Shown in pieces: positions 1 through 64,000 of a stretch of DNA of 64,000 bases. The position numbers and the translations under genes are program-made. Source of the stretch: Candidatus Moanibacter sp. (GTDB taxonomy: Bacteria > Verrucomicrobiota > Verrucomicrobiia > Opitutales > UBA2987). The notes beneath the pieces were generated by a model. That model was not told the DNA's origin, searched no databases, and saw only the letters and a program-made list of their open reading frames with translations. Each line of letters begins with the position of its first letter. The stretch's first letter is position 1. The DNA lies in contig CBDCEW010000086.1 in NCBI GenBank assembly GCA_965215885.1, positions 20,579-84,578 of the forward strand. The letters are read 5' to 3'.

Positions 1-1
1 T

Positions 2-421
2 CTGCAAAAATCCGTACAAGCTCATCGACTCGCGCACAAACCGCCGTGCCGGTTTCGTGGTCAACGAACCCAGAAACCCTCGAAGCATCACGAACACGTA
101 TACCGCATAAGCCGGCATCCGCGGCCGGCCTGCCCCAAGATTCAATTCAGCAGCCAGAATATTCTCCTCCTCGATGTCCAGCTCCGGCAGCTCCGCTGTG
201 CGCCCTTCAAAGAACCTTCGATCTTCCAATCGAAGTTTCTTCTTCTCACGCGCATGGGCGTCCAGATCCTTCTCGATCGCCTCGATGATTTGCGCCGCGA
301 ACCCGGCCAATTCTTCAACTTCATCCAGAAAATCACGGAAATCCGTGTCTGGAACCGGCAGAATGAGGTTGCTAAGGGGCGTCTTATCGCTTTTGTTCTC
401 CTCTGTCGCACATGTTGGCAT
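2..421 (-). CDS. Probable transposase N-terminus (IS5/IS1182/ISNCY-like), runs off left edge
   Basis: Not in ORF track. ATG at 421 preceded by AAGGAG; reads MPTCATEENKSDK...GAGRPRMPAYAVYVFVMLRGF...RESMSLYGF, open to the edge. GRP motif plus helix is typical of transposase N-termini; IS-end-like GACCTTATCCGAAAAG near 549-564 on minus strand. Confidence 0.55.
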   Translation of the reverse strand, partial: MPTCATEENKSDKTPLSNLILPVPDTDFRDFLDEVEELAGFAAQIIEAIEKDLDAHAREKKKLRLEDRRFFEGRTAELPELDIEEENILAAELNLGAGRPRMPAYAVYVFVMLRGFLGSLTTKPARRFVRESMSLYGFLQ

Positions 422-680
422 GTTTAACTCCTTTCTTAATCTTAAGTTGTTAAACACTAGCATGTTGCGACACTTTTTATCAAGCCAAAAAATGATTTTT
501 CTCAAGTTTTTCTTGCGCCTTTTGCGCCTCTTTGCGGCCAATCAGTAGCTTTTCGGATAAGGTCTACCTAGTTAGAAATCGAGCTGACCCGAACGACGAA
601 GTCGTCCGGCTGGAGTTTGGCCTTTTACTAGATAAATTGCGCCCCTATCTTCTTTTTTTCTTCTAAAGTAAGTATTTAGC

Positions 681-710
681 TTGACTTGGATCTAGTTATT
701 TAACTAGATC
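681..710 (+). promoter_or_regulatory. IS promoter (-35 TTGACT) overlapped by perfect palindrome GATCTAGTTA-TT-TAACTAGATC
   Basis: 10-bp arms at 689-698 and 701-710, 8 bp upstream of ATG at 719. Confidence 0.6.
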
Positions 711-718
711 TATGGCCC

Positions 719-928
719 ATGGGATTCTCAACTAAAGTTCAAGTCATCAAGCGTAAATGTAGCGAACAGTGGTATATCAATCTGCCCTCCGCCGTGGCTC
801 AGGCGATGGAGTTTGGCAAAGGAGAGGTCGTGGAGTGGATTATTGCCGACAAAGGCCATCTGATCCTGGCCCGATCCCATGCCCCTCCCAATCCGGTGCG
901 TGTAAAAAAAACGGCTCCTCACTTCTAG
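719..928 (+). CDS. AbrB/MazE-like DNA-binding protein (IS OrfA)
   Basis: QWYINLPSAVAQAMEFGKGEVVEW matches the swapped-hairpin pattern. Confidence 0.7.
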   Translation: MGFSTKVQVIKRKCSEQWYINLPSAVAQAMEFGKGEVVEWIIADKGHLILARSHAPPNPVRVKKTAPHF

Positions 929-2337
929 AAACCTTGGAAGGGATAATTGGATCGTGTGCCAAAGCCTGTTCCACAGCGAGCTGCTTCAATCGCTTTAGAG
1001 AGCACATCTTGTGCACCCTTCTGTGTCTGGGCAGGCGTACTGTGACCGGGATCATCACGACGGGCGGACGCCAATACGATGATTGGAGCGCACACTACAG
1101 GATGTATTCGAAGAGCCGGGTCGACCCTGATGAGTGCTTCGCGCTTATCCGCGAGAAGATCGAGCGGATGCTCCCGCCCGGTAGGCCCATGGTCGTAGCA
1201 CTTGACGACACCCTACGGCAAAAAAGTGGAACTCGTATCCACGGAGTGGGCTGGCGCAGAGATCCCCTCGGTCCCAAATTCCAAGTTAACCTCGTGCTCG
1301 CCCAGCGATTCATCCAACTTTCCGCCGCCCTTGCCGCAGAGGACGGTTCGGCCCGCATGATTCCTATTGATCTGACCCATGCGCCCTCCGCGCGCAAGCC
1401 GGGGGCAAAAGCCACACAGGAGCAGGTCCAATGCTATAAAGAGAGCAAAAAGCAGCTCAAACTCAATCGACAGGCAATAGAGCGCGTTGCACTGCTCAGA
1501 GACTCTATGGAGGTCGAACGCGAACTGATCGTCGTGGCCGACGGCAGCTATACCAATGGAGACTTCCTCAAGGCTCTGCCCGAACGCACCACCATGATCG
1601 GGCGCATCCGCAAGGACGCTACGCTTTGCAAAATGCCCGGGCAGGCGCCCAAAACCGGACGCCGACCAAGCTACGGGCCAGAGATTCCCACGCCCGAACA
1701 GATTCGCAAGGACCAGGAAGTGCCGTGGGAATATGTGGAGGCCTTCGCGGCCGGTAAGCGCCACCGCTTTAAGGTCAAGAGGGTGAAGGATCTTTTGTGG
1801 CGCAAGAGCGGAGCAAAACGCCCTTTGCAGCTTTTGATCATTGCTCCGCTCCGATACCGGCTTCAGAAGAAGGCAAAGTTGCTCTACAGAAAGCCCGCTT
1901 ACCTGATTTGCACCGATCCCCAATTAGCGCTTGAAGAGTTTCTCCAATACTATCTTTGGCGCTGGCAGATAGAGCCCAACTTCCGCGATGAGAAGACCCT
2001 CTTAGGCATGGGCGAGGCCCAGGTCAGGACCGAAGCGTCCAACAGAAACCTTCCCGCCCTCAACGTGGCAGCCTACTCGATGTTGTGGCTGGCCTCCTAC
2101 CAATCCGATCCCAAGCGCCATCAACAAGGCATCTTCGAGCCGGCCAAGTGGCGCACCGATAAACGTTCCATGCAGGGCCCAACCACATCAGACTTACTGC
2201 AGCAACTCAGATACGAGACTTGGGCGGGCAGTCTGCGACCATCGAGTTTCTCCCACTTCGTTGATCCTAAAAGTGGTACCCACAAGTCGGAGAAACTCAG
2301 CCCCCATCTTGCCAGCTCCCTCTTTCAAGCCGCTTAA
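901..2337 (+). CDS. DDE transposase (OrfB), -1 frame relative to OrfA
   Basis: VVALDDT, VVADGSY and YLWRWQIEPNFRDEK (YREK motif); overlaps OrfA at an A8 run (904-911). Confidence 0.85.
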   Translation, partial: CKKNGSSLLETLEGIIGSCAKACSTASCFNRFREHILCTLLCLGRRTVTGIITTGGRQYDDWSAHYRMYSKSRVDPDECFALIREKIERMLPPGRPMVVALDDTLRQKSGTRIHGVGWRRDPLGPKFQVNLVLAQRFIQLSAALAAEDGSARMIPIDLTHAPSARKPGAKATQEQVQCYKESKKQLKLNRQAIERVALLRDSMEVERELIVVADGSYTNGDFLKALPERTTMIGRIRKDATLCKMPGQAPKTGRRPSYGPEIPTPEQIRKDQEVPWEYVEAFAAGKRHRFKVKRVKDLLWRKSGAKRPLQLLIIAPLRYRLQKKAKLLYRKPAYLICTDPQLALEEFLQYYLWRWQIEPNFRDEKTLLGMGEAQVRTEASNRNLPALNVAAYSMLWLASYQSDPKRHQQGIFEPAKWRTDKRSMQGPTTSDLLQQLRYETWAGSLRPSSFSHFVDPKSGTHKSEKLSPHLASSLFQAA

Positions 2338-2710
2338 GAATTAACTCGTAGTTTCTACGTGACTCGAAACGGGCCAAACTCCAGCCGAACGACGAAGTCG
2401 TCCGGCTACGGGTTGGGGGCACCAGCAATGGGCAGTGCGGAGGATAAATTGTAGCGAATTCTTCGGCTTCGGGTGTTGGACAAAATAACCAACATTCCAT
2501 TCTTCCATCCTTCCATTCTACTTTTCCCGCTTTCGCGTGTTTTCGCGTCTTTAGCGGGCAATACCTCCTCGAACGAGAACGACTTTCGAGGGAAATTAAA
2601 GAAATCAACAGGGAAAGATTGACTACACTTAATAGAAACGCGCCGGTTATTTCCTCGCCGTGCCTGATTCGTTGCTCGCCCTCCTACGTTGGTTGCGCTC
2701 GTAGGTTGAT

Positions 2711-3904
2711 TTAGGGCTTTCGGCGCGAGAAGCGGACTTTACTTTTCACCCCGGAGGGAGATTGGGTGAGGTCGCCGGCGTAGTGGTCGTCGCCGACGAG
2801 GATGAGGCTGTAGGTGGAGGAGGAGGGCTGACCGAAGACAGTGGTGCGGAGGGAGAAAGCCAGTTCTCCGGTCCGTGGATTCAGGTCGAATTCCGTAATC
2901 GCGATGGGCGTTCCTCGCGAGGCGGAAAAGGTGAGCGTGAAGCGGCCGTCATCGTTTTGCAGCTGGAAACCGGCCGATCCCATGGTGCCGCCGTGACGGA
3001 TGTGGAATTCGCCGGCCATTTTGTCGGAAACGGGGGTGGGGTCGCGGTAGAACCCGGTGGCTTGCCATTGGGAGAGGAATCCCTCCTGTTTATCCTTTTC
3101 GGGGAGGATGAAGAAGAAATCGCGCGTGAGGGAGGAATGCTCCCACGGAATCTGATCCTCGCCACTTTCCTGCATGACATCGACGCGGACACGCTTGAAG
3201 ATCGTTTCGATGGGCAGCGCGTCGCTCTGCATATGGGTGAGAAACCTCTCCGTGTAGAGCCCGTTTTTGCGGGTGCCGTCGGAGGCGTACTGTCCGGGCG
3301 CGGTGGCGAATGCGAGGAGGGTATTGGCTCCCGATTCCATGGCGGCCAATCCACTTCCCCGATCTTCTTCGAGGGGGGGCAGGTATTCTCGGCATGCGTC
3401 GATGATAAGGATATTCACCTCGTTGTCGGTCTCGTTAAAGAGCTGGGCGACTCGACGAGCATTGAGGAATTCCCGATCGAGATCGGGCGTGCTTCGGATT
3501 TTCCCAAAGGCTACGGGAACGAGGTAGTTGATTCCACCGAGCTGGAGCCCGTGTCCGGAGAAATAAAAGAGCCCGATATCGGCGCCTTCGAGGCGTTTAC
3601 GGAACTCCGCGAGGCCGTTCTCCATTTCAGCCAGCTCGGAATCTGCGAGATGGATGACTTCGAATCCGAGTCTGTCCAACGTGCGTTTCATCTCCCTGGC
3701 ATCATTGAGCGTGTTGCGGAGCGGGGAATCGGCGTAGGTTCCGATACCGATCACGAGGGCGACCTTGCGCTCGTCGCGCATCTTGGCGAAGGGATCGTCT
3801 TCGCCGATGAGGGGGAAGGATAGGGAAAGAAGGAACCCGCCGGCGAGGGAGGCGAGGATCAATCGCGGTGCTGAGGAAAATTGAATGGAGGGTCGTGACA
3901 GCAT
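2711..3904 (-). CDS. Secreted caspase-family (peptidase C14) protein with C-terminal beta-rich domain
   Basis: Signal-like N-terminus; ALVIG, YFSGHG (His), IIDACR (Cys), FATAPG, QIPW. Confidence 0.85.
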   Translation of the reverse strand: MLSRPSIQFSSAPRLILASLAGGFLLSLSFPLIGEDDPFAKMRDERKVALVIGIGTYADSPLRNTLNDAREMKRTLDRLGFEVIHLADSELAEMENGLAEFRKRLEGADIGLFYFSGHGLQLGGINYLVPVAFGKIRSTPDLDREFLNARRVAQLFNETDNEVNILIIDACREYLPPLEEDRGSGLAAMESGANTLLAFATAPGQYASDGTRKNGLYTERFLTHMQSDALPIETIFKRVRVDVMQESGEDQIPWEHSSLTRDFFFILPEKDKQEGFLSQWQATGFYRDPTPVSDKMAGEFHIRHGGTMGSAGFQLQNDDGRFTLTFSASRGTPIAITEFDLNPRTGELAFSLRTTVFGQPSSSTYSLILVGDDHYAGDLTQSPSGVKSKVRFSRRKP

Positions 3905-3911
3905 GATATAT

Positions 3912-4215
3912 CCTTACTATAACCGACTGTCGGACTTGTACGTGTTTAGCGTGATGGCAAAATGCCTTGGCTCGATGTTGGAAGCAAAGGGTCAAGCCTT
4001 AGAAGTGTCTGTTTTTCGGGGTCAGCCGCCTTAACAAATTGCCCTAAGCCTGCGAAGGGCGGTTTGTAAGGCCTGACCCCCTCAGCGAAGCGGAAAAACA
4101 GCCACTTCTTAAGGTCATGACCCCGAACGGCGAATAATTCTGCAAGAACTTTAAGACCATAAACCATCTCGCTAAACATGTACTCGGACTTGCCCGACAG
4201 TCGGTTATAGTAAGG
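3912..4215. mobile_element. Non-autonomous MITE (~300 bp)
   Basis: 22-bp perfect inverted repeat CCTTACTATAACCGACTGTCGG (3912-3933, 4194-4215) with further imperfect extension; no credible ORF inside. Confidence 0.7.
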
Positions 4216-4869
4216 CAGTGATATTCGCTTCAATCTCTTTCCAGACTCTCGAGTAGGAAATAAACCTTGGTTTGTCGACAATCGTGACCTTCAGAGTTTG
4301 AACGTCGACAAGGTATCGAAAATAAATATCGATGCTTGGGCGGACCGTAAAATTTCCTTCTGAGCCGACCGGCACGACGATCCGGTCTTCCTTCATCTTC
4401 TTCCGGAACCGTTCGATGTGGATCTCCCCGATATCGTTGAAATCCCGCTGCGTGATGGCCGGATCGGCTTGAGCGGAGAACAGGCTCCTCTTGGGCGGTC
4501 CGGTGGCCTCCCGTATGCGCGCAAGGGCGTCTTCCAGAATTGACCAGAATGTTTCTTCGGAGATCAGGGCGCGGCGAACGGAGCAGCGAAACGGAGAGCT
4601 TCTCAGTCTCGCCATCGTAGGAGTAAGCGGCCTTTATCGAACCCATCTCGACAGAGCCGGATGGGCCTTCTGGAAGAGAAATATCCGCGGCCAGCAGTTC
4701 CCCCCTGAGAACGGAAAAGGTGTCGGTGCTGACACCGGAAAAGACGCGTTCGGAAGCTGGTTGACTTCCCTCGCAAGGCACGGGAAATGAAGAGGCTCAA
4801 AGCAACCAGAAAGAGGAAACCGCGGAACTCGCAATGGGCACGAAAGAAGGTTGTGATAAATTGAGACAT
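4205..4869 (-). pseudogene. Secreted protein with two tandem ~75-aa domains, split by two frameshifts
   Basis: Signal peptide (ORF 4603-4869), domain 1 (ORF 4230-4781) and domain 2 (ORF 4205-4615) are collinear; both domains share PxGxxG...Y...LxV...P..IS...W..E. Confidence 0.5.
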
Positions 4870-4957
4870 CCTTATCGTTTAGTTTGCTTTACTTGAGAAA
4901 AACCGGGATTTGAAAGCTCTCTTCTTCCTCTAGTAGTCGAATGGTAAGAATATCGAT

Positions 4958-5672
4958 ATGGTAAATGGATTCAACCTTTTCTCACGATTGCTTATCCTTC
5001 TCCTTCTGACAGGACTTGCAGGTAGAGTCTATAGCGTGGATACGGCTGTCAAATCGTTGGCTGGTCTTGCCTCGCTCAGTGTCGTGGATCTGTCGGACCC
5101 GGACCTTCCTGTCGAGTACGCCTTTTCGGATGGAACGGAAGCGGGTCCGGAACGCCGTCTGCGCCTCCGGTTTCAGGCAGAGGAAAAGGTTGAAGTCCTG
5201 GTCGCTTTTCTGTCCAAGGATATGGAGCTGGATTTCTATCGCGACCGTGATCCCCAACTGTTTTCAGCGGAAAGCCATGAGGAGGAACCGGCGCCATCGA
5301 TCGTGGAATGGAGTTGGGAGGAGGAGCAGGACCCGTTCGATCTTTACGTGCTTTTTTTCGACCCTCAGGATCCCAACCTGGAGGAGATACGCAGGATTGT
5401 TGTCCTGAGCGAAGAGCATCGAAACGCGCGCAGCCGGAGACGCCAGCTGGCGGTGAGTCTGAAGGGAAAATTGAATCAGATTCAGGCTGAGCGCTCCCGA
5501 CTGATCGCGAGTGAAGGGCCAGTGGTGGCACGAATCGGGGGGTGCGCGTAAATCGTTTGGGGACCTGATCACGCGGAAGTTTGATTGGCAAAGGGATAGC
5601 GTGAGCACCCGATTTGGGGTAAAACAGACAGGCATCGTCATTTTCGATTACGAAGGGGAGGGAGAGGACTAA
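4958..5672 (+). CDS. Secreted hypothetical protein; probable frameshift in G6 run near 5537-5542
   Basis: Signal peptide; removing one G extends RIGG into ARKSFGDLITRKFDWQRDS...GED* ending at 5672. Confidence 0.55.
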
Positions 5673-5732
5673 TGTGTGTTTTCCGGCCGTGGCGAATATC
5701 GCTTCGGAAGGACTCTGATATATAAGAAAATT

Positions 5733-5880
5733 AACCACGAATGACCTCGCGCAACGAAGCCGTAGCAAAAAGAGAATAAGAGAACCGCAGATGCACGCAA
5801 ATGGACGCGAATGAAAAAGGAAACTCCTACTTCCCTGGGTAACCTCGTCGCGAACCTTGTCCCGAACCTTGTCGGTCGCA
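5733..5880. repeat. Dispersed ~140-bp intergenic repeat (inverted copy at ~22243-22390, partial near 8185-8232)
   Basis: Shared GAACCGCAGATGCACGCA..GGAAACTCCTACTTCCC..GGGTAACCTCGTCGCGAACCTTGTCCC. Confidence 0.8.
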
Positions 5881-5994
5881 ATACATTCGATACCATCCGT
5901 GCCCATCCGTGTCATCCGCGGTAAAATTCTCACTTGCTTCCTTTTTACTCACTTATCTCGTCTAACCGATTTTGGTAGATAGATTGAACCACTT

Positions 5995-8130
5995 ATGGAA
6001 GGCGATGAAGGGCGTTGGCTGAGGCGGCCTGAGTATTTGGTGTTACTTGCCTCTGCTTTTATAATTGCCAGTATCAGCCTCTTTCATCCGCAGCTGCGAC
6101 TGCTGAATTTGCAGTGGTATGATCTCGCCCTCAAAACCCACACTAAACTCGGCCTGGGAGCGGCGGTCAGTCCCCGATTCGTTCATGTTGGTATCGAGGA
6201 TGAGGATCTGCTGGGCCGCAATACCCTTGAGTCTGAATATGCCCTGGTTGCTGACGTTATTGAGAAGGTGAAGAGGCTGGGGGCTTCGGTGATCGGAGTG
6301 GATGCTGTTTTCAAGCGGGCGGACCGGAAATCGGCTGGAAAGCTGGTTGAAACGGCCATTGAGAACGGGCCGGTTGTGTTTGGCGAGGTGCTCCCGGTGG
6401 GTCCGGGAGGTTCCGGCAAAGTGATGCGCTCCTTCCCCTATCTTGAGGACGGATATCCCTACCAGGGATTCCTGAACGTGGAGGTTCAGGATGACGGCAC
6501 CTTTCGGGATTACCGCCTAGTTCAGGTTGTCGGTAAGCGAATACAAGCCTCCTTTGCCTTCGCCATCTATATGGCGGATCAGGGTTTGAGGGTAGAGGAA
6601 CTGGTGATTGATTGGCGAGGCGGAAGACTGATTTGGGAGATTTATGATGGGGAGAGCGGGACGTTTATTCCCCGGATTATCGGAGTCAAACCTGCCTACC
6701 TGAATTTCAAGGGGCCGCTCTTCCCGAAATTGAATGAGCGAGTTGAGGCTCAGTCCATCGCCGCGAACTATTTTCCTTATCTTTCGATCCTGCAGCTCAA
6801 CAAATACGTAAGATTGGAGGAGGCAAACCGAAAGGCGCGTGGAGAGAAGGCGGGAAGAGATCCTTCGGAACTCCCGCTAGCCGGCAGGATCGTCCTGATC
6901 TCCTATGCCGTCACCGGGATTTCGGACATCGGGAGCACACCGTTCGGGGAAAACGAACCGTTGATTAGCCTGCACCTGAATGCCCTGAGCGGGCTCTTTG
7001 AAGAAGAATTGATCGAGGAGGCGGGAATTCGCATGCAGATCGTTTTCTTTACTGTATGCATCGGAGCAATGCTCCTCCTCACCCGGATTCGCAGGACATT
7101 CATTTTTCTCACCGGAACCCTTCTCACCGTCGTCGTGGTTCAAACCACCGCCTTCGGATTGCTTCCCTGGAAACAGATATTCGCTTCGCCCATGGGCGCT
7201 TCGCTCCTGCTTGTGGGAGTAGCGTGCACCGGGATCCTCCGGCGCTTTCTCCTCAACCTTTTCGAAAGGGAGCGACTCCATTCCACCTTTCGCCGCTACT
7301 TTTCAGTGGAAGTGTTTCGTGAAGTTCTCGAGAATCCGGATTCGCTCGAACCTAAAGTGGCGGAGATCACGGTTTTGCTATCTGATGTAAGGGATTTTAC
7401 GTCGATCGCCGAAAAACATGAAGTGCACGAGGTATTTGAATACCTGAACCGTATCTTTGAAATCGAGACCCGCTGCGCCTTGATACATGAAGGCAACCTG
7501 CAGCACCTGACCGGAGATCAGTTTCTCGCCTACTGGGGGGCGCCAAACAAGGAACCGGATCATGCCGATAAGGCTTTGCGAGCAGCATTGAAGATTGTCG
7601 CGGAGCTGAAGGATCTGGCTGGGGAAAATGAAGAAGACAGGATTCCCTTCTCGGGCTGCGGGATTGCGCTTGATACGGGAACCGTCGGGGTGGGGAACCT
7701 GGGATCGATCCAGAGGCAGGATTACTCAATTATCGGTGATTGCGTCAACGCGGCGGCACGCATAGAGGCTCTCACCAAAGTCTACCGAATACCGCTCCTA
7801 ATCAGTGAAACGGCTTTGAGTCACATGAAGGATAAACCGCCTCACCGTCTGATCGATGTCGTGGTGCTGAAAGGCCGGCAGGCACCCGTCCAGCTGTATG
7901 AAGTGGAAAGCGCGGCTTCGAGACAGCCTTTCGATGATCTCGTAACGGCTTTTTCGAAGTCTTTTGAAGTCTACCGGAGCGGGGATTTCGCGGCCGCAGA
8001 AAAAAGCTTCCACGATGTGGCAGCAGAGTTTGACGATCCCGTGTCCGCCGCATTCGCCGAACGATGCAGGGGATTGCAGTCAGCGCCTCCGGAAAACTGG
8101 GACGGTGTGTTTGTGATGACGACGAAGTGA
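5995..8130 (+). CDS. CHASE2 + 3TM + class III adenylate/guanylate cyclase
   Basis: CHASE2 motifs (GASVIGVDAVF, TPFG, LHLNAL); cyclase SDVRDFT, GDQ, GDCVNAAARIE; C-terminal WDGV. Confidence 0.9.
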   Translation: MEGDEGRWLRRPEYLVLLASAFIIASISLFHPQLRLLNLQWYDLALKTHTKLGLGAAVSPRFVHVGIEDEDLLGRNTLESEYALVADVIEKVKRLGASVIGVDAVFKRADRKSAGKLVETAIENGPVVFGEVLPVGPGGSGKVMRSFPYLEDGYPYQGFLNVEVQDDGTFRDYRLVQVVGKRIQASFAFAIYMADQGLRVEELVIDWRGGRLIWEIYDGESGTFIPRIIGVKPAYLNFKGPLFPKLNERVEAQSIAANYFPYLSILQLNKYVRLEEANRKARGEKAGRDPSELPLAGRIVLISYAVTGISDIGSTPFGENEPLISLHLNALSGLFEEELIEEAGIRMQIVFFTVCIGAMLLLTRIRRTFIFLTGTLLTVVVVQTTAFGLLPWKQIFASPMGASLLLVGVACTGILRRFLLNLFERERLHSTFRRYFSVEVFREVLENPDSLEPKVAEITVLLSDVRDFTSIAEKHEVHEVFEYLNRIFEIETRCALIHEGNLQHLTGDQFLAYWGAPNKEPDHADKALRAALKIVAELKDLAGENEEDRIPFSGCGIALDTGTVGVGNLGSIQRQDYSIIGDCVNAAARIEALTKVYRIPLLISETALSHMKDKPPHRLIDVVVLKGRQAPVQLYEVESAASRQPFDDLVTAFSKSFEVYRSGDFAAAEKSFHDVAAEFDDPVSAAFAERCRGLQSAPPENWDGVFVMTTK

Positions 8131-8430
8131 GTTTTGACGGCATTGCAGCATTTAATTCTGCCAAAAGGTGGAGGAACAACTAAGGATGGGCTAGCGCAAC
8201 GAAGCCGAAATCAAAAGAGAAAAAGAGAACCGGTCTGCCGTACGGCAGACCACGCAGATGGACCCGTCTCCGTCCTCCGGGCTTCGCCGTGGCATGCGCG
8301 AATAAAGAGGAAGGCACCACGAATTCGAGCCGTCTTCGCTGCACTGCGCCGAGCCAGGGAAAACCGCGGATTGATTCAACGTTCAACACCGGTCTTCATT
8401 CTGCACCGTGTCTTTCGCAGACGCAATCGA

Positions 8431-8617
8431 TCGCGGGATAAACCCGCTCCTACATTCTGTCGGATGGTCGAGCTGAGAATGGAGCCCTTGATTATTGCCA
8501 GGATGTAGGAGCTTAATCCATCGCGGGATAAACCCGCTCCTACATTCTGTCTGATGGTCAAGCTGAGAATGGAGCCTGTAATTACTGCCAGGATGTAGGA
8601 GCGGCTTTATGCCGCGA
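8431..8617. repeat. BIME-like array of GTAG-family REPs (90-bp period)
   Basis: TCGCGGGATAAACCCGCTCCTAC at 8431 and 8521; inverted GTAGGAGCGGCTTTATGCCGCGA at 8595. Confidence 0.85.
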
Positions 8618-8812
8618 TGGGAACTTCGGAGGGCTCCCGCATTCCTCTACCAGAGAAGTCTGTACTCAGCCGTAGCGGAATCCGGGAGGATTTCGGAAAG
8701 TCGGCCGCTGGGATTGAGAAGGGCTTCGTTTGGCCGCAGTGAGCCCCAACAGCAGAAATGCTTCCGCATTCCTCTACGCGCTCCTATGTGGCTCTTGAGG
8801 GTTCGTCCAAGT

Positions 8813-9970
8813 TCAGCGCACGCGAGTCATTGCGCCGAGAAGCTTGAAGAAAAGAAAGAGAATAATGGGAATTCCGATGATCGCGATCAGGACCCATTTC
8901 AGCGCCTTTTCCGGGATTCCCAGACTGGCCATGAGACCGTATACCTTGTCGAGAAATGTCTGCTCAGGGGCCGCCGTTTCGGCGTCGAAGGTATCTCCCC
9001 AAAGGATCTGACCGGTTTCCATTTCGGCGACGGTCATACTGAGGACGACCCGCGCCGTGTCGTCGTTCACGTCCGCCTGCCGAATGCGGCCGAAGAGGAC
9101 GGCATCGCGAAAGCCGTCGGAACGTGGAGTCGCGGCGGCCGCATCCCCTTCCAGGACCTGGCGAATGATGAGGGCCATGTTCTGGAGTTCCGAAAGGCCG
9201 TTATTGGACAGTTCGGAGGCGATCTTGTTTACGGTGCGGCGCCCTTTCTGTCCGGCTACAGCCGAAAAGAACTGAAGGTCGTTTCCGCCGCCGCGGACGA
9301 GGTAGGGGAGAACGACTTCCATGGCGGCGAGGTTATCGTTCATCATGGCAAGGGGGTAGATCCTGTATTTCCCTTTTTCTCTCATGTCACTCTCAAATCG
9401 TTGTTGCGCCTTACCGGCAAGATCCAGAAGCACTTGAGACAGTGCCTTACTGGTGACGAGTTCCGGCTCGGGTCGAACGACGCCCTCCACGTTACCGGAC
9501 CAGAGTACCTCCCATGTCTCTACATCCCGCAGGACAAGGGAAAAGCGGGCGATGGCTTCCGCTTCCGAATCCGACAGTTCACGTATGCTTCCGAGCAGAA
9601 CGGCCCCTACGCCTTTGATCCGGCCAAACTGCGGAATCGTTAACGGGTCCATGATATCGCCCTTGCGCACGCCTTTTTCAATTTCGGCCACGAGCAACTC
9701 GTATTCCGGCGGATTGCTTGTGATAAAGGTAAAGGGTCCGGGGTAGCGGCTGAGTTCGGCTCGAAAGACCGAGGAAATATCCTGAAAATCATTGGGGAAG
9801 GGAAGGAAGGCAACATTCATCGGCTCGAGGCTCCGATTTGTCATCGCCTTGATGGTTTCGTAGGCGGAATCCTGGACCGCGTAATCAAGTTCCCGGGGGC
9901 CTCCATATGAGTTGGAGGAAAGGAAAATGGAGGTCGCGAGGAGAAGAGTAAGCGTAGTAAATATGCGCAT
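8813..9970 (-). CDS. Secreted/C-terminally anchored protein with two CsgG/LpoB-like domains
   Basis: Signal peptide MRIFTTLTLL; repeated GxxAVLxGxI...ETxxxLW motifs; C-terminal TM helix. Confidence 0.6.
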   Translation of the reverse strand: MRIFTTLTLLLATSIFLSSNSYGGPRELDYAVQDSAYETIKAMTNRSLEPMNVAFLPFPNDFQDISSVFRAELSRYPGPFTFITSNPPEYELLVAEIEKGVRKGDIMDPLTIPQFGRIKGVGAVLLGSIRELSDSEAEAIARFSLVLRDVETWEVLWSGNVEGVVRPEPELVTSKALSQVLLDLAGKAQQRFESDMREKGKYRIYPLAMMNDNLAAMEVVLPYLVRGGGNDLQFFSAVAGQKGRRTVNKIASELSNNGLSELQNMALIIRQVLEGDAAAATPRSDGFRDAVLFGRIRQADVNDDTARVVLSMTVAEMETGQILWGDTFDAETAAPEQTFLDKVYGLMASLGIPEKALKWVLIAIIGIPIILFLFFKLLGAMTRVR

Positions 9971-10227
9971 GGTAACTATCTGATTGTAAGTGATCATAAA
10001 GGAGCTCCCGTGAAGTTTGCAATCATACAAGAGGCTTATTCGTGCCTGCACGACAAAGATCGGATTCCTTGTCTCCAGGAGCCTATCGGCAAAGTCCGAC
10101 AAGTTGCTGGCCCATATATTTCACGCGGTCTCGCTACGAAGTGTGAATTGTCCGGGCTGGCGGTCTGTTTTTTTGTTTGAGATGGCATGGAGTTCCTATA
10201 TAAATCCGAAATAGAGGGGGGGTATTT

Positions 10228-11813
10228 ATGGGTCTTTTTTCGGATAAATGCAGCAAGTGTGGGACACCGGTAAAAAGGCGGCACGCTTTTGCAGGAAATG
10301 TGGCAGCGCGGCACCCAAGGGGTGGGTGAAGTCGCCTTTCAGCAGGAAATGGGTGGGAAACGATGCCGAGTTCGATCCCCATACCGGTGCGCGTCTCAAC
10401 CTGGCGGACCTCGACAGTATCGATCAGGATGGCTGGAAGAGGCGGGAATGTCTTCTCGCCCAAAGAATCGATGGGCGGCTCATTGAGAACCGGCTGCAGA
10501 CGGCGCTCTATGTTCAAGAGGGAACCCGGGTCCTTCTTCAGGAAAAGGGCGAGTTTGTAAAGCTGCTGGAGCCCGGGAGGCATCAGACGAGTTCGGTATT
10601 TTCATTTTTTAAACGGGATGCCGCGACCGCTCCGCGCGATTTTGTATTCCACGAGTTTACGGAAGCGGGAATCGATATCCGATTCGACGGGCTTTATGCG
10701 AAAGACGGTCTTCAGGTGGATTTCGTTTCGCAGGTGAGCCTGATGTTCTCCGAAGAAAATATCGATGCCTTTATTGTAAACGTGCTTCGGGATCAGCGTG
10801 AATACTGGCTGAGTCAGTTGAGTGAATTTTTTGAGAATGAGATCATGCCGGGATTGAAACGGGACTGCGCGGAACTCGTCCAAATGCATTCGGTTGACGA
10901 GCTGTTCGAAAGTCCCGAAACACGCCTGCAGCTGGAAGCGGACTTCCAGACCCGCCTCAATGCTCGACTGGGCGGCTTCGGGTTTGAGGTATTTCGGGTA
11001 GGCGCGATCGACTTCGAGGGCGAGGCGTATTTTAAACTGAAGGAGAAAAACGCCGAGGTCGAAGAGTTGCGCCGGAGCATTGAACTCGATCGGCTAATGC
11101 AGGAGCGGTTGACCGAACAGGAGAAGATCGAAGGACAGGGGGAATGGGACCGCGAGGCTTTCCTTCTCGAGATTCAGCAGGAGCGGGACCTGAAATCCGG
11201 TGAATTGGAGCATGCGCGCAATTTGATCGGGAGCCAACAAGCGCACGAGTTGAGCATACAGGAACTCAAGCAACAGGTTGAGGCGGATGCGCTCAAGCGA
11301 GAGGAGACGCACCGCAACCTCGTCGATCAATTGCGAGGGCGTGCCGCGGAGACGGATGCCGAGATCGACGATACCAAGAAGTGGCTCGATGTAAAGAAAG
11401 CGAAGGAAGAGCAGGAACAGGATCTCGAGCAGAGAGGCAAGCAGAAGGAAATCGAGATTGAAGCGCAACGACTGGATACTCTTGCGGGTCGGGACATCCA
11501 GACATTGATTGCCGCCATGAATCCCGACAAACTTCTCGAGCTTCACCGGCAGCAGATGCAGACTGGTCGGACTCCTGAGGAATTGCTGGCGGCTGCTGCC
11601 GCGGAAAACCCGGAGGTGGCCCGGGCCTTGTTCGAAATGCAGGAGGCGAAGAGACGCAGTGATCGCGATGCCGTTGCGGAGACGCGGGAGCTGTATGAGA
11701 AAACGATGGCACAGTTGGAGCGGGTTGTATCGGAAACAGTTAAGAGTATGGCAAAATCCACGAAAGGTCCTGATGTGTCGCTGAACCCGAATTTTCCCAA
11801 TAGGCTTTCCTGA
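10228..11813 (+). CDS. Double zinc ribbon + SPFH (band 7) + coiled-coil protein; frameshift at A5 run ~10272
   Basis: ATG at 10228 after GAGGGGG gives MGLFSDKCSKCGTPVK, continuing in -1 frame as KAARFCRKCG; SPFH motif VQEGTRVLL..GE....LEPGRH. Confidence 0.7.
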
Positions 11814-11844
11814 ATTGGACAAGATTAGCTCAGATAGAAAAAAG

Positions 11845-13437
11845 ATGCTTGGCCGCTGCCCTAATTGTGACGCGTTAATCGACGAATTTGATACCGCCAC
11901 ATTTTGCGACCGGTGTGGGAAATCACTTGTGGTAACGGCGGGAAACGGTGGGTCGATTCCACAGCCATCGGGGCATTCGGATCAGCAGAGCGAAGCGAGA
12001 ATACCCAGGATTGAATTTCCCGAGCGGAGCGCCCCAGAGGATGACTCTCCCGCCGAGGGTAGTCGTGAGGCAATCTGGGCGCCGATGAGTGAGAGCGCTC
12101 TCAGAAAAGAAACGATCATTTCCAGCGGAACAATGCGAGATCACGAGGACCGCTCCTTCGTGCCGGAAAAAGGGGAAATCAGAGTTTCCTACGATGGCGC
12201 GCAGTTCTTTCAAGAAAGGCAGCTTGGGGGGCTGGATTTCAAGCTGGAGCGGGACGCCAATTGTAAGGATATCGTGATTGATACATTCGTTGACGAAGAG
12301 AGCAGGCATACCGTATCCCTGCGCAAGCATAAGGAGCTTTTTCAGTCTCGCGGGACAGATACCGATATTCGATTTTCTCTCCTTTTTGAATTTCCGGAAA
12401 TGGATATGTCTCTTGAAAATATACCGGTCAACCTGTGCGCAGAATATCGATATAAAAAATCGTTGTTCAAGTATCAGGGGCAGTTTCGCGTCAGCTGCTT
12501 TGTCGCCACTGAAAATGTATCAAAAATAGCCGATTCCATCAAGATCACACTCGAGCAGGGCCATGCCGGCGGCCAGCAGGGTGTCAATCTGGGTGCTATC
12601 CGACCCCAGAATGCAGTCGAAAGCCAGGCACAGTATCTCCGAGAACTGAAAGGGCGACCCAAGCAATGGGTAGAGGTCAATCTGTTCAAGATTGCGGAAG
12701 AGAAAGAGGCGGAACCAATAAGCGTCATTCTACTGGAGAACCGACCGGCAACGGTGAAGGTGGAGAAGACGTTCGGACGCGAAGTCTGGCATCTGCTTAC
12801 TTCGGATCCGAAAACTTTTGGACGACAAAGCGATAACGATATTCGAGTGCTCCACTATGCTTCGGGGGATCGAGAGAAAACCAAAAAGTACAGCATGAAT
12901 ATCAGTCGCCGCCACTTCACGGTTTTGAGCGACGGGACCGGAGTTCTGATTAAGGACGGTGCGCGGAGTGAGGGAGGTGAGTGGAAACCATCTGCCCTGG
13001 GAATCTTTCGCAAAGGTGAAGAATCGCGTAGCGAAGAGATTCATATCGGTCCCGGTGAGGAAGTGACACTGGAGATAAGGGAAGATTACAAGTTCGCCGT
13101 TATAGTGGGATACCGATTCCGCCTTTACTCCTTCGGGGAGCTGCGATTGGCTTATCCCGACGAGTACAGGGAGTGGAAAGGCCATTCTTTAGACCGTGAA
13201 CTTGCTTGCCTGCTGGGACATCGGTTGGGTGTATTAAAGGAGCATGTTCTGATAATCTGGCATCCGGTGAATCTTCGGCATCTTGGCCTGGCCATGGATG
13301 ATTGTTGGCTGGGGAACCGACAGTCAGCAAAGTCAGGCCGGGTTCGATATATCCGATTTTCCAACGATGCTCCGCTGCCCTCCGGTTGGTCAGTCGTTTC
13401 ATATGGCAGACTTACATTTTCGAATCCGCACAGTTAA
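11845..13437 (+). CDS. Zinc-ribbon + FHA domain protein
   Basis: CPNC..CDRC N-terminus; FGRQSDND...ISRRHF...IKD FHA signature. Confidence 0.7.
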   Translation: MLGRCPNCDALIDEFDTATFCDRCGKSLVVTAGNGGSIPQPSGHSDQQSEARIPRIEFPERSAPEDDSPAEGSREAIWAPMSESALRKETIISSGTMRDHEDRSFVPEKGEIRVSYDGAQFFQERQLGGLDFKLERDANCKDIVIDTFVDEESRHTVSLRKHKELFQSRGTDTDIRFSLLFEFPEMDMSLENIPVNLCAEYRYKKSLFKYQGQFRVSCFVATENVSKIADSIKITLEQGHAGGQQGVNLGAIRPQNAVESQAQYLRELKGRPKQWVEVNLFKIAEEKEAEPISVILLENRPATVKVEKTFGREVWHLLTSDPKTFGRQSDNDIRVLHYASGDREKTKKYSMNISRRHFTVLSDGTGVLIKDGARSEGGEWKPSALGIFRKGEESRSEEIHIGPGEEVTLEIREDYKFAVIVGYRFRLYSFGELRLAYPDEYREWKGHSLDRELACLLGHRLGVLKEHVLIIWHPVNLRHLGLAMDDCWLGNRQSAKSGRVRYIRFSNDAPLPSGWSVVSYGRLTFSNPHS

Positions 13438-13478
13438 TTGGGAATGTGAAAAAAAGAAGGATGGGAAGGTAATTTCCT

Positions 13479-14255
13479 ATGAAAGTTAGAATAGCTAAAA
13501 TGATTGTCATGTCGGCGGTCCTTATTCCAGGGCATGTGACGGTGATGGCTGATATTGAAGTGACGGCAGAGCGCATCGATCCGCGTATGGAAAATATGCG
13601 TGTGGGTGTAGGCGCATCTGAAGGCATCGTCGCCAAGGGCGATAGATTCCAAATGACAACACTGAGGAAGGAAATTAGCAGCACCCTCGGAGACCGCGGT
13701 TTTTATGTAGTGGAGAATGTATACGAGGAAGTCCGGGGCCCCGACATGATGGATATGATGTTGAAGGGGTGGAAGGAGGATCTCGACGTCGTCGTGGGCA
13801 TCTATGCGGAGTACAAACCCTTTGACCGCACCGGTAATTTTTACCTGTTCGAAGGAAAGGCAACGGTTCGTGTGCTTCGCGGGGTCGATAGAAGGCTGCT
13901 GGGAATGAAGCGGTTTTCGGCTAAAGGTCAGAGGAAGTTAGGTGTCGAGGAAGCGGCGGAGAGCGCTGCGGAAATCCTTGCCAAAGAGATCAGTCAATGG
14001 GTAGGGCAGAATGTTAGTCCTTCCAAACTGGGCATCCAGGAAGCCGTGCTTCTCCTTAAAAAGATCAAGGACAAGGAGTTGGCTTCGACCATCAGATTCC
14101 TGAAAAGCGATCCCGCAATAATCAGTGTTGAGACTGTCGATCCGTTGAAGCGGCGTCGCTGCAAGCTCAAACTCGTCTATTTCGAGAAAAACATCTCCGA
14201 AGGGATCGTTAATCGCGTGAGAGAAATCACCGGTAAGAAAGTCAAGAGACGTTAG
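13479..14255 (+). CDS. Secreted hypothetical protein
   Basis: Long ORF with signal-like N-terminus, co-directional with SPFH/FHA genes. Confidence 0.6.
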   Translation: MKVRIAKMIVMSAVLIPGHVTVMADIEVTAERIDPRMENMRVGVGASEGIVAKGDRFQMTTLRKEISSTLGDRGFYVVENVYEEVRGPDMMDMMLKGWKEDLDVVVGIYAEYKPFDRTGNFYLFEGKATVRVLRGVDRRLLGMKRFSAKGQRKLGVEEAAESAAEILAKEISQWVGQNVSPSKLGIQEAVLLLKKIKDKELASTIRFLKSDPAIISVETVDPLKRRRCKLKLVYFEKNISEGIVNRVREITGKKVKRR

Positions 14256-14266
14256 CCGGCTAGTGC

Positions 14267-14383
14267 TTACTCACTGGGTTTTTGCTCCTTCCTCTTCTTA
14301 ATCTTCTTGTTCTTAGGGCGTGTCTTGCCGTGGGAACCTCTCCAGATCTTCCCTTTCTTGCTCTTGCGGTCTCCTCTTCCCAT
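14267..14383 (-). CDS. thx: 30S ribosomal protein THX (bS31)
   Basis: 38-aa MGRGDRKSKKGKIWRGSHGKTRPK... matches THX/PSRP4 consensus. Confidence 0.85.
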   Translation of the reverse strand: MGRGDRKSKKGKIWRGSHGKTRPKNKKIKKRKEQKPSE

Positions 14384-14594
14384 AGATATTCTCCCCAACC
14401 TTACAGATTCTTTCTGTAACGATGTCCAACCTTTTCTCGCAACTTTACAATTTGCACAATCCCGCTTTTCTTCAGTGGGTAAGTGGAATAGACTGCCGGA
14501 TGCTGCGATTCGCCCGAGACGCGTCCTCCAAATTCGCGGGAAAAGCGGGTTAAGAACTTGTGCCCGATTGGGAAATCGCTTTGCTTGTGCGGAA

Positions 14595-16397
14595 ATGCGT
14601 CCATTTGTAGCGTCTCTTCTTCTCTTGGCCTGTCCCGGATTCATCTCCGCCAAACATAGTGCGGAGCCGGAGATAATGCCCCTGTCAGAGATCGAGCCGG
14701 GAATGAAAGGGGTTTGGAAGACGGTGCTCTCGGGCACTACTGTCGAGAGCTTTCAGCTGGAAGTTCTGGGTATAGCCCAAAATTTTGTCGGGCCTCAGAG
14801 AGCGCTCATCATATGCCAGGCCCTCGATTCCAGGCTTAAATCGATGGGGCCGGTGGAGGGGATGAGCGGGAGTCCCGTCTATATAGAGAACCGGCTCGTG
14901 GGTGCCTATGCCTACGGAAACACCTGGGCGAAAGAGCAGGCGATCATTGGCGTTACTCCCATTGAACAAATGCTTGAGGTTCTTCAGGATTATCCACTTC
15001 ACACGGATGGGTCAGAGGTTGCACCAATATCGACCGGTGAGTCGACTTGGCCGGGTAGATTCTCGGCTCTTGAAAATGGTGATGCATGGCAAGTCTCTGA
15101 GAGCGACGGTCGATTGCGGAGTGAAGAAATCGATTCGCTACTCCGCCCACTTCCGACACCGCTTCTGGCCTCCGGTTTTTCAGAGCGGACTCTGAAACTC
15201 TTCCAGCCAAAATTTGAAGAACTCGGGCTCAAGATCCTTCAGGCCCCCTCGGGCAGCGTGGAGGATGGAACGAAACTCCACCTGGAACCGGGATCGCCCG
15301 TGGCAGCCGTGCTTATGAGCGGTGACTTCAACATTGCCGCCACGGGAACCGTGACCTATCGCAACGGCGACACTTTGTTGGCTTTTGGGCATCCCTTTTT
15401 CCAGATGGGAGAGGCCCAGCTACCGATGGCCGGTGCGGAGATTATCACAGTAGTACAAACGCTGCCAAGCTCATTCAAATTGTCCAATACGGGACCCTTG
15501 GTAGGATCCATATTTCAGGACCGGCTGACGGCGGTGGCGGGGCAGATTGGGAAGTTTCCGCCTATGCTGGAAGTATCCATCAATACGAAGGCGCCCAACG
15601 GGAGAGTGAGAAAATTCTCGGGAAATCTTGTAGATCACCAGATGCTCACCCCCATTTTCGCATCGGCAGCTCTTATGCAATCACTCTTCGCGACCATGGA
15701 ATCGGGTGAGGAGCAGACGTATTTCGTCGACGGCACTGTAAATCTGGAAAAGCACAATCCGATTGAGTTTAGGAATGTCGCGTCGGGATCCAGTGGAGTG
15801 GCGGAGTTGTCAATGGGATTCTTGGAGCACTTGACGCGATTGTATAATAATCCCTTCGGCGTGCCACGGGTATCGTCGATCGAATTTGGCATCGAGTTGC
15901 GGAACGAGTGGCTCATCAGCAGTTTAAAAGCGGTTCAGGTAGAGAACCGGAGAGTCAGGGCAGGGGGAGAGATCGGTATGTCTTTAACCCTTTACAATTA
16001 CCAGGACGAGTCGACACGACATCGATTGTCGATACCGGTTCCAAAAGGATTAAAATCGGGTCAGAAACTTACCGTGCTCGTGGCCGACGCAGCGGAAGCC
16101 GAGCGCGTTAATGGAATACGCCAACCGCTTGTAACCTCCCTGGACGAGATAATAAATCAGTGGCGCGGAACTCTTTCCAAGCAGGCCGTATACGTAAAAT
16201 TGATGCAAGAGTCGGCGGGACTTTCTTTCGAGGGCGAGAGGATGTTCGGTTTACCTCCTTCAGTTCGGTCGCTTTACACTTCCCCTGGCAACAATATTGC
16301 GAGGCAAACGCTGAACGAAGTGACGCTTTGGGAGACTCAGATACCCGTAGAAGGTGAGTTTCGCGGGAGTTATCGAATACCGGTTAAGTTGGAGTAA
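14595..16397 (+). CDS. SpoIVB peptidase S55 domain protein
   Basis: EGMSGSPVY, GVTPIEQM, AFGHPF; signal peptide from ATG 14595. Confidence 0.85.
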   Translation: MRPFVASLLLLACPGFISAKHSAEPEIMPLSEIEPGMKGVWKTVLSGTTVESFQLEVLGIAQNFVGPQRALIICQALDSRLKSMGPVEGMSGSPVYIENRLVGAYAYGNTWAKEQAIIGVTPIEQMLEVLQDYPLHTDGSEVAPISTGESTWPGRFSALENGDAWQVSESDGRLRSEEIDSLLRPLPTPLLASGFSERTLKLFQPKFEELGLKILQAPSGSVEDGTKLHLEPGSPVAAVLMSGDFNIAATGTVTYRNGDTLLAFGHPFFQMGEAQLPMAGAEIITVVQTLPSSFKLSNTGPLVGSIFQDRLTAVAGQIGKFPPMLEVSINTKAPNGRVRKFSGNLVDHQMLTPIFASAALMQSLFATMESGEEQTYFVDGTVNLEKHNPIEFRNVASGSSGVAELSMGFLEHLTRLYNNPFGVPRVSSIEFGIELRNEWLISSLKAVQVENRRVRAGGEIGMSLTLYNYQDESTRHRLSIPVPKGLKSGQKLTVLVADAAEAERVNGIRQPLVTSLDEIINQWRGTLSKQAVYVKLMQESAGLSFEGERMFGLPPSVRSLYTSPGNNIARQTLNEVTLWETQIPVEGEFRGSYRIPVKLE

Positions 16398-16469
16398 TTT
16401 GAAATTCGAAACCGAATCCCGATCCTGGGGTATAACGATCTTACTACTCCACATGTTCATTAGTTTGCG

Positions 16470-18665
16470 ATGAAGCGTTTCTTGCTCTCGTTTTTGTTTT
16501 TGAGTTTTCCTTTCTCTCTCGATGGAGTGCAGACTCGGTCATACCGTCACGACAGCTATGAGGACTTTGTTTCGGGAGAGTTTGAAAATGTCTCGCTGAG
16601 CAACACCGGCGTTCTCAAGTTAGCGCCCGCTCTGGAAGAATTGGTGGAAATCAGCGCACCAATCGTCTGGACTGCAATTGCGGACAAAGACGGCAACCTC
16701 TATCTCGGTACCGGGAATTTGGGAAAAATACTGAAGGTAGATACGGAGGGTGAGATCTCCACGATGTTTTCGCCGGAAGAAGTATTGAGCCGCGCTCTGG
16801 CCATAGATGCGGAGGGCAACCTCTTCGTTGGAACTTCGCCGATGGGACGTGTATACCGCATCACTCCGGGAGGCCGGCCGGAGATTTATTTTGACCCACC
16901 TGAAAGCTACATCTGGAACTTGCTCTTTGATAAGGAAGGGAGTCTTTATGTCGCCACGGGCAGTGAAGCAGTAATTTACAAATTACCGGAGAACTTCCAG
17001 CCGGAAGACGAGCCGGTTATCTGGTTCGAGTGCGAACAGTCTCACCTCACCAGTCTAGCCTGGGATGCAGAAGGGAATCTCCTGGCGGGAAGCAGCCCGG
17101 AGGGAATCTTGTATAGAATCACTGGAAACGGAAAAGGGTTTGCTCTCTATAATACCGGCGCGCAGGAGATTAAGCAGATACTGGCGAGAGAAGATGGCGG
17201 AATCTATTTTTCCACTTTCAGTACGAAGCAGGTCGAGACGAAAACGGGTTCTGTAATTAGTAAAACCAAAGGGGAGAATTCCAATTCTTACACAGTTACA
17301 GCTAAACGGGGTGAGGGCGATTCGTCGAGGAACTTGGTCGGCAAGAAAAGCGGAAGCGGCAGTAGCATGATCTTTTTTATGGATCCGGAAGGATTTGTGG
17401 AAGCTTATTGGGGGTTACCGAATGCACATATATTTTCCCTGGTCCTTAGTGATGAAAACCGTCTAATCGTTGGCACAAACGACCAGGGGCGCATCTTTTC
17501 CATCGAAGATCGCGGAAAATGGAGTCTCTTGCAGCAAGCTCCGGAAGGAGGCGAGATCTCAGTAATTCTCAAATCCGACGACGCTTCGGGCGCCCATTAT
17601 CTATTTTCCAGCAACCCGGCTAAAATGTACCGAATGCATTCTGAACCGGCGGAATCGGGGACTTACATTTCCGCGGTATTTGATGCAAAGCAGATATCAC
17701 GTTGGGGCAGATTACTTCCTTTGAGCGAGATAGCTACGGAAAACCATGAAGAATTTCGCACTCGCAGCGGCAATACGGGCGATCCGGATAAAACGTGGAG
17801 CGATTGGGAGGATGTTACATTGCGCGGAGAAGGCGTGACGGTATCGAGTCCGGTGGCCCGGTATCTTCAGTATCAATTCGGATTCAATTCCGCCGATTTC
17901 AGCGATCGGGAGTCCGGCATCCAGCAGGTACGAATATTCTATCAGTCAAAGAATGTGGCTCCCTACATTGCGGCAATTCGTATCGTTCCGATTGGATTTC
18001 AATTGTTAAAAACTGTCGCCAATCAGCCCAATATCGACCTCGCTAAATTGATTGATGAAAAAGACACGGAAAAGCTGTTGAAAGTACCGCCGGTTCGACA
18101 GCAGTTGAGAAAAGCGGGAGAGGAAGGCTTGATGTCGGTCGCTTGGAAGTCTTTCGATTCAAATGGAGATGCCCTCACTTATACGCTTAGCATCAAGAAT
18201 ACGGTAAATCCGGATTGGATTGTCCTGGTGGAAGATCTCAAAGATCCGGTCGCTACATTCAACACCAACGGATTTGAGGAGGGCTACTATCGCGTAAAGG
18301 TAACGGCAAGTGACGAATCCGACAACGAGGAGAATCAAGCACTTTCAGGATATCGATTAAGTGAAGTGTTTCTCATCGACAACTCTCCCCCTCAGGTTTC
18401 GGTGACAGAGCGCCGAGCGGAGCAGGAGAGTTTGCACTTGGAATTTCAGTCGGTTGACGATTTCAGTATTAATAAAGCGGCCTTCTATATTCTTGACGGG
18501 CGGCCCGCTCAGTCCATTCGCCCGATCGACAAGCTATTCGATTCAAAAATTGAGCGCTTTCAATTGATGATCGATTCTCTTGAGGAAGGATCCCACAGTC
18601 TCGTGCTCGAAGTCTACGATGAGAGTGGTCGATCCGGTGTCCTGACCGTGCCATTTGAGATTTGA
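16470..18665 (+). CDS. Secreted beta-propeller/FN3-like protein (frequent neighbour of S55 peptidase)
   Basis: Repeated DxxGNLYxGT blades; TRSGNT..PD.TWSDW, RYLQY, IDNSPP. Confidence 0.75.
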   Translation: MKRFLLSFLFLSFPFSLDGVQTRSYRHDSYEDFVSGEFENVSLSNTGVLKLAPALEELVEISAPIVWTAIADKDGNLYLGTGNLGKILKVDTEGEISTMFSPEEVLSRALAIDAEGNLFVGTSPMGRVYRITPGGRPEIYFDPPESYIWNLLFDKEGSLYVATGSEAVIYKLPENFQPEDEPVIWFECEQSHLTSLAWDAEGNLLAGSSPEGILYRITGNGKGFALYNTGAQEIKQILAREDGGIYFSTFSTKQVETKTGSVISKTKGENSNSYTVTAKRGEGDSSRNLVGKKSGSGSSMIFFMDPEGFVEAYWGLPNAHIFSLVLSDENRLIVGTNDQGRIFSIEDRGKWSLLQQAPEGGEISVILKSDDASGAHYLFSSNPAKMYRMHSEPAESGTYISAVFDAKQISRWGRLLPLSEIATENHEEFRTRSGNTGDPDKTWSDWEDVTLRGEGVTVSSPVARYLQYQFGFNSADFSDRESGIQQVRIFYQSKNVAPYIAAIRIVPIGFQLLKTVANQPNIDLAKLIDEKDTEKLLKVPPVRQQLRKAGEEGLMSVAWKSFDSNGDALTYTLSIKNTVNPDWIVLVEDLKDPVATFNTNGFEEGYYRVKVTASDESDNEENQALSGYRLSEVFLIDNSPPQVSVTERRAEQESLHLEFQSVDDFSINKAAFYILDGRPAQSIRPIDKLFDSKIERFQLMIDSLEEGSHSLVLEVYDESGRSGVLTVPFEI

Positions 18666-20440
18666 AAAGGACACACCATTGCAGCGAACTTACGAAGTCG
18701 GACAACGGCGCGACGGTGACGCTGATCGGATGGGTCGATTCAGTACGTGACCACGGCGGCATTCTGTTTGTCGATTTGCGTGATCGCGAAGGATTGACTC
18801 AGGTCGTTTTTGATCCGGACGATAGGAGCTACGTCGGGCGCCTCAACGATCTTAAACCGGAATCCGTTATTGAGATAACTGGTGAAGTCAGTCTGAGGAG
18901 TGAGGAGACGATTAACGCAAAACTGAAGACGGGTGAAATCGAGGTACATGCTCGGGAGTTGGTCATTCATAACGTCTCAGATACTCCCCCATTCCCTGTC
19001 GATGAGGAGAAAACGGCCAGCGTAAATGAGGATCTTCGCCTCCGATTTCGCTATCTCGATTTGCGCAGACCGAGCAATCTGGTGGTATTAAGAAAGAGAC
19101 ATCAGGCTTACCGGTCGGTCCGTAATTTCCTCGATGACAATGGATTTGTCGAAGTAGAGACCCCTTTACTCTTTAAGAGCACTCCAGAAGGCGCACGCGA
19201 ATTCCTTGTGCCGAGCCGAATGAATCCGGGAGAATTTTATGCCCTCGTCCAGTCACCTCAACAGTACAAACAGATGCTGATGGTAGGTGGAGTGGAACGC
19301 TACTATCAGATTGCAAAGTGCTTTCGTGACGAAGACTTGCGGGCCGAACGTCAGCCCGAATTCACTCAGATCGATATCGAATTATCGTTTATCGACCGCG
19401 AAGACATGTACGCGCTCGTTGAAGGCCTTTTTCATCAGATTTGGAAGGACGTTCTGGGCGTGGATATCGAGACTCCGTTTCCACGACTTTCCTATCACGA
19501 GGCGATAAACCGCTTCGGAACAGATAAACCAGACACTCGTTTTGAACTCGAACTGGCGGATCTAAGCGAGGTATTTGCAGATTCCGGATTCAAAGTATTC
19601 TCCTCCACAATAGGCGGAGGTGGTGTAGTAAAGGCGCTTAACGCGAAGGGGTTGGCTGATATTACCCAGGGCGAATTAAGGGATCTGGAAGAGGCCGCAA
19701 AATCGCTGGGAGGGAAAGGACTGGCTTTCATTAAGGCGGAGGGCGGAGAATGGAAGTCGCCCATATTAAAGTTCTTCTCTGAAACTGAAAAGCGTGCCCT
19801 TAAGGACACCCTTGCTATCGAGGAAGGAGATATCGTCTTTTTCGCGGCGTCCGATTGGGAGCGCGCTTCAACGATACTGGGTCGGATTCGCAACGACTGT
19901 GCCACTTACCTTAAGAAACGTGGGAAATTGAAATTGGCGCCAGGCGAATACCACTTTCTCTGGGTAATTGAATTTCCGCTCATGCTCCACGATGCCGAGA
20001 CCGGTGAATACGCTACCGCTCATCACCCTTTTACCTCGCCGGTACCCGAAGATATTCCACTGCTGGAGACTGACCCTAAGGCGGTGCGTGGGCAGCACTA
20101 CGATGTTGTCCTGAACGGAGTCGAATTGGGTGGGGGAAGCATCCGAATTCATGATTCGGAACTTCAGCGGAAGGTGTTTCAAGATGTTCTGAAGATCCCG
20201 CCCGATATTGTGAAGGATCGTTTCGGATACATGCTGGAGTCGTTCCGTTACGGAGCGCCTCCGCATGGTGGAATTGCTATCGGCTTCGACCGTCTGGTCG
20301 CGATCCTGACAGGTAAATCAAGCATTCGCGAGGTCATCGCATTTCCGAAAACCCAGAAGGGGCGATGCCTCATGAGCGATAGCCCGGGACCGGCCACGGA
20401 TAAGCAATTGCGTGACTTGCATATCAAAACGTTGGAGTGA
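18662..20440 (+). CDS. aspS: Aspartate--tRNA ligase
   Basis: RTHHC, STPEGARE, QSPQ, FRDEDLR, GAPPHGG. Confidence 0.97.
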   Translation: MKRTHHCSELTKSDNGATVTLIGWVDSVRDHGGILFVDLRDREGLTQVVFDPDDRSYVGRLNDLKPESVIEITGEVSLRSEETINAKLKTGEIEVHARELVIHNVSDTPPFPVDEEKTASVNEDLRLRFRYLDLRRPSNLVVLRKRHQAYRSVRNFLDDNGFVEVETPLLFKSTPEGAREFLVPSRMNPGEFYALVQSPQQYKQMLMVGGVERYYQIAKCFRDEDLRAERQPEFTQIDIELSFIDREDMYALVEGLFHQIWKDVLGVDIETPFPRLSYHEAINRFGTDKPDTRFELELADLSEVFADSGFKVFSSTIGGGGVVKALNAKGLADITQGELRDLEEAAKSLGGKGLAFIKAEGGEWKSPILKFFSETEKRALKDTLAIEEGDIVFFAASDWERASTILGRIRNDCATYLKKRGKLKLAPGEYHFLWVIEFPLMLHDAETGEYATAHHPFTSPVPEDIPLLETDPKAVRGQHYDVVLNGVELGGGSIRIHDSELQRKVFQDVLKIPPDIVKDRFGYMLESFRYGAPPHGGIAIGFDRLVAILTGKSSIREVIAFPKTQKGRCLMSDSPGPATDKQLRDLHIKTLE

Positions 20441-20445
20441 GGATC

Positions 20446-20691
20446 TTACACCCCGCTTTCCAATCCGAATTCTTCCAGTTCGGGGGGATTCTTCTGCTTG
20501 TTCAGACGTTCGATTTTCAGTTCAGCATCCTTGAGCTTTTTCTGGCAGAGGTCTAAAAGTTTGTTACCCTGTTCGAATCTCTCGACAAGTTTCGTCAGGG
20601 GAATTTCACCACTCTCCATCGATTCGATGATTGTCTCAAGTTTCTCGAGGGCTTCTTCAAATTCCGGACCATCTTCCTTCTTATCTGTCAT
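20446..20691 (-). CDS. xseB: Exodeoxyribonuclease VII small subunit
   Basis: FEEALEKLETIIESMESGEIPL...FEQG. Confidence 0.93.
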   Translation of the reverse strand: MTDKKEDGPEFEEALEKLETIIESMESGEIPLTKLVERFEQGNKLLDLCQKKLKDAELKIERLNKQKNPPELEEFGLESGV

Positions 20692-20787
20692 GGCATTCTC
20701 CTCGCCTCGTTCTATTCAACACCATTGACGGCGAATTAACAGTCGATAATGGGTGAAAACCGGTCAATCTGTAGGTTTTTGTGAAAA

Positions 20788-22059
20788 ATGCATCCGCTTC
20801 TCATAGCATTTATTGTTATTCTCGTCTTAAAGGTGCTCTTTGAGGTCTCTCTCGATATCCTAAACAGGAAGCATGTTGCTGCTTCAGCCGGCAGAGTACC
20901 AGAGGCGTTCGAGGAATTCATCGAACAGGAGACCTACGATCGATCGATCGAATACACCCTTGCTAAGAATCGATTCAGCAAGGTGGAAAGCGTATACGAT
21001 GGTTTGATACTGTTCCTGATTATCCTGGTCGGATTCCTGCCCTGGTTGTACGGGTTGCTCCTGCAGGCATTTGGTGGCGGGATATGGGCTCAAGCGCTCA
21101 TCTTGTATCTGATCGGGATAGTATTATCACTCCCCGGCCTGCCTTTGGAGTGGTGGAGCCAATTTCGGCTGGAAGAACGATTCGGTTTTAACAAGAGCAC
21201 CATTAAGCTGTGGATAAGCGACAAGTTAAAAGGACTGATAATCGGTTTTCTGATTGGATATCCTATCCTCTGCCTCCTCTTGTGGATGATGAATTTGCCC
21301 TTCTGGTGGCTCTGGGCGTTTTTCGTCATCTTCTTTTTTCAGATCATCTTGATGATCATTTATCCAATGTTCATCATGCCTCTCTTCAACAAGTTCGAAC
21401 CGCTGCCGGAGGGCACATTGCGCAACCAGCTCATGCAACTTTCCGATCGCACCGGGTTTAAAACTCAGACAATTCTGGTCATGGACGGCAGTAAACGATC
21501 CGGGCATTCCAACGCCTTTTTCACGGGGTTCGGAAAGTTTCGCCGAATTGTGCTTTTCGATACCCTTATTGAGCAACTGAAACCGATTGAATTAGAGGCG
21601 GTACTTGCCCACGAGATTGGCCACTACAAATTGGGACATATCCCTAAGAGATTGGCAATTTCCGCAATTTCGACCCTTGTCGCGTTTCGAATACTTGCCT
21701 GGCTGTCCAACCGTGAGTCGTTTTTCGAGGCTTTTGGGTTCTCTCACGCTGATGGAATGGCGCCTGCTTTGCTGCTGTTCGCTCTCTTGAGCGGATTAGT
21801 CACCTTCTGGTTGACTCCGATCTTGAGTTCCTGGGCGAGAAAGCACGAATACGAGGCGGATGCCTTTTCTCGGGACGCCATGAAGAATCCCGATCCTTTA
21901 ATTCGTTCCCTTCGAATCTTACATGAAAGAAATCTGAGTAATCTTACACCGCATCCGCTCTATAGCCGCTTCTACTACTCCCATCCTACTTTATTGGAAC
22001 GGGAGAACGCGCTCCGAGCTGACTGTAGCCCGCCGGGAGCAAGCGAGACTGAGGAGTGA
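20788..22059 (+). CDS. M48 family (Ste24-like) membrane metallopeptidase
   Basis: [29 protein letters not shown]. Confidence 0.93.
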
Positions 22060-22504
22060 GAACACTATCAGGGATTGAGGCAGCACATAAAGAATTGACC
22101 TCGGATGATCTAGCGCAGCAGAGCCGCACCCAAATTGGAAGATCGACGCACGAAAGAGGGGCTACAGAGAACAGCGAGAAGAACAGAAGAGCACGGAGAG
22201 TTGAACAGAAGGAAACGAAGAGGTTGGTATTCAATAAATTGCAGGCGACAAGGTTTGGGACAAGGTTCGCGACGAGGTTACCCAAGGGAAGTAGGAGTTT
22301 CCTTCTGCATTCGCGTCCATCTGCGTGCATCTGCGGTTCTCTTTTTCTTTTTTGGTTGCGGCTTCGCTGCGCTAGGTCATCCGCGGTGAAAATTTTCCCA
22401 ACTCACTATTCTCATTCTTTCGACTAATGAGCCTCAGCAGCTTGTTCATCAATTTATCTTTCATTGTTCATTTGCGGTTACGTGAGAGTTTAGGATCAAA
22501 AGTA

Positions 22505-23380
22505 ATGAAATTGTGCCTCTTGCTCTTCGCCTGGGGATGCACGGTTCAGGCAGAGACCGTTCGCGTGGCCTCGTTGAATTTGAAGAATTACCTGAGCGCA
22601 GATCGCATGGTGGAGGGTGTTGATCGCAAAGAATATCCCAAGCCCGAAGTTGAGAAGGAAGCTCTGAGGAGAGTCCTCAAGGAGATTAACCCGGATATCC
22701 TCGCTCTTCAGGAGATGGGAAAAGAACCCTTTCTTTTTGAACTGCAACGCGATCTTCGAGCAGTCGGTTTACACTATCCTTTCACGACACTACTGAAAGC
22801 CGCCGATGAGCAACGACATCTCGCCGTCCTTTCAAAAGCGCCGTTTCGAAAGGTGCATAGGCACAAGGACTTGGACTTCAAGTATTTCGAGTACCGCGAT
22901 GAGGTAAAGAGAGGCTTACTCGAAATTGAATTTGAAACCGGAGAGACAGTCTGGACTCTCTTTGATCTACACTTGAAGAGCAGGCGAACGGTGCGAAAAG
23001 ATGATCCTGAGTCTCGCACGCGCCGAAAGTCGGAAGCTTTGGCTATAAGGAATTTCATCGCGAAGCGGTACCCTCCGGAGAAGGACCCGAGTTTCCTCAT
23101 CCTGGGCGATTTTAATGACACCCGCGGTTCGCCCGCCGTTAGGTATATGCTTAAAAGAGGATCTCGGTTACTCGCAATATTGGTTCCCGCTTTCGACAGT
23201 CGAGGTGAAACCTGGACTTACCATTATAAAAAAGAGGATACCTATTCGCGTGTAGATCTGATTCTCGCCTCTCCCGAAATGCTTCCAAGAGTACTGGATG
23301 AAAAGGGTAGGATAGTGGACCATCCCAGTATGAGAACGGCCTCAGATCACCGTATGATTTACGTCGATCTCTCCTTCTAG
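22505..23380 (+). CDS. Endonuclease/exonuclease/phosphatase family protein
   Basis: LQEM, HLKS, GDFND, ASDH; start uncertain (22427 or 22505). Confidence 0.88.
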   Translation: MKLCLLLFAWGCTVQAETVRVASLNLKNYLSADRMVEGVDRKEYPKPEVEKEALRRVLKEINPDILALQEMGKEPFLFELQRDLRAVGLHYPFTTLLKAADEQRHLAVLSKAPFRKVHRHKDLDFKYFEYRDEVKRGLLEIEFETGETVWTLFDLHLKSRRTVRKDDPESRTRRKSEALAIRNFIAKRYPPEKDPSFLILGDFNDTRGSPAVRYMLKRGSRLLAILVPAFDSRGETWTYHYKKEDTYSRVDLILASPEMLPRVLDEKGRIVDHPSMRTASDHRMIYVDLSF

Positions 23381-24273
23381 AATACCGTAACCGGCACCTC
23401 GATGATGTTGAAACCGGGAACATCGACAAAGAGTGTGCCACTACCCTCTTCGCCTCCTTCTACCGGAACGTTCACGGACCTCGCACCTTCCTCGATGATG
23501 ACCCGCGGCATAATGATCGATGCCGGAACATCCGTGGTCGCATCGATATACAGGCCTCCTGGAGGAGCCTCAAAATCAACCGTAATCAACATCATGATAC
23601 TTTCACCCGGAGCGAGAGAGAGCTGTTTGGGAAGAATCGAAAGAGTGGCACTATCAATACGAAAGGTCCCAATCGGGATGTCACCTTGACCCGTCCGCAA
23701 TGCTACCTGATATGAGCGGCCGGAGGGCAGACTGGGGACGTAGAAACTGAGGGAATTTGGAGAAATGTATTCAGTCGGGACCTCCCTCGCTCCCATAAGG
23801 AGGACATCGTATTGGGAAAATCCGCGACCGACGACCGCAACCTTGGCACCGACCAGCGCTCTGTCGCTTTCCAATTGAATAACATACCGATTGACCAGTT
23901 GAGCCGGATAAATATCGGAAAAAAGTTCGCGAGTCCGTTTCCTTTGATCGACGTAATAATCATATTTGAGGATATAGTAGTACCGCACTTCCGTCGTGTT
24001 GGGCGGCATCTTGTAATCAACTTCGAAAATCGTCGCCCCAATATCGCTTCGATGCATTTCGAAGCGCTCACCGTTGACCACAATGGCCGCGGCAGCTGAC
24101 TCACGTACAGACTTACTTTTGGTGAAATTGGCCGCGAAGCTGAATGTGTAGATATCTGAGGGGTTGGCCGGGATTTGTTGCGGAGTCAGATTTGCAATTC
24201 GGGTAACGCAGCCGCTCCCCCCAAGGATAGTACTTAACAGTATCGTCCCGACAATGAAATTTTGTGTTTTCAT
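23377..24273 (-). CDS. Lipoprotein with IPT/TIG-like domain
   Basis: Lipobox GGSGC; Ig-like beta segments (VGAKVAVVGRGF). Confidence 0.6.
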   Translation of the reverse strand: MKTQNFIVGTILLSTILGGSGCVTRIANLTPQQIPANPSDIYTFSFAANFTKSKSVRESAAAAIVVNGERFEMHRSDIGATIFEVDYKMPPNTTEVRYYYILKYDYYVDQRKRTRELFSDIYPAQLVNRYVIQLESDRALVGAKVAVVGRGFSQYDVLLMGAREVPTEYISPNSLSFYVPSLPSGRSYQVALRTGQGDIPIGTFRIDSATLSILPKQLSLAPGESIMMLITVDFEAPPGGLYIDATTDVPASIIMPRVIIEEGARSVNVPVEGGEEGSGTLFVDVPGFNIIEVPVTVF

Positions 24274-24407
24274 TTGTAGTTCTACTACAGTAAGTAAGGC
24301 ATACCTTTGATGTTTCTGCAAGAAAAAGCTGATCGCACCCTTTTGTTCGATAGCCCGCTTTTCCTGACCGGTGAGTAACTGCGTGTCAATGAGATGCCTC
24401 TGTCGGA

Positions 24408-25604
24408 ATGAAACCGAGTAAATCTTTCGAAAGAGGCATAAAGTCCGATCCCGGCTTGCCGGGACTAGGGGTCTACCTTCATATCCCGTTCTGCGCCAAA
24501 CGCTGTGATTTCTGCGCCTTCTATGAAAAAACGCCCCGCCGCGGTGAACTCGCTGACTTTATCTCCGGCCTGGAATGCGAATTGGCCCTCGTCGATATCG
24601 GGCGTCACGTGGATACAGTTTTCTGGGGTGGGGGAACTCCCGGGCTTCTCCCGGCACGCGATCTGGAAACTCTCGGTCGGGCCTTGAGGGAGAGGATACC
24701 CGAATCGCCCGAAGAGTGGACCGTTGAGATGGCGCCCTCAACCGTAAAGCCTGAGAAAATCTCCGTTCTGAAAGATCTCGGTGTAAACCGTATATCGCTC
24801 GGAGTGGAGACTTTTTCCGACAAGCAGCTTGAAATCCTGGGCCGTCAACATTTACGAAAGGAAGTCTACAAAGCGATCGACATGATCTATTCCGGGGGTG
24901 TGGAAATTCTGAATCTCGACCTTATGTTCGCCATTCCGGGGCAGACTCTTGGTATGTGGGAAGTCGATCTTCGGGAGGCGGTGGAGATCGGGCCGCAGCA
25001 CATTTCAACTTATTGTCTGACTTACGAAGAGGACACGGCCCTTTACCTGAAGCTTCAACACGGCCGGATCGCTCCTAAGGGCAAATCCGAAGAGGCGGCC
25101 TTTTACGAATCCACTTGGAGATTCCTGCGGGAATCCGGCTATACCCAGTACGAAATCGCTAATTTCGCCCGAAACGGATTTCAGTGCCTTCATAATATCA
25201 ACACCTGGCGCATGGGAGAGTGGATCGGTTTTGGCCCATCCGCTGCATCACAGGTCGATAATCGGCGATACACGAACATACCTTCACTCGCGGAATGGCT
25301 AATCGGTATCGATGATGGAAAGCCCGTGCGCGTGGATGAAGTCGACCTCACACCCGAAATTCTCGCCGTCGACTGTCTCATTTTCGGCCTTCGCATGAAC
25401 CGTGGGGTCGATCTCCTCGAGCTGAGCCGCCGCTTTCCCTCTATCGCCTTTGAGAAACTCGAGCCGCTCTGGAAGCACCTGCACGAAGAGGATCTTATGA
25501 GCCGTCAAGAAAATGGCTGCTTGCGTCTTACCCCAAAGGGGCGCCTGCTCGCGGATAGTATCGCCGTCGAGATCCTCCATGCCTTTGAAAGCTATCAATT
25601 CTGA
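24408..25604 (+). CDS. hemW: Radical SAM heme chaperone HemW (HemN-like)
   Basis: YLHIPFCAKRCDFC, GGGTP, YEIANF, HNINTW. Confidence 0.9.
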   Translation: MKPSKSFERGIKSDPGLPGLGVYLHIPFCAKRCDFCAFYEKTPRRGELADFISGLECELALVDIGRHVDTVFWGGGTPGLLPARDLETLGRALRERIPESPEEWTVEMAPSTVKPEKISVLKDLGVNRISLGVETFSDKQLEILGRQHLRKEVYKAIDMIYSGGVEILNLDLMFAIPGQTLGMWEVDLREAVEIGPQHISTYCLTYEEDTALYLKLQHGRIAPKGKSEEAAFYESTWRFLRESGYTQYEIANFARNGFQCLHNINTWRMGEWIGFGPSAASQVDNRRYTNIPSLAEWLIGIDDGKPVRVDEVDLTPEILAVDCLIFGLRMNRGVDLLELSRRFPSIAFEKLEPLWKHLHEEDLMSRQENGCLRLTPKGRLLADSIAVEILHAFESYQF

Positions 25605-25626
25605 TTAAAACTCGGTACTACCGGAA

Positions 25627-26205
25627 TTGACGATCGAGATAGCTTTCGTTTTGGCACTCCTCCTGTTGGCAATTGCCTGCTTTGTGACAGAGCGGCTCCG
25701 ACATGATATGATCGGGCTTCTCGTAATCGTTGCTCTCGGCCTGACGCGTATTCTGGAACCAGCGGATCTCTTCTATGGGTTCAGTAACGAGGCGGTTATT
25801 ACTATCGGGGCGATGTTTGTGGTCAGCGCCGCCCTCGACTTGATTGCCACTGAACTGATCGGCAGGGTCGGCCAGTTGGGACTCTACGGGACCTTCTGGA
25901 TCTTCTACTTCATGACGGGCCTGTTGAGCCTCCTCATCCTCAACAAACCTGCGGCGGTGTTGGCCACCCCACTTGCCATTTTATTGGCACTCAAGCTTGA
26001 GGTGGATCCCAAGCCGTTTATAATGGCGGTTGCGTTTGCGGCCTCAACCGCCATGGCAACTTCCATGGGCTACCAGACAAAACTCCTCGTCTATGGTCCC
26101 GGTGGTTACAATTTCAAGGATTTCGTGAAATTCGGCCTGCCCTTGAATATTCTGACGGGAATCCTCGCGTGCCTCCTGATTCCCGTTCTATGGCCGTTTC
26201 GGTAA
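25627..26205 (+). pseudogene. SLC13-family permease with large in-frame internal deletion
   Basis: N-terminal GFSNEAVITIGAMFVVS joined directly to C-terminal GYQT..VYGPGGY.F.DF; 192 aa. Confidence 0.65.
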
Positions 26206-26219
26206 CGCCCGTGCCGATT

Positions 26220-27547
26220 TCAAGCTGGCCGCAGGGCGGCTCTCTCAGTCTCCCCGAAGAGGCGATCTGCCCGATACATAATCGCAATGCTGAATACGTC
26301 TTCGATGCACTCGACCGGAAAGAATTCCACCTGCTTTCGCACATGATCGGGCAACTGGCGCAAGTCACTCTCATTTTCCTTGGGAATAATGACGCGGCGG
26401 ATACCGGCTCTATGCGCAGCCAACACTTTTTCCTTCACGCCACCGACCGGTAAGATCAGACCACTTAATGTGATCTCACCGGTCATCGCGGTGTCCCTAT
26501 CGACCGGTAGATCCAGGTAGATGGATGCGAGCGCCGTCGCGATCGTCACTCCCGCGGATGGACCGTCCTTTGGCGTTGCTCCGGAAGGCACGTGAATATG
26601 TACGCCCTTTTCTGAGAACTCTTCCGCATCGATATCCAATTGATCGGCATGGGACCAGATGTAACTTTGAGCCGCTCTGGCTGATTCCTGCATCACATCC
26701 CCTAACTGTCCCGTCAGAGTCAGCCCGTTCGCCTGGGGAAGCTTGACCGCATCAATATAGAGTACCTCTCCGCCTGTCTCGGTCCACGCCAGGCCGGTCG
26801 CGACTCCAGGTGCAAGTCTTCGCCGAACGGAATTCAATGAAAAACGTTCGGGACCTAAAATATCGGGGAGATCGTCGGGGGTGACCGTCAAAGGTTCTGT
26901 TCGTCCCGTGACAAAAAGAGTCGCTGGCGTTCAAATCGACGACCGAGCGCTTTGGCGATTGAATGGCCGAGTGAAGTCTTTCCCACTCCCGGCGGTCCGA
27001 CGAGGCAGAGGATTGGGGCTTTCGCCCTCGGGTTGAGCTTCAGGACAGCCAGATGTTCGATGATTCGGTCTTTTACATCCTCGAGATTAAAGTGGTCCGC
27101 ATCGAGCACTCTTCGAGCCGAATCCAGGTCCAAAATGTCCTCAGTCGCTGCATGCCACGGGAGTTCGAGGATCAATTCGATATAAGAACGGACTATTTGA
27201 TAGTCTCCCGAAGCTGGACCCATGCGTTCCAGCCGGGAAAGTTCCTTTTCCGTTTCGCTTTGAACATTCTCCGGCAAATTCGCCTCCCCGATTCGTTCTC
27301 GCAGCTCCTCAATTTCGGCCTTCTCATCATCCTTTTCTCCAAGTTCCTCCTCGACCGTCTGCTGATCAACAGAGGCTTTTTCTGTGAAGACGAGTATCTC
27401 TTTGCTCTCGCCCGTGATCGCCGCTTCCACAGCCGCAATCGATTCAGGTCGTTCGGCCGCCAGAGGTCTCAAGACTTTCGGAAATAACACCGTGTCCTTT
27501 AAAAGCAATACGGGCAAAACAACTGATTTCTCTTTTCCCCTGATCAT
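26220..27547 (-). pseudogene. lon: Lon protease with two internal deletions, in two ORFs
   Basis: Short N-domain, Walker A GPPGVGKTS, no Walker B/sensor region; protease domain PKDGPSAG and GGVKEK intact in 26220-26891. Confidence 0.8.
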
Positions 27548-27844
27548 GGTATTCGTATTCCCTGTTTCCTTTGAAGATCCGTTCTTCCCTTTGAATTCGC
27601 TCGTTTCGCAGCAATGTCGCTCTTCTTTATACAGATCTCATGCCAGTTTCTCATGGATTTGCAAATAGCTTACTATCAGTTTCATAGCGACAAAAACGAG
27701 CTTCGTATCAATCACCGGAAGCCGCGAGATACCGCCCGAGTGACGGGATTTCGTGTTTAATCAACCACCTGCAGTGACCCCGCAGCGCAGAGACTCGAAG
27801 TCAAAGAATCAGCCGGAGAGCGACGGTGCAAAAGGTGACTTATT

Positions 27845-27944
27845 GTCATTGCGAGACCCGCGTAGCGGGGCGTGGCAATCCAGTCCCGTTCGGCGGGTGA
27901 ATACCAAATGCGTGGATTGCTTCGTCATTCTTCTTCGCAATGAC
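27845..27944. repeat. GTCATTGCGAG...CGCAATGAC palindromic element (half copy ~43110-43148)
   Basis: Terminal inverted repeat and internal GCAATCC/GGATTGC. Confidence 0.75.
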
Positions 27945-28040
27945 GGCTGTAAGGGATTCGTATTCTTTCCGACTCATTGTGGAACGAACGGTCAACAAGT
28001 TTCACGAAAACCGGTATCAAAATTGCAAACATAAATGAAC

Positions 28041-28387
28041 ATGAAAACATAACTGATTTAACGGAAGCTAACTTCGATACAGAAGTAGTACAATCGGAAG
28101 AACTGGTCCTGGTCGATTTCTGGGCGGCCTGGTGTGGTCCATGCAAAGCGATGGCACATGTTCTCGCGGAACTGGCTGTCGAGAAGGCCGGGGAAATAAA
28201 GGTCGCAAAGGTGAACGTCGATGAGAACCCATCATTGGCTGAGCGCTTCAATATCCGATCAATCCCAACGCTCCTCATTTTCGAAAGTGGAGAGATCAAG
28301 GACCAGATCGTGGGAGTAGTTCCAAAAGACCTGATTCTATCGAAAGTTGAGAGGGCGAAAGATTCGCGCGAGGTCACGGCGCAGTAG
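28041..28387 (+). CDS. trxA: Thioredoxin; start unclear, ATG at 28041 is one base out of frame
   Basis: VDFWAAWCGPCK, SIPTL. Confidence 0.9.
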
Positions 28388-28471
28388 GAACGGCATGGTG
28401 TCGGACGTCAGGCTGGCCTCCGGCGCCTTGACCTTTGCGGGTCTGACAGGTTCACCACAGGCGTGATCAAA

Positions 28472-28667
28472 CTCTGCCGTACGGCGGGGTGAAACTTTGA
28501 CTCAACCCACCTCTGTCCCCTCCCAGGAGGGGATCTTTTCGCTCCGGGGCTCGTTCACCAAGTTCCCCTCCTGGGAGGGGACAGGGGTGGGTTTCTTCCA
28601 AGACGAATTTCACCTTCAATAAACGTTAGCTTATCGCTTGCAAACTCGTTCTGCCGTACGGCAGAGA
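28472..28667. repeat. Nested palindromic repeats
   Basis: ~30-bp IR containing CCCCTCCCAGGAGGGG (28504-28533, 28564-28593) flanked by CTGCCGTACGGC palindromes. Confidence 0.75.
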
Positions 28668-28699
28668 AGTTTAAAGTCAGGCTGAGATGGTGCTGAACT

Positions 28700-29908
28700 C
28701 TAAACAGGATCTGACGGGATCAGCTCTCGTAAGTGTTTCCTTATCTCCTCGATCTTGGTGAGCTTCTCAATCCAAAATTCGGGAATCCCTTTTTCTCCAC
28801 CGATTCCGTAAGAGGCGCCGAGGACGGCCCCGAGAAGAATAGCGCGGCCACACGAGTCGCCACCGGCGTAGATGTTCTGGCGGATAGCGTCCTTGTAGGA
28901 TCCGACGGTGGCTAGATTGTGAACAACACTGGGAACGCCGAAGACGAGGTTGCAGCTCATTCCGAATTCGAAGGTCACTGACGGCGTATCCTTGTTCCTG
29001 AGGGAGAGTGCTTCGTCGATGAGTTTGGAAACTTGAGACTCTGCCACTTCGCGACCGGCAGCGATAGCACCAGCCGGGTCCGCGTTACGAATTGCAGCTT
29101 CGATGATGCGGGCGGCGGCTTGACCAAAGGCAACCGCGCGATCATTGTCATTGGTTACGCGGACCGCGGATTCTACGACTTCAGAGAGCCGATCGTTTCC
29201 AGCGTAGGCGGCGACCAAAGCCGGAAGCTTCGAAATGGCCGGCATCTGCTCGTCGTTGGCTCCATGGTAACCACTGATACTTTCCAGCTCATCAACGATC
29301 TTGAACGCATAGGCGACCATATTGTCGTCGTCGTGTGTGAGCCGGACGGTTTCTTCAACCCTCCGGCGAAGTTCCTCACCCTTGGCCTGCTTCACGTTGG
29401 AGAGGACCTTGGTGATCATGCGGTGCTTGGTGTTCTCGTCACCATGAAACGGGATGGCCGCCGCTCGCTTGAGCGCTTGGCGTTCCGCGAAAGCGATGTT
29501 GTCCAAGGTGTCATGCATAGGATGGTCAATATACCCTACATAGTCCCCGCCGTAGCCAAAGTACTCGCGAAACAGGTCCTCATAGTGCGTTTTGTCGTAC
29601 TTGCCTTTGTTCTTAGCTAGTGAGCGAAGAAGCAATATCGCCTGTTCCCCGTAATGGGAAAAATCCCCGACTTGCTTTCTACCATGAGCGTAGAAGCCGC
29701 GTATTCCCTCGTAGTCCCCGGGCGTGGGGATGCGGAATTCAGGCGCTTCAGGCGCGACTTCGCGGATACGTTGCTGATCGTAGACCCAATGCAGTCCCAG
29801 GGAAGCGGCGTCGGCCACCAGGGCGCCAAGGACTGTGGTTTGTACACGGTTTTTGTCTTTCTTCTTTACGACCGGAGATTGATTCTGAACTGAATTGGCT
29901 ATTGTCAT
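28700..29908 (-). CDS. ADP-ribosylglycohydrolase superfamily protein (SelJ/J1-crystallin-like)
   Basis: GALVADAASLGLHW, SHYGEQ, AGGDSCGR. Confidence 0.8.
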   Translation of the reverse strand: MTIANSVQNQSPVVKKKDKNRVQTTVLGALVADAASLGLHWVYDQQRIREVAPEAPEFRIPTPGDYEGIRGFYAHGRKQVGDFSHYGEQAILLLRSLAKNKGKYDKTHYEDLFREYFGYGGDYVGYIDHPMHDTLDNIAFAERQALKRAAAIPFHGDENTKHRMITKVLSNVKQAKGEELRRRVEETVRLTHDDDNMVAYAFKIVDELESISGYHGANDEQMPAISKLPALVAAYAGNDRLSEVVESAVRVTNDNDRAVAFGQAAARIIEAAIRNADPAGAIAAGREVAESQVSKLIDEALSLRNKDTPSVTFEFGMSCNLVFGVPSVVHNLATVGSYKDAIRQNIYAGGDSCGRAILLGAVLGASYGIGGEKGIPEFWIEKLTKIEEIRKHLRELIPSDPV

Positions 29909-29933
29909 TTCTTTTCCGTCCTTTCGATTGTAT

Positions 29934-30090
29934 TCATGCAGCGGCACGAGATCGCTGTATCGAGCGTTGCACGACCCACGCAATGAGCGCCTCCCTGTCA
30001 CTTTCCATTTCCCAGACCTTGTTCAGCACCTCCGCAGGGTGAATGTCGTGCTCCTTGAGGAACTGTCGATCCAGAGGGCAGGGGTAGCTA
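29934..30090 (-). pseudogene. C-terminal fragment of a DUF5069-like paralog
   Basis: YPCPLDRQFLKEHDIHPAE aligns to YSCGADRRFLKQFDIHPAE of 30544-31080. Confidence 0.6.
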
Positions 30091-30498
30091 AACTTGAACC
30101 GTTTCCTCCCGATCCCCGGCGATGTAGCGGAAGACATCGACCGCGTCGATGAAGAGAGATTCTGCGTTGAGAACCATAAGTGCAGGGATCCAGATACCGA
30201 AGAAATCAGTTGGCGGAATTTGACTGAGACGCGTCCAGAGAAAGATTAGGAGGGGAACCCAGAATATATGTCCGAGGCCGAGAAGGCGCGTAAATCCGGA
30301 GGTTGCTGTTAGTATGGTCATCAACAACATGCTGGCCATCACCGCGGTTAACACCATCCGCGCTTCGACACGATCGAGGAAGAAGAGTGGAGTAATCATG
30401 TTTGCCGCGACCAGAAGCATCGTCCATACCTTCCAGTGCGCCGGCATCTTCATCATGCCCCGGTTGAATTTGAGGAATGCATTGAGTAGGTTTTTCAT
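30088..30498 (-). CDS. Small multi-pass membrane protein
   Basis: Four hydrophobic segments; TRLLGLGH motif. Confidence 0.7.
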   Translation of the reverse strand: MKNLLNAFLKFNRGMMKMPAHWKVWTMLLVAANMITPLFFLDRVEARMVLTAVMASMLLMTILTATSGFTRLLGLGHIFWVPLLIFLWTRLSQIPPTDFFGIWIPALMVLNAESLFIDAVDVFRYIAGDREETVQV

Positions 30499-30543
30499 TA
30501 TTGATATGTGTTGTGTGTCTTATCGTTCCGATGAATTGGATAT

Positions 30544-31080
30544 CTATGCCGCTTTACGATCGCCGGCTCGACTGATGACCCAATCGACGATGGCACCTTC
30601 GTTCTCCTCGTTGTGCCACAGTTGGCGAAGGAATTCCGCGGGGTGGATGTCAAACTGCTTAAGGAATCTTCGATCAGCGCCGCAGCTATACATGACATCC
30701 GAGTGCAGCTCGCCGTGAAGCTTTGCCTTCGCCTTTTCAATGATGCGGAGGAGCCATGGCAATCCCAATACTTCGGAGTTTCCTGCAGGGAGCTCGTTCG
30801 GGTCGATCGTTTTCCTGGTAGACTTGCCGTTCTGAACGTCAAGGAAGTAGCTCCGGCGAATATCATGCACCAAAGCAAATGTGGTAAAGTCCGGCTCCCC
30901 AGAGGTGACATAATCTTCCGCGAAATCGAAGACTTCCTGGTCGGTCGCACCGATTGAGCGAATGAATTCGGATTCTTCCGTGTCAAAATAGGAGGAAACG
31001 TCGAGATTTCCCCCTCCATACTGCTCGACGGCTTTCTCCCAGATTGCGTGTAGGTTTTTCTGATAGTCGTAATTCTTCAT
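30544..31080 (-). CDS. DUF5069 domain protein
   Basis: WLLRIIEKAKAKLHGEL..DVMYSCGADRRFL. Confidence 0.8.
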   Translation of the reverse strand: MKNYDYQKNLHAIWEKAVEQYGGGNLDVSSYFDTEESEFIRSIGATDQEVFDFAEDYVTSGEPDFTTFALVHDIRRSYFLDVQNGKSTRKTIDPNELPAGNSEVLGLPWLLRIIEKAKAKLHGELHSDVMYSCGADRRFLKQFDIHPAEFLRQLWHNEENEGAIVDWVISRAGDRKAA

Positions 31081-32094
31081 ATTTATTTCCTCAAGAAAGA
31101 TTATCTTGTATACGTTTGTTATATAGGTCGAACGAGTTTTCTATTCCTTACAAAAGGGTCGCTCACTCCTCTTGTTGATTTTGCATTTCGTGTTTAAGCG
31201 GATAATTTCCGTTCTCACTTCAGATTCAAGCCGCCCGTTTATTTTCGGGAGTGCAACCGCATTCGAAATTTTCCCGGACTTGCCGGACCTCGGAAAGCCT
31301 TGGAAGCCTTCGCAGATTGTCGACCTCGGTAGAAAACCACTCTCCAAAAATGAGGAGTGTTTCGGGTTCCAGGGGCAACCCAACCCTTTGCAGCAACATC
31401 ATCTGAACGAGATTCCACCTTTTCAGGTCGATCATCTTCATGCTTTGTGCAGTCATTTCTTGGGTCTTCCTTTTTCCGTGAAAGTTCATTCACAGGTAAC
31501 AGTATCTGTGCCAGTTCATACGAAAGTCCTTAATTGCTTTAGATCAATAGATTACAATTTTTGTGATGATACCTGTGGGGTAGGGGAGGCGCGGAAATTC
31601 GTGCGTGGCACGGTGGTCCGTGATTGACGGGGACTTCCAGGCTAAAAACTCAGCAGTACTTCTCGTCGAAAACATTTTCCCATGAGGTTATTTGTGCGCC
31701 CTCACGGCGCGTGTACTTTCTTTAATTTCGTCGTGGACGAACAAGTCCTCGTACTCGTGTATCATTCTCGTTATCAAAAAGAGGGATGTCCGCTAAACAC
31801 GCGAAAAAGCGCGAAAGCGGTCTGTGGTCTGTAGTCCGTTGCCCCTGGCGAACGGAAGAGTGAACAAGGATGAAGCCCAGCTTGTTAATACTCTCTTTTT
31901 ACTGAGAGGGTAGGAAGCTCGCTCGTTGCAGACCCTGAGCACGTCGAAGGCCGAGCGATTTAGGAGAGGGTTGTTTGTGGCCAATACGATGTGCCTGTTG
32001 ATTTGCAGTAGCATGGAAACCTAACAATCCCCGGGGCAAGCCCGAGGGATTCGTTCACGCGATCAGCCAATTTCGAGGGCGATAACGAGAACGA

Positions 32095-32562
32095 TTACGA
32101 GGACGGTATCTGATCCGCCTCACAGGAGGGGCAGATCTCAAGCTCCTCAATCTCGGCTTTAGTGTACCGCGGGTTGATATGCTGGGGGCAGTTACCATCC
32201 CAGGCCTCGATGTGGAAGATGAAAGCGCGCTCCGGTTTTCCGCTGTAATTGGGATCGGCCAGTTTATCCAGAAGCACGGGGTCGTTCTCGATCACTTCGG
32301 CAGTTCCCCAGACCTTGATGCGAGCGCGATTTGCGTAGTCCATCAGGAAGATGAAGGCTTTGCTATTCTCCGCCAGATTTCCGAATGAAACGTACTGGCG
32401 ATTGCCTGTGAAATCGGCGAAACCCAAGGTACGGTCGTCGAGAATTTTGAGAAAGCCATTGGGGCCGCCGCGATGCTGAATATAGGGTTGGCCGTCAGCG
32501 CTGGCGGTTCCCAGGTAGAAGGAGTCGCGCTGAGCGATAAAATCCGCCAGCCTGGAAGTCAC
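32095..32562 (-). pseudogene. Pyridoxamine 5'-phosphate oxidase-family protein, 5'-truncated next to IS4 end
   Basis: PYIQHRGG, FADFTGNRQY, NCPQHI; IS end directly upstream. Confidence 0.75.
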
Positions 32563-32574
32563 GCGATCTGACCC

Positions 32575-33901
32575 GAATGGCGCTAAGATAAGCCCGATTA
32601 ACGACGATTTTTGCCTTTGTTTCTGCGCGAGCGCGAGACTTTCATTTTCCCTCGCGGCTTCGTTAGTAATTGGTAAGGTTTCGGTCTTCGTTTGACCGCT
32701 CGTGGTTCGCTGCGGTGTTCTCGTAGTGGAACAGTCTCCTCGGCAATAATCAGAACCATCTCGTCAATGATGCGTTGTTGCTTTCGAGGTTGCTTGCGGG
32801 TGGCGTTCAGAGCGGTGCAGTACTGCCGAACGGTGTCGACCGTGCTCTTGAAGCTGAGCCGATGCAGGTCACGCTGATAGAGGGTGGCGGCGTGTTGCAT
32901 GAGGGCGCGGATGAGATTATAGGCGATAAAGAACAGCTGGATTTCCTTACGCACCATTTCGGGAGTAAGGCAGCGTACCGTTTCCATCTTCATAGTCGTT
33001 TTAATGTCGCGAAAAAACAGTTCCACTGACCAGCGGCGGAAGTAGAGATCGGCCAGATCCTCTACGGTGTATTGGAGGGGGTCGGTAAAGGTGGTCACAA
33101 GATCGATCTTTCGGGTACGGAATCCTTTGATCTGAACGAAGAAACGCACCATTCGCAGAGTCAGTTCGGCCGGTAATTGAGCCCATTCTTCCGGGCTGAA
33201 CCCGTGCTGTCTCTGCGGTTTTTTCCAGGTCACCAGCCGATCGTATCGGCCCAGTGTTTGGCCGCTACGGAAGTCGCATTTGCGCCTTTGGTGCAGGCGC
33301 ATGACCGCGTCCATTTGATGGTTTAGAAGCAGCCCCAGATTGGCATAAGAGCAATAACCGCGGTCGCACAGAACCACCTCTGCTTTTTTCAAATACCCAA
33401 CGAATTTGCGCAAAATGCCGCTTTCATGGTTTTTTAAGGTGGTCTCGACACAGTGCAGCAAGGCCCCGCTGGCCAAACAGAAACAGCCCACCAGAAGCAT
33501 GACGGGAAATCCGCACCCCTCTTTCTGCCCCCCGGGTTGGGGAAAGGCCCTCTGGTTCTGCTCGGTATCGGGCATACTGATCCCAGTACCGTCTATCACT
33601 CTGACCTCGTGCCCCTTCCACCGCTGCGCTTGCCTTACCTCCTTGTGTATCTGCTCGCTGACCTCTTCACCGATCTTTTGTAAGTCCTCTATACCTATGC
33701 GCTGACGTGCCTGGCAATAGGCCGAGGTGGAGGAACTGGGCAGGTTCAACTCCCGCTCACTACAGTAGCTCTGCACCTTTCTGACGACCTCCCGGCAGGC
33801 TGTCTGCGGGGAGAGCACCTGGAACAGAAAGCCCCAGAAGGTCGTTCTGAGTGAGTAGACTCGTTCCCGGCTGTTTTCTTTTTCGCTCTTGGGTTGCAAA
33901 A
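32575..33901 (-). mobile_element. IS4-family element, 5' part removed at ISAs1 junction (transposase 32598-33899)
   Basis: IDGT, CDRGY, YFRRWSVELFFRDIK; end-like GAATGGCGCTAAG at 32575. Confidence 0.85.
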
Positions 33902-35794
33902 CAGGGTAAAAGGATTCCAGGAAGCAACTAGCTGATAAGCAAGAAGATAAAAAAAGAGCTAAACAAACCCGAGGGAATCAGTCATGTTAAGATGGGATGA
34001 AAGACAAAAAATCTTACCAACTGAATCCTTCGATAGATCGTTTAACTCTGCGTCTGGTCCTGCCCGAAGAGCAGGAGCGATTCAATGATCTATTGAAACA
34101 ACATCATTATTTACACAGTGCGGGCAGCGCAGGAGAGACCCTGCGCTATGTGGCGCAGATCGACGGGCAATGGATGGGCCTGCTCTTGTGGGGGGCCGCA
34201 TCCTACCGGCTGAAGGATCGAGACGAATGGATCGGGTGGGACGGGGCGCAACGGCATGCACGATTGAAACTGGTAGTACAGAACCGGCGTTTTCTGATTT
34301 TGCCCGGGGTGGATCTTGCAAATTTGGCCTCCAAGACGTTGGGTATGTGCCTGAGAGTCTTAGCCGATCACTGGCAGGAGGCTTTTGGCTATCGTCCCTT
34401 AGTAGCGGAAACGTTCGTGGACCCACAGATTCACCGGGGCACTTGCTACGAAGCGAGCGGGTGGACGCCCTTGGGCTTGAGCGCGGGATATGGCCGCCAA
34501 CGCGAAGATTTCTATCAACGCCATGAGCGTCCCAAGCAGATCTGGGTCAAACCCCTCAAGGCTAATGCCCTTGAGCTTTTGCGCGCTTCAGGGCCATTGC
34601 CCGCGGCACAGAGCCAGGCGCTCAATGAAACCGATAACTCCCATGCGGTCTGCCTCAAAGTGGAACAGATGAGCAGCCTGTGGGAACGCTTCAATCAGAT
34701 AGAAGACTTCCGTCGTAAAGCGGGCCTTAGATATCGGCTCGCCACGGTCCTGAGCATGATTGTGCTCGGCACGATGTGCGGCAAACAGACCCTCAAGGGC
34801 ATCGTGCGCCTGGCCCATCATCTCAATCAAGCCCAATTGCGCGCCTTACGCTCCTGGAAAACCCCAAAACAGGCCGCTATAAGGCCCCTTGCTATGATGT
34901 CTTCTATCGGGTCTTGCAAAACGTAAAGGCCGAGCTCTTCGATAAAACCCTCACCGAATTCATCTGCTTACAAGACGGCTGTTTGCCCCGCGATATTGCC
35001 GTCGACGGCAAGACCCTCAAAGGCACAAACACCGAAGAATCAAAGGCTCTGCACCTGGTGGCCGCAGTCGATCACCAAAGCGCTCAAACCTTAGCCCAAG
35101 TCGCTACCGCCGATAAATCCAACGAGATCACCGCCGCCCAGACTCTCTTGCGAAAGATGCCCATTTTGGACGGCTCCACCTTCACCTTCGACGCCATGCA
35201 TAATCAAAAAGAAACTGCCCACATCGTCGTCGAAGAACTCAGTGCTGACTATGTTATTCAAATTAAAGACAATCAGCCCAACATGCATCAATACGCTCAG
35301 AATCTCTTCAGCTCCACCCCCTTTTTCTCCACCAAACCGTGGACAATGACCATGGGCGACTCGAAATACGTCAAATAGCAACCCATTCTCTAAGCGCTCC
35401 CTCTGCCGGCCTGCCCCATGCCCGCCAGTTCGCCTGTGTGCAACGCACCTTCCATTATCCAAACAAAGCTGAACCTTCCTCTGAACGCTCTTACTACGTA
35501 AGCAGTCTCGATCCCGCCGATTTGAGCCCTCAACAGTTCCTCTCGAAAATTCGCAACCATTGGGCGATCGAAAATAAAAATCATTACCCCAGGGATCGCT
35601 TCTTCGATGAAGATCGATGTATGATCCGTAATCATAACGCAGCCAGAATTCTTGCTGCATGCAGGCAACTGGTTCTCAGCCTCAAGTCTTCCATGGGCGC
35701 TGAATCCACTCCCGCACTCTGTGATGATTTCGTCTTTAACTTACATAAGGCCATCAATATCATCACCTAATGCTCCGAGAATCAAAATACCGTG
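33902..35794 (+). mobile_element. ISAs1-family element with N-terminal DUF4338 (DruA-like) domain; coding 33997-35770 in three frames
   Basis: Imperfect TIRs CAGGGTAAAAGGATTCC / CACGGTATTTTGATTCT; AVDGKTL, KSNEI, FDAMH, IKDNQ, RNHWAIEN; HHYL...ETFVD...GTCY.ASGW. Confidence 0.88.
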
Positions 35795-35991
35795 TATTGT
35801 AAGTAATCATTATTTTTTCTCTTTTTGTTTTTACTCTTAATTCTCCCATCTACTAACAGGTTCTGTGCCAATTTCATGAAACCTCTTAAGTTGTTTACAA
35901 ACAGCCGCTTAAGGGTGTGTTGCCTTTTCTGGTCCACAATATTGGAGACGACATTCCGCCGGAAGCATGGTAAACCGCGCACCCTGAAACG

Positions 35992-36020
35992 AAAAAACCC
36001 CGGCTGAAACCGGGGTTTCT
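35992..36020 (-). terminator. Rho-independent terminator
   Basis: AAACCCCGG-TTTCAG-CCGGGGTTTTTT on minus strand, downstream of the stop at 36051. Confidence 0.75.
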
Positions 36021-36050
36021 GTTACTCCTAACGTTGAAGACCTATCTCAG

Positions 36051-36731
36051 TTACACCAGGAGCATTCTTAAGTTTCGCGCGCTTTTCGATTCGTCACCTT
36101 CGTCTATCGCACTCTGGACCGCAGCCACCGCGGTTTCCGAGTCCTTTAAGAAGAAGCTCAAAGCCGCAAGCATGAACCTGGAATCGACATCGCTGGAGTC
36201 ATCCCTGACGGTTTCCCGGTAAAGAGACGCTAAACGGCGCAGTTCAACTCTCAGGGCACGCCGGGTTGGAAAATCGCTCGCACCGGTGGGATCCAGTTCA
36301 AAAGCGTTCCTCATGGCAAACACTGCTTCTTCATGTTTCCCGCTTATGGCGGCTGTAAGGGCGAGGCCAACCCTTGGTAGTCCGCTCGTTGGCGACCTGG
36401 CTGCCAGTTTGGCGAATTTCCTCTTGGCGAGTTCAACATTGCCCTTGGCGAGATGCTTCCACGCACCACTGGATTTGCCAAAAGTGGCAGGTTCCAGGGA
36501 GTAATCCAAATAGGGCCCGTAATAGCCCCCATAGTACCCATGGCCATACCCGTGATACCCGTATCCGAATGCACTGTATGGGTAATAACCGTGGCCGTAG
36601 TGGCCGTAGCGGTGATGGCCATATCCGTAGTAACCGTGATAGCCGGCTTGAAGTTGGGTAGCAAAACCCAGTCCGACAATTGCCGCCAGGATAGCAATAC
36701 TCCTCTTCAGTTTGATTCTTTTGATTCGGGT
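36051..36731 (-). pseudogene. Secreted Gly/Tyr/His-rich + TPR-like protein lacking a usable start
   Basis: Frame open from 36731: KRIKLKRSIAILAAIVGLGFATQLQA-GYHGYYGYGHH... then TPR-like helices; in-frame ATG 36755 is blocked by TAA 36732-36734. Confidence 0.55.
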
Positions 36732-37055
36732 TTAATTCGTGTGTTTAATTTTCATGCCTCGGGGCTTGCCCCGAGGATCTTTTTTCTTTCCTTTCCTTAT
36801 TATGATTAACTATTGCAAATTACCTGAGATTCATAGCCGCCATGAGAGGTGGTCAGAATTCAAAATCCCGTTGCCACAACGCGCAGCCTGCTTCTCACTT
36901 CTAATCTACGTTCGTTGGACTAAGAGCGGAAACCTTACAGATTAATTCCCACGACGACTGATCCGTGGACGATTTAATCGCCTGTGCCTACTCCTGTTCC
37001 TCAGTCGCGGACGAATGGCCCTTCAGAAAAAAATCTCGTTTTTTCCATTTTTTTG

Positions 37056-37083
37056 TTGACCAATCGGTTCCTAAGAGTATAGT
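37056..37083 (+). promoter_or_regulatory. sigma70-type promoter and TetR operator 1
   Basis: TTGACC-16 bp-TATAGT; TTGACCAATCGGT motif. Confidence 0.6.
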
Positions 37084-37105
37084 GCTTGATGTTAACCGAC
37101 GAAAA

Positions 37106-37696
37106 ATGGCAAGACCGCGCGAATTTGATATCGACGAAGCACTGGAAACCGCCATGCAGGCATTCTGGGATCACGGCTATGAAGGGACATCGATGGCCGA
37201 TCTCGTCCAGGCAATGGGTCTCAAGAAGGGTAGCATCTACAAAGCGTTCGGTAATAAGCACGCCCTTTTCATGGCCGCACTCGAGCGTTACCTCAACCGG
37301 TATTCTGTAATGGTAAGTGAGGCCACCGCAAAGGCAGATTCCGCTATCGAAGCGCTTCAAAGTATTTTGTTTGAAATGACCCGAATGAGCCAATCCTCCG
37401 AGGTTCGACACGGCTGCTTCGCGCTTAACACCGTAGTAGAACTGGCTGCCCATGACGAGCAAGTCGAGGCATACATGGCAGAGGGCTATAAGCGCATGGA
37501 GCGCAAATTCACCGACCTCGTGCGCTGGGGGCAGGAGAGCGGCGATTTTCGAGATGATGAAGATGCCCGGGTCCTCGCTCGGTTTGTCTACATCTCTCTC
37601 GCAGGTCTCGCCGCCGCTAGTAAGGGATTCTACTCTCTCAGCGATATCGAAGAGATGGGTAGTTTCCTCATTCGCAATCTGCAGCCATCGCGCTGA
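37106..37696 (+). CDS. TetR/AcrR family regulator
   Basis: MARPREFD..FWDHGYEGTS..KGSIYKAFGNK; GC motif. Confidence 0.92.
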   Translation: MARPREFDIDEALETAMQAFWDHGYEGTSMADLVQAMGLKKGSIYKAFGNKHALFMAALERYLNRYSVMVSEATAKADSAIEALQSILFEMTRMSQSSEVRHGCFALNTVVELAAHDEQVEAYMAEGYKRMERKFTDLVRWGQESGDFRDDEDARVLARFVYISLAGLAAASKGFYSLSDIEEMGSFLIRNLQPSR

Positions 37697-37713
37697 GTTT
37701 TTTTGGCCCATTC

Positions 37714-37772
37714 TTGACCATTCGGTAAATAACTAGTTCTTCATTTTGCTTTAATTGTTGACCAATCAGTAA
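37714..37772 (+). promoter_or_regulatory. Two further putative TetR operators
   Basis: TTGACCATTCGGT (37714) and TTGACCAATCAGT (37758). Confidence 0.6.
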
Positions 37773-37792
37773 CTAACTTAAGGAGAAGAGAG

Positions 37793-40189
37793 ATGAGAAA
37801 AACAGTATCACGAAGACGAGCAGCGCTGGCATCGGTTGATGCATTTGCGGTGAAGGTGGCAGAGGCAGTCATAGCGAAGCGCTGGCTGATAATTGGGGCG
37901 ACCGTGGCGCTGGCGGTTGTGACGGGAAGTGGGGCCCGTTTTCTCGAATTTGCGACGAACTACCGGGCGTTCTTTTCGGACGAGAACCCGGAGCTGGTCG
38001 CCTTTGAGACCTTCCAGAATACTTACACGAAGAATGACAACATTCTCTTTGTAGTACAACCGCGCGAGGGTGGCGTCTTCACAAATGAGGTGACGAGCGC
38101 GGTGGAGCAGCTCACGGCCGAGGCATGGAAGATTCCCTACGCCATACGGGTCGATTCGATCTCCAATTTCCAGCATACATGGTCTGAAGAAGACGACCTC
38201 ACGGTAGAGGATCTGATAGTCGACGGAGCAACTCTGAGCGAAGAGGATCTCAACAAGAAACGGGCGATCGCGCTGGCAGAGCCGCTCATTGCGAACAACC
38301 TTCTGTCGGCCGACGCTGCTACGACCGGCATCAACGTCGTCCTGCAGTATCCCGAGAAGAGTCTTGCCGAAGTCCCCGAGGCGGCGGCCAAGGCGCGCCA
38401 GATCAAGACAGAAGTCGAATCGAACTATCCGGACCTGACGATCGCCATTACTGGGGTCTCGATGCTGAACAACACCTTTGCGGAGTCCGGAATACGCGAC
38501 ATGAGCACCCTCGTGCCTGTTATGTATTTTACTCTGCTAATTGTAATGATACTTTCGCTGCGCACGCTTAGCGGGACGTTTGCGACCCTTGGGGGCATCA
38601 TGCTCTCGACGATCACAGCGATGGGAGTGGGAGGATTCCTCGCCATCGAGTTGACGCCGATCTCGATGACGGCGCCAACCGTAATTCTGACACTCGCAAT
38701 TGCGGACAGTGTGCACATCCTTATCTCTCTACGTTCAGCGATGAAGGAGGGACGGGACAAGGTCAGCGCGATCGTCGAAGCGATGCGGATCAATTTCCTG
38801 CCGGTCTCGATTACGAGTGTGACAACCATAGTCGGTTTCCTGGCTCTCAACTTTTCCGATTCGCCTCCGTTCAATCATCTCGGGAACATTACGGCGGTGG
38901 GCATCGGGGCCGCTTGGATTTATTCCGTCACATTCCTCCCTGCCCTCATGAGCCTGCTCCCCGTGAAATTCAAAGCGGCATCGGCCGAAACTACCCAGCG
39001 GGCGACTCCAATGGAGAGGATCGCCAATTTCGCTATTCTGCGGTACCGCGGGATTCTCCTCGGCATGGGGACCCTGGCGGTGGCACTATCGATTCTCGCT
39101 CCGACCAACGATCTGAATGACGAATGGACGAAGTACTTCAGCAAGAGCGTCACCTTTCGCCAGCACACCGATTTCGCGCTTGAGCATCTCGGAGGCCTAT
39201 ATCCGATCGAATTTTCGGTGGGCACGGAAGGACCGGGCGGGGTGAGTGAGCCTGAGTTTCTCGCCTATCTCGAGGAATTCACGGCGTGGTTGCGGGAGCA
39301 ACCCGATGTCACCCATGTGTATAGTCTGACCGACATCATGAAGCGGTTGAACATGAACATGCATGGCGATGATGGAAGCTACTACCGAATACCCGGTGAG
39401 CGCGAACTCGCTGCCCAGTACCTTCTGCTCTACGAGCTGTCGCTCCCCTACGGGCTCGATCTGAACGATCGCATTAGTATCGACAAGTCGGCCACGCGGG
39501 TGACGGCAACCCTGGGAGACGTCTCGACGGTGGAGACGCGAGTCTTTGTTGATCGGGCCGAGCGGTGGCTCCGAGATCACACCCCTGAGTATATGTGGAC
39601 GAAGCCTACCGGCGCCTCCGTCATGTTCTCCTACATCGCGAAGCGCAATATCGACAGTATGCTCCGTGGAAACCTCTTAGTCGTCGTGATCATTTCGGCG
39701 ATCATGATCGTAGCCCTGCGGAGCGTAAGGCTGGGGCTTCTCAGTCTAATTCCGAACGTCGTCCCGATATTGATGACGTTCGGTTCCTGGGCGGTCCTCG
39801 TGGGAATGGTGGGGATGGCAGCGGCGACCGTAACCGCTACCTCGATCGGGATCATCGTCGATGACACGGTTCACTTTTTAACAAAGTATATCCGCGGAAT
39901 CCGTGAAAAAGGCCTCGATGTCCCTGATGCGATTCGCTATGCCTTTCGCACGGTCGGCACCGCCATGGCGGTCAATTCGGTCATACTAGCTTTCGGGTTT
40001 TCGGTCCTCGCATTTTCGACCTTCAAGATCAACGCGGAGATGGGTCTCCTGACCGCCCTGGCCGTCATCTTCGCCCTCATATTCGACTTTCTTCTGTTGC
40101 CGGCGCTTCTCATCGCGGGCCACAGGATCAAACAAATCAAGTTAACGGAAAAAGGAGAGATATATCATGAACAACCTGAAATGGCATAA
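37793..40189 (+). CDS. MMPL/RND family transporter
   Basis: Two-repeat topology; IADSVH, GIIVDDTVHF. Confidence 0.9.
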   Translation: MRKTVSRRRAALASVDAFAVKVAEAVIAKRWLIIGATVALAVVTGSGARFLEFATNYRAFFSDENPELVAFETFQNTYTKNDNILFVVQPREGGVFTNEVTSAVEQLTAEAWKIPYAIRVDSISNFQHTWSEEDDLTVEDLIVDGATLSEEDLNKKRAIALAEPLIANNLLSADAATTGINVVLQYPEKSLAEVPEAAAKARQIKTEVESNYPDLTIAITGVSMLNNTFAESGIRDMSTLVPVMYFTLLIVMILSLRTLSGTFATLGGIMLSTITAMGVGGFLAIELTPISMTAPTVILTLAIADSVHILISLRSAMKEGRDKVSAIVEAMRINFLPVSITSVTTIVGFLALNFSDSPPFNHLGNITAVGIGAAWIYSVTFLPALMSLLPVKFKAASAETTQRATPMERIANFAILRYRGILLGMGTLAVALSILAPTNDLNDEWTKYFSKSVTFRQHTDFALEHLGGLYPIEFSVGTEGPGGVSEPEFLAYLEEFTAWLREQPDVTHVYSLTDIMKRLNMNMHGDDGSYYRIPGERELAAQYLLLYELSLPYGLDLNDRISIDKSATRVTATLGDVSTVETRVFVDRAERWLRDHTPEYMWTKPTGASVMFSYIAKRNIDSMLRGNLLVVVIISAIMIVALRSVRLGLLSLIPNVVPILMTFGSWAVLVGMVGMAAATVTATSIGIIVDDTVHFLTKYIRGIREKGLDVPDAIRYAFRTVGTAMAVNSVILAFGFSVLAFSTFKINAEMGLLTALAVIFALIFDFLLLPALLIAGHRIKQIKLTEKGEIYHEQPEMA

Positions 40190-40985
40190 ACAGAATAATC
40201 GGGCGTGGCTCTTGGCTGTCGCCCTCATAGCAATTGGTTTCGGAAGTCCCGCTTTGGCTCAAACAGCTGAAGAGAAGGGGTTCGAGATCGCGGCTCGCAG
40301 CGACCGATCCGATCGCGGATTCATAAACAGCGACGTAGAGCTTGAGATGATACTTTGCAACGCCGCCGGCCAGGAGTCGACGCGGAATCTTCGCCTAACC
40401 ACCCTCGAAGTGCCTGACGAAGACTTCGGTGACAAGAGCCTCGTTGTGTTTGACAGCCCGAGAGACATCGATGGTACCGCTTTACTCTCACACGCCAAGA
40501 TCCTCGATCCCGATGATCAGTGGCTCTTTTTGCCTGCCCTCAAGCGAGTGAAGCGAATCTCTTCGGCGAACAAGTCGGGCCCGTTCGTGGGGTCGGAGTT
40601 TGCATTTGAAGACTTCACGGCCCTCGAACTCAATAAGTACGCCTATCGGTATGTCGGTGAGGAAGATATCTCCGGCCTACGGGCCGACATCATCGAACGT
40701 TACCCTCAATATGCCAATTCCGGCTATACCAAGCAAGTCACGTGGATCGATCAGGAGGTGTTTCAGGTTCGACGGGTCGACTTCTATGATCGGCGCGGCG
40801 ATCTGCGCAAGACGCTTATCCTGGATGACTACCGTGATTACGACGGTATCTGGCGCGCCCATAAATTCTCCATGACTAATCATCAGACGGGGAAGAGCAC
40901 CGATCTCCTCTATGGAGAATACACCTTCAAGACTCGACTCAACGACAACGATTTCGTAAAAGGGATTCTCAGCCGAATTCGGTAA
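40167..40985 (+). CDS. Outer-membrane lipoprotein-sorting (LolA-like) protein
   Basis: DDQWLFLPALKRVKRI..FVGSEFAFED. Confidence 0.88.
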   Translation: MNNLKWHKQNNRAWLLAVALIAIGFGSPALAQTAEEKGFEIAARSDRSDRGFINSDVELEMILCNAAGQESTRNLRLTTLEVPDEDFGDKSLVVFDSPRDIDGTALLSHAKILDPDDQWLFLPALKRVKRISSANKSGPFVGSEFAFEDFTALELNKYAYRYVGEEDISGLRADIIERYPQYANSGYTKQVTWIDQEVFQVRRVDFYDRRGDLRKTLILDDYRDYDGIWRAHKFSMTNHQTGKSTDLLYGEYTFKTRLNDNDFVKGILSRIR

Positions 40986-41233
40986 GTGTGGGAATCACGG
41001 GAAAGCTTCGGCAAGGCAATCCTATGTATCTGAACAGTGTGATAGTGGAAGCCTTGGTTCGACTATATCAAGGTCGCTTTATTCCGGAGTGGTGTATAAA
41101 TACGAGGCAAAGACGCTGCTTCAGGCTTCGCTCATTTTCGGCCGCGAGCGGCCTTCCTACGGCAGATCCCACCATTTGTAGGAAGCTCGCTTGCGAGCGA
41201 AAGTCTTTTTCTCCTGGCAACCCATTTCGGGTC

Positions 41234-42463
41234 ATGCCACGAGAATTGATCGGGACAGAGGGAGGTCTCATCGGTCGACGTCTTCGAGTTCTCGTTTCGT
41301 TCTTGCTGGCGTCTGCCCCGATGGCATTTGGAGAATGGGAATTCTCCGGTGTCATCGGATCGGAGGCGCGCATCTTTACGGACAGCGCCGCTTTCGCGGA
41401 CCAGTTCGACGGCGCCCAGTTCTCCCTCACGTTCGAACCCGAGCTCAGCTGGGAGGGAAATGACGGTCGAAACCAGGCCGGTCTTGTTCTTTTCGCCCGC
41501 GTGGATTCCGAAGACGACGAGCGGTCGCACTTTGACGTCCGCGAAGCCTACCTGCGCACCATCCGCGATGACTGGGAGATTATGGTGGGACTTAATAGTA
41601 TCTTCTGGGGGGTTACTGAATCGCGTCACCTAGTGAACATAATCAATCAGATCGATCAGGTTGAAGCCACCGATGAAGAAGACTTCCTGGGACAACCGAT
41701 GCTCCAGATTTCGCGGCAGACGGGCATTGGCCGATTCGGCGCGTTCGTCCTGCCGGGATTCCGCGAGCGCACCTTTCCCGGCAGTGCCGGCCGCTTTCGC
41801 GGTCCCGTTCCCGTCGACGACGATGCCGCCCGATACGAGTCGGAGGACGGGAAATGGCACGTGGATTATGCTTTGCGCTACTCTCACTTTTTTGGCGACT
41901 GGGACATCGGACTCTCCTATTTTTACGGCACAAGCCGTGAACCTCGTTTCGTGCCTTCCGCCGATGCGACGCGATTGAATCCCTTCTACGATCTCATCCA
42001 CCAGTTCGGAGTTGAACTTCAGTATACCCGCGATTCCTGGCTTTGGAAGTTTGAGGGAATCGTGCGCGAAGGTCAGGGGGACACTTTCGCCGCTCTCGTG
42101 GGGGGATTCGATTACACACTCTACCAGACATTTGGGGGAAATGCCGACCTCGGTCTCCTCGTCGAATATCTCTATGATGAACGAGACGACGTCCTGGCCC
42201 CGCCCACCATGTTCGACAACGACCTCTTTTTCGGCTCCCGTCTCGCTCTCAATGACGTTCAAGACACGGCCCTACTCGTCGGAGTGGTTGTGGACCTGGA
42301 CGACCGGACGACCTCCTTCCGCGTCGAGGCCGAAAGACGCCTGGGCAAGCATTACAAACTCGAAATTGAAGCCCAAGCCTTGACGAACGTCCATCGGGGA
42401 AACGCCGCTTACGCTTTCCGCAGGGACAGTTATCTACAGATCTCCCTGTCGAGGTTTTTTTGA
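41234..42463 (+). CDS. Outer-membrane beta-barrel protein (DUF1302-like); start uncertain
   Basis: DVREAY, FWG.TES, PGFRERTFPG, terminal Phe. Confidence 0.75.
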   Translation: MPRELIGTEGGLIGRRLRVLVSFLLASAPMAFGEWEFSGVIGSEARIFTDSAAFADQFDGAQFSLTFEPELSWEGNDGRNQAGLVLFARVDSEDDERSHFDVREAYLRTIRDDWEIMVGLNSIFWGVTESRHLVNIINQIDQVEATDEEDFLGQPMLQISRQTGIGRFGAFVLPGFRERTFPGSAGRFRGPVPVDDDAARYESEDGKWHVDYALRYSHFFGDWDIGLSYFYGTSREPRFVPSADATRLNPFYDLIHQFGVELQYTRDSWLWKFEGIVREGQGDTFAALVGGFDYTLYQTFGGNADLGLLVEYLYDERDDVLAPPTMFDNDLFFGSRLALNDVQDTALLVGVVVDLDDRTTSFRVEAERRLGKHYKLEIEAQALTNVHRGNAAYAFRRDSYLQISLSRFF

Positions 42464-42731
42464 GGTATTGAGATCTCGGGTTAGTCGCCTCCCCGGCGGG
42501 CTACACGAAAATATGTAGACAAAGAGGAAGATAAACTCGTACCCATTGGTTCCGTTTTCGGTTCTTAAAAGTGTCTGCGAACCGCCCGGGAACCGATTCG
42601 CTCTTCCCGTCGTCGTCGTTATCGTAGTCGAAAATCGAGAGCTACTTACTGACTATCGACGACGATTACGACCACGACATTCGAGTGGACAATAAAGATT
42701 GCCCGTATCGGCCTGCCAGGACGGGCAGTCA

Positions 42732-42863
42732 TCATTGGGAAGCTTCCTTATCGATTAGGGACTTAACCGCTTCCAGCAGTGAATTTGCGGTGAACGGTTT
42801 CCTTAATGTGCGGTCAGCGCCGAATTGCTCTGCCGCCTTCAGATAGTTCGTAGAACCCACTCG
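42732..42863 (-). pseudogene. C-terminal fragment of a response-regulator receiver domain
   Basis: RVGSTNYLKAAEQFGADRTLRKPFTANSLLEAVKSLIDKEASQ* resembles the C-terminus of 60024-60389. Confidence 0.55.
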
Positions 42864-43327
42864 TGCAAATAATCAGACAGGTTGTTTATCAATCGGTATC
42901 CAACCAATGAGGAGAGAGATCTTGAAGGGGGATTCGGCAGGGCCTGCCCCGATCCTGCTCGGCGAGACGAAGGCCTCACCCCGGCAAGCCGGGGATAGGA
43001 GAAAATGGCAGATTAGGGAGAGTGAGCGGCGAATTAGGAAACGGCAACGGATGAAGCGAAGATGCAGATCCCTCGGTTGCAGGACGGAGAATTAGCGTTC
43101 CGAAAGCTCGAATGCGTGGATTGCTTCGTCATTCTTCCTCGCAATGACATATCGATGAACCAGCAAAGTGCAGGTTTTTTGACCCACCATTTCCCACCTT
43201 TCGAGAAGAATCTCATACCTTGGAGAGGGTGCCGGAAGATGCTAAAGAGTATGGACGATGGGAAAGCCCCAGGTGGAGAAGAAACCGCAAGAAGTTAGCT
43301 CGCACGCAGATGCAATAGCCATACCTA

Positions 43328-43816
43328 CTATTCCCTCTTAGCGGCCTCGTAATCCAGGCGGAGCAGGGCGTTGATCTGGTCGCCCGCCAATTTCATGCGT
43401 TCCACCATTTTCTCGGCGGCATTTTCCTCTTCCACCTGTTCGCTCAGAAACCAACCGAGAAATTCCAAAGTGGCATAATCCTTTTCTGAGTTTGCTGTTT
43501 CGTAGAGCCCGTTAATCTGTCCCGTGGTATTTCGTTCCTGTAGAAGGGCAGCTTCAAAAATCTCAAGGGTGGAGTTGTATTCACTCTTCGGCTGTTCCAG
43601 TGATGCCAGCACAACCTTGCCGCCGCGATCATTGAGATAATCGAAGAGTTTCATGGCATGGCCTCTCTCTTCTTCCGCTTGTAGCCGCATCCACTTGGCG
43701 AATCCCGTGTATATCGTCGTCTCCAGATGGGCTGACATCGCCAGGTAGGTGTATGCCGATGCCAATTCATTGTTTATCTGTGCGTTTAATCCTTCTTCTA
43801 CAAGTGCGTTAATCAT
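43328..43816 (-). CDS. ftnA: Non-heme ferritin
   Basis: QINNELASAYTYLAMS, EERGHAMK, EQVEEE. Confidence 0.92.
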   Translation of the reverse strand: MINALVEEGLNAQINNELASAYTYLAMSAHLETTIYTGFAKWMRLQAEEERGHAMKLFDYLNDRGGKVVLASLEQPKSEYNSTLEIFEAALLQERNTTGQINGLYETANSEKDYATLEFLGWFLSEQVEEENAAEKMVERMKLAGDQINALLRLDYEAAKRE

Positions 43817-43835
43817 CAGAATCCTCCAGTTTCAA

Positions 43836-43872
43836 TTAAAGATTATTAATAATTATTCCAATTATTATTAAA
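43836..43872 (-). promoter_or_regulatory. AT-rich Fur/PerR-like box upstream of ferritin
   Basis: GATTATTAATAATTATTCCAATTATTATTA, repeated AATAAT/ATTATT hexamers. Confidence 0.35.
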
Positions 43873-43972
43873 AATCAAGCGAGAAAGTTGGTAAATTGAA
43901 GAGGAGTTGACAAAGAATGGAAAGATTGCGCTGTAATCATCGCTGCATCACAGACTGGCGAAGAATTTTGGT

Positions 43973-44998
43973 ATGAACTATAGAGTAGGGATAGTGGGAG
44001 CGACCGGCGCGGTCGGTCAAGAGCTGATTCGTCTTGTGTTGGAGCGAAAATTTCCGGCAGAGGAGATTCGGCTTCTGGCGTCGTCGCGTTCGGCGGGAAA
44101 AGTGATCGAGCGAGAGGGAAGATCCTGGACGGTTGAGGAAGCGACACCTTCGGTATTTGATGGACTGGATATGGCGATCTTCAGCGCTGGATCTGAGATA
44201 TCGAAGAGACTGGCGAGGGAGGCGATGGATCGGGGCTGCACAGTGATCGATAACACATCGGCATTTCGGATGGACGGGGATGTGCCGCTAGTGGTGCCCG
44301 AGATAAATGCTGATGCCCTTACAGAACACGCGGGAATCATCGCGAACCCAAATTGCACAACGGCGGTTGCACTTATGGGGCTCTATCCCTTGCATTGCGC
44401 ATTTGGTTTGCGGAGATTCTTTGCCTCTACCTATCAGGCAGTGTCGGGAACGGGAGCGGCGGCGATGCGGGAGCTGGAGGGGCAGACGCGCGCGTGGGCG
44501 GCTGGCGATTTGATAACGTCGGAGGTGTATCCCTACCCAATCGCATTCAACCTGCTCCCCCATTGCGATGATTTCCGCGAAGATGGCTACACGCGTGAGG
44601 AAGTCAAAATGGGGAACGAGAGCCGCAAGATCCTGTGCATTCCCGATTTACAGGTTTCAACGACTTGTGTACGGGTTCCGGTATTTCGCTGTCATGCCGT
44701 GGCAATATTTGCTGAATTCGAAAGAGGCGTCGATCTGGAACGAGCGCGGTGTGCGATCGAAGAATTCCCCGGGAGCGAGTTGTGCGATGAAGGGGGACGC
44801 AACCGATATCCCATGCCTTTAGACTATGCGGAGAAAATCCAATGTGGAGTGGGCCGCATTCGAATTGACAGCGCCTTGGAAAACGGACTCGCCTTTTGGG
44901 TGGTTGGCGACCAGCTTTGGAAGGGCGCAGCCCTCAATGCCATTCAGATCGCCGAGGTTTTGCATGAGAGAAGACTGGTGAGGCCGGTGGGAGTTTAG
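43973..44998 (+). CDS. asd: Aspartate-semialdehyde dehydrogenase
   Basis: GATGAVG, NPNCTT, YQAVSG, KGAALNA. Confidence 0.96.
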   Translation: MNYRVGIVGATGAVGQELIRLVLERKFPAEEIRLLASSRSAGKVIEREGRSWTVEEATPSVFDGLDMAIFSAGSEISKRLAREAMDRGCTVIDNTSAFRMDGDVPLVVPEINADALTEHAGIIANPNCTTAVALMGLYPLHCAFGLRRFFASTYQAVSGTGAAAMRELEGQTRAWAAGDLITSEVYPYPIAFNLLPHCDDFREDGYTREEVKMGNESRKILCIPDLQVSTTCVRVPVFRCHAVAIFAEFERGVDLERARCAIEEFPGSELCDEGGRNRYPMPLDYAEKIQCGVGRIRIDSALENGLAFWVVGDQLWKGAALNAIQIAEVLHERRLVRPVGV

Positions 44999-45097
44999 GG
45001 GGAATCCAGGACTGTAGGACCGGAAGACAGAGTTCAGAGTTCAGTTCTACATTACAATCTAATCATTCTGAACTCTTCCTCCCACAATCCTACGGTT

Positions 45098-45279
45098 CTT
45101 GCCCGAACATTTCACAAACCTTCTACTACGACGACGGATCTCACCGCGTGTAAAAGCCTTCCCTTGCCCGACGACCTCAGAGGGTCCTAACACACTGTCG
45201 TCCGTCGAGCTACGGAAAGGCATTGACACGCAGCGATCTACGCCGTCTTGCTACGAAGTGTGTGAAATGTCCGGGCTGG
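45098..45279 (+). mobile_element. ~182-bp MITE, copy A
   Basis: TIR GCCCGAACATTTCACA / TGTGAAATGTCCGGGC. Confidence 0.85.
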
Positions 45280-45343
45280 AAAAAACTCTTGTCCCTTATT
45301 GTAATCCCTGTTTCATACTACGACTTCTTGGAGAAGGGCGAGA

Positions 45344-45420
45344 GGACGGCTAGCTCAGATGGTTAGAGCGTCTGGTTTACACCCAGGAAGTCGGCGGTTC
45401 GAGTCCGCCGCCGTCCACCA
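45344..45420 (+). tRNA. tRNA-Val (TAC)
   Basis: Cloverleaf GGACGGC..., anticodon loop TTTACAC, GTTCGAG T-arm, CCA end. Confidence 0.96.
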
Positions 45421-45451
45421 TTCGCCGTTTGAAAAATAGAGTCACGGTTCA

Positions 45452-45952
45452 ATGAAACACACGATATCGGTTCTGGTTGAGAATAATTTTGGCGTCCTCG
45501 CCCGTATCTCCGGGATGTTCAGCGGACGGGGATTCAATATCGATACTCTCAACGTGGGTCCAACCCACGATCCGAGATTCTCGCGCATTACAGCGACGGT
45601 AAAAGGCGACACCCAGCAGCTTGACCAGTGCATCAAGCAGCTGAAAAAGCTTGTCGAAGTGATCGAAGTTGAAGATTTGGCACAGGGGCAATTTGCCGCA
45701 CGGGAGCTCGTTATCGTAAAGATTGTGGTGGAAAACAATCGTTCTGAGATCATTCAGATCTGCGAAATCTTCCGGGCGAAGATAATCGACGTATCACACG
45801 ACAATATCATAGTAGAGCTTACTGGAGACGACAGCAAAGTACAAGCTTTTCTCGATCTGATCGCTTCCTTCGGGATCGAAGAGTTAGCTCGCACCGGAAG
45901 TGCGGCTCTGCCAAGGGGTCGGGACAAGAAAAAGTTGGAAGAATTGGAATGA
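45452..45952 (+). CDS. ilvN: Acetolactate synthase small subunit
   Basis: HTISVLVENNFGVLARISGMFSGRGFNI. Confidence 0.95.
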   Translation: MKHTISVLVENNFGVLARISGMFSGRGFNIDTLNVGPTHDPRFSRITATVKGDTQQLDQCIKQLKKLVEVIEVEDLAQGQFAARELVIVKIVVENNRSEIIQICEIFRAKIIDVSHDNIIVELTGDDSKVQAFLDLIASFGIEELARTGSAALPRGRDKKKLEELE

Positions 45953-45977
45953 TCGATAGATGGGGAATATTAGAAGA

Positions 45978-47003
45978 ATGCCAGCAAAAGTATACACGAA
46001 CAAAGACGCGGATCTGAGGATCCTCAAAAAGAAAACGCTTGCGGTCATCGGGTATGGATCCCAAGGCCACGCCCATGCCCTGAATCTCAAAGACAGCGGG
46101 TTAAAGGTAATTATCGGGCTTTATCCCAAGAGCAAATCTATCCGAGTGGCGAAAAGACACGGGTTTGAGGTGTATGAGACAGCGGAGGCTGTAAAACGCG
46201 CGGATGTAATCATGATGGGGGTGCCCGACATGAAGCAGAAGGCTGTATTTGAAACCGATATGCTTCCCCATCTGGACAAGGGAAAGACGGTCCTCTTCAC
46301 GCACGGGTTTAGCATTCATTTCGGTTTGATTGAGAAGCCGAAAGGGGTGGATGTGATCATGGTTGCACCGAAAGGTATCGGCCAAACCGTGCGAACCCAA
46401 TTTCTAGAGGGGAAAGGCGTACCTTCGATAATTGCTGTTCTCAAGGGTTCCTCGCGAAATGCGAAGAAAGTGGCATTGGCCTGGGCCAAGGGAATCGGCG
46501 CGACAAGAGCGGGCGTTATCCAGACGACCTTCCGAGAGGAGACGGAAACCGATCTGTTCGGTGAACAGGCCGTTCTTTGCGGAGGATTGAGCGCTCTCGT
46601 CCTGGCTGGTTTTGAAACTCTCGTAGAGGCCGGCTATCAACCGGAAATGGCCTACTACGAATGTTTGCACGAGCTGAAGCTCATAATCGACATTATGGTG
46701 GAGAGTGGAGTAGCCGGGATGCGTTTTACAGTCTCGGAAACCGCGACTTACGGCGACATTTCACGGGGCCCCAAAGTGGTTTCGTCGCACTCCCGGAGAG
46801 CGATGAAGAAAATTCTCGCCGATGTCCAATCGGGTGAGTTTGCGCGTGAGTGGGTAAAGGAGTACGCGAAAGGACTGCCCAATTACAATTCGCTGTTGGA
46901 TGAAGGCGACCGCCACCAGATTGAACAGGTCGGTCAACGCCTCCGCAATCTCATGCCGTGGGTGAAGAAGACTAACATCAAGGGTGCGCAGGCGGCCTAT
47001 TAG
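45978..47003 (+). CDS. ilvC: Ketol-acid reductoisomerase
   Basis: GYGSQGHAHALNL, ETETDLFGEQAVLCGG. Confidence 0.96.
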   Translation: MPAKVYTNKDADLRILKKKTLAVIGYGSQGHAHALNLKDSGLKVIIGLYPKSKSIRVAKRHGFEVYETAEAVKRADVIMMGVPDMKQKAVFETDMLPHLDKGKTVLFTHGFSIHFGLIEKPKGVDVIMVAPKGIGQTVRTQFLEGKGVPSIIAVLKGSSRNAKKVALAWAKGIGATRAGVIQTTFREETETDLFGEQAVLCGGLSALVLAGFETLVEAGYQPEMAYYECLHELKLIIDIMVESGVAGMRFTVSETATYGDISRGPKVVSSHSRRAMKKILADVQSGEFAREWVKEYAKGLPNYNSLLDEGDRHQIEQVGQRLRNLMPWVKKTNIKGAQAAY

Positions 47004-47068
47004 CGGCGCGGACAATTCATTGGGACCGTAGAAGCGTGGGAGAGGATTCAGGGTTCATTTTCTTGTAC

Positions 47069-47145
47069 CTAGTCCCGGCGGGCCGGGATCGGAATGAAAC
47101 ACTGAAAATCTCTCGAAACAGGCATAAAGTCCGCCAGGCTGCTAG
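47069..47145. repeat. ~80-bp CTAG-bounded element (also 62183-62268, 24403-24468, partial from 48176)
   Basis: Shared TCGGAATGAAAC..TCGAA..GGCA.AAAGTCCG core. Confidence 0.8.
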
Positions 47146-47312
47146 CGGGAGAACGTAGAAGGATTGCTTCTTTAGTTGTCAGTTTCGGGATTCGAGGTTG
47201 GCCATCGCCTGTCGGATTCGGGTAATCGGCGTTCAAGGGTTTTTCCATACCGTTCAACATTCGAACATATTCTTTATAACGTTTCCGAAATGTCTGAAAC
47301 TGCGAATTAGCG

Positions 47313-48179
47313 ATGATTGGGAAATCGAAGAAGAGACTGGTTCTGGCAACGCGGAAGAGTCCTCTTGCTCTGGCACAAACGGAATTGGTCCGTTTGCATC
47401 TGCAGGAACGGATCCCGGAAACGCTGTTCGAGGTTCTTCGAATTGTCACGACGGGCGATAAGCAACAAAAATGGTCACTCATGCAGAAGGGTGGAAAAGG
47501 GCTCTTCATCAGAGAATTAGAGATTGCGCTTCTTGAAGAGCGCGCCCACCTGGCTATCCACAGCGCCAAGGATCTGCCCACCACTTTAGCCGACGGACTA
47601 GCAATTGCCGGTTACCTGCCGCGGGAAGTTGCTCATGATGTGCTCGTCCTGCGTGAAGGCTGCCGGGAACCGGCGAATATCGCCAGCGGAAGTCCGCGCA
47701 GGTGTGCTCAGGCGAGAATTCTATATCCCGAAGCTATTTGGAGGGAGATTCGAGGAAATGTGGAGACGCGCCTGCGGAAAATAGCCGAGGGCGAAGCAGA
47801 TGCTACGATACTTGCGGCGGCGGGTTTAAGGAGGCTCGGCCTGAAGGCTTGGCCGGGCCTCAAATTCATTCCTTTGAAACTGGATGAAATAGTGCCTGCG
47901 GCAGGTCAGGGGGCGATCGCGATAGAATGCCGGAGCGAAGCGGTAGGGCAGTATGGCTGCCTGTTTGATGGGGACACAAAGTGGGCTGTTGATATCGAAA
48001 GGCTTCTTCTGAGAGAGTTTGGGGGTGGTTGCCAAAGTGCCTTTGCGGCTCACTTTGAAAGAGGTCGATTATCGGTATTTCATGAGAGTGCGGGGTTCCG
48101 AGAGTACGCCGTAAGCAATGATGGGAAAGAAGAGGCGGAGAGAGAAATCAAAGAAATCGTAAAGGAGTTGAAGGGCTAG
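47313..48179 (+). CDS. hemC: Hydroxymethylbilane synthase
   Basis: ATRKSPLALAQ, HSAKDLP, IRGNVETRL, GGGC. Confidence 0.93.
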   Translation: MIGKSKKRLVLATRKSPLALAQTELVRLHLQERIPETLFEVLRIVTTGDKQQKWSLMQKGGKGLFIRELEIALLEERAHLAIHSAKDLPTTLADGLAIAGYLPREVAHDVLVLREGCREPANIASGSPRRCAQARILYPEAIWREIRGNVETRLRKIAEGEADATILAAAGLRRLGLKAWPGLKFIPLKLDEIVPAAGQGAIAIECRSEAVGQYGCLFDGDTKWAVDIERLLLREFGGGCQSAFAAHFERGRLSVFHESAGFREYAVSNDGKEEAEREIKEIVKELKG

Positions 48180-48271
48180 CAGCCTGTCGGACTTAGCATT
48201 TCTAATCCCGGCACGCCGGGAGCGACGGATCGAAATCCCGAAGCAGCTAATTTCGACAGATTCCCAGGGAG

Positions 48272-49315
48272 ATGATGCAGTATATTCTCGAACTGAACCC
48301 GGGTGAATATGGGTTGCTTGAGGCACGCGTAGAGAAGCTGCTTGAAAACGGACTCTCTCCTGAAACTCCCGTCTGCATTCTGGGAAGAGGCACCAAACTG
48401 AGTGTTTTGAGACAGTCGACTTCCCTGCGATCATTACCGAATGCGCTTGTTGAATTGGGGATGAAAGAGCCTGTCATCCTTTTGATTAACGCAGTCGAAC
48501 CGCACCTCTTGAACCTCGACGAATTGCCTGAACTTCCCCTTGCAGGAAGACGCGTCGTGGTGACACGAAGTCGCAAGCAAGCCGGAGAATTGAATCGAAT
48601 CTTACTCAGGCGAGGAGCGGAAGTGATTGATCTGCCACTTATTGAGATCAGGCCCCAATTCGACCCCAATGCGGCGGCAGAGGTTTTTGCGGAGATTTAC
48701 CAATACGACTGGCTCGTCTTTACAAGCAGCAATGGAGTGAGATATTTCTTTGAACTTTTTTTCGGCGAATTTGAAGACATCCGTTCTCTGGGTTTAATTC
48801 GAGTTGCGGCGCTGGGTAAGGCCACGGCAAGGGAAATCTCGAAACTGCGATTGAAAGTCGACTTGATCGCGCGCGATGCCTCCGCGGAATCGCTGGCTCA
48901 ATCTCTTATGGAAGAGCAGACACTGGATAACTTGAAAATCCTTGTGATTACTGGAAATCTCAACCGTGACAACCTCGTGAGGAAGCTCGACGAGGCTCGT
49001 TCCATCGTTGACACCTTTCAGGTCTACGAGACTTTGAATACGGATCTGACAAATCTACCAGCTGCCGCATCCTTCAGAGAGAAGGGAGCAGATGGAGTGA
49101 TCTTCACCAGTTCTTCCGCCGTGCGATCATTCACAGGCCAGGCCGCCGCTCTTCGCCTTTCCGCAAACGCCGTTCGTCCTGTTACTTGCAGTATAGGGCC
49201 GGTTACGTCGGAGACTATGAGAAAATTGGGCATACCGGTTGACCTCGAATCCAAGGAGCGATCACTCGAGGGGATTCTGGAAGCTCTTGTCCAAAGATTT
49301 CAGTGCAGAAAGTAA
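48272..49315 (+). CDS. hemD: Uroporphyrinogen-III synthase with N-terminal CobA-like remnant
   Basis: LAGRRVVVTR, FTSSNGV, SIGPVT. Confidence 0.88.
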   Translation: MMQYILELNPGEYGLLEARVEKLLENGLSPETPVCILGRGTKLSVLRQSTSLRSLPNALVELGMKEPVILLINAVEPHLLNLDELPELPLAGRRVVVTRSRKQAGELNRILLRRGAEVIDLPLIEIRPQFDPNAAAEVFAEIYQYDWLVFTSSNGVRYFFELFFGEFEDIRSLGLIRVAALGKATAREISKLRLKVDLIARDASAESLAQSLMEEQTLDNLKILVITGNLNRDNLVRKLDEARSIVDTFQVYETLNTDLTNLPAAASFREKGADGVIFTSSSAVRSFTGQAAALRLSANAVRPVTCSIGPVTSETMRKLGIPVDLESKERSLEGILEALVQRFQCRK

Positions 49316-49317
49316 GA

Positions 49318-49423
49318 TTAGCCCGAACATTTCACAAATCTTCTACTACGACGACGGATCCCACCGCGTGTCAATGCCTTCCCTTGCCCGACGACCTCAG
49401 AGGGTCCTAACACACTGTCGCCC
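49318..49423 (+). mobile_element. 182-bp MITE copy B, left part, cut at ISAs1 end
   Basis: Near-identical to the first ~105 bp of copy A, then ISAs1 terminus. Confidence 0.85.
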
Positions 49424-50323
49424 CACGGTATTTTGATTCTCGGAGCATTAGGTGATGATATTGATGGCCTTATGTAAGTTAAAGACGAAATCATCACAGA
49501 GTGCGGGAGTGGATTCCCAGTTTGCCCATGGAAGACTTGAGGCTGAGAACCAGTTGCCTGCATGCAGCAAGAATTCTGGCTGCGTTATGATTACGGATCA
49601 TACATCGATCTTCATCGAAGAAGCGATCCCTGGGGTAATGATTTTTATTTTCGATCGACCAATGGTTGCGAATTTTCGAGAGGAACTGTTGAGGGCTCAA
49701 ATCGGCGGGATCGAGACTGCTTACGTAGTAAGAGCGTTCAGAGGAAGGTTCAGCTTTGTTTGGATAATGGAAGGTGCGTTGCACACAGGCGAACTGGCGG
49801 GCATGGGGCAGGCCGGCAGAGGGAGCGCTTAGAGAATGGGTTGCTATTTGACGTATTTCGAGTCGCCCATGGTCATTGTCCACGGTTTGGTGGAGAAAAA
49901 GGGGGTGGAGCTGAAGAGATTCTGAGCGTATTGATGCATGTTGGGCTGATTGTCTTTAATTTGAATAACATAGTCAGCACTGAGTTCTTCGACGACGATG
50001 TGGGCAGTTTCTTTTTGATTATGCATGGCGTCGAAGGTGAAGGTGGAGCCGTCCAAAATGGATAATCTTTCGCAAGAGAGTCTGGGCGGCGGTGATCGCG
50101 TTGGATTTATCGGCGGTAGCGACTTGGGCTAAGGTTTGAGCGCTTTGGTGATCGACTGCGGCCACCAGGTGCAGAGCCTTTGATTCTTCGGTGTTTGTGC
50201 CTTTGAGGGTCTTGCCGTCGACGGCAATATCGCGGGGCAAACAGCCGTCTTGTAAGCAGATGAATTCGGTGAAGTTTTATCGAAGAGCTCGGCCTTTACG
50301 TTTTGCAAGACCCGATAGAAGAC
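49424..50323 (-). mobile_element. Partial second copy of the ISAs1 element (3' half)
   Basis: Near-identical reverse complement of ~34899-35794. Confidence 0.9.
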
Positions 50324-50349
50324 CTCACTATATTGCCCCTCTAAAGGCA

Positions 50350-52570
50350 CTATGCAATCGCAAGTTTAAATCCCGATTTTTTGCCCAGTCGGAAGATGAT
50401 TCTTCGGCCTGAACCGTCGGGCATCAGTAAGGGCTTCTCATTGAGAGTTTGCAGATACTCAAGCACCACCGCCTGCACCCGAGGGGGATAAGTTGCGGTG
50501 GGGAATAAATGCGCTTCGACCGCACAGCCCCTCTCTATAAGAACGCCGTCACTGTGAGTCAAATTGCGAAACAGATCGTGGTCGTCACGATAGTTGTTGT
50601 AGCGAGCTTTAAAGGGTTCGAGCTGCTTGTAGAAGCTGTTACGGGCGAAGATTTTCAAGGCATCCATGAGGGACTTGTTAGCGGTGTCCAGGCGGACATA
50701 GTTTTCATCAATGAGGCGCTGCAGCCTCGAGCATTCGGTGTCGATTTGCTCCAGTTCGAGTTGGAGGGCTTTGAGGGCCTGATCGAGTCGACGGATCTTT
50801 TCGCCCCTTGAGGCGCTTTTGCCCGGGTGGGCATGCTCGGCCAGGAGCAGTCTTTTCAATTCTTCGGTAGCATTGCTGTTTTTGCTTCAGGAGGGCTTTG
50901 GCGGCACCGCTTTTCTCCTGCTTGTCCTCAAGGTGTTGGGCTAATCGCTTGTAGTGGACGGTGCGATAAGAGGTGATCTGATTAATCCCAAAGTGCTTAT
51001 CGAGGTATTTGAAGTCATTCTCCTGAATCCAGCGACTGAACATCCCTTTGATTACCTCTTCATTTCGGGCCTGCTGATCGGTCGCCAGGATGCTCACGGT
51101 AATGGTTCGATTTTTTGGATTGGTCGCCTCCACGATCCACTGCACCAGTTGAGGATTTTTCTTCCAGGGGCCCCGCTGATAGCGAAGATGATACTCCTGG
51201 AGATCTTCGGCATGGTTGCGCGCGCGCTGCAGGCGCAACTGCCCGTCGATCCGTTGGAGGGGCTGGGCGCTGGCCTTGTAACCTTTTTCCCAGGTAATGA
51301 TTTCGAGTTGAGGATGCTCCACGATGGCTTCGTAAAACCACTCCGCGGCGATCGCCCGGTCCACGTAAATGCTCACCTTCTTATCAGCCGGCAACTGCAC
51401 CAGCTCGAGCATCGCTTCGCAGTTGGGGATAAACCGTTCCCTTATATCCTCATAGTTGTCGGTACTCGCAAAATAGATCGGATAGCCCTTGAGGGTATGA
51501 ATAAAATCGCTGTGGAGCGCTTTGTCGGCCAGACGGATACCCGGACACCATCCCGCCAGCACCTTGCTCATTCCGGTGTAATGTTTGGTGTGCGGATCAT
51601 AATAAAAGCTCTCTTCATCCGAAGCATTCAGGCCCCTCGCGTTCACTCTGAGGATCTCTCTTAAAAGCCCTTCATCGGTTGGGCGCTAAGGCTTTGGCGT
51701 TGCAGATAGGGGGTATACAGGACTCGCCCGATGAGTTTTTGCAGGTCTTCGAGATCGAGCAGTTTGCTCTGCTCGATATTGACCGCGGCCAACAACCCGC
51801 AAGCCACCCATTGTTTCAAAAGCCAGCCCTCTTCGCGATCAATCTGAGCGACTTCTCTGAGCGCGGCACTGAACAGAAGTACTCCCAGGTGCCGATACCA
51901 TTGCACCGCTTCGGAGCTCTCCCTCGAAAAATCGGGAGACTCCTTGCGATTGTCCCCTTCGCTTTCGGGGCTATTTTCTGCTTCTTGCTCCTGTTCGTCC
52001 CTCCCCGAGTCCTCCGGGCAATCCCAGGGAGTCTCCCGATTTTGCGCCCTCTCGGCTTCGGCCTCCTTTGCCCGGGCCTCTTTAAGCTCCTTAAAGACAG
52101 GGCGCAAAGTTTCCCCACTGAGGTTAACTCCGAACACCTCCTCGATCTCCCCCCGTATCTTCTTGCTGTAGCCATACCGACTCTCCCCATAGATCTGCCC
52201 GAAGCGCATACAAAACTCCGGATTTCCCTCGTCAATTTGCGATGAGCGCTGCGTCCCGCCAGCACTCGCGCTAAGGTCTCGGCATCTCCGCTTTGAAGCG
52301 CCTCCCCCCACCGCTTCATCGTTTTGGGGTCAACCTCAAATTGCTTCTCTAAGCGCCCTTTCTTCAACCCCGCATTGTAGAGGCGCCCCACCAATAGCTT
52401 GAATTCAACTTGCTCCCGATCGTCCTCTACGACTTCAAAAAGCTCATGCCCGTAATAGACGTGCAGTTTGCCTTCGCTCAGATCCCGATAGACCGTGATC
52501 GAGGGAGACCCTTGTCCACTCCAAGGATGCACTGTAAGAAGGTCTCTTCTTTGACGGTAGGTTTCTCCAT
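50350..52570 (-). pseudogene. Large unclassified DDE-type transposase split by about four frameshifts
   Basis: ATG 52570 MEKPTVKEETFLQCILGVDK; HTH-like DPKTMKRW; YYDPHTKHY, YVDR, RWIQENDFKY..HFGI; abuts ISAs1 copy at 50324. Confidence 0.7.
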
Positions 52571-52624
52571 TTTTCTTCGAATTTGATGGTTCGAAGATGA
52601 AGCCTACCGTTTTCTTTAGCTCTT

Positions 52625-52718
52625 AAAGATCCTCGGGGCAAGCCCCGAGGCATTTGATATTAGACTTTATGAATTAGAAACGAAGCAAGCTTCGGGGAAT
52701 TAAACCCGAAGCGATTAA
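52625..52718. repeat. Small hairpin element CCTCGGGGCAAGCCCCGAGG...AATTAAACCCGAA (related at 36724-36781 and ~32030-32050)
   Basis: Perfect hairpin 52631-52650; shared tail. Confidence 0.7.
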
Positions 52719-52880
52719 AAGCCGGGAATTGTATCTGCGATTGCCCCCTGCCCGCCAACCCGCATGATAGCGAGTTCGTCGTCAACTTAGTCGTCGTTTT
52801 CGGTCGATTCTTCGACGAAGCTTACGCCAAAGTTTACGGTTAAGTTTGGAGAGCCTTCGAATACCCGTGAGAAAAGCAGG

Positions 52881-53062
52881 CTAGCCCGAATATTTCACAA
52901 GCCATCTACTGCGACCGCGGATCTCACTTCCCATGAAGGCGATGCCTTGTCAGCCGACTTCAATGTGTCTCAACACGCTATTACCCGCCCGTCTGCTGCA
53001 ACACCTTCATGGGCAGCAATTTACGCGGCCTCGCTACGAAGTGTGTGAAATTTCCGGGCTAG
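52881..53062 (+). mobile_element. 182-bp MITE copy C
   Basis: CTAG-bounded, same TIRs. Confidence 0.85.
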
Positions 53063-54093
53063 ATGGCCCCAATAATGGAAAGAGAAGCTTCGATATTGAA
53101 GGCGACAATTTCGCCCATGGAATGGCAACCGAGGAATCTGTTGTTCTTGTGGAACTCGGCCAACTGCTGTTTTAATTGAGTCGTCTTTTCTTCGGTTGAG
53201 ATCTCGTCGGCGTGCATCGCTTCCAGGAGAACCTTCGTTCTCGCATGGGCTGACTTATACCTTCGCGCAATAAGGGTGCGTTCTTCATATTGATATTGTT
53301 TGACGGTCTCAAAATTTAAAAGGTCCATACATAGCTTAACAATAGGGAAATTTTCCTTAAAGAACTGCGGAAGATAGAGCGTTCGCGTTCCCTCGTAAGA
53401 CTGCTGGTCGAAATCGATCGCGCGGATGCGGTACTGCTCCTCCTCAAAGTCCGGTGTAATATCTACTACAAAATTGTAGGAGCGCATATCACCGAGAAGC
53501 CGCACGAAACAACGCTCGTTGAACTTGACGAATTCCTTGGCCATTCGCACGCGGCTCAGATCCTCCCTGTTTAGATATCGTCGGAAAAAATCATCTCCTG
53601 GTATACCGGCAATGTGTTCTTCGATAAGGGTCGCTTCACTGACGAGGTAACTAATGCGGTTTGGAGAGAGCAGATGTTCCAATTCCAGACCGTAAATGCG
53701 GGATGCGTCGGCCTTCTTTACATAAAAATAATCGTAGTTGTCGTTAAACTGATTAACAATTCGCACGCGAAACGGATTGGAGTTTCCAAATGTGCAGTAA
53801 TCCACCCGATCCACTTTGAGATGCTCCATGACGGAGACTTCCCCTCCTGTTTTCAGGAGTGAATAAACCTTAGTTAAACCCTCATTAATACTTTCGACAC
53901 AATAGGGATCGTAGACGGGTGTTTCCCAGAGTGTATCATTATGATCTTTGTCGAGGAGGGGAAAGGAAGTATCGAAACGAAGGAGATCTGAGTAACTTAG
54001 CGGCAACTGATAACCTCTGCCGTACTCGCTGAGATATTCTCGCAACTTATCGCCGACGGGAAAACTCTTTTTCTTCTTTGATATGGTGTTCAT
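53059..54093 (-). CDS. Conserved hypothetical protein with PI3K/HipA-like kinase motifs
   Basis: YFYVK, IEEHI, LLGDMRSYNF, RAIDFD. Confidence 0.7.
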   Translation of the reverse strand: MNTISKKKKSFPVGDKLREYLSEYGRGYQLPLSYSDLLRFDTSFPLLDKDHNDTLWETPVYDPYCVESINEGLTKVYSLLKTGGEVSVMEHLKVDRVDYCTFGNSNPFRVRIVNQFNDNYDYFYVKKADASRIYGLELEHLLSPNRISYLVSEATLIEEHIAGIPGDDFFRRYLNREDLSRVRMAKEFVKFNERCFVRLLGDMRSYNFVVDITPDFEEEQYRIRAIDFDQQSYEGTRTLYLPQFFKENFPIVKLCMDLLNFETVKQYQYEERTLIARRYKSAHARTKVLLEAMHADEISTEEKTTQLKQQLAEFHKNNRFLGCHSMGEIVAFNIEASLSIIGAI

Positions 54094-54555
54094 CGAGAGC
54101 AGCCTTTGGCTGCTGGGAGAGAGTTCAGAGTTCGGAGTTCAGGGGGGGGGGGGGAGGAAAGAGTTCAGGATGGCCTTTCCGTAATTCAATCCCGTCTGAA
54201 TGAATTCGGCCAAATGAAAACTTCCCGTTTCGCTAGTCCTGCAGTACGACAGGATGGGGTATCTGACTCTTCGGGCAATAGTTCCGAATTTTCTTTTGCT
54301 CATTGCGAAGTTGAAACCAACGTCCCCGAACCCGCCTACGCTCTGCCGTACGGCAGAGCTACGGCGTGGCAAGGGGGCCGCCTGCCTTGGCGTAGTTGCG
54401 CTTGCGCAACGGAGACGGGTTCCACCACTAATATCCTTGCTACGGGTGGATCGGGCGCCTGACCAGAGCCATATCGAAGGGCTTCGCGCACGATGACAGA
54501 CAGCGATCCGTTTACGATCTCCCGCGAGGGTTCACCTGAACTCTGAACTCCTCCG

Positions 54556-55464
54556 CTAAAGAAGCTCGTCAATAAGGCTTTGGGCTTCTTCGGCGGATAT
54601 ACCCAACTCACGATGGGCGAGGGGGCCTCCTTCGTCGAGAACCGGCTCGAGCTCATCTAAACTCTCCAAATCCGTGCGATGCCAGAGCAGCCCAATTGGA
54701 ATCTCTTCGCCCCAAAGATAGGCTTTGTCCAAAGCGGAATGGAAATCGCTCGGATCATAGCTTTCATCCTCTTCCAATATCTTCACTCTTGGCGTAAACC
54801 ATTTATAAGTGTTGTCCAGGTTGTAGGTCACGCATGGGCTGAAGACGTCGATAAGGGCAAAACCTCTATGCATAATAGCGCCTTTCATGAGCTCGATGAG
54901 GTGCTTCTGTTTACCGCTGAAACCGCGCGCCACGTAGGTCGCACCAGCCACCATTGCCATTGGCATGGGATTGATCGGATTTTCCACATTTCCATGAGGT
55001 GTGCTCTTAGTCTTCATGCCCTTTGAGCTCGTGGGAGAAGTCTGTCCCGTGGTGAGACCGTAAATTTGATTGTCCATCACGATGTAGGTGAGGTCGACGT
55101 TTCGTCTCATGGTGTGAATAAAGTGATTCCCACCAATCCCGTAGCCGTCTCCATCGCCGCCGGTAGCGATGACCTTCAGCTCGTGATTGGCGAGCTTCGC
55201 TCCCGTGGCGACGGCAAGACTGCGGCCGTGCAGAGTGTGCATACCATAAGCATTTATGAACCCGGGGAGGTTTGAAGAACAGCCAATCCCACTTATGACG
55301 AGCACCTGATAGGGTGGAAGACCGAGTTCGTAAAGTGCCTTCTGAAGTGCGTTAAGAACGGAAAAGTCACCACAACCGGGGCACCAGTCCGGATGAATTT
55401 TTCCCTTATAAGTATCTTTTTCGAGTTCCTTCGTGGTTGAAACGGTATTCGTTAAGGTGGTCAT
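54556..55464 (-). CDS. korB: 2-oxoacid:ferredoxin oxidoreductase beta subunit
   Basis: WCPGCGDF, SGIGCS, GGDGD, YGLTTGQ. Confidence 0.93.
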   Translation of the reverse strand: MTTLTNTVSTTKELEKDTYKGKIHPDWCPGCGDFSVLNALQKALYELGLPPYQVLVISGIGCSSNLPGFINAYGMHTLHGRSLAVATGAKLANHELKVIATGGDGDGYGIGGNHFIHTMRRNVDLTYIVMDNQIYGLTTGQTSPTSSKGMKTKSTPHGNVENPINPMPMAMVAGATYVARGFSGKQKHLIELMKGAIMHRGFALIDVFSPCVTYNLDNTYKWFTPRVKILEEDESYDPSDFHSALDKAYLWGEEIPIGLLWHRTDLESLDELEPVLDEGGPLAHRELGISAEEAQSLIDELL

Positions 55465-55476
55465 GGGAATCCTGTG

Positions 55477-57282
55477 CTAAACTATCATTTCATGTTGAGG
55501 AACAGAATGGGTAGTAGTTCCCGCGAGTTGGTCTTTGACGGCTTCAACAATGTGGTGAGGCATGAATGGCTCGCCGTCATATTTGCGAATAAATCCGTGC
55601 GCCTTAAATCCGGTCTCCGATCTTAGAAAGCGAGCAAACTGACCGCTGTAATTGTTCTCAACGATTATGACCCTCTTACATTTTGTGAGGAGTTCGGAGA
55701 CTACCTCATCATGAAAGGGGACTATCCATTTGATATGCAAGTGACTGGCTACGATCGCTTCCTCACCGGCCAGCTTCTCCACTGCCTCGAGAATTGTGCC
55801 CCAGGTAGAACCGAAACCGACCAGGGTTACCACCGCCTCTTCCGGACCCACCAGCTTGGGAGGTTCGATCTGTTCCAGCACCGTCTCCATCTTGCGCGCC
55901 CGCTTTTCCACCATCATTCGACGTTTGTGAGGATGGGTAAATTCGTCGCTGATGATGACACCGTCCTCGTCGTGTTCGTCAGTGGCGGCAACGTGGATGT
56001 GTCCCGGGACTCCGGGAAGAGCGCGAGGAGAGATTCCGCTCTCGGTGTTTTTATACCGCAAATAGGTGCTGTCATTATAGCCCCCAAACGGGTTCTCGTG
56101 ATCACTTCTACCGTTATTGAAGATCGTTTCGCCTCGATCGATTGGGACGTCAAAATCGAGATCGTCAGGATCGACGCTGGATGTGCCCTCGGAGATGAGA
56201 AGGTCGGAGAGGACAAGACCGGGGCATTGATATTTGTCGACGAGATTAAAGAGTACCGGTATGGTTCTAAAGAGATCGATTTCGCTCACCGGAGCCACCA
56301 GAATCTTTGGATAGTCCCCTTGGCCGGCTCCAAGCAATTGCCAAAGATCGCCTTGTTCAGTCTTTGTCGGGACACCGGTGGCGGGCCCGGCTCTCTGCAC
56401 ATCAACACAGACTACAGGGGTTTCAATCATACCGGACATACCGATCGCTTCGGTCATGAGGGCAAACCCTCCCCCTGAAGTGGCACACATCGCCCGGCAA
56501 CCGGCATGGGCGGCGCCGATGACCATATTCATAACGCCGATTTCGTCTTCCACCTGGCGCACCATTATACCGAGTTCCCGCGCATGGTCGGCAAAGTACT
56601 GCAGCACACCGGTGGAGGGACTCATGGGATAGGCGGCGTAAAATTTCACCCCCGCGGCAATCCCACCCATGGCAATCGCTTGATTACCGGTAAGGACGGC
56701 TTTGCCCTTTTCGAGGCGGGGAACTCTAAAAGGAAACGATTTGAAATTATTCCTGGAGTACTCGTATGCGCCCGAAGCAATCTCCACATTCTCCGCCACC
56801 ACAGCGTCTCCCTTTCTCAAGAAAATTCGGGTCAGTGCATTCTCAAGATCCTGAAATTCCACCCCCAGCATCTGCAGAGTCGCGGCAATAGCGACCGTGT
56901 TTCCAGCCAATTTGTTTCCCCTGGTCATCTCCTTTAAAGGTAAAGGACATACCTGGACTCCCTCTGAGGCATCTCCGTGGGTTAATTTGTCGGAATCGTA
57001 AAGTACACAGGCGCCCGCCTCAAGGTGTCTTAAGTGCCGGTCCATGGTATCCTGATTGAGCGGAATAAATACATCCAGTTTATCGCCCATGTTTCGGGCG
57101 GGACCATCACTGACGCGGACGGTAAGAAAGATATGCCCACCACGAATGATTGACTGGTAGGCGTTGTAGGCATTGAGATTGAGGCCACGACGCGCGAATA
57201 TGCGGGCCAGGATATTTCCTGGCGTCGCAATTCCTTGCCCGGCGGCACCGCCAATACCTATTGCAAAATCGATCTTCGCCAT
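55477..57282 (-). CDS. korA: 2-oxoacid:ferredoxin oxidoreductase alpha subunit
   Basis: GGAAGQG, YPMSP, EDEI, QRAGPATGVPT. Confidence 0.93.
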   Translation of the reverse strand: MAKIDFAIGIGGAAGQGIATPGNILARIFARRGLNLNAYNAYQSIIRGGHIFLTVRVSDGPARNMGDKLDVFIPLNQDTMDRHLRHLEAGACVLYDSDKLTHGDASEGVQVCPLPLKEMTRGNKLAGNTVAIAATLQMLGVEFQDLENALTRIFLRKGDAVVAENVEIASGAYEYSRNNFKSFPFRVPRLEKGKAVLTGNQAIAMGGIAAGVKFYAAYPMSPSTGVLQYFADHARELGIMVRQVEDEIGVMNMVIGAAHAGCRAMCATSGGGFALMTEAIGMSGMIETPVVCVDVQRAGPATGVPTKTEQGDLWQLLGAGQGDYPKILVAPVSEIDLFRTIPVLFNLVDKYQCPGLVLSDLLISEGTSSVDPDDLDFDVPIDRGETIFNNGRSDHENPFGGYNDSTYLRYKNTESGISPRALPGVPGHIHVAATDEHDEDGVIISDEFTHPHKRRMMVEKRARKMETVLEQIEPPKLVGPEEAVVTLVGFGSTWGTILEAVEKLAGEEAIVASHLHIKWIVPFHDEVVSELLTKCKRVIIVENNYSGQFARFLRSETGFKAHGFIRKYDGEPFMPHHIVEAVKDQLAGTTTHSVPQHEMIV

Positions 57283-57506
57283 GCTCTAAGAGTGATACGG
57301 AGTAGAGAGTTTTATTTTTTTCCAACAAGCCAAGTCAAGGTTCAAAGCCGATGACAGATTCCCGGTATTTCCTTTTCCTTGCTGTGTTACGAATTAACCT
57401 CTTGATGCATAGTAATATACGACGGTCTTTCGCACGCTTTTCGTCCGGCTTTTGAGGAAGGTATTTTTTGATATTCGACACCGCAATCGCCTCTTAGGCC
57501 GCATTT

Positions 57507-57693
57507 CTAGCCCGGACATTTCACACACTTCGTAGCGAGACCGCGTAGATTGCTGCATATCAGAGCCTTCGCGCAGTCCCGGCAAGCCGGGAACAGTGTG
57601 TTGAGACGCTCTGAGGTCGCCGGGCAAGGTAAGGCCTTGAGATGCAGTGATATCCGTGGTCGTAGCAGAAGGTTTGTGAAATGTTCGGGCTAG
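57507..57693 (-). mobile_element. 182-bp-family MITE copy D (inverted)
   Basis: CTAG-bounded, same TIRs. Confidence 0.85.
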
Positions 57694-57813
57694 AGCATAC
57701 GGTTGGGCTTTCCTCCTAAATCGATCGATCACTGTTAGGAACAGTGGGATGGCTCACTGAGAATTCTTACCTGCGAGGCCTGCAAGCGTTTCACGAATGA
57801 TCGACGGCCTTAA

Positions 57814-58599
57814 TCAATGGGTACCCTCTCCCCACTCCTGCAGTTTACTTGTGATAAATTGAACAACCTTGGCATGCTCAAGTTTTCCGTTTCCCTTAAC
57901 CCGGAGAGGATCGCCGAATTGAAAACGCACGGTACGCTCGGGATAAATTCTTCCAAGGTCCCGAATGAATCTACCCGTACTCCAGGCGTCCGTCTTTAAA
58001 GCCAACGGTACCACCGGAACTTCTGCTCGGCGTGCCAGTTTTATCCCTATGGAATTAAACGATTTCGGATCAACACGTCTCGTGCGTGTCGTCTGTGGAA
58101 ATATGACAACCGACACTTTCTCCTCCAGAAACTTCACACCGCCATCCATTATCTGCCTGAAGTCTTCTTTGGGACTCACGCGTCCCACCGCGATGGGGTT
58201 GCGACTTCTCAAGATATGTCTGAAAAAGGGGTGATTTAATAAGCTTTCCTTAACGACAAAGGTAAGTCTTCGGAAAGGGCGAATCATGCAGGGCAGGATG
58301 AGTGTTTCCAGGGTACTCATGTGATTGCCTACAAATACGCAGGGATCATTGAGCTCTTTGACAACGGAGAAGTTTTCTACAATGACACGCATTCCGACCG
58401 ATTCCGTCAGCCTGAACACGTCGGCGCTGCTTTCGACCCAGCGTTCATCGGTGTAAGCGCCACTCTTAATTTCGCGTGTCGACCGCCAGACCAGATAGGC
58501 AAAGACGGGATAAAAATACAAGCTGGGGAATAGCCGTGCTACCCCGTTCAAATTGCGATCCGGTGAGGTATATGAATCTTCGTCGAATAGAGGGATCAT
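57814..58599 (-). CDS. 1-acyl-sn-glycerol-3-phosphate acyltransferase-like protein
   Basis: NHMSTLE (HxxxxD/E), IFPQTTR, PVVPLA. Confidence 0.85.
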   Translation of the reverse strand: MIPLFDEDSYTSPDRNLNGVARLFPSLYFYPVFAYLVWRSTREIKSGAYTDERWVESSADVFRLTESVGMRVIVENFSVVKELNDPCVFVGNHMSTLETLILPCMIRPFRRLTFVVKESLLNHPFFRHILRSRNPIAVGRVSPKEDFRQIMDGGVKFLEEKVSVVIFPQTTRTRRVDPKSFNSIGIKLARRAEVPVVPLALKTDAWSTGRFIRDLGRIYPERTVRFQFGDPLRVKGNGKLEHAKVVQFITSKLQEWGEGTH

Positions 58600-58625
58600 A
58601 GAGGGTTCAGAGTTCGCTTTTGAAT

Positions 58626-59120
58626 TTAGATTACGATTATGAATCACGACGGGGAGAGCGAATTGGTAGCCTCTCTTTCATCGTTACTCATAGTCGTGAT
58701 CTTCGGTCGTTCTTTTCATCTTTCGAAATTAGATCACGATTATGAATCACGATGGGGAGATTGGATTGGTAGCCTTTCTTTTATCGTGCAGCTCAATCGT
58801 GATCTCCTCTCGATCTGTCTTTTTCAATTTTAGATTACGATTATGAATCACGATGGGAAGAGCGAATTGGTAGCCTCTCTTTGATCGTGACTTTCAATCG
58901 TGATCTCCTGTCGATCGTGACTCTCAATCGTGATCTCCTGTCGATCTGTCTATTTCGAAATTAGATCACGATTATGAATCACGATGGGGAGAGCGGATTG
59001 GTAGCCTCTCTTTCATCGTGACTCTCAATCGTGATCTCCAGTCGATCTTCCTTCTTTCGATTTTAGATTACGATTATGATTACGATGGCAGAGCGAATTG
59101 GTAGCCTCTCTTTGATCGTG
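58626..59120. repeat. Tandem array of five ~102-bp units
   Basis: Units start ~58626, 58729, 58830, 58961, 59063 with TTAGATYACGATTATGA..ATTGGTAGCCT. Confidence 0.9.
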
Positions 59121-59124
59121 GCAC

Positions 59125-60027
59125 TCAATCCTCCATATCCCTCATTCGACAATCTTCCCTATCGTATTCTATCTCAACCGTGACGTGTTGGAGTTTATAG
59201 ACATCGGCCGAGTCTCTTACGGCATTTTTGATCCTGAGTACTTCCTCTCTTCCGGCTTCGTCCTCAATCACGAGATGAGTAGTGAGAATATGCTTTTCAC
59301 CGTCGAGGGACCAGATGTGAGTATGATGAGTGGATCTTACCCCCTCGATTGCAAGAAGTGCATTTTTCAATTCTGAAATTTCGAGGTGCTCCGGAACAGC
59401 TTGGAGAAAGAGGGCGAGCGTTTTCCTGAGGTTTCCAATTGTGTGGTAGAGGACATAGGCGGTAATCAAGATTGAGAGTATGGGATCCATGATGTAGAGG
59501 TCGGTAAAAAGGAGTGCGATTCCGACGATGAGCACTGCAATCCAACCGAGGACATCTTCAAGCAAATGCCAGGCCACCATCTGAGCGTTCATCTTTTCGG
59601 TTCCGCTGACGCAGGCCACTCCTATTCCGTTCGCGATTACTCCCACAATCGCAATTATGATCATCCCGGGTGCGTGCGCGCGCTCAGGATCTAAAATCCG
59701 AGGAATGGCCACCGAAAGGATAATGAGCGATCCTACGATCAGAATGACCGCGTTGACTAATGCGCCGAGAAGAGAGAAGCGGCGATAACCATAGGAAAAC
59801 CTCGAGTCCTGTCCTTTTTGAGAGTATCTTTCCAGATACCATGCAAGTCCAAGGGAGAAACTGTCGCCCAAATCATGGAGAGCATCTGAAAATATTGCCA
59901 CGCTATTGGTCAGAAAGCCGCCTGCGAGTTCAAATACCGTGAATCCAAGGTTAAGAAAGAAGGCAGCCTTGATGTTAGAAACCGAGTCCGCCTTTCTAGT
60001 TTGGTGGGGATGTTGATGGTTTCTCAA
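59125..60027 (-). CDS. Cation diffusion facilitator (CzcD/ZitB-like)
   Basis: SDALHDLGD, HLLEDVLGW, HIWSLDG. Confidence 0.92.
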   Translation of the reverse strand: MRNHQHPHQTRKADSVSNIKAAFFLNLGFTVFELAGGFLTNSVAIFSDALHDLGDSFSLGLAWYLERYSQKGQDSRFSYGYRRFSLLGALVNAVILIVGSLIILSVAIPRILDPERAHAPGMIIIAIVGVIANGIGVACVSGTEKMNAQMVAWHLLEDVLGWIAVLIVGIALLFTDLYIMDPILSILITAYVLYHTIGNLRKTLALFLQAVPEHLEISELKNALLAIEGVRSTHHTHIWSLDGEKHILTTHLVIEDEAGREEVLRIKNAVRDSADVYKLQHVTVEIEYDREDCRMRDMED

Positions 60028-60389
60028 TCGATCAGGTCATTGATCGCCTCAACAATCTTCTTTCCGTCCAAAGGTTTGGTAAAAACCCGTTGAGCTCCAA
60101 ACTCGAGTGCCGAGTCGAGAGCGTCGCGTGTCCCCACACGGCCGCCTCCGGAAAATGCGATGATTTTGACATCGGGATAGGCCTCTCGCAAATGCAGTAT
60201 GGTTTCAATCCCATCTTTGTCCGGCATGAAAATGTCGGTGATTACGAGATCGATAGGACTCCTGTCCATCATCATAATTCCTTCATGGCCGGTAGACGCC
60301 TCCTCGATTTGGTGGCCAATGGGCTCCAGGAGATCGCGAAGCAGAGACCTTAAATCCGGCTCGTCATCAATTATGAGGATGCGTCCCAT
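60024..60389 (-). CDS. Single-domain response regulator
   Basis: IIDDE, TDIFMP, KP. Confidence 0.9.
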   Translation of the reverse strand: MGRILIIDDEPDLRSLLRDLLEPIGHQIEEASTGHEGIMMMDRSPIDLVITDIFMPDKDGIETILHLREAYPDVKIIAFSGGGRVGTRDALDSALEFGAQRVFTKPLDGKKIVEAINDLID

Positions 60390-60407
60390 GGCAGGACGGA
60401 AGGAGTC

Positions 60408-60902
60408 TCACTTATGCAGACTGGAGAAAAGTGAGATTGCGTAGCGGGCATCAATTCTCCGCAATCTTCTGCTCACTTCTCTGGCCAGGTTGCTGAGAAT
60501 GGTGGTATACACGGTGGAACTGGTGGCGTCGATTATGGCCAACGCTTCCTGAGATAGTATCAGGAGAATCGTGTCTTCCGTAGCCTTGACTGTGGCGGAT
60601 CGTTCAAGTCGATCGATTATAGCCATCTCACCAAAAGTCTCTCCTGTTCGAAGAGTGGCAATTTTCAATTGTGATCGTTCTTCCGTATCCGGAACTTCCT
60701 TTAAAATATCAACCCTGCCTTCGACGATAAGATAAAGACTGTCTCCGGACTCTCCTTCCTCTACGATTGTCTCACCCGCTCCCACATTTTCCTGTTTCAT
60801 CCGGGCCAGCACGTTTAACAAATCATTTTCCACCACTCCTCTGAAGAGTGCGTGGGATCTAAGGAAGCTGAGGGATACCCTACTCGCTGTGATTTCTTTC
60901 AT
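60408..60902 (-). CDS. Stand-alone cyclic nucleotide-binding domain protein
   Basis: GETFGEMA...RSATV. Confidence 0.9.
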   Translation of the reverse strand: MKEITASRVSLSFLRSHALFRGVVENDLLNVLARMKQENVGAGETIVEEGESGDSLYLIVEGRVDILKEVPDTEERSQLKIATLRTGETFGEMAIIDRLERSATVKATEDTILLILSQEALAIIDATSSTVYTTILSNLAREVSRRLRRIDARYAISLFSSLHK

Positions 60903-61078
60903 GGCTCAATATACCTCGCTGAACAATGGAATTATTACGATTAGATATAGAATAGCGATTTTGGACGATATTTCCACACTTAAAATTCGGAATCTAACGC
61001 GAGATTGACGATAGAGGGCATGTCGTCTCAGAAGCCTCACCGCCGTGTTCGACGCGACCGTAGCCCGCTCTTCTCAGT

Positions 61079-62179
61079 TCAGCGAGATTTCTTCCTAAAC
61101 GTTCCAGGGTGGAACTTCCAGTCCAGGTAATCATTCATGCGGGTTGAATCCAGAATCCCAATTACTCGATGCTGAATACATACTGGATATATCAACTGTT
61201 CGTTTCGCAGAAGAGAGTCAGCGAATAACTCCAACGGCCACTCCGCCTGCAAGACGGTGAATCTCTTTCGAGCCTTGGGAAGGAGAATTTCATCATGATA
61301 CCCTCGAGTGGCGAGTTTACTGAGAGTATCTGCATCAATAATTCCTCTAACCCTTTCATCTTGGATGAGCAGAATGCATTTTGCGGGACGTTCTCGCGTC
61401 AGGTCTAACGCTTCGCCAACAGTCGAATTCACGTCTAAGGCGACAAAGTCTTTTTCAACGATATCAAATACTTTGACTCCACGAAACGCCTCGCGCCGCT
61501 TAACAAGAGAATACTCGAGTTCTCCTCCAATAAAGATGAAAGCAAAAAGGGCAGCGGTAATCCAGTTGTTGAGATAGAATAGCGCGACTATGATTCCCGC
61601 CAGAGCCAGAGGTTTGGCAACGATTACAGCGAGCCGCGTGGAGGCCAAGTAGGATAACCTGAGCGCGAGCAATGCTCGAAGGATGCGGCCTCCATCCATG
61701 GGGAAGACGGGCAAAAGATTGAACAAGCCCATTAGGAAGTTGAATACCAGGAGAAGCTTAATAAGCCCGTTCCAATCATAGTGGATATCGAATGCAAACC
61801 AAAGAGCGGGTTGCCCCATACCGAAGTAGAGCAGGGCGCCGATTGCAAAATTTACGGAGGGTCCCGCCAGCGTTATCAACAACTCCTTGACGGGATGTCT
61901 TGGAATGTTTCCAAACTGTGCCATGCCTCCTATGGGGAGCAGAAGGATGCGGTAAATCGGTATTCGATAGGCGCGCGCCACGAGGCAGTGGCCCAGTTCG
62001 TGAAGGACTACACAGGAAAAAATCAGGATTATGGCTGAAGTGCTCCAGAGGCCACCGATGACGCCCGCTTCCATCCAACCCTCATACGCAACCCAGATAA
62101 GGAGGAGGAGGAAAGTTAAGTGCAACTCCAGTTGAATTCCAAAGAGACGGAACAGTTTGATTGACCAGAACTTTCTCAT
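61079..62179 (-). CDS. Site-2 protease (M50) with CBS-like C-terminus
   Basis: HELGH, NLLPVFPMDGGR. Confidence 0.9.
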   Translation of the reverse strand: MRKFWSIKLFRLFGIQLELHLTFLLLLIWVAYEGWMEAGVIGGLWSTSAIILIFSCVVLHELGHCLVARAYRIPIYRILLLPIGGMAQFGNIPRHPVKELLITLAGPSVNFAIGALLYFGMGQPALWFAFDIHYDWNGLIKLLLVFNFLMGLFNLLPVFPMDGGRILRALLALRLSYLASTRLAVIVAKPLALAGIIVALFYLNNWITAALFAFIFIGGELEYSLVKRREAFRGVKVFDIVEKDFVALDVNSTVGEALDLTRERPAKCILLIQDERVRGIIDADTLSKLATRGYHDEILLPKARKRFTVLQAEWPLELFADSLLRNEQLIYPVCIQHRVIGILDSTRMNDYLDWKFHPGTFRKKSR

Positions 62180-62497
62180 CTTCCAGTCCCGGCAGGCCGA
62201 GATCGGAATGAAACCGGGTGCATCGTTCGAAGGAGGCAGAAAGTCCGATCCCGGCCTGTCGGGACTAGGCAGAATGTGGTGCCTCCAGTGAATTCGTCAA
62301 GAAGCAAGAGGCGGAGAAGTAGCAGAGTTTAAGAGCTGCAATCCCCGAAGCTTGACCTTCCCGTTGGATCCCGGCAGCCTTCCCGCAATGGATGCGCCTG
62401 TTCACCCCGCCCGCTGTGATCGGGTGCACGTAGCGCCCGCAGAGCCATCTATCATCATTTGACCAAAGGCATCCGCACCCGCGCTACATTCTGAATT

Positions 62498-64000
62498 ATG
62501 GAGAAAACTTCCATCGATATCTTGTGGGTCGCGTTCGCCGCTCTGCTTGTTTTCCTGATGCAGGCAGGCTTCCTATGTCTGGAGTCCGGTCTCACCCGCA
62601 GCAAGAACAGCATCAATGTTGCTCTGAAGAATCTAGCCGACTTTGGGGTCGCCATCGTTTTATTCTGGACGGTGGGGTTTGCCATGATGTTTGGCGAGAC
62701 TTTCGGAGGTTGGATCGGCACATCAGGATTCATGCCCGGAAGCGAAATTGTTGGAGCGTGGTACTGGGCTTTTTTTCTCTACCAGATGATGTTCTGCGGC
62801 GCGGCAGTGACCATTCTCTCCGGAGCTGTCGCCGAGCGGATGAGATTCTCCGGTTACCTGATGGTGGCCTCAATGGTTACGGTCCTGATTTATCCGATTT
62901 TCGGACATTGGGCCTGGAATGGCCTCGGTGAAGGCATTCGGACGGGATGGCTTCGAGCGCAGGGGTTTGTCGACTTCGCAGGTTCGACGGTTGTGCACTC
63001 GATTGGCGGCTGGGTGGGATTGGCGGCAATTATTGTGATCGGAGCTCGCACAGGAAGATTTCCGGAGGGTCAACCACCTCAGAAGATCCCCGGCTCTAAC
63101 CTGCCGGTCGCAATGTTGGGTGTGTGCCTGCTGTGGGTGGGTTGGTTCGGCTTCAATGGAGGCAGCACTCTGGCCTGGAACGATCGGGTCCCTGCAGTGA
63201 TCGTAAACACGGTGCTGGCGGGCGGGGCTGGAATTATGGCCTCCCTGGCGCTGAGTTGGTGGCGGATCAAGCGTGGCGAGGTTGAGTTTGTCATGAACGG
63301 AGCCCTGGCTGGCTTGGTCGCGATAACGGCAAACTGTGATGTCGTGAGTGCGCCGTCGGCGCTCATTATTGGCGGAGTCGGAGGAATAGTTATGATGCTC
63401 GTGTCCGGGCTTTTGGAACACCTGCGAATCGACGACGCCGTAGGCGCGGTCCCGGTCCATCTCGGGGCGGGTATATGGGGAACGCTGGCGGTGGCCCTGT
63501 TCGGGCAACCGGAGCTCCTTGACACTGGCCTCACCATGCTCGAGCAATTAAAGATTCAAATCGTCGGGATTCTCGCCTGTGGCGCCTGGGCGTTTGGTCT
63601 TGCATTTGTCATTCTCAAGACTCTGCACCGTTTCGTTCCACTAAGAGTATCACCTGATGATGAACACATCGGTTTGAACGTCGCCGAACACGGAGCCACA
63701 ATCGAACTGCTCGAACTGTTTCGGACGATGGAAAGCCACGCCAGGACAGAGGACCTGAGTGTGAGGGCGCCGGTCGAACCGTTTACGGAAGTTGGTCAAA
63801 TCGCTCTTCGCTACAACGAGGTCATGGGGAAACTGGAAATCTCAAACAGTGAACTGAACGCGTCGAACGAGCGTTTGGGAGAAGCTCTCAAGGAAGCGCG
63901 TCGATTGGCCGATGAAGCCCAAGTGGCAAATCGGGCCAAGAGCGAGTTCCTGGCCAACATAAGTCACGAAATCAGGACTCCAATGAACGCCATACTCGGA
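62498..64000 (+). CDS. Ammonium transporter (Amt) fused to HAMP-like linker and histidine kinase; truncated at window edge
   Basis: Not in ORF track. Single frame from ATG 62498: [41 protein letters not shown], then [25 protein letters not shown] (HisKA H-box). Confidence 0.92.

Follow-up and report, generated by a model that had tools for sequence, protein, structure and literature searches.

What kind of mobile element places a 69-residue AbrB-like protein (OrfA) ahead of a DDE transposase (OrfB) that is read in another frame, and how is the second product made? The question arises near the start of the window, the whole 64,000-nucleotide stretch of Candidatus Moanibacter sp. DNA analysed here. 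A sequence-only reading of this DNA had proposed that OrfA represses its own promoter through a palindromic operator, and that a -1 frameshift across a run of eight adenines produces an OrfA-OrfB fusion that is the active transposase. With a probability of roughly 70%, our answer is that the locus is an intact member of an IS701-like clade in which a recoding throttle, an OrfA brake and a hairpin target rule are linked.

The element and its surroundings

Neither the ends of the element nor the hairpin duplication at its target had been noticed in the sequence-only reading. Boundaries common to the copies in the host genome delimit an insertion sequence with the following outline (window coordinates).

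589 to 609, no strand: left target duplication of 21 bp, in the form of a REP-like hairpin whose loop is GAA, equal to 2385 to 2405
610 to 2384, plus strand: whole insertion sequence, 1775 bp
610 to 622, plus strand: left terminal inverted repeat, CTGGAGTTTGGCC, perfect complement of 2372 to 2384
2372 to 2384, minus strand: right terminal inverted repeat, 13 bp, complementing 610 to 622
2385 to 2405, no strand: right target duplication, the same 21-bp hairpin, identical to 589 to 609

The host genome holds eight near-full copies, of which one is decayed and the other seven are at least about 97% identical, together with one fragment. A family consensus of the terminal repeat was derived from 114 left and 116 right homolog ends. 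Between the inverted repeats, the ORF list and Pfam give OrfA and OrfB alone, and an adjacent toxin gene is absent.

Upstream, positions 1-566 (minus strand) hold the terminal part of another insertion sequence, present in high copy number, about 1.93 kb long and with an open frame of 556 aa; it continues beyond the window start and ends about 20 bp short of the target hairpin at 589. This second element is represented by 163 BLAST pieces in the host genome, many at 99% identity, and the first 140 residues of its ORF gave no Pfam or NCBIfam match. Downstream, a 397-aa minus-strand ORF at 2711-3904 resembles, by eye, a secreted caspase-family (peptidase C14) protein, and a stretch of about 300 bp at 3912-4215 contains nested imperfect inverted repeats (3912-3945/4182-4215, 3938-3957/4164-4183 and 4001-4017/4093-4109).

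The frame break is conserved across many phyla

The 69-residue OrfA and the DDE frame displaced by -1 across the A8 run lie exactly where they had first been placed, and the transposase frame ends at 2337.

719 to 928, plus strand: OrfA, 69 aa, assigned to the AbrB/MazE/SpoVT swapped-hairpin fold by a weak PF04014 match, an AlphaFold model and structural matches
904 to 911, plus strand: A8 recoding site, at which insertion of one A, or alternatively a -1 shift, brings OrfA and OrfB into one frame
904 to 2337, plus strand: OrfB, IS701-like DDE transposase matching NF049999, in the -1 frame relative to OrfA
1204 to 1209, 1540, and 1951 to 1995, plus strand: OrfB catalytic residues D101/D102, D213, and the Y-x2-R-x3-E-x6-K motif

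In the OrfA frame the run reads GTA AAA AAA ACG, and the stop follows four codons past ACG. For comparison we took the best 79 of 382 genome matches and the best 80 of at least 540 metagenome matches, giving 159 loci from phyla that include Verrucomicrobiota, Bacteroidota, Planctomycetota, Acidobacteriota, Chloroflexi and Proteobacteria. OrfA lies upstream of OrfB in 151 of these 159 best-match loci; seven have no flank and one has no OrfA. Clustering of the best-match loci at 90% identity left 131 lineages, with a frame offset of -1 in 121, of +1 in nine, and an internal deletion in one. The -1 lineages carry A9 (83), A8 (34), A10 (1), A7 (1) or no run (2), and the +1 lineages carry A9 (6) or A8 (3). 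An A8-A10 run is kept in 127 of the 131 best-match lineages, the exceptions including L162, L128 and L173 with A7 only or a broken run, while 179.7 kb of OrfB body contain just 10 runs of A8 or longer; the conservation of the run, set beside its rarity elsewhere, indicates that the recoding site is under selection. The alignment of homologs therefore bears out the proposed run and offset, and an intact in-frame fusion, which would speak for one continuous ORF, was found in 0 of the 131 lineages. Two apparent fusions were examined and rejected: the fused ORF of L153 results from an internal deletion (1596 bp), and the A7 copy on C94 is a decayed +1 copy with a second frameshift.

Homopolymers are prone to error, and the offset could in principle be a sequencing or assembly artefact in one continuous gene. 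This explanation has next to no probability, since the offset is repeated in seven of the eight genome copies, in contigs of three public runs and in 121 of the 131 best-match lineages. The seven host-genome copies all have A8, the contigs span the run with no indel, and one RNA-library contig crosses it with A8.

OrfB belongs to an IS701-like clade

OrfB scored 193.6 bits against the NCBIfam model NF049999 (transpos_IS701_3; cutoff 170), the sole model whose cutoff it passed, and 67 against the older IS701 model NF033540, below the cutoff of 150. The IS4 models gave 16-49 bits, below all of their cutoffs (115-250), and no IS1 or IS3 model in Pfam or NCBIfam matched the transposase. Among 45 homologs D101, D102, D213, R353, E357 and K364 are invariant and Y350 nearly so; the IS4-type motif Y-(2)-R-(3)-E-(6)-K is present in OrfB as Y350, R353, E357 and K364. 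A natural fused homolog, P0125, gave a predicted structure with a pLDDT of 89, and its best Foldseek match was the Tn5 transposase (E 8e-10). The transposase is IS701-like with a Tn5-type fold, and not of the IS1/IS3 type.

IS701 elements generally have a single transposase ORF. The clade described here shares with that family an OrfB above the NF049999 cutoff, but differs from it in its length of 1.7-1.85 kb, its two ORFs, its full YREK motif and its hairpin repeats of 18-32 bp. The part of PMC2266710 available to us gives the family a size of 1400-1550 bp, 4-bp repeats and a YREK motif from which the tyrosine is mostly absent; because this size and this repeat length both fail to apply, we speak of an IS701-like element rather than of a textbook IS701. 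A similar end signature is found in four relatives at about 25% identity, which have a single ORF, no OrfA/AbrB gene and 5-bp repeats (CTAAG, CTAAG, ATTAG and CTCAG); three of the four were scanned, and all three exceed the IS701 model cutoff.

OrfA is an AbrB-type protein with a predicted operator

The similarity of OrfA to the Pfam model MazE_antitoxin (PF04014) is weak (E=0.004, 17.5 bits, below the cutoff of 24.7), and 34 of 65 members of its family match the model at E<=0.01, with a mean column identity of 63% over 65 rows. No PDB sequence matched OrfA under E 0.1. The AlphaFold model (pLDDT 85) has the order beta-beta-alpha-beta-beta, with strands at residues 7-11, 16-20, 39-44 and 47-51 and a helix at 24-30. 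The nine best of the 14 rows of a wide structure search belong to the AbrB superfamily (C56, SpoVT, AbrB, MazE, VapB and their kin), the best with Z 4.6 and an rmsd of 2.3 over 51 residues, a match that is low in absolute terms. MazE and AbrB also led the Foldseek list, with no match under E 0.001, and the predicted homodimer scored 0.40 against a mark of 0.42, which we count neither way. Together the predicted fold and its structural neighbours uphold the earlier assignment of OrfA to the AbrB/MazE swapped-hairpin fold.

Such a fold would also be expected if OrfA were a passenger antitoxin, or the remnant of a toxin-antitoxin pair, with no role in transposition. Beyond the MazE-like Pfam match and fold, one OrfA homolog (L174) lies near a PIN gene. 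We regard this explanation as very improbable, however: the element contains no toxin gene, OrfA has no long antitoxin tail, its neighbours elsewhere are mostly transposases, and it is retained in 151 of 152 assessable best-match loci with a fixed frame offset.

The leader of OrfA contains three further features.

628 to 631, plus strand: CTAG half-site beside the left end, conserved in left ends, possibly a second OrfA site
681 to 686, plus strand: -35-like hexamer TTGACT, part of a putative promoter suggested by sequence and by its offset in homologs
689 to 710, no strand: palindrome of 10+2+10, putative OrfA operator, with a conserved core CTAG-N8-CTAG at 692 to 707

The palindrome that had been reported is confirmed, with perfect arms at 689-698 and 701-710 around an unpaired TT. 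The arms are identical in eight of eight aligned host-genome copies, in which the centre base 700 alone varies, and arms of at least 10 bp occur in 25 of 112 homolog leaders against about 0.2 expected from shuffles. The core CTAG-N8-CTAG is exact in 114 of 123 best-match lineages and within one mismatch in 119 of 123, but has no exact occurrence in 198.7 kb of coding body. Among the four misses are L100 and L101, which have a diverged OrfA and carry CATG-N8-CGTG in place of the usual core, possibly a co-varied pair of protein and operator seen in one lineage only. An end-proximal CTAG is a feature of left ends: 103 of 114 have it, 100 at nt 18-19, whereas it occurs in 5 of 116 right ends. The further statement that the palindrome overlaps the promoter remains a prediction, as a sigma-70 scan found no consensus promoter. 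The sequence TTGACT at 681-686 lies 11 nt ahead of the first CTAG, a spacing that homologs show more often than any other for a -35-like hexamer (21 of 107).

We propose that OrfA would act as a brake: bound to the CTAG-N8-CTAG that separates the -35 box from the start codon, it would repress the single promoter, and it possibly also covers the CTAG half-site at the left end. Repression is suggested because the operator sits just past the -35-like hexamer, and from the sequence pattern we consider it very likely that OrfA binds the predicted operator and represses the promoter.

Slippage on the A-run as the probable route to the fusion

The brake would be combined with a throttle. Most transcripts would yield only the 69-residue OrfA, whereas RNA polymerase would occasionally slip on the A8-A9 run and the altered transcripts would encode the OrfA-OrfB transposase. 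The clearest pointer comes from one genome, G301, with 17 copies of an element with the +1 offset and A9, 16 of them at 99.9-100% identity and each with its own hairpin repeat of 18-25 bp; all 17 share one out-of-frame A9. Since near-identical copies each have their own hairpin repeat, the +1/A9 form must be transposing. Other +1/A9 rows are scattered on a FastTree tree of 126 rows, from which lineages with stops, a split OrfB or fewer than 380 aa were left out: the five rows require five changes, at least three of them forced by well-supported branches. The same form was also found in scattered lineages from further assemblies. The part of PMC3711429 available to us treats both offsets within one family as a criterion for transcriptional realignment, that of PMC1088944 reports IS elements using A8-A9 runs, and that of PMC5009743 states that +1 ribosomal frameshifting had not been identified in any IS at the time of its writing. 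Transcriptional slippage is, judging from these patterns, probably the main route to the fusion.

The obvious rival is that of the sequence-only reading: the OrfAB fusion would be obligatory and made chiefly by the classical programmed -1 shift of ribosomes on A_AAA_AAA, as in IS1/IS3. Ribosomal shifting keeps some plausibility because the -1 offset dominates (121 of the 131 best-match lineages) and, among the 119 run-bearing lineages with this offset, 116 have the heptamer A_AAA_AAA in the OrfA frame; moreover, the base after the run is C in 91%, and IS1, in the portion of PMC4066793 available, shifts without a known stimulator. Yet the +1/A9 variant, which reached 17 copies in G301, shows that a -1 shift by ribosomes cannot account for every member of the family. 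In addition, none of the 44 eligible lineages, in which the run starts at codon position 3, has the 7-A heptamer only, the classic A_AAA_AAG is rare (9 of 119 lineages), and stimulators were not found. In 64 of 128 lineages folded (every second one), no 3' RNA structure was conserved (mean z about 0) and no conserved 5' structure was seen near the junction, where Shine-Dalgarno enrichment was likewise absent (6/128 versus 6/128). A minus-strand hairpin at 913-933, listed by the sigma-70 scan, depends on G-T pairs of the minus strand and was rejected as a stimulator in the mRNA. We therefore hold ribosomal shifting as the main route to be unlikely, although it may contribute in -1 copies such as 610-2384. 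The -1 frameshift logic of the sequence-only reading accordingly stands as regards its recoding layout, which is conserved over many phyla, and falls short in that a ribosomal -1 shift does not cover the +1/A9 members.

A different account would make OrfA a stand-alone repressor and have OrfB arise from re-initiation near the OrfA stop, the A-run merely stalling ribosomes or polymerase. The match of OrfB to the IS701_3 model begins at model position 3, a transposase-frame ATG lies at or shortly past the OrfA stop in L186 and L243, and a run-less lineage, in which the OrfA stop overlaps a CTG of the OrfB frame, has transposed. By contrast, the first 25 OrfB codons are free of ATG, GTG and TTG in 43 of 128 lineages, the homology of OrfB extends up to the A-run, and the database proteins P0058, P0125 and P0129 are in-frame fusions joined exactly at the run. 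On this balance re-initiation as a general route is improbable.

The run-less lineage itself is centred on one genome, G304 (L203, L206, L209, L211 and L213; also L046), and has OrfA, the operator and hairpin targets but no A-run. Three of its five run-less copies are 98.5-99.4% identical to the reference and one has a frameshift; the CTG that overlaps the OrfA stop is a candidate start of OrfB in this lineage. A survey of 301 genomes of the phylum of G304 gave a match in 2 genomes. As four of the five copies have hairpin repeats, the fusion may be dispensable in the G304 lineage. The claim that the fusion is the active transposase is consequently not established: besides this five-copy lineage, OrfB alone spans the whole IS701_3 model, and OrfA is a separate gene in IS66- and IS1182-type elements.

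Near-identical copies that differ in run length (L014, L021 and C94) and three full-length fused proteins on record would agree with phase variation at the DNA level, whereby replication slippage on the run turns rare copies ON as in-frame fusions. Such ON copies should spread, yet no best-match lineage is an intact in-frame fusion, and 17 of 17 G301 copies retain the out-of-frame A9; we consider phase variation quite improbable and retain transcriptional slippage as the preferred reading.

Whole hairpins are duplicated at the target

Hairpins, defined by a stem of at least 6 bp within 3 nt of the element end, stand at the start of 208 of 222 flanks (106 of 110 left and 102 of 112 right), compared with 56 of 3031 control positions. 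Their loops are mostly of 2-4 nt, and the direct repeats of 18-32 bp correspond to the whole hairpin. All six complete host-genome copies are bounded by direct repeats of 20-32 bp, with a hairpin that differs from copy to copy, and the REP-like motif of 589-609 recurs at 17 further places in the host genome without an element. Among 91 loci with both flanks, 28 have repeats of 18-30 bp, 60 have none and three have repeats of 3-5 bp. The 28 repeats consist of the hairpin plus 0-2 nt per side. The repeat-less loci mostly have unlike hairpins on the two sides, which we attribute to collapsed assemblies or to recombination between copies; in L023/L024, from one complete chromosome, the flanking hairpins are swapped, as expected from such recombination. 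In long-contig genomes, hairpin repeats were found in 16 of 16 cases in G301 and 4 of 4 in G304; in G308 the count was 1 of 5 because the flanks covered were only 19-21 nt long, and a separate comparison gave repeats of 18-25 bp at its four loci. Tandem copies or ends separated by a single hairpin were observed in L227 and L237 (G308:C1, about 1.017-1.022 Mb) and in L026, L092 and L108, an arrangement that we read as reuse of the duplicated hairpin as a target.

The transposase would recognise an extruded hairpin or cruciform by its shape rather than by its sequence, and would attach the ends of the element to the 5' foot of each of the two stem-loops. Repair of the gaps would then duplicate the entire hairpin, and because it does so, the length of the repeat would be set by the hairpin. 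The simplest mechanism, in which an extruded cruciform is attacked at its 5' feet, is drawn as pathway b in the portion of PMC5678879 available to us. The position and extent of the repeats argue strongly for an extruded cruciform as the intermediate. With REP-like repeats or terminators as targets, insertions would be kept mostly intergenic.

A bolder interpretation is that these elements form an undescribed IS subgroup, with a sequence-independent, cruciform-targeting integrase that cuts at the feet of any 7-13-bp stem-loop, and with an AbrB domain carried on a portable cassette that represses as free OrfA and, in the fusion, helps to engage the left end or the distorted target. We regard this as tentative. 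The link between AbrB and targeting comes solely from the four relatives that have neither feature, and the run-less G304 lineage, with hairpin targeting and no evident fusion, counts against it.

OrfA and its operator beside other transposases

An OrfA-only search of 301 genomes found a match in 27. OrfA also occurs beside transposases of the IS66 (L180, L184, L188 and L243), IS1182-like (L186 and L191), IS630 (L185) and IS4 (L198) types; at the three junctions read in IS66-, IS1182- and IS4-type elements, OrfA and the transposase are separate genes. A relaxed operator motif, defined after the leaders had been viewed, is present in 10 of 14 OrfA leaders outside the clade against 9.7% of shuffles, and in L243 an exact CTAG-N8-CTAG precedes OrfA and an IS66 transposase. 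The presence of the operator in leaders of IS66 and other types indicates that the site follows OrfA and not the transposase. OrfA had no match in the plasmid collection and one locus in viral contigs. In L179 (1843-3177) an OrfA homolog with a CTAT-N8-ATAG site lies upstream of a frame holding a plasmid Rep3-type domain; this is probably an interrupted element.

The host genome also contains a 1.63-kb element, judged by eye to be IS4-like (G000:C67:17966-19586), which carries a divergent OrfA homolog at one of its ends and is present in some 30 additional full copies. The inspected copies have an OrfA stop at codon 3 and a damaged operator; a single partial relative (G000:C61:13622-13798) retains OrfA intact, together with a perfect ATAG-N8-CTAT site. 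The element may have been able to expand because its repressor was lost. It is conceivable, though doubtful, that the AbrB-plus-operator cassette is a portable regulator of IS701-, IS66-, IS1182-, IS4- and IS630-type elements, joined to a cruciform-targeting transposase and a double-duty AbrB domain.

Comparison with known systems

The open literature that we searched contains no description of this element, while ISfinder, subscription reviews and the supplements of PMC2266710 and PMC3711429 may already list members. Each ingredient is known from some other family, and it is their combination that was not found in the open literature searched; nor were an AbrB-type regulator with its operator across IS families, or whole-hairpin duplication in an IS701-like clade. 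The AbrB fold joins the known regulators of insertion sequences, and its predicted operator accompanies OrfA even where the transposase belongs to an unrelated family. The naturally occurring -1, +1 and run-less forms of one gene can serve to tell transcriptional slippage from ribosomal frameshifting. Because the repeat ends mark the site of enzyme attack, cruciform extrusion in vivo becomes directly testable, and hairpin targeting suggests a structure-targeted, gene-sparing integration tool. On the practical side, automatic annotation splits or mis-starts the OrfA and OrfB genes.

With the AbrB, MazE, SpoVT and VapB regulators, including C56 of pSSVi, OrfA shares the fold; it differs in being encoded by an insertion sequence, in having no toxin partner and in scoring below the Pfam cutoff. 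The OrfA proteins of the IS1 and IS3 families carry a helix-turn-helix or a zinc finger, whereas OrfA here has an AbrB fold, the catalytic part is Tn5/IS4-like, the operator is internal at about 80 bp from the left end, and both -1 and +1 offsets occur. IS4 elements in the strict sense have no transposase frameshift and have 7-13-bp repeats, in contrast to the conserved frame break seen here. IS1630 of Mycoplasma fermentans (IS30 family) is reportedly, by the title of its description, a precedent for hairpin duplication, although its transposase family is unrelated. In its conserved layout the present element resembles IS1/IS3, in which, according to the part of PMC5009743 available, an upstream DNA-binding ORF is joined by recoding to a catalytic ORF; that both OrfA and OrfAB are made here is a prediction, and +1 and run-less lineages occur. 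As far as the available parts of PMC1088944 and PMC3711429 go, A8/A9 runs and both offsets are likewise shared with IS630-type and other slippage elements, from which the transposase family here differs; those parts make no mention of IS701 or of an OrfA of AbrB type. In its targeting the clade comes close to IS1272, a stem-loop-replacing member of the IS1182 family: the portion of PMC5678879 available describes the same structure-specific recognition of cruciforms, but IS1272 deletes the target hairpin that the present clade duplicates, and duplication of a whole hairpin appears there as a predicted rather than a demonstrated outcome. The clade, with 382 matches in the genome collection and at least 540 in metagenomes, provides a common natural example of insertion sequences that duplicate whole DNA hairpins.
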